Of a stretch of 64,000 nt of DNA, positions 1-64,000 are shown piece after piece; position 1 is the stretch's first letter, and each line of letters opens with the position of its first letter. The notes under the pieces were generated by a model. It ran no database searches. It was not told where the DNA came from and saw only the letters and a program-made list of their open reading frames with translations. The position numbers were made by a program, and so were the translations under genes. Origin of the DNA: Lytechinus pictus (taxonomy: Eukaryota); NCBI RefSeq assembly GCF_037042905.1, contig NC_087250.1, positions 15,998,001 through 16,062,000 on the forward strand. The letters are read 5' to 3'.

Positions 1-97
1 GTCTAAATTTACTCTTTGGAAATTTCATATTTAATCCAAAATACAGTTTCTTCAAATCGCAGCGTAGACGGATCGTGTAGTGTGCGGCTGGCTTTAA

Positions 98-883
98 AGG
101 GATGCTTTGTGCTGAAGATATTTATATCTAAATATTGAATAAAGCAAAAATTCACAGAGCAAAATGCATAAAATTTAATCAAAATTGGATAACAATAATG
201 AAGTGATTGAATTTTAAAGTAAAGCAATATTTTATGAAAACAGTTATATGCGCGTCGTCATAAATATTCATTAGGTAGGCTAATGATATCATATCCACAC
301 TTTCCTTTTTCTTCTGTTGTTACATGAAATCATAATTGTTTCATTTTTTCATACATGTTAATATGATGTGTCTCCGTTATGATGAAATAAGTTGCAGCAA
401 TAAATAACTAATGCACTTAATCAGTTGACAATCCGATTATTTTAGTTCTTGGTAGAAAATATTTGAATTAACCTTATTTCATATAATAAAATACAAAAGA
501 ACAAGCGGGTATATGACATCATCTGGGCGTTGTGGCGTGAGCCTGTAATCCAAGCTGTGGGGAAGTTACAAATTGATGCAGAGGTTCGATCCCTGGTCAC
601 GTCTTTTGGTTGGGGACGTTAAATGTCGGTCCCAGACGTAAGTAATCATATCTGATTGATACACGTCTGACAAAAATCACACACACACACACACACTCAT
701 CTGTCCAACTAATGTATACTCATGAAGACATGCCTAGAACTGTTTCACCGGAATAATGCAAATCTTTAACATTCAATAACTTCGTTGTATGTAACCCGAT
801 TTTGATGAAATTTTCAGCATTTTGCTCTTAGAATTCTACTCTATCTATTGAGATACAAAATATCTTCATCCTGGAGCTTCCCT
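98..883. mobile_element. Non-autonomous TTAA-TSD DNA transposon (Kolobok-like MITE), host of the 7SL-like SINE
   Basis: TTAA at 94-97 and 884-887; imperfect TIRs AGGGATGCT..GCTGAAGATA / TATCTTCATC..AGCTTCCCT; body resembles the copy at 54162-54731 and the fragment at ~33330-33546. Confidence 0.75.
526..696 (+). mobile_element. SINE with 7SL(Alu-domain)-like head, tRNA-type B box, Deu/Nin-like core and (CA)n tail
   Basis: 7-bp TSD TCATCTG at 519-525 and 697-703; head GGCGTTGTGGCGTGAGCCTGTAATCCAAGCT resembles the 7SL 5' end; B box GGTTCGATCCC at 583-593; (CA)n at ~678-696. Confidence 0.75.
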
Positions 884-937
884 TTAATGTGACAGTTATA
901 TCATGCTACGATCATACAAGCGAAACTGAATCCAGAC

Positions 938-1157
938 CAGTGGCGTACCTAGGATTTTCCACAGGGGGGGGCAAAACCGTCCGCCCAAAAATTTGACAAG
1001 CAAAAAAAAAAAAAATAAATAAAAAAAAAAAAAAAGGTCTTCAAGCTCGTCAGGGGGGGGGGGGGGCAAAGATACGTTTTTGCATGGGTTGTGACTCGTC
1101 AGGGGGGGCAGAGTGCCCCCCCTGCCCCCCCCCCCCCCCCCCGTAGGTACGCTAGTG
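938..1157 (+). mobile_element. hAT-like MITE
   Basis: 8-bp TSD ATCCAGAC at 930-937 and 1158-1165; termini CAGTGGCGTACCTA / TAGGTACGCTAGTG; second copy in reverse at 14287-14603. Confidence 0.8.
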
Positions 1158-1406
1158 ATCCAGACTGACCAGCGATTGAGTTACTACCAACATGATCAAT
1201 GACATACTCGGGGACATACTATCGGTCGATTTGGAATCGCTTTCTTTTGGTGTGACTTTCCATTAGCATTACAGATCAAACAAAGAAAAGCTCATCTTAA
1301 TCATAATCTGGAAACCACTATCTAAATGTCTTTTATATATACATGTCATTCAATATGAAATATAGATTTTCTCTCTCAACAGAGTGGATACTTTTATAAT
1401 CATTAA

Positions 1407-1986
1407 AGGACAAGTCCACCCCAAAAAAATGTTGATTTGAATAAATAGAGAAAAATCAAACTAGCATAACACTGAAAATTTCATCGAAATCGGATGTAAA
1501 ATGAGAAAGTTATGGTATTTTAAAGTTTCGCTATTTTTCACAAAACAGTGATATGCACAACTCAGTGATGATGTCCATCACTCACTATTTCTTTTGTTTT
1601 TTATTGTTTGAATTATACAATATTTGATTTTTTACAAATTTGACAATAAGGACCCACTTGACTAAACCATAGAGTATTAAACAATGCTAATTCCACATGT
1701 TCAGGGAGGAATTAATCATTGTTTCACTTGACAATGAGGAGAAAATTATAATATTTCATATATCAAATAATAAAATACAAAAGGAATAGTGAGTGGATGA
1801 CGTCATCAGTCTCTCATTTGCATACTGGCCACGATGTGCATATAACTGTTTTGTGAAATTAAGTGAAACTTTAAAATGTCATAACTTTCTTATTTTACAT
1901 CCGATTTTGATGAAATTTTCAGTGTTATGCTTGTTGGATTTTTCTCTTTTTATTCAAACCAACTTTTTGTTGGGTGGACATGTCCT
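1407..1986. mobile_element. Kolobok-like TTAA MITE
   Basis: TTAA at 1403-1406 and 1987-1990; TIR AGGACAAGTCCACCC / GGGTGGACATGTCCT; related copies at 28495-29037 and fragments at ~22170 and ~31790-31900. Confidence 0.8.
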
Positions 1987-2939
1987 TTAAGAGTAAGGTT
2001 AAGTATTCAAGCTATGATCAACTGAATAAAAAACCACAAATACACGACTGATATATCCTTTCCTATTAACAAAATATATTATTATGAAAAACAAGGCTTT
2101 GATGTTTGGTCAATCAATTTTACAATCTCTCTGTGCAAACGACAAATATTGGCAATGAAGTATTTACAAGCATATAGTATCATTACACACGTCTATCTTA
2201 ATCGCTATACCGAAAGAGTGTGGTTAACTCGAATACAATGCGGGGCCACAGAACCGTCTTAGAAAATGGGGGGGGGGGAAGGGTTGTGTAAAAGTGTCGG
2301 GGGCTGACCATGAAAAATCACATCAGATTAATTTTTAATCTTTGGTACACGGTTTGGAAAAAAAGTGGGCCCCGGTTCTAAATATTTTAATCTAATTCTC
2401 AGTGTCTTCTCATTAAGTTTCGGTGAATCGTTGTCTCGGTGTCTTGTATTGAAGTCTCGGGGCCTTTCCACACGTGAATTTTGAATCACCATTGTAATGA
2501 TGATTGCTATTGTAATCGTGACTGTGATTAGCGTTCGTGATTCTAATCATGTTCAAATTTGGTTTCACACGTGCTAAATATTCGTCATTGGCCTTATTTT
2601 CCACTGGAATCATCATTCAAATTACGATTTTTTTTTACCGTGTGAAAGGGCGGTCGATGTCGTATATATAAGCTTCCTTATTGTCTATTTAATTCTCAGT
2701 GTCTTGTATAAGACCCTTAACAAGTCTCGATGTTTGTTTTAAAGTTTGAACCCGACTTCAGAGTATACCCTGCTGGAAAAAAACACAGTGTCGCACGGTG
2801 TGATCACAGTGTGTTCACATAGTGGACTATATATATATAAATTTATTTTTTACACTGTTAAAATGCTAAAATATATGACAGTGTGAAGATGACTTCACAT
2901 TGTGTTCCACACTATGGACACACTACACTATGGTACATA

Positions 2940-3170
2940 CACTGCAAAAACGCTGGTGTTAATTTAACACCAGCCAGGTATCTACATCGATCAGTCCACA
3001 TCGGAGAGGTGTTGAAACAAAAACCGGTTTCGCGTCAGGCTAACACCAATCTGGCATAGTGTTAAACCAATATCGGTTTGATTCTTAACTGGTGTTTTTC
3101 AACGCTTCTCTGGTGTAAACCGATATAGATATGGACTGGTGTTAAAATCAACACCGGTGTATTTGCAGTG
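2940..3170. mobile_element. Palindromic CAC-terminal MITE (CACTA/EnSpm-like)
   Basis: CACTGCAAAAA...TTTGCAGTG termini; same family as 8694-8935, 9177-9420, 15124-15372. Confidence 0.7.
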
Positions 3171-3243
3171 TTCTGTGGGACATTGTGTTCTTTACAGTTG
3201 GGATATGGGCGACTGTAAATACTCGCTGTCTTTTCTTAAGCCG

Positions 3244-3390
3244 CTAAATTAAGATAATGATCAAGAAAGTAACCAGAAAGACAGCGTACACAATAATTCC
3301 GAACCAGAGACCCCAGAGATACCATCGCCTGGCAGAGAGAGAGGCAACCTGAGCCGCTTCATAATGGCCTTGGATATACAGAGAATCAAC
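3244..3390 (-). CDS. CD225/Dispanin-family protein, last coding exon (VDSLYIQGHYEAAQVASLSARRW...C-terminal TM helix, stop)
   Basis: Pyrimidine tract plus CAG acceptor at 3391-3393; 147 nt in phase 0 ending TAG at 3246-3244; matches the CD225 G-x-x-x-A-x-x-x-S-x-x-A loop followed by a hydrophobic tail. Confidence 0.85.
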   Translation of the reverse strand, partial: VDSLYIQGHYEAAQVASLSARRWYLWGLWFGIIVYAVFLVTFLIIILI

Positions 3391-4907
3391 CTGAGTAGGA
3401 GAGAAGAGGAGCAAGAGAGAATTATTTTGTAATATAATTAAGTATTTGTTGAAAATTCAACACCATAATCAAGATGTAATTACAAATAATTCAAGAAAAT
3501 TACGACCATGCAGCGTACATAAAGAGTATAAACAGAGAATGTCAAACGTCCACTTATATTTAGGCGTCCTGTACCATGTCATATCGGGTTATCGCGTCGG
3601 GTCGGGCCTGTTACAACCGATAATGTCGCAGTAACGCATAATGTCACACCAACACATAATATCGCAGATTGCGACATTATGCCAAGAGCATCCAACGCAT
3701 AATGTCGCAGTAAACTCATAATGTCGTAGCTTTTCTACTAACGCATAACGTCGCAAGTCTTAACGAAAAATGTCGCAGCGGTATTCGCTTCAGGACTCGA
3801 GTGAAATATACGACATAAAATATTTTTTCACTGATTAATTTGTGCAAGGTCTGGTGGTGGGGCAGGTGCGGATGCAGGGGAAGGGGTCAGTATCAAATTC
3901 ATTGTCATGCAGGAGAAGGGGGTGGACTTTGAAAATTTTTAATGTGTGGACTCGTGAAACGCAAGTATACGCATACCACCAATCATCTGTGCATATCGCT
4001 GTACATGCAATTTAACTTATTTTACAAGAGAGTAAAGTCATCTGACTGAAAATTAAATCCAAATTTAATTACATTTCATTGTTGTTCATGACATTTTAAT
4101 AAAGAGATTATAGCTTGTATTGTTACTAGGAATGTGCCAGCAATATATTAAAATTTTAGCGCGCGATTCTCGCTCGTATATCTTATACTGCCAAATACTG
4201 CTCAGAATGTTCATTGCTTTGGTCTATAATGCATCAAATATCCAAAAAGTTGAGCTCGCGCTTCGCGCTCTCATCTATTTAGGCAATGTGAAATAGCCTA
4301 ATTGTTTGTAAGAATAAAGCTAATTAAGTGTACTTAAAACTTCAGTCTTTAGTTGGGACTGTTCCCTCTATAAACCAACGGCAAAAAATTACTTTTAGCG
4401 GCCGATCGGGGAAACATGAATGAAAACATTCTGCGCCCCACCCCCTTTTGGCGAAATCCTGCTTTATATACTGTATTAGAAACACGTACTATGTCATGTG
4501 TGCTCTGCCCCTGGACTCCAGCAGGGACCAAGAAGTTGGATCCAGCGCCCTAGTCACTAAGCTCGCGCTTCACATTCCATTTTGTGAAACATGCAAAATA
4601 AATTGTATTCCCCCTCTATCCCTATTCCTCTGCCACTCACCAGTTTTAAAATCATGGTGCCGCCACTACTCGGGGGCTCTCGTTATTTAGAAGAGAAACG
4701 AAAATAGGTTGTCAATGCATCTAAAACATTGTAATACCCGGTATTTCCTTTTAAAGAAATATATACGCATATTTTTTTCTGTGACGAGGGGATGTGAAAA
4801 ACGAATCTTAAGTGATATTTAATGATTTCGTGCACATTTTATTAATTTTTGTAAAACTCTTCAGTAAGAAAGAATGGTTTTCACTTTTTTTCCAGGGATG
4901 CCGGGAT

Positions 4908-7900
4908 GCGAAATTATTTTTCCCACCGAGTTCTGGACCGACATATGAATATTCATGACTTGCGTCTTCGGATTGAGAGTACGCATGCGCGTGGATTTTG
5001 CCTCGACCAGTGCCGCATTCACGTGAATTAGCATCGTCAAATTATAGTGGTTCCATGCTGATACAGCGTAGATCAGAGTCTAACCTAGATATAGAGACTA
5101 GACTAGAACTAAGATAATTTTTTTTTAGATCTAGGACTGGTTTTGTATACGGACTAGACATATTAAACCATGGCAAATAAGCTAATATTTGTCTAAACCT
5201 AATTAAACGTGAAGTTCGGAATCAACCAGTTCGAAGTTAACCATGGCATTAGTCGGCTATTCAGTGTTGTAGTCAAGGCTCAAACCTCCAAGGCCAAGGC
5301 CAAGGCTGTAATACCCAAGGCCAAGGCTGTAATACCCAAGGCAAAGGCATGGAAACCCAAGGCCAAGGCCTGAAAACCTCAAGGCCAAGGCATTTCAAAC
5401 TTACGATATACAGAACAATGAACTAACAATACTTAGGCGGCAGACATCACACATGGTAAAATGTATGTGAGCGAGGGGACTGAGCGAGAAAAAAAAAAAA
5501 CCTTTGTTTAAAACAAAAATAATTTCATGATAGAGACATATCAAAGTAATGATATAGTTACCTGTGTACACATAATCCATAATTTTTCTATAGGCGATTT
5601 ACATTGCAATAATTATTATTACCACGGTCATCTGATCCTGGCATTCTCAACGTACCGTATGTTTCAGTCTCCACTCCCTGGGACTGGGGCAGCAGAAAAT
5701 TATTATGGGGGGGGGGGGTCAACGCCAAAAAGGCACCCATTTTTCAAAATGAGTTTTTTTGTGCAAACAGATACATGTATTTTCAAAATGAGATTATGAA
5801 CTGCGTGAAGTAATTGTGTGTTTTATAGAAATTAAGTTGAGCAAAGGCTTTCTAAAGTGATTTTTAATTATAAGATAGATATTTTGCTTTAGGTTTTACT
5901 TCTCAGCGAGAAAGCATAGCGAGCAAGCGGTTTTGAAAAAAAAAATCTGAAGTTGTAAAACTTGATTTATGGTCAATTATGGGGCTAATCATTGTTGAAA
6001 TTTCCTTGCGCGATGTTGCCAGCGCGAATCACCAGCTCAAACTTCTTGACATGTCGTGTAATAAGACATGGAAATTATTTTATTCTGAGCTGGTTTTGTA
6101 ATCATGAAAAAGATGTGTATCTAACTAAAAAATAACTTTGCGCTCGCTAATTCTTTTTATATACTGACCAGTAAAGGAAGCAGTTAATTACTGCATTTTA
6201 AATAAGATACATAACTCACCAATAAAAAATAATGCGAGCGCAAAGCGCGAGCTCAAAAATGTGTAATATTCCAACCTGAAAACTGGACATTCTAAGCATT
6301 TTTTGTGAACGGGAAGAGAACGAGTACAATCATTGATGCGAGTGCAGGAAGCGAGCCAAATATTTGTGATATTTCAACCATAAAGCAACATTCTATACAT
6401 TTTTGTAACCATTATATTAGCAGTACTGTACTAAACAATAATTGATTCAAGCACGATTCAAAATCTGTGATTTTCGAACCTAAAATGTATTATGTTTTAT
6501 TATTAAAGAAGGTATTTCTTTTTTAAAAAGGGCACATTTCATTTGAAATGTGGGATTTTTTTTTTGGGGGGGGGGCAAGAGAACACAAAGCGCAAGCTAA
6601 AATTTTCAAATGCTTAAACTGAAAATGAGTAACTTTTAGGACTCTTGTCAGTTTTCAAATTTTTTTCTGCTTACAACCACTTTTATTAAACAGTTAATTA
6701 ATCATTAATTATTAATACTTATTGATAATATTAATAATTATTGAATTATTTTTTTTAATTATTATTTCTTGAAACCATATTGACACAAAAACAAATATGT
6801 TGTTTATTTCCTTGAAACTGTAGAGAAATGAGATTCAATGTTGAACGATATATGATTAAAAAGAAGTAAACATTTTTTCCCCTTTGTTTTGTCAATGTGA
6901 CCCAAAACAACTATAAAATTTAGAAGAGAGATAGAGAGAAGAAGAAGTCCCACCACCAAGAATAAACTTAGACAAGGGGGGAAAGGGAAAGGAAAAGATG
7001 GAGTAAATGTGATATTATTTTTTAAACAATCTATTGCAAAATTAGCTTTTCTTATAGAAAGAGGGGGACAGGTTTTGTTCACTCGCTCGCTTCAATCGCT
7101 TTCTTCTTTTTTGGACAGAAATTTTGCTCTATATATGCCATGCTTGGCCTCAAAGTTTCTGGCTCATCATGCCATTGACATAACCCATTTGGATATGACA
7201 AAATTGGAGACTGTGTTCAAGTTTACCAAATCTTTTCAGAATATCATTAAGACTTAAAACATTATTGTTGGCCAAAGAAAATAATACAAGGAAAATCCTA
7301 ATGGAATAGAAATCAACCTTGTTATTGTTCTTTAGAGTTAGCTATGTTTAAAGTTTGAAAATTGTTGTCAAAATTGCAGTCAGATGTAAAAATTATTCTT
7401 GTCATCTTGATCATGACCATTATTATTTACTGTCATTATCATCATATGATTACAACACATTACCAATACATAATGCTATTTTTCATAACTGATGTATTCT
7501 TTGTTTGAATTTCTTGACAATGGTGACAATTACAATTGATGACACTGCTAGTATACACTTACTACTGCTGCTGCTACTGTTACTGGTGATTGGTAGTATT
7601 GACCATTAGTGTTATTAAATATATATATAAAAAACAATTGAAACATTTATAATTACTTATTTAAAACAAATGAAAGTACAAAATACAAAATGCCTGGAAA
7701 AAGCCTTAAAATTTCAAGGCTCAAAATCCTCAAGGCCAAGGCTTTGAACAAGTAGCTAGGCATTAAGGCGCCTAAAGGCCAAGGCCGAGCATCAAGGCAC
7801 TACAAACACTGATTAGTACTAGGAATTAATTAGACAGGTCCAGAGTTGAGGTAAAGTTAATGCAGCTAGTTTATTAAGTGTTTAAGAATTGGATATATAT

Positions 7901-8113
7901 ATATATATATAGATCTAAGCCTATAAGACCTATATATGTAACTATGTAAGGGTACCGGTAATTTGACGATGCTAATTCATTCTGAGCAACGTGAATGCTT
8001 ACGATCGGCACTGGTCGAGGCAAAGTCCACGCGCATGCGTACTCTCAATCCGAAGACGCAAGTCATGAATATTCAAATGTTGGTCCAGAACTCGGTGGGA
8101 AAAATAATTTCGC
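4908..8113. mobile_element. Non-autonomous Mutator-like (MULE) element
   Basis: Long TIRs at 4908-5044 and 7959-8113; 9-bp TSD TGCCGGGAT at 4899-4907 and 8114-8122. Confidence 0.75.
5262..7811. mobile_element. hAT-like non-autonomous element with CCAAGG subterminal repeats
   Basis: Termini CAGTGTTGTAG / CTACAAACACTG; arrays of CAAGGC near both ends; no clean TSD found. Confidence 0.55.
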
Positions 8114-8501
8114 TGCCGGGATGGGCATTAATTCTGCCCATCCCGCTACGTACCAACATGTTCTTAATTTATCACGTGCTCCCCTCTGCCCCGGGGAAAT
8201 TGGTATAGGACATATCGCTTTAAAATTATTGTTCATACAGTACATTCCGAGTTACAATACGAAATATAATTTCTTTCTAAAATGTAATGAACAACGATAA
8301 AAGCAGATGACAGGGCTTGAAAAAATTACTGGGTGAAAACATATCACTCGATTCCTGAATAAAATACCGATGCGACATTATGCGTCGCTGCGACATTATC
8401 GGTTGTAACAGGGCCCTCTAAGTGCCCTAAAGGTCGGGTCCACTTTACCTGCCCATTCGAGAATTTTGCTATAATTTTCGCAAATCACTGGGTAGACTAA
8501 A

Positions 8502-8980
8502 CACTGCAAAAACTGCGGTGTTAATTCAACACCAGTTCTGAATTATCAATATATCACCACACCAGAAAAGTGTTGAAACGTACAACACCGGTTTGAAATT
8601 AAATAGATACTGTTTTAACACTAGTCCAAATTCTAGTCCACATTAGTCCAAAACCAAACCGGTGTTGTTCAACACTTCTCTGGTGTGGTTATACACGGCA
8701 AAAACTCCGGTGTTGATTTAACGTCAGCCAGGAATCTATATATATCCACACCAGAGAAGTGTTAAACAACAACAGTTTCGTTTTGGTCCAACACCAGATA
8801 GGTGTTTGTACAACACCAATTAATATTGAAACAGCATCGGTTTGATTCCAAACTGGTGTTGTTTCAATACTTCTCTGGTGTGGACATATATAGATTCCGG
8901 GCTGGTGTTAATTCAACACCGGAGGTTTTGCAGTGTATATAGATTCCGGACATGGTGTTAAATTAACAGCGCAGTTATTG
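8502..8980. mobile_element. Degenerate CAC-terminal MITE containing a younger copy of the same family
   Basis: CACTGCAAAAACTGCGGTGTT start at 8502; interrupted at 8694-8935; remainder AGATTCCGG..GGTGTTAAATTAAC after 8937. Confidence 0.6.
8694..8935. mobile_element. Palindromic CAC-terminal MITE (CACTA/EnSpm-like)
   Basis: CACGGCAAAAACTCCGG...CCGGAGGTTTTGCAGTG with 2-bp TSD TA. Confidence 0.75.
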
Positions 8981-9176
8981 AAAAGAACCGACCTTTCGAG
9001 AATTTAGGGTACCCTTTTCTCGAATGGTTTGGTTATGCGATTGCTCGACCAGACGCGACAACCCAAGAGATGGCACAAGCCCACTTAGGCCTTCTATAAT
9101 GCGAAGAAAGATTAACTTTTTTTTTTGAGCGATGTTGTATTTTATTTCTGATTTGATCATTATGTAAGTATAAATG

Positions 9177-9420
9177 CACTGCAAAAACTCCAGTGTTGAT
9201 TTAACACCAGCCCGGAATCTATATATGTCCACACCAGAGAAGTGTGATACAACACAAGTTTGGTTTTGGTCTAACACCAGACAGGTGTTTATACAACACC
9301 AATTAGTATTAAAACAGCATTGGTTTGATTCCAAACTAGTGTTGTTTCAATACTTCTCTGGTGTGGACATATATATAGATTCCGGGCTGGTGTTAAATCA
9401 ATACCGGAGTTTTTGCAGTG
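9177..9420. mobile_element. Palindromic CAC-terminal MITE (CACTA/EnSpm-like)
   Basis: CACTGCAAAAACTCC...GGAGTTTTTGCAGTG with 2-bp TSD TG. Confidence 0.75.
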
Positions 9421-9849
9421 TGAAGATATCATATATACTTCATGGGTGGTTTCAAGTACGGTGTTGTGACTGGTGCTGTTGTCACAACACCGACAGCATG
9501 CAGGAGCCCGTATTACAAAGAATTTCGATTGATCCGATCAACCACAACAATGGCAACGTTTACATCTAAAAGGCAAAAAACATTTTTTTTTTAGATATGA
9601 TGTATATATTTATACATTCATCGTTCTCTTGAAGATACGGTGTGCTTTTTTTGTTTATTAAGGAGATTGTTCGAAATTTACTGTAGAGAAAATATATTGT
9701 ATGGATCGATAGATTTCCATACAGTTTAGATTGACTTGATCAATCGTAACTCTTTGTGAGACAGGGCCCTGGCTTCTATCACCGTATGTGGGGGAGGAGG
9801 ATGAGATGATGGCGATGATGATGATTAAGAGGAGGAACAAAACCATCAG

Positions 9850-10160
9850 TGTTAATCGTCATCATAATCACCTCCATTGTTGCAATACCCACTGTCATCG
9901 GCGTCACCATCATCATATCCTCTTCATTATCCTCCTCATCTTATTATCATCATGATCATCATCATTATCATCATCCTCATCATAAAAATTATCATCATCT
10001 TTACCATGATGATAATAATGATGATGATGACGACGATGATCGTCGTCGTCATCATTATCATCATAATTATCATCCTCATCATCATCTTCATCATCATCAT
10101 CATCACCACCACCATCTTCATCATCATCATTTCCATTATCATCACCATTTCCATCATTTA
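9850..10160. repeat. Degenerate (CAT/ATG)n trinucleotide microsatellite
   Basis: Runs of CAT/GAT; source of spurious poly-His/Ile/Asp/Met ORFs in several frames. Confidence 0.9.
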
Positions 10161-10800
10161 ATTTCTTCATATCTTTCAGCATTAGCATTTGCTTTGTCAT
10201 CAAAATTAATTAGTAAAAAAATAATCATCGCAGCGTCACGCCAATTATACCGAATCCAGATCGAGCATCACTGTGTAAATATTATTATACTGTATAATTG
10301 ACCGATATAGTGTGAGATAATTATTCTATATTGACCGGCTGATTATTAATATCCATCAAAGAGGGCCGGGTATGAAATTATGTTTGTGACACCGCCATAA
10401 TGGTTAGTCGCGTGCATTTGAGTGTCCGAAAGTCCACACACACAGCTTCAACACAGAGAACAGTGGTTTTCATGGACGTGATATTGCAGAAATCCGGGTA
10501 TATCTTTATAATCTCACACCAGATTGATAATAGTGTGAAAATTTTATCAAATTCCATTAATTTGATGTAAATATTATTACAATTAATGCACTATTTACGT
10601 CTCGCTGTTCATTTGAAAGTGTCCATGTTCACAACTCTTGCTATGGCAAACGGTCTGAAATCACCCATATTTTCAAGTCCCTGGCACCTTTGTTTTCCCA
10701 ATGGAATATCCCTAAGGGTCAAGGAGGTCGAGATTGATTGTCATCTCAATGCTAAATAGATTACCTACAGTTTGATGTATAATACTTTATGACTGGTATA

Positions 10801-11076
10801 CAGAAGCGGATTTAGAGGGGGGGTTGGGGGGGTTGCAACCCCCCCCCCAAAAAAAAAAAAAATCCGGGGACCATTTTTTAAAATCTTATCTTTTTTTTTA
10901 AACTTGTAACGCCATTTTCACACACAGATTTTCAAAAATTTTCCCTACTGTGGGAGGGGGGACACCCCCCTCCCACACCCTCCCCCCTCGCTCGCTCCGC
11001 TCGCTTGGACTCGGTCGCTACGCTCCCTCGCATACCACCCCAACCCCCCCTTTATAAAAAGCTGGATCCGCCCCTG
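10801..11076. mobile_element. hAT-like MITE (CAG..GCGGAT / ATCCGCCCCTG)
   Basis: Imperfect TIRs; CTGGTATA repeated at both junctions; G/C homopolymer tracts typical of the local MITEs. Confidence 0.55.
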
Positions 11077-11780
11077 GTATAATGGTTACATCTTATTTTC
11101 CCCCCAAACTTTGAGATCGAGCAGGCAGAACATGGCATTTTTCTGCGTACAACGTCACGTGACTAATGTATGATAGTTTTTGTGCCTAGACCCTATTCAT
11201 TTGGAACATTTAATACAGTCCAAATAAACTTAATTAAAGCATTTAATGTTGAAAGTAAAAACGTTCTTCTACTATAAAACTTTGCCTACTGATATTTATA
11301 ATTTAGCTACAGTTTGAGGAAGCAAATATCGAGTCCGGAATTGATTTTGATTTGCAATAGGGTTTGTGGAAGTATACTATATACTAGCAGGCTAGCATCG
11401 TCTGCTACGTAAACCAAATGAGCGATAATGACCGAAACTAACCATTATATGCCCGTAATGGATCGTGTGACCGCCGATTCACCAATCGCACGTATATATA
11501 TATATATATTAACAAGTGCACACCTAGTTACCGAGAATGCATATAGCATTTCCATTTATTTGAAATCAATGTAAGATGAAAGAGCACTGTCAATTAGCTA
11601 AACGCAATGCTCACAGCCATATAGGTGCAGTGGCCGGGAATCGAACCCCGGACTTTCAAATGTCTATAACACTTGGCCACGGCACAGGATGATGTTTTTG
11701 ATATCATACCATCGATCGGTTTAAAATAGATATCATCGGTGTGCCTGAGTCTTAGTAGTAAATATTATAAACCGTCTTAC

Positions 11781-11882
11781 CTGCGAACCCTTAATGACTC
11801 CTATGATACCGAATAATAGACAGCAAAAGAGGAGCACGAGGATGTTATGAATTATATACTTCTCAGGCAAAGGAGGGGCACC
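11781..11882 (-). CDS. CD225/Dispanin-family protein, middle coding exon (GAPPLPEKYIIHNILVLLFCCLLFGIIGVIKGSQ)
   Basis: CAG acceptor at 11883-11885, GTAAG donor starting at 11780 (minus); 102 nt in phase 0/0; FCC..FG intramembrane motif of the CD225 domain. Confidence 0.88.
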
Positions 11883-12002
11883 CTGTCTGTGAATAGTCGT
11901 AGCGATTGGCACCTATTGATACACACACAAATGAAAACAAAAATTAAGTCCGGGTCTAAAGTTTTATTTCTACTTCATCATAAAAAAATACAGACCATTT
12001 TA

Positions 12003-12034
<32 letters not shown>

Positions 12035-12823
12035 GAGTTAGTGAGTGAGCCTGATGAGCCTTGTATATACGTGACATGTGTAATGCACTGTCAATTTAGG
12101 AAAAGGGGGAAAAATGATAATCTTGACGTATAAATTTCGATCTTTTCAGCATTTAATTCCTTTGTATATTTCATATGATAATGGTATCATAATATTCAGC
12201 GTTTTAACCGTTTAAAAAAAAGAATTAAAAACGGTCATGCAATTTGGCTGTAATGATCATACCCCGATGCAATAAACCGATTTAAATAAACAATAAAAAA
12301 ATTCGATGCCGTTTTATTACTTTGCCCCCCCCCCCTCCCCTTCTCCCCCCCCCCCCTAACAACCGATGTTCGATCGCGTCCGGGGGCACAATTTTTTTGC
12401 CCCGGGAGACTTATTGCCTATTAAAGATACGCTACTGGTTGTTGATCGCGTTACTGAACGTTGGCATTCTCGAAACATTTGATAAATATATATTCATTAA
12501 AAATGGAAGGGGATGATTCTGATGTCGGGAAGGATGGGCAGGGGCAGGGGTGTAATGAGTCAAAATTGTCCACATTCTTATTACCAAAGTCAAATTTTGT
12601 GATATATATGGACATAATATAATGAACTTTGGACATAAAATAATCCACTTTGGACATAAAAGTAATCCACTTCATCCTTCTGTCTTTTCTTTCCTTCACT
12701 TTTCTCTGTTTTTCTTGGTCGTGAAAATTTTACGGGGCAAGCGCCCCAATTAAGCCCCCCCCCCCCCCCCCATCTGTACGCCACTACGGAGGGGGAGATA
12801 ATTTAGGAGAACTGTTTCCTTAC

Positions 12824-13009
12824 CCCAACAGTGACCGTTTGCACCACCGGTACAGTGTGATGTGGGTATGGAGGGGGAGCTACACCTCCACCACTTGGGG
12901 CTGGGGGGCCTGTGGAATACCCAGCGTTTCCGTACGTATAGGCGTTGTTCCCGCTGGCAGTGCTATCGTATGGAGCGCTGGGTGTTTGGTCGTAGGGGGC
13001 GCTTTTCAT
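12824..13009 (-). CDS. CD225/Dispanin-family protein, first coding exon (Pro/Tyr-rich N terminus with PPPY)
   Basis: TAG acceptor at 13012-13014, ATG at 13009, GTAAGG donor at 12823; 186 nt, phase 0; part of ORF 12803..13111. Confidence 0.8.
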
Positions 13010-14089
13010 TTCTATGTTCAGGATAAAATTAATGAAGAAAACAACACAAATATAAACAACAGAGGAATAATGAATAGAAATGAAGTTCCGTGTAATAGCA
13101 TTAAGCTTCATTAATTGGCATTAGGGTCAAACAAGGAGAACTGCAAATAAGGGTAAAGAGCTTTGACGTCAGCTATATACCTACCGACCGGTTGGGTGTT
13201 TTTCTGTATCGGGGGGGGGGGGGGGGGAGAAGCCTTCTCGTCCCAACAAACAGATAAACAAAAATCACCGCAAAATCATTTGTTTTAATACTTACACACA
13301 AATTTTTCGGTATCATAATATTCATCAAAATTGGATTTGAGATAAAGAAGTGTAACGGTGAAAAATTATTCATCAAATCCCTTTGTAGAATAAATAAATT
13401 CATTTTAAGCTTTCGCTGATTTTCATAGAACGGTTATATATTATACACAACACTGTGATATGCAAATGAGACAGTCGATGATAATCCCTCAATTACATTT
13501 TTATACATAATATGAAATCAAGAAATATTTCGATTTTTTCGATTGCAACAATAATCCTGTAAATCAAATGAGGAATCGAACTTTGTTTCACGACGTGCAT
13601 AACTCTTTATTTTTGGTAAAAATAAGCTAAAATTCAAATTGTCCAAGTTGTTTTTTATAGGCCCTACTTAACAGTGGATTTCGATGAAATTTTCAGCGCT
13701 ATACTTGTTTGCTTTTCCCCTTTCCTTTTCTTCCATCCAAATCCGAGTCTAAGTTTTGTTAATTGGGATGCATGTAATTTCCTGTTAATCAAATGAAATG
13801 AAATATCAGCCTCATTGAACCAATAGCAATAATTTCTGGATATGATTTTAGCTTCCCATTTTGAATTTTCTGTGATTTAGGGGCCATAATGGGAGGGATC
13901 GATTTTCTTCAATACTTGGGGGTGGGGGTGCATACATTATATACCAAGAATGCTTGTAGTATTTAAATAGGATAAGGAACAACGATGAAAGGATTAATAC
14001 CTTGCTTTATAGGCTATGATGTCAGATATATATTATTAAACATGTTCAAACCCCTGCATTTGTAGGCCTATTAAGTAGTTGGTTGAAGC

Positions 14090-14204
14090 TATAAAGAACA
14101 TATAGAAATTGCGTTTTAGCATGCAGGTGCCGTGGCCGGGGATCGAACCCCGGACTTTCATGTGTCGTGTCCCGTGCCTCATACCACTCGGCCACGGCAC
14201 CTCC
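14090..14204 (-). mobile_element. tRNA-derived SINE head
   Basis: Minus strand GGTGCCGTGGCCGAGTGG (A box) ... GGTTCGATCCCCGGCC (B box); deleted second copy at ~11590-11686. Confidence 0.65.
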
Positions 14205-14286
14205 ACGAATAAACTTCTCCACAAACTTAAAAAGAAAAATCCATGTGCACCCCACCTCTTTTGCCTCATAATAGTGTAGGCCTATG

Positions 14287-14431
14287 CACTAGCGTACCTA
14301 CGGGGGGGGGGGGGGGGCAGGGGGGCACTCTGCCCCCCCTGACGAGTCACAACCCATGCAAAAACGTATCTCTGCCCCCCCTGAAGGGCTTGAATAACCT
14401 TTTTTGCCCCCCCCCCTGACGAGCTTGAAGA

Positions 14432-14468
<37 letters not shown>

Positions 14469-14603
14469 TGTCAATTTTTTTTCTGGTACGAAATCCTTGA
14501 TTTGTGATCGAAGACCTTTTTTTTTTTTTTTTTTTTTTTGCTTGTCAAATTTTTTGGCGGACGGTTTTGCCCCCCCCTGTGGAAAATCCTAGGTACGCCA
14601 CTG
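14287..14603 (-). mobile_element. hAT-like MITE (same family as 938-1157)
   Basis: 8-bp TSD GGCCTATG at 14279-14286 and 14604-14611; reverse complement of 938-1157 with internal expansion. Confidence 0.8.
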
Positions 14604-14803
14604 GGCCTATGCGTAGCAATTTCTTGAGATTTCTTGTCATTTTATAGGTGAGGGGGACGAGACGGCCCTCTCTCATAGGCTACTCTACTACCCCCCCCCC
14701 CGTTTTTAGGATCGCCGACCACGCATACAACTTACCCGCCATTTTATTCAATTCAATCAATTTCTGTTATCCTTCCACGAAATATGTTGGTTAATATCCT
14801 TAC

Positions 14804-14890
14804 GTTTGCAGATGAAGATCGTCCGAAACCAACATGAACACTACGTTTCAATAAATAATCTGCCCGAAATACAGCGTCGATATATATATA
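14804..14890 (-). promoter_or_regulatory. Candidate TATA box and non-coding first exon of the CD225 gene
   Basis: TATATATATA at 14881-14890 upstream of a GTAAGG donor at 14803 (minus); the first coding exon starts with a splice acceptor, so an upstream exon is needed. Confidence 0.4.
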
Positions 14891-15123
14891 CGCCTATCAC
14901 TGGCTGGTACAATGTGCCTCTTTATTATGATGAGATGAATTTTGAACTTAACGTCATAATCAATATCTTATCGGGTGCCTTTGATGAGGCATTGCGTAGC
15001 ATCTAAAAATGGATTTGTTTTCTTCATCTTATCACAAATTAAATCTATACAGTCACACTAGCAAAGCCGACTCCAGTGCCCCGTCTTACAAAGAGTTACG
15101 ATTGAACCGATCACCCTCAGCTA

Positions 15124-15372
15124 CACTGCAAAAACCCCGGTGTTGAATTAACACCAGCCCGGAATCTATGATGTCCACACCAGAAAAGTGTGAAACAACA
15201 CTAGTTTGGTTTTGGTCTAACACCAGATAGGTGTTTATACAACACCAATTAGTATTAAAACAGCATTGGTTTGACTCCAAACTGTTGTTGTTTCAATACT
15301 TCTCTGGTGCATGTGGACATACTGTAAATAGATTCCGGCTGGTGTTAAATTAACACCGGAGTTTTTGCAGTG
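15124..15372. mobile_element. Palindromic CAC-terminal MITE nested in another MITE (~15074-15570)
   Basis: CACTGCAAAAACCCCGG...CCGGAGTTTTTGCAGTG, TA TSD; host ends GCCCCGTCTTACAAAG / CTTTGTGAAGACGGGCC resemble 9503-9770 and 52650-52921. Confidence 0.7.
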
Positions 15373-17239
15373 TATATGAAAATCCATCAATATCATAATG
15401 TGTTTTTCTGCAGTAAATCAGCATGTCCTTAGTAAAGGAAAATAAGCACACTGAATTTGCAAGAAAAAATGAAGAAAATGTTTTGCTCAAAACTTGTAGT
15501 TAAGATAGGCTGGCTTTCCACAGTGGTGTTTGACCGGATCGATCGCTACACTTTGTGAAGACGGGCCATGATTGATCAAAACTACAACGAAATTTCTCAT
15601 AACTAATCGTTTTGGAATCTGTATTGACGGTGAGACATGATCTAGCATACATCGCTATAGTTTAATTAACATCATGTCGAACGTGTCATGTAGTCTTTGT
15701 TATTATTTCAATTGTTACTGTTCTAATTATTTGTATTGTCTGATTTTATTATCAATTGGATACTTGAAGTGATATAGGCCTCACGATCGGAAAGGAAGGA
15801 TGGATCAGCGAATGTGATTGCCCAACATAGCAGTCTACTCAATTATAGTTTCATCTGTCTCCTCCTCCATGCACTATAGCGCACAGATGGGGCTTTTTTT
15901 GCTTAACCGCCCCCTACACATACACACACACACACACCATCTCTCTCTCTCTCTCACACACACACACACGCACGCACGCACAAAGATTCACGATTAATTG
16001 AATTAACTTTAGCTAGACTTCTTGGCTTACAAGACTCCGTTATAGCCCTCAGAGAGCACTGAGAGCTATAAAGTAATGTCCAATTCTGCGTGTCCAATGC
16101 ACATATGAGATAATTTTTACTTTTATCACGCACGAAGCAAAAAATCTAATGAAATTTCAAGAAATACGAGTGTGGTAACATATAAACCACGACAATAGAG
16201 AAGTCCTGTAATTTATCCCTTATGTTCAATTGATCGTCTTACAATATTTCTGCCCTATACCCCCTATAAGTTACTAAAGCATCCCTGTACCGCCCCTGGG
16301 GAGAGCGGAGGGGGGCAGCTGTTACACTCCTTTTGCTGATCAATGAGGCTGCCCCCCTGAGCATAGGTCGACATATTATCAATTTAGATATTAATTATCA
16401 TCAAACATAGTTAATGATTTACAAAGGGTGATAATGTAGCTTGAAAAAAGGTATTTCTGCAAGATTTCATGTCATGGTAGGCCTACGTTACAATTTTCCG
16501 TGCATCGTCGATGAATATTGTTTCTTCTGAACGATGTCACTGAGTTATACCAGTGCGCATTATCATGTTAATAGTTATATCTAATGTATCTAATTCGCAT
16601 GACTTTGAAGAGGGAAGAAAGGGAGTAACTTGCAAGAAAATCACACAAAAATAGTTTACTGAAAAAGTTGGGGGTGAACCCTCTAAAGCCTCCCGTTTCA
16701 CGACACTGGTTCATCTTTTTAGTGTATTTTATACAAGCCATACCTTGGCTTTCTCATACACCATTTTCCAATCACGTTAAATTGTACTTTTGTTATGTTT
16801 TCTGCTGTCTGTTTTAACATATTATCCTATTGATTTGTGATTACATGTTTTTATCGATTACGTTGAATTGATTTGGAAATAAAGTTTACCTTTACCTTTA
16901 GTATGTGATCTTTAGTAGGCATTAATTAGTTTAATGAAAACAATATTTGAAAGTGTATACAGCAAAAACTGTGGTGTTAACCGGTGTACATAGAGGACCA
17001 CATCAGTTATTTTACACCGGTGTTAAATTGTCAGTGTTGGTTTAACACCTATAGGTGTTATATAACACCTTTGGTTGTTATATTTCTTTGGTGTTATGTT
17101 TAATCTCTATATAGGGTGTCATTTTAACACCTCAGGGTGTGGTCCTCTATTAACACCAACTACATGAACTAGTGTCACTTTTAACACCACAGTTTTTACA
17201 GGGTAACATGGAGTCTGTACATCTTGAATTTCCATATCG

Positions 17240-17662
17240 TACAATATACAAAAAATGCGCGTAAGCGCGTGCATGCAGGGCCAAATAATGAATGATGTGC
17301 GAGAAGAGCCAATGGATATACCGCACCGAGGTCCGCATATAGGACCGAGTGCGGTATATCCATTCGGCGAGTCGAGCACAGAGTTCATTATTTAGGTCCT
17401 CTTCACAAGAATGCGTGCATTGTTTGTTTTATACAACCCCCCATGTTACTGAGTTGCCCCAAATGCTATATTTTATCTAAATTCTAGATAATTCTAGATA
17501 ATTCCAGACCTTGCACTATCCTGCACTCTGACGTCAGAGTGCAGGATAGTACTTTTGGTATGACGTCAGAGTGCAGGAAAGTGCGTTTTGGATGCAATAG
17601 TGCAATTCGCTGAATATCATGTGATCCGATTTGGACCAATCAGATTCTTGGGAGTTGTATAA
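17240..17662. mobile_element. Crypton-like non-autonomous element with internal palindrome
   Basis: Hairpin ATGGATATACCGCAC..GTGCGGTATATCCAT at ~17312-17364; CCAATCAG..GTTGTATAA end; superfamily assignment is inference. Confidence 0.4.
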
Positions 17663-19463
17663 TCGGCGATGGGGCAGGGCCCTAAGAATTACGAGTTCTT
17701 TTCACTGGGGGTGCTGATGTAAATTTGAAAAGCAAAAAGAAAAAAAAAAGAATTTAGTACAAAATGGAGGTCAAATTGGTCTTGATAAATTTGAAAAGCA
17801 AAAAAAAGTGTTACAAAAAAAAAATGATGGTCACTTTGGTTAAATTTCTAATTTTTGGTTAATTTTTTACACATCTCCCAGAATACCTGGTTGTGCTGCT
17901 AATGGAAAATAAGTCCAATAATACATTTCATTTTTTAGCGTGTGAAGATCACAAAAAAGTAAAATGCCCTTTTTCGATATCACTGATTCAAAAAGTAGCG
18001 GAATGTGTAGGTCATTATTACGATATCAATATTCCACTTTATTCCATTTTTAAAAGGAGAAATATACATTTTTCCGTAAACATAAGCTCCTTTATTATGC
18101 CGAGGTGCCTAAAAGGGACACTTCTCGCCAACTATAGAGACCTCAAATCCGGGAGCGGGGGGGGGGGGGGATGACAGCCCCAAAGATATTTTTAGGGGGA
18201 TATATCGACCCCCTCCCCCGACCCCAATAATTTGGTTACCCTGAAAAATTACAATTCATTTCAAAGCATTAGAATTATAAAACCACCAAACTTGGCGTAA
18301 AAATACTATCAAAGAAACAAAATTGCGCCGAAAAAATTACCGATTTGTTTTAATTTTGCCCCATTGCCACCTCCGAGGCATTGATGGACGCCCCTGTCCA
18401 TCTATCTGTACACAAGGAACGGATCCAGGATTTTCCACTGAAGGGGAAGCACACTTTCCCGAGAAAAAATTGACAAGCAAAAAAAAAGGTATTCACAAAA
18501 AGGGACACTTCTTCTACGAAAATATTTTGCACGGGCCGGTTCCCCCCCCCCCCCTGCATCCACCAGTGCTGTACCGCATGCCTGTGCGCTCACCTCTATA
18601 TTATCCATCCATCCATCCATTTATTATTTTTATTTGGCAGTTACTTTTCTTTAACTAAAATGATTATTTAATTACCGTTTCATTGCTTAAGCTTAAAATT
18701 CATTTGTATCTACAAAGTCTTTTCATCGATTTTACTTTGGGTATGAATCTTGATTATCTGATTTTTAAAAATCATTTGTTACATACTTACTCTTTTTTTC
18801 TTTTTGTTATACTCTCACGTGAACATGATCAATACGCCATGTACTTGGATTCCTTTCAACTTTAAACGTTCAACCGACTGACCCAACACCTTTTTTCTAA
18901 TTTGATAAACGATTAATTGCTTTTTTTAATCTAACATCTTTCTTGGTTTGATAGGTAACCAATTTGTTTCTCCTCATATAACAATGGAAAGGAAATGAAA
19001 TCAAATAAATAAATATACAAATAAATGAATGAGTAAATAAATAATTAAAAAATACTATTTTGATCACCATTAATTAATGAGAGAGAGAGGGAGAGAGAGA
19101 GAGAGAGAGGGGGGGGGGGAGAAGGGGGGGGGGGGGGCAAACAACCCCAAGAAGCGAAACGAAAAACTGATGACATAATGTTATCAGCAAAACTGTTGAG
19201 GAGTACTTCCCGATGTTCTCAGACAAGGTAATAAATAATGTTAATTACAGAATAAAATTAATTAAAGGCTAACTACAAAAGGGGGCAACATTTCGACAAT
19301 CCTGAAAAAATATATGATAAGCACATAACAAGAATAATTTCATTTAATTCTGGCGATCCATGATACGAGGATCCGCATCCTACTTTCTTGTATTCCTTTT
19401 TTTTTTCGGGGGGGGGGGGGGGGCTGAAGCGCTTATTATTCTCTACGATGCACTAATCAGCTC

Positions 19464-19497
19464 CACTGAACTAGAGATACGTATTTCTAGTTCAGTG
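19464..19497. mobile_element. 34-bp hairpin mini-element with 8-bp TSD
   Basis: CACTGAACTAGAGATACGTATTTCTAGTTCAGTG flanked by ATCAGCTC at 19456-19463 and 19498-19505. Confidence 0.7.
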
Positions 19498-19799
19498 ATC
19501 AGCTCTTTCATATCATCGATCTCGAGATTACCGCAGAGGGCGACCGATACGGCTGCAAAAATTTGCTAGAAATATGGCCTCCTTGTTCAGAGCCTTTGTA
19601 AGTCACCAAAACTCGATATCATCACGAAATGATCAATAATTCATTTTTTTCCACCACAACTCTGTTCCGTGATTATGCTTCATAGAGATATATACTAATT
19701 TGTGGTATATATCCCTCTATATTAACCTCACACTAATTGTCCTTGTCAATCTAAAAATTGAAGGACTGAAACTAAAACTAGCGATAAAAGTTCCTTTGG

Positions 19800-20133
19800 C
19801 CAATCACCGCAGAGAAGGCCAGTGACGTAATCCTATTACTCACCGCGCGCAAATTCGACGTTCGTTCTGTGCTTCCGGGGTTCCTATTGACTTTTGTACA
19901 GTCTTTGTGCACGTAGCATATTATTACAGCTAGCCAGCCGCCCATTTTTGTTTACGTGCAATCCATTCATTCATTTTGCAAAGGCTTTGCGTGCGAAAGC
20001 CATTGTTTGAGTGGGGTAGCGTTTGGAATCGAGGCGTCGGAATGCAGCCAACTTTTGACGACAAATACAATTTTCCCGCAATAGATCTTTTACTTCTTTC
20101 ATCACTTGGAAGTTCCTGAGAGATGTATGAAAC
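19800..20133 (+). promoter_or_regulatory. Myb proximal promoter / 5'UTR
   Basis: CpG-rich island with CCAAT (19800-19804), TGACGTAA (19823-19830), E2F-like GCGCGCAAA (~19845-19853), CTTCCGG (ETS-like), and canonical E2F TTTTCCCGC (20071-20079). Confidence 0.6.
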
Positions 20134-55955
<35,822 letters not shown>

Positions 55956-57975
55956 GCTGAAAAATGGCATATCAGGTCATTCCTTTGTTTTACACATTTG
56001 CAGTTCCAAAGGAGCATAAACATTGTATTTTCATCTGACTTCCGATTTTTTCCCCCCTGCAGTAATTCCATTTGGGAAGCTGTTTGAAGTAAGAATGCAT
56101 TGAAGTGCTCTGAAGGGACTATACAATAGATATTTCAGATGATTTCTTCTCTCACAATTGAATAGTCATTCACCTGAATGCCTAAAAGTAGCTTTAAAAA
56201 CTGGTCTGAACCAATGACTTATGCAGATTTCATTTGCGGATTGTGCTAAATTTGGCGTGTATATTGATAAAGCGTCCAATATGGTTCTTGAAGTGACGCC
56301 AGAACGCGACTATTTTGTGTTGCTGATTTTTTTTTTTAAATAGAAATATACAGAACGCAGTTGAGAGCTTGTTTTATCATTCTGGACAACGAAATGTTCA
56401 AATTGAAATGCTTTTACGCTTCGTATCTGAACATGCCCCCAAGAATTAGGAGTGCGCATTTTTATTTAATCATATTATACTTCAAAATACAACACTTCAA
56501 TTTAAATGCTTTATCGCTTCATAACATGTATCCGAACATGCCTTGGCAAATGTTGGAAGTATGTTTGCTCGTAGCTTTCAAGTTTAAAGGTAAATGAAAG
56601 TAATGTATATCTTTGTATATCTTGTATCTTGAGATTGCAGAATTTGATATATTTCTGGCATGCCTCTATTATGAAACTATGTAAATATAGTGTATTTCAT
56701 ACCAGGCAGGATGTTGTACTAGGAAGTCACTTAGCATAAATGGAATCTGAAGCGATCTCTCCAAAATGGGACCATATCCCATTTTGCCATTTTCATAAAA
56801 ATGTGCCATAATTCGTTATATTAATATTTTCAAAAATATGATTTTTATTTCCAAGATAATTTTTCCAAATGAGCAAGTGGGAAATGTTCTCTTATTTTTC
56901 ATTTTTCTTTTTTATCAAAGCGATTTGAGCTCTTGATGTTTCGTCCAGAATAAATAGATATGATCTGTTTTTTAATTTTCTTGACAAACGGTCATCTGAG
57001 ATCGCCTACGTGCAAAACCACATTCATTATGTTAGTAAAATAATCACTATTGATCAGTTTCTAACTATGATACAATAACTTTGATACAACAATACATGTA
57101 ATATATAAAAAAGTACAAGTAAAAACATTTTTTTGATTATCAAATAATATTTATTTATTTGTCATAGACAGATGTAACATGATTATAAACATACATAAAA
57201 AATAATGAAACTCTTCAATCCCTTATAGACAAATAGTTATTTCACATAACTGTATAAATACGTTTTAATACTGTAAATCAACGGTGGTTTCTTTCATATC
57301 AATAATACACAAACAACCATTAAATATAAACTAAATCTGCCAAGCACATATGTTGTTAAGTTTGCAGCTCTCACGAAAATTCAATACATGTATTAGTACT
57401 CTAATAATATCAATATGAACTATATGAATTTAGTGCAACTAATCATTCTAATAATTAACAAAATAAATGCACTTAAGAAAATTTGAACAATAATGTATAA
57501 TTATGTTTTGTGTTCTATTTAATTGGTGATTTGTGCAGTGTTAGAATAGAGTCATAAATCAGGAAAGAAAAACAAAATATAGATACAAAGTGAAGATTTT
57601 ACGTGTGTATTTCAATGATGAAACATTTTCACTAAAAGTGGAGAGCCTGAATCACTACAAAAAAAAATGATTTGAAAATTTATGTTAATGAGATTCTAGC
57701 ATCAAAAGTACTTGATGATAGAGTAGCAACTAAGAAACAAATAGTAAAAGAATTTGACAAATACAGATAGAAGGAGAAAGTTGATCTGGATGGTATGAAA
57801 AGGTAAGAATAATAATGGTATATCATGCTAACCAAGATTTTGTACAGACAATGTTGTGTATATACCCAACTTTTGTATAAATGGCTTAATTTATATAATT
57901 ATTAGTAACTGTAATCGAGTGGACTTTGCTTTTAAGTCTACATGAATTTCCAAATTCAAGAATAGTTGGCTAGAC

Positions 57976-58167
57976 CGCTTCCATGACATTTTATCCGGCG
58001 ACATTGCTCCACTGCAGATTCCACACATTAATGGAATGACCAACTTCAAGCCTGGATTGAACACTATACCCTATCCTAAACCTAACCCTCCTATAAAACC
58101 CTATCTCTATGTCTTAGACGAAATAAAGTCTGGAGCAATTGTCGCTGGAGCAAAAGTGGCGTTACCG
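57976..58167. mobile_element. Short MITE with CCTAA(A/C)C repeats
   Basis: Arms GACATT..CCGGCGACATTGCTCC / GGAGCAATTGTCGCTGGAGC; near-TSD GCTAGAC / GCTAAAC. Confidence 0.5.
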
Positions 58168-60584
58168 GCTAAACCTACATGTACATGCTGTGTTAGATAA
58201 TAATCTTATATAAAATCTTTTATTAGCAGTTGGTTATTTTTTATATTTTTTTTTCTCTTGGTTTAATGTTTTGTTGTGTATATGATGTAAATATTGTAAC
58301 TGCAGATTATCTTTATCAGTGCTATTTTTGGGTTATGAATGTATTTAGTTTATAGATCTTAATTTTACTTTGCTTTTGTTGTGTATGTACATGTATGCAT
58401 TCCAAAGAAGTGGGGACGGGCGACCAGTCTAGTTCAAAAATCTTAAAAGATGATACATTCTTGTATCCCCAAACATCCTAAAACAAACATTGATTTGCAG
58501 GTATTTAGGAAACTATTCTGCTTACATTTCATTTTGTTCAACTTGTACACAAATGTTTAAGGACAAAAACATTAGCATAAGTTTCGATTTTGTTATACAA
58601 TCATTTGCAATATCAATTCTCATCTACAATCACCAGTTTTGCCTTTTGATAGGATTACAAATTTGATAGTGTATTTGTAGCATATATGCTATATATTTCA
58701 TATTGTAAGTGATATGAAACCAATTTTTGAATGATTTGGTTTGTCTAGTCTACACAGAACATGAAACTAATCTAATCTCTTAATAAATCGTCTGTGTCAA
58801 TATGTCATATTTCCACTTTTGTTTGTAATCTCCATTTGCCGATAATGACATCTGTAGTTTTGAGTTTGAAATTGGAATGGCAAAATAATACCCATAGCAC
58901 TGTTGAATATTCTGTTTAATTGAAAAATAGGTCCCATTACCAGGTATTACGTTAGCTGTGTTTAATTTTTCTTTTGTTTTCTGTCTTTTATGCCATGTCA
59001 GTAGACAAAAATCTATTGTTTTGGGGGGGTTGGAAAATGTGAATATCTAGATTATGCTACCTTCATGATCAAAAGTTTAAGCCTTTTGAATATCACTTTG
59101 TTCAGATAGTAGGGATTCTTGTGTTACATAATGAGAATGTCTTCGGGGACGCTAAATGCTACAACACGTTTCAACAGGATGAAACCACCAATCAACCAAG
59201 CCAATTTCCCTTCCACACGTGAGGCAAAGATCCTCTACTCTGGCTGCTGCCTTTTCGTGGAGTCCTTTTGACAAAATAACGTTAGGTTCAGTGAAGAAAA
59301 TAGACATTGGAGCCCTTGTCTATATTGTGTGAGGGAAAATTGCGCTTCATACATTATGTGAAATTGATAAAAAAAACCTATACATGTATGTATTTTGTGT
59401 GTATGATGTGAACAAATACATTGCAGTAACTTTATATCATGGCTATCTGAATATTCTTTTTGCTTGATTTCAATGTATACTAATCGCCGTGGTAGTTGAC
59501 ATTCCAGCAAGATTTGCTATCATAGCAACTCTTAATGAAATGGGGCCCTGAAGAGAGAGATTAACAGAAAATGATTATTTAATACATATCAGAGATAAAT
59601 TGCCACTCTAACATTACAGAAAGCCTGTCTCACACTATGCGATTCGTTGCGATCCGAATTTCAAATTAATTGTGATAACATTTGGTACGAACATTCCAAC
59701 CAATAAAATATTACGGATCAGAGTTCACATTAGTAGTAGGACTACTGAAATCCAAGTTCAGTCCATTTAGGGCCTCCCTAAATGAATAAAAACAAATTCA
59801 ATTCCAAATCGTAATGACATCGCCTGCGACTTGAAGCCGATTTGGACTTTACTCCGACCATATAGGGCTTGCCACAAAAAATATGATTTTAGTTTTCCTA
59901 ACAACATGCCAAACTTTAAATAAAATTTTTCTTCTTGGAACTTTTATATTTAATGCAAAATGTGATTTCTTGAAAAATCGCAATGCACCGGATCACATAC
60001 AACATTGAAAGTAGATAGATATATTTTAGTCTCTGGGAGACATTGCCTGACATGCTGCAATTCTTAGATTTGGCAAACATGATGTCTCCTCTAATCCACT
60101 CGGCAAGGAATGCAGTCTTCCAGAATACTTGGAGTGATGTCTTCCATGGTGTCCACCGGGACTTCTCATGGACACTATTACTATTACAGGTCTGGTGAAG
60201 ACTATCCCCAAAGATAATACCTATGAATGGACATTGTATATTAACTGGAACTGTGGGAATAAAGTCTTTCACGGAGATTACTGCCTTCTGGACATCTGTA
60301 TGTGTTACACCAGCACTCCCCCTGGTAAGATCTCACTTCCAGTCTTTTGGACAATGCTGGTTAGGATAGGTAATGAGAGCCCTGCTTTTAACACCAACAT
60401 CCCTGATTCATGGAAAAATGTCCTCAAGAATTATTAAGGCAATAATTATATTAAAGGATTTTACAGGTACTTTCATTGGTAAGGACTCTGCTCTTTCTGC
60501 CTTTTGGACAATGCTGGCAAGGATACATGTAGATAAAGAGAGCCCTGCATATGATGCTTTCGAAATCAATACCCCTGATTCATG

Positions 60585-60885
60585 GAAAAATGTCTTCAAT
60601 GATTCCTGAGGCAATGTCTGCAAGGATTCCTGTGGTAATGTCTTCAAGAATTCCTTGGGCAATGTCTTCAAGGATTCCTGAGGCAATGTCTGCAAGGATT
60701 CCTGGGGCAATGTCTTCAAGGATCCCTGGTGCAATGTCTTCAAGAATTCCTGGGGCAATGTCTGCAAGGATTCCTGGGGCAATGTCTTCAAGGATCCCTG
60801 GGGCAATGTCTTCAAGGATTCCTGGGGCAATGTCTTCAAGGATTCCTGGGGCAATGTATTCAAGGATTCCCAGGGGAATGTCTGA
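60585..60885. repeat. 24-bp minisatellite (~12 units) directly after the SLC16-like stop codon
   Basis: Unit GGCAATGTCTTCAAGGATTCCTGG. Confidence 0.9.
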
Positions 60886-60888
60886 GGG

Positions 60889-61046
60889 CTAAACAGATAC
60901 TTCCCTTGGTGAGGAATCTCTGCTCTTTCGTCTCCTTATCACTGCTGCTATCAGAGGTGCTGTTATGAGAATCCCGCAGATGACATCAATAAACCCAATG
61001 ACACAGAAGGAGATGTTATATGACTTGGTCCTGTCATAGATACCAC
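60889..61046 (-). CDS. SLC16/monocarboxylate transporter-like MFS protein, last coding exon (GGIYDRTKSYNISF...stop)
   Basis: CAG acceptor at 61047-61049; phase 1 fits the previous exon; G..YD.T.SY motif before TM12; TAG at 60891-60889. Confidence 0.88.
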
Positions 61047-61794
61047 CTGTGTACATAAATTAGAAAGAAGGAGGGTGTCACTGTCAATCAATGATTTGAC
61101 TCTTTCAGCTGAATTTGTTGGATATCTCATATGGGGCATTACATTATTTTAATGCCTGAATGATCTAATTTTTAAATTGGTAATGTTAGTATCATTTTTT
61201 TTAATTGCTACAATTTTTTCAAGTTTTCAGAAATGAAATACAGATTGATAATTCTCTCTATAAATGCACTTGCTTGTTTGAGAGAGATACAGTACGTATG
61301 GAAACTTGCTGGAAAGTAAAATGATAAATCCGACAATATTTCAAGTTCTCAATTCTAGAGAGGTTGAACTTGAAAGCATTGAGGAAACAGAATACCAATA
61401 GTACACAGCTCCTCGCCACAATATTGAAGTTTACTTACAGTTTTCTGTAGAATCTGATTTTTTGGGGTGATATTTCCCCAATTTTGAGGGGTGGATAACA
61501 CAAATCTTCTTGTAATTGCAAAATGTATAAATGCCGTTTTCCGCAGTTGCCATGGCAACAGATTAATCTCGAAAAAGAATACGCATTTCCCAGTTATTGG
61601 TAGATAAACATGGTATAAATGATCCAATTGATCAAATTCAAGCTTCCAAATTAATACAAATGAAATTTATGAATATTTTAGGGTAATTAAAATAGTCCCC
61701 ATTGGCCCATAGCCATTGTAACAGCTTATCCCCCCATCATCCGAAAAGTGCACATTTGATAAAAATATAGAAATCCGTCTGTTTCATAGCTCAC

Positions 61795-62982
61795 CTAAGA
61801 GGGCGCCACTAATTGGAAACCCAATACCAAGAGAGACAAGAAGCATAGAGACGGCTGCCTTGTACCTCTCAGTGGCAACAGAACCATTGACAATGATGAA
61901 CTGCAGCGATGTCTTGGCTCCTAGAGAAAAACCATTTACGAAAGACAGCAGAGACAGAAACCAGAAAGTAGTGGCACCGTAATTGATGAAAAACGCGACT
62001 GAAGATAAAAGGTTCATGATGAGGTACGCGACCTCGTTAGGAATGAACTTCTTGGCTGTGAAGAAGCCAATGCAGAAGCGTCCGAATATATTCCCGACGC
62101 CGCCGGCTGTCGCGACGTAGACGGACATCTGTGAGTCGAAGCCCTTCGCTTCTGCGTTAGGAATAACAAAGAGAACCCAGCCATCGTAGGAGACTCCAAA
62201 GAGGATTGTTGCGAGGCATATGCCAAAAAAGACTGGGTAATCCTTGAAGAGGTAGAGGTCAAATAACTCGGCAATGCTGTGGCACCATCTTCCAAAACAA
62301 GTCCGATTTGGGTTGTCTTTTGGACAGTCTTCAGAGGCGATTGCCTCTTTGACAGATACACTGTTTGAGGTTGTATTGTACGATGCTACTAGTTCGTGGT
62401 GATGTTTGCTGTCCGAGTTTTCCACTTCGGAGCCAAAGCTTGTATAGCCATTGGGGGGTGCATCTTCGGTATCGCTGATGCGACGTATAAGAACTTTGCC
62501 ATCTGATTTGCAATTGGTGTTGGTGTTTTCAGAGTGTCTCAGATGACCATTGCCAGTATGTTCATGAAGTATCAGATCATCTGTCTCACCTTCTGAATCA
62601 ACATACAAATCAGTTGTACCATTTTCTTCTTCTACCCTCCCGCATGCTCCTGATGAACAATGTCCACTGTGCTCCCTTTTGCTCTCCCTCTCCATCTCCA
62701 TTGTGTCATCCAGAGGCAATTCTCCTGTTGCTGACTCCTCTGCCTTTGGGACTGGTTCTAAGAGGGCGCCACTCACGAGTGTATTAAGATTAATGGCTCC
62801 TAGGAGCATCAAGGCACCCCTCCAACCATAGCTGGTGACAAAGACCTCAAAAAGAAGCGGTAGAATCATAAGACCAATACCTCCACCTGTCAGGTTGATG
62901 CTTGAGGCAATTTCAAACAGATCAGGGAAGTAATCCACGGGACTGGAGTTTGCTGGTAAAACCACTGTGCTAAAGCCGATCC
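61795..62982 (-). CDS. SLC16/monocarboxylate transporter-like MFS protein, large internal exon (TM4-TM11 with long acidic central loop); 5' exons lie beyond the window
   Basis: CAG acceptor at 62983-62985, GTGAG donor at 61794; GIGF..DYF..A..I...GGGIG, YGWRGALMLLGAINLN, NIFGR motifs of the MCT family. Confidence 0.9.
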
Positions 62983-63190
62983 CTGATGCATTGAGAAGAA
63001 GAGGGGGGAAAGGGACATGAGAAACAGTACAAAGACCCATTCTTGCAAACATTGATGCTTAAACAAGGAAAGTTCATATCTGACAACTTATAGGATGATA
63101 AATTTTGATGAAATACTCCTAAAATGTGTTATCATTTAATGAAGACTATCCAGGAATGAAAATGTTCATTAAAAAACGGTTATAATTATA

Positions 63191-64000
63191 AACAAGTGGA
63201 ATGCCTCTGGCCGTCTCACCTGCATCACGCAATTCAATATAGCAGCAGTGCTGATTTTGAAAACTACTATAACTCGCACAAGATGTTCAGTGATACTTGG
63301 TTACTCTTATTTCCACGTTTTATGAACTAGACCAATACACTTATAGAGATATGATGGCAATTCAACAAATACCCCCAACGTGGCCAAAGTTCTTTGACCT
63401 TACATGACCTTTGACCTTGATCATGTGACCTGAAACTCGCACAGGATGTTCAGTGATACTTGATTACTATTATGTCCAAGTTTTATGAACTAGACCAACA
63501 CACTTTCAAATTTATGGCTGTAATTCAACAAATACCCCAATTTGGCCAAAGTTCATTGACCCTAAATGACCTTTGACCTTGATCATGTGACCTGAAACTT
63601 GCACAGGATGTTCAGTAATACTTGATTACTATTATGTCCAAGTTTCATGAATCAGATCCATAAACTTTCAAAGTTATGATGGTAATTCAACAGATACCCC
63701 CAATTCGGCCAAAGTTCATTGACCCTAAATGACCTTTGACCTTGGTCATGTGATGTGAAACTCATGCAGGATGTTCAGTGATACTTGATTAACCTTATGT
63801 ATAAGTTTCATGAACTAGGTCCATATATTTTCTAAGTTATGATGACATTTCAAAAACTTAACCTTAGGTTAAGATTTTGATGTTGATTCCCCCAACATGG
63901 TCTAAGTTCATTGACCCTAAATGACCTTTGACCTTGGTCATGTGACATGAAACTCAGGCAGGATGTTCAGTAATACTTGATTAACCTTATGGCCAAGTTT
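63191..64000. mobile_element. Helentron-associated (HINE-like) element carrying a ~150-bp tandem array, truncated by the window end
   Basis: AACAAGTGG..GTCTCACCTGCA terminus shared with 31342-31589; repeated TGACCTTTGACCTTG(A/G)TCATGTGA..CAGGATGTTCAGT units. Confidence 0.65.

Follow-up and report, generated by a model that had tools for sequence, protein, structure and literature searches.

A chimeric SINE family in Lytechinus pictus with a 7SL RNA-derived 5′ head and a Deu-like core

The genome of Lytechinus pictus very probably harbours a 7SL-headed chimeric SINE family, in which the first 45-47 nucleotides of 7SL RNA precede a B box, a Deu-like core and a stem-loop/(CA)n tail. Alu, the most abundant repeat in the human genome, is likewise 7SL-derived. 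Judged by sequence comparison, the chimera is real, and its lack of a 3′ 7SL part sets it apart from all published 7SL SINEs; every published family is described as keeping both 7SL termini and lacking about 183 nt from the middle (PMC13023118). Independent origins of such elements are few in published surveys, comprising supraprimates, one hagfish and one shrew mole (PMC13023118, PMC7245038), and our literature search returned no description of a 7SL-derived SINE outside these three groups. When strings from the SINE sequence were searched against the literature, none of the matches listed was relevant by title or abstract.

Results

A discrete insertion within a MITE

The window analysed here is a stretch of 64,000 nucleotides of contig NC_087250.1, and the family was recognised from one copy near its beginning (Table 1). 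The original prediction described this copy as a 171-bp insert that is flanked by a perfect 7-bp target site duplication (TSD), TCATCTG, and that interrupts a TTAA-flanked MITE. Both duplications are indeed present, and the terminal inverted repeats (TIRs) of the host MITE could be located on either side, each 30 nt long, 80% complementary to one another and with TTAA at their outer ends. The MITE is itself multi-copy, yielding 1273 first-look candidates in the genome, of which 40 were scored, at 92-100%. All three paralogous MITE copies that we compared run uninterrupted across the insertion point (...GACATCATCAGCCCAC...), and therefore the insert and its TSD are real.

Table 1. Features of the SINE copy and of the interrupted MITE, in window coordinates.
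Feature	Position	Strand	Basis or remark
Left part of interrupted TTAA-flanked MITE	94-518	+	left TIR 94-123
Left TSD TCATCTG	519-525	+	read in sequence; single copy of the stretch at paralogous empty sites
SINE insert	526-696		171 bp between 7-bp TSDs; 3′ end is (CA)n
7SL-derived head, consensus 1-45	522-566	+	identity to host 7SL genes; RF00017 alignment of near-consensus copies
Linker TTACAAATTGATGCAGA	567-582	+	between 7SL head and B box
B box GGTTCGATCCC (consensus GGTTCGAGCCC)	583-593	+	about 50 nt 3′ of the A-box-like element
Deu-like core (Nin-DC region), first ~42 nt of Deu domain	596-637	+	hand comparison of consensus
3′ stem-loop, arms CAGACGT 633-639 and ACGTCTG 663-669, 23-nt loop	633-669	+	
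A-rich spacer and (CA)n tail	670-696	+	
Right TSD TCATCTG	697-703	+	read in sequence; paralogous empty sites
Right part of interrupted MITE	704-887	+	right TIR 858-887, ends TTAA

The family consensus begins (ACTGGGCG...) 4 nt upstream of window position 526. Because the CTG of the left TSD consists of the same bases as consensus positions 2-4, the window copy is either 5′-truncated by 1-4 nt or joined to its target through microhomology. It is about 94% identical to the consensus overall, and its head carries T instead of A at position 1 and A instead of C at position 19. A TTTT run at 604-607 is peculiar to this copy. The same applies to one of the two small stems in the original prediction: CAGACGT/ACGTCTG is a feature of the family, whereas GGGAC/GTCCC belongs to the window copy alone, the consensus reading GGTGAC...GGTCCC. 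By itself the window copy scored 9.8 bits against the Rfam Metazoa_SRP model (E 1.4), which is below significance, and a 3-kb scan reported nothing. We take the element at 526-696 for an older member, diverged by roughly 6% and probably dead, of a chimeric SINE family that was active recently.

A numerous and young family

The 811.7-Mb assembly was searched exhaustively with sequence patterns at up to two mismatches. A 27-mer from the head matched 1307 times, the seven 7SL genes included, a 27-mer from the core matched 1490 times, and a 46-mer spanning the junction of the youngest subfamily matched 400 times; the reversed-pattern control gave no match in any of the three cases. The element is therefore multi-copy rather than a single-copy sequence, in keeping with its original reading as a SINE. 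A first similarity search had also returned 1275 candidates, and the 40 of them that were scored contained 42 full-length matches. With a consensus of 174 nt and copies on all large contigs, the family is shorter than 1 kb, interspersed and non-tandem, as SINEBase specifies for SINEs (PMC3531059), and a minority of copies are head-to-tail dimers.

Thirty copies sampled in order of position were between 86.7 and 100% identical to the consensus, 13 of them at least 98%, so the family is young and recently active. A crude exact-match search for TSDs around 65 copies found duplications of 7-12 bp in eight and of 5-6 bp in 16, and none in the remaining 41. Ten places bearing the core but lacking a perfect head were also inspected: six had a mutated 7SL head, four were 5′-truncated and none had a head of another kind, so that no parent tRNA-Deu family came to light among these ten. 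The dispersal of the copies, their short TSDs (5-12 bp) and the presence of 5′-truncated members together argue for LINE-mediated retroposition.

The head derives from the host 7SL RNA

The original comparison had been made with human 7SL; here the host's own 7SL was taken as the reference. The genome contains seven full-length 7SL genes, scoring 272-283 bits. Over its first 30 positions the SINE consensus is identical to one of them, L037, at every base. Extended to positions 1-45, the comparison gives 42 matching columns of 46 with L037 and 38 of 45 with the major gene type. A compensatory U3-A43 pair is common to the consensus and L037. Near-consensus copies were also recognised by the Metazoa_SRP covariance model (RF00017), at 31.2 bits (E 8.9e-7, model positions 1-44) and 34.6 bits (E 2.6e-7), with the alignment beginning at model position 1. 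These comparisons uphold the predicted 7SL ancestry of the head, and by sequence its source is the host's own 7SL RNA, with L037 the closest variant.

The retained part corresponds to the 5′ portion of the Alu domain in SRP RNA and comprises helices 2, 3 and 4 together with the UGUAAU turn, so that the SRP9/14-type TGTAA motif and Alu-domain helices named originally are kept in the consensus as well. An A-box-like element, GTGGCGTG(A/C)GCC, lies within it. The predicted pairs of the head match the RF00017 structure, including one non-canonical pair inherited from host 7SL. Helix 2 is closed by ACU...AGU and the retained piece stops exactly at the end of this closed domain, while the differences between subfamilies fall in the loop of helix 4 and spare the stems. 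Local alignment found no 7SL similarity past consensus position 45. Forcing the covariance model to span to position 299 gained only about 3 bits and produced several non-canonical pairs, and a 3′ 7SL part was accordingly rejected. At 45-47 nt, the overlap with 7SL is shorter than the 60 nt that SINEBase requires for a head call (PMC3531059); by the letter of that rule the head fails, yet the 5′ end is plainly 7SL-derived.

Could the element instead be an ordinary tRNA-derived SINE, resembling 7SL by chance or through convergence on an A box? Its B box is perfect, and Deu SINEs are described as mostly tRNA-headed (PMC4758252, PMC4824008). However, ARAGORN detected no tRNA in the consensus, in 22 copies or in the window region, and the tRNA model RF00005 gave no match at E≤10. 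Set beside these searches, the 30 of 30 identity to a host 7SL gene and the retained SRP fold make a tRNA origin of the head exceedingly improbable, and the identity to host 7SL refutes it for practical purposes.

Linker and B box

The B box stands at consensus positions 62-72, and in the window GGTTCGATCCC is present where the original prediction had placed it. Resemblance to tRNA is limited to this box, and the tRNA searches with ARAGORN and RF00005 lent no support to a tRNA origin of the segment. Among the 7SL genes themselves, six of seven carry GGTTCGAGTC(C/T) 20-45 nt 3′ of the terminator; L037 has no downstream B box. In those SINE variants that bear a 7-nt duplication, and only in them, the linker weakly resembles the sequence that follows the 7SL genes. 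These variants align with the 3′ flank in 25 of 33 columns, and shuffles that left the B box unchanged gave p values of 0.006-0.012 for them against the flanks of L035 and L036; non-duplicated variants gave p values of about 0.5 against the same flanks. Across all SINE-7SL flank comparisons, eight of 35 reached p≤0.05 and none did so after correction for 35 tests. That the segment with the B box came from sequence downstream of a 7SL gene is no more than suggested by these figures.

The same observations bear on a more specific proposal, that an internal deletion in a 7SL gene, beginning near +46 and reaching slightly beyond the terminator, joined the gene's own downstream B box to its 5′ domain, the Deu core and tail being acquired later. 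The downstream boxes of six 7SL genes and the p values of the duplication-bearing variants speak for it. On the other hand, the signal does not survive correction and is confined to those variants, L037, the gene nearest to the head, has no such box, and B boxes are under functional constraint and may arise by convergence. We regard this route as distinctly improbable.

Core, tail and the search for a partner LINE

The suggestion that the middle of the element resembles a Deu/Nin core was supported by hand comparison with a published alignment (Suppl. Fig. S4 of PMC7245038), in which consensus positions 75-116 match AmnSINE1_HS in 31 of 42 columns and the core matches EbuSINE1 in 27 of about 46. 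The resemblance is to the start of the Deu domain of the DeuSINE superfamily, to which AmnSINE1, EbuSINE1/2 and SINE2-3_SP belong and in which a Nin-DC subdomain is distinguished. The Deu-like stretch of the family covers about 42 nt, as compared with 330 in vertebrates, about 120 in Nin and about 70 for the shortest reported in the published comparison (PMC4824008), and known DeuSINE heads derive from tRNA or 5S rRNA, in contrast to the 7SL head found here.

This kinship raises the alternative that the family is already catalogued as an echinoderm-type Deu SINE, for example of the SINE2-3_SP lineage, and that only the recognition of its 7SL head is new. Besides the Deu-like core, it is favoured by the entry for SINE2-3_SP, a sea urchin DeuSINE listed as tRNA-derived with CR1Y_SP as its partner (PMC3747384, PMC4824008); our comparison with SINE2-3_SP draws on that published description (tRNA-headed, CR1 partner). 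Since a 45-nt overlap falls under the curators' 60-nt rule, a 7SL origin may also have been overlooked. Against this, the curators' accounts confine 7SL SINEs to supraprimates, hagfish and shrew mole (PMC7245038, PMC13023118, PMC5786205), and on balance we think prior cataloguing unlikely.

At the 3′ end, the stem-loop is found in both the minimum free energy (MFE) and the centroid fold and is conserved in all aligned copies. The RNA as a whole folds no more stably than shuffled sequences (z -0.35). A homologous stem-loop terminates the tail of another retroelement, here called repeat X, where it is accompanied by (AAC)n; in this repeat the 65-nt tail module is standalone, with unrelated sequence upstream in both of the two loci compared. 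The stem-loop is presumed to be the recognition element for the partner LINE. An nhmmer profile of the tail, run against 355 kb of the genome, found no LINE bearing the SINE tail, its matches being SINE copies, X tails and a single old, degenerate copy (L042:362-444). The window does contain a LINE encoding both an endonuclease and a reverse transcriptase (40282-43545, minus strand; Pfam Exo_endo_phos and RVT_1), which ends in (TGAAT)n-like repeats and was rejected as the tail partner.

Discussion

A possible route of mobilisation

The architecture of the family suggests how its members might move. Transcription by Pol III would start at consensus position 1, directed by the A-box-like element together with the B box about 50 nt further on, and, since the consensus lacks a T4 terminator, the transcript would end in flanking DNA. 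Its 5′ 45 nt may then fold as they do in SRP RNA, bind SRP9/14 and thereby bring the SINE RNA to ribosomes. A LINE of the stringent type, putatively CR1- or L2-like, would supply a reverse transcriptase that recognises the 3′ stem-loop and (CA)n tail and copies the SINE RNA into a nicked target.

We lean, if only slightly, towards the SRP9/14 docking step. The alternative is that the 7SL head serves purely as a Pol III promoter module and that mobility is owed entirely to the LINE-like stem-loop and (CA)n tail at the 3′ end, with no role for SRP9/14, much as ordinary tRNA-headed Deu SINEs move. For SINEs that CR1/L2-type LINEs mobilise, a stringent tail is enough by itself. The tail of our family is of this stringent type, with a conserved stem-loop, its B box is suitably spaced from the A-box-like element, and published SINE-LINE partner tables are consistent with stringent-tail mobilisation by CR1/L2-type LINEs (PMC3747384). 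A promoter, however, would need only about the first 25-30 nt, whereas the retained piece extends exactly to the end of the closed 5′ domain, keeps the UGUAAU turn, both loops and the compensatory pair, and has accumulated its subfamily changes in the helix-4 loop with the stems intact. The same 46-nt piece is, moreover, described as the SRP9/14-binding minimal domain of human Alu (PMC11760393). A head acting as promoter only is therefore, in our judgement, the doubtful reading. The minimal 5′ Alu domain defined by Moldovan, Yin and Moran, which is reported as necessary for Alu retrotransposition and as associating with SRP9/14, has the same extent and forms the same structural unit as the natural 45-47-nt piece; it was a human construct used with L1 ORF2p and a poly(A) tract (PMC11760393).

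As to its origin, the family most likely arose by fusion of the 7SL 5′ end with an older, pre-existing Deu-type SINE body, by analogy with what has been proposed for the hagfish family, and template switching or recombination could have made the joint. Head replacement has a described precedent in AmnSINE1-type elements, in which a 5S rRNA head was added before the tRNA part (PMC4758252).

Relation to known 7SL SINEs

In Alu, FLAM and B1 of Euarchontoglires and in Urop of the shrew mole, as in the present family, the head follows host 7SL from the first nucleotide, the SRP Alu 5′ domain is kept with its UGUAAU turn, and the internal Pol III A-box-like element occupies the same place. Those elements are described as having both 7SL ends, the central deletion, A-rich tails and a dependence on L1 (PMC13023118). 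The family reported here, by contrast, retains the 5′ end only, followed by the Deu core and the stem-loop/(CA)n tail, and its B box shows no demonstrable derivation from 7SL. Thus, of the traits of the SINE1 class, the family has a head that starts at the first 7SL nucleotide, and it does not retain both 7SL ends.

Another parallel is hagfish SINE1-1_EBu, described by Kojima in 2020 as an independent, non-mammalian 7SL-headed chimera (PMC7245038). There, too, the head is fused to a body and tail that come from an older SINE lineage unrelated to 7SL, and a non-L1, sequence-recognising LINE is involved, the corresponding LINE being putative in our case, and the reported 2363 copies (PMC13023118) are of the same order as in the present family. 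SINE1-1_EBu differs in having both 5′ and 3′ 7SL parts and bipartite RTE-derived sequences; its tail is (AAC)n and its TSDs measure about 17 bp (PMC7245038). In the present family the head is 5′-only, a Deu core takes the middle, the tail is (CA)n and the TSDs span 5-12 bp. A further likeness, drawn from description only, is to the left monomer of tree shrew Tu type II, which similarly combines a 7SL part with a B-box part of other origin but is mammalian, L1-dependent and part of an oligomeric SINE (PMC13023118).

Implications

An independent origin of a 7SL SINE in a non-vertebrate lineage, in which only the 45-47-nt SRP9/14-binding 5′ domain was kept and then joined to a Deu core with a stringent LINE-type tail of stem-loop and (CA)n, is a plausible reading of these data, though one that we hold to be short of probable. 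The central deletion common to published 7SL SINEs has been read as a structural requirement; if this reading is true, natural elements could do without the 3′ half of the Alu domain. A family that is 5′-domain-only, served by a non-L1 partner, young and possibly still active would then provide a natural test of which part of 7SL a SINE needs. The case also illustrates how the small-RNA origin of a SINE head can escape notice when an overlap of 60 nt is demanded. If true, docking on ribosomes through SRP9/14 would be a general and repeatedly evolved trick for capturing nascent LINE reverse transcriptase, one that depends on neither L1 nor a poly(A) tail, and the family would offer a tractable non-mammalian system for the SRP9/14-ribosome model of LINE hijacking.

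The insert is one copy of a large, dispersed SINE family

Direct reading of positions 519-703 confirmed the layout described in the original prediction, in which a 171-bp insert (526-696) begins with GGCGTTGTGGCGTGAGCCTGTAATCCAAGC, ends in (CA)n, and is flanked on either side by TCATCTG (519-525 and 697-703). Terminal inverted repeats of 30 nt (94-123 and 858-887), with TTAA at both outer ends, bound the enclosing MITE, which also exists in many copies: a first look gave 1273 candidates, and the 40 scored among them show 92-100% identity. Because all three paralogous MITE copies that were fetched read through the insertion point without interruption and contain the duplicated stretch only once, this is indeed a true, discrete insertion with a 7-bp TSD. 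Elsewhere in the window lie palindromic elements that probably represent another MITE family; many miRNA models match them weakly and by chance, with scores that peak at about 28 bits and stay well under the gathering thresholds.

When 526-696 was searched against the window's own 811.7-Mb assembly, 1275 first-look candidates were obtained, and scoring 40 of them returned 42 full-length matches with 89-100% identity, dispersed over many contigs. These matches, together with pattern counts that were exhaustive over the assembly (up to 2 mismatches each; zero matches for each reversed-pattern control; see table), establish that the sequence is not single-copy, in keeping with the original prediction. 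Alignment of 31 copies with their flanks revealed that the conserved unit begins 4 nt upstream of 526 as ACTGGGCG... and ends AAAACTCAAATA(CA)n, giving a family consensus of 174 nt. With about 94% identity to this consensus, and with private changes that include a TTTT at 604-607 absent from the consensus, the copy in the window is an older one and probably inactive.

Coordinates of features in the window, the family consensus and genomic loci (L) of the same assembly
Feature	Location	Strand	Details
B-box-like GGTTCGATCCC	window 583-593		within window insert
Stem arm CAGACGT	window 633-639		within window insert
Stem arm ACGTCTG	window 663-669		within window insert
Palindromic elements	window 940-1160; 39700-39790		long G and C homopolymer arms; inverted ends CCAGTGGCGTACCTAGG / CCTAGGTACGC-type
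LINE open frame, 1087 aa	window 40282-43545	minus	Exo_endo_phos (APE), E 1.2e-6; RVT_1, E 4.9e-36
Junction 46-mer, youngest subfamily	consensus 25-70		400 matches
Head 27-mer	consensus 4-30		1307 matches, 7 7SL genes included
Core 27-mer	consensus 91-117		1490 matches
Head-to-tail SINE dimers	L039:1501-1875; L025:1314-1671
Repeat X	L025:1880-2010	minus	...GGGTCTGGATGAAAGACTAC...; 914 first-look candidates
Downstream B-box-like element	L031-L036		conserved; 7SL loci on contigs C10 and C1 of the assembly (G000)
SINE copies upstream of C10 7SL genes	L031:1290-1465; L035:1294-1467; L036:1315-1467; also L031:877-1049

The spacing of head and core on contig C1, where the offset among 35 pairs was 89 in 13, 94 in 11, 87 in three and 96 in three, shows that several subfamilies are present, set apart by an indel of TA within the loop of helix 4 and by duplication of the 7-nt GTTCGAG. 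Among 30 copies sampled in order of position, identity to the consensus varies between 86.7% and 100%, and 13 are at least 98% identical; the family therefore has a long history of activity that reaches into the very recent past. TSDs are short: a crude exact-match search of 65 copies found 7-12 bp in eight, 5-6 bp in 16 and none in 41. L003, with 12 bp, and L016, with 9 bp around a 5'-truncated copy, are clear examples.

Several other arrangements were observed. Head-to-tail dimers, in which a gap of just 1-3 nt divides the (CA)n tail of one copy from the start of the next, recur at several loci, and further pairs about 190 nt apart occur on contigs C2, C4, C7 and C18. The flanks of two loci, L039 and L040, are 95% identical, so at least some dimers lie within a larger duplicated unit. 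At the 5' junctions of L054, L005 and L064, consensus 10-22 is repeated in inverted orientation ahead of the SINE (GGCGCACGCCACA joined to ACTAGGCG...); such copies are all of the ACTAGG variant, and the piece makes a 5'-end hairpin, as expected of snap-back priming or 5' inversion in retroposition. Finally, L042:362-444 holds an old, degenerate, 5'-truncated relative comprising B box, core and tail. By its weak profile scores (13.5-26.3 bits) and on reading by eye it looks far more diverged than other copies, and it shows the body and tail lineage to be much older than the young subfamilies.

The head is derived from the host 7SL RNA

Seven full-length 7SL genes are present in the assembly (272-283 bits, Rfam model RF00017). 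That their sequence departs from the Rfam consensus, and that the assembly measures 811.7 Mb, both speak against the mammals and hagfish in which 7SL SINEs are known as the host, and other repeats have an echinoid look. Six start with ACCGGGCGTTGTGGCGTGCGCCTGTAATCCAGCTACTTGGAGGT, while the remaining, variant gene (L037) starts ACTGGG...CCAGCTGCTTTGGAAGT. Consensus 1-30 is identical to L037; over consensus 1-45, 42 of 46 columns match L037 and 38 of 45 match the major gene type. The SINE and L037 also share paired changes, C to U at position 3 and G to A at position 43, which keep helix 2 closed; what is retained is exactly the closed 5' domain. Near-consensus copies match RF00017 from model position 1 to 44 (31.2 bits, E 8.9e-7), and the head thus begins at +1, which is what defines a head of 7SL origin. 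The family consensus was needed to settle this origin, because the window copy alone scored only 9.8 bits (E 1.4). No tRNA was found by ARAGORN in the consensus and 22 copies, and a tRNA model returned nothing at E<=10. The proposed 7SL origin of the head is therefore upheld: it matches the host 7SL rather than a tRNA.

No 7SL similarity was detected past consensus position 45. A retained 3' 7SL part is likewise unsupported, since forcing RF00017 to full length on a near-consensus copy (34.6 bits, E 2.6e-7) adds 3 bits, with several non-canonical pairs.

A Deu-like core and the origin of the chimera

A B box lies at consensus 62-72, about 50 nt downstream of the A-box-like GTGGCGTGCGCC, both being assigned from promoter consensus sequences. 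In hand counts against the first block of a published Deu-domain alignment (Suppl. Fig. S4, Kojima 2020, PMC7245038), consensus 75-116 shares 31 of 42 columns with AmnSINE1_HS and 27 of about 46 with EbuSINE1, with CGTCTTTCGGAT..GACGT.AAA....GTCC as the common motif. The suspected resemblance to the Deu core is thus borne out for the first ~42 nt of the domain only; Deu/Nin cores are described as 70-330 nt long in PMC4824008. Among ten core-bearing places without a perfect head, six have a mutated 7SL head, four are 5'-truncated and none has another head, so the chimeric structure is uniform across the family. The tail hairpin CAGACGT...ACGTCTG is predicted in both MFE and centroid folds, and the whole RNA is predicted to fold no more stably than shuffles (z -0.35).

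Given the ARAGORN and tRNA-model results, a tRNA origin of the B-box segment is not demonstrable. Six of the seven host 7SL genes carry a B-box-like GGTTCGAGTC(C/T) 20-45 nt past the terminator, followed by GGTGT(C/G)(T/A)C and a T run; L037 lacks it. Three of the six elements form a perfect T-arm-like hairpin (CCTGG TTCGAGT CCAGG), and the 3' flanks are otherwise unrelated. The element looks like a downstream TFIIIC site, as is known for yeast U6. Loss of an internal stretch of a 7SL gene could have brought such a B box to the 5' domain, a minority hypothesis with which the prevalence of the element agrees, as do SINE variants with the 7-nt duplication, which align to this flank in 25 of 33 columns (p 0.006-0.012 for two 7SL loci, from shuffles that left the B box in place). 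Of 35 SINE-to-7SL-flank comparisons, however, no more than 8 reached p<=0.05, and non-duplicated variants gave p about 0.5 at the same two loci. We consider it more likely that template switching or recombination joined a 7SL 5' end to a Deu SINE that already existed, a route also argued for the hagfish 7SL family in PMC7245038.

Each of three tandem C10 7SL genes has, about 33 nt upstream, an older copy of the SINE with 81-89% identity to the consensus. It separates two blocks, one distal (GCCCTCAATAnGACAATAAA) and one proximal (TCCTTAATTTCGC), that adjoin each other upstream of the 7SL genes on C1 (L033, L034), indicating that the SINE inserted into a 7SL promoter region and that the unit was then duplicated.

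Candidate partner and proposed mechanism

No LINE with the SINE tail was found in 355 kb of sequence examined. The LINE in the window is ruled out as partner by its different 3' end (TGAAT-type repeats near 39880-39900). CR1Y_SP, listed in a published table (PMC3747384) as the partner of the sea urchin DeuSINE SINE2-3_SP, is a candidate lead. A stem-loop homologous to that of the SINE terminates a different retroelement tail, one with (AAC)n, in the abundant repeat X. Of 64 SINE copies, 10 have AGACTA in the 45 nt ahead of the element (L012, L010, L008, L024, L005, L020, L039 and L069 are examples of such upstream flanks), versus 3 that have it in the next 100 nt outward. It is part of repeat X, where the homologous stem-loop and (AAC)n tail stand at the same place, which suggests a target preference common to the partner LINE lineage.

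Pol III would transcribe the SINE from its internal A- and B-type elements, and the transcript would terminate in the flank, since the consensus has no T4 run. The head would fold as the SRP Alu 5' domain and bind SRP9/14, and the 3' stem-loop and (CA)n would be recognised by a stringent LINE reverse transcriptase. Docking on SRP9/14 is made more plausible by Moldovan, Yin and Moran (PMC11760393), whose abstract describes a 46-nt 5' Alu domain that Alu needs in order to retrotranspose, that associates with SRP9/14 and that is able to drive a round of retrotransposition. The main rival, that the head serves as promoter only, is at odds with a retained piece that stops where helix 2 closes, with the preservation of the UGUAAU turn and both loops, and with subfamily variation in a loop rather than in stems.

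Relation to known 7SL SINEs

The presumed rarity of 7SL SINEs holds: passages of PMC5786205 (2018), PMC7245038 (2020) and PMC13023118 (2026) name only supraprimates, one hagfish and, most recently, a shrew mole as their known sources. Full-text literature searches yielded nothing further for sea urchins, echinoderms or invertebrates. In the same passages, all published 7SL SINEs have a central deletion of about 183 nt and retain both 7SL ends. The present family has the same 7SL-derived head starting at +1 but keeps the 5' part only. This head falls short of the 60-nt overlap in the SINEBase formal rule (PMC3531059), and a head of this kind may for that reason escape notice. An existing catalogue entry for the family, labelled as tRNA-derived, seems rather unlikely. 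Judged by sequence, then, this is a 7SL-5'-domain-headed Deu SINE, and its 5'-only 7SL head appears to be new relative to known 7SL SINEs as compared by description.
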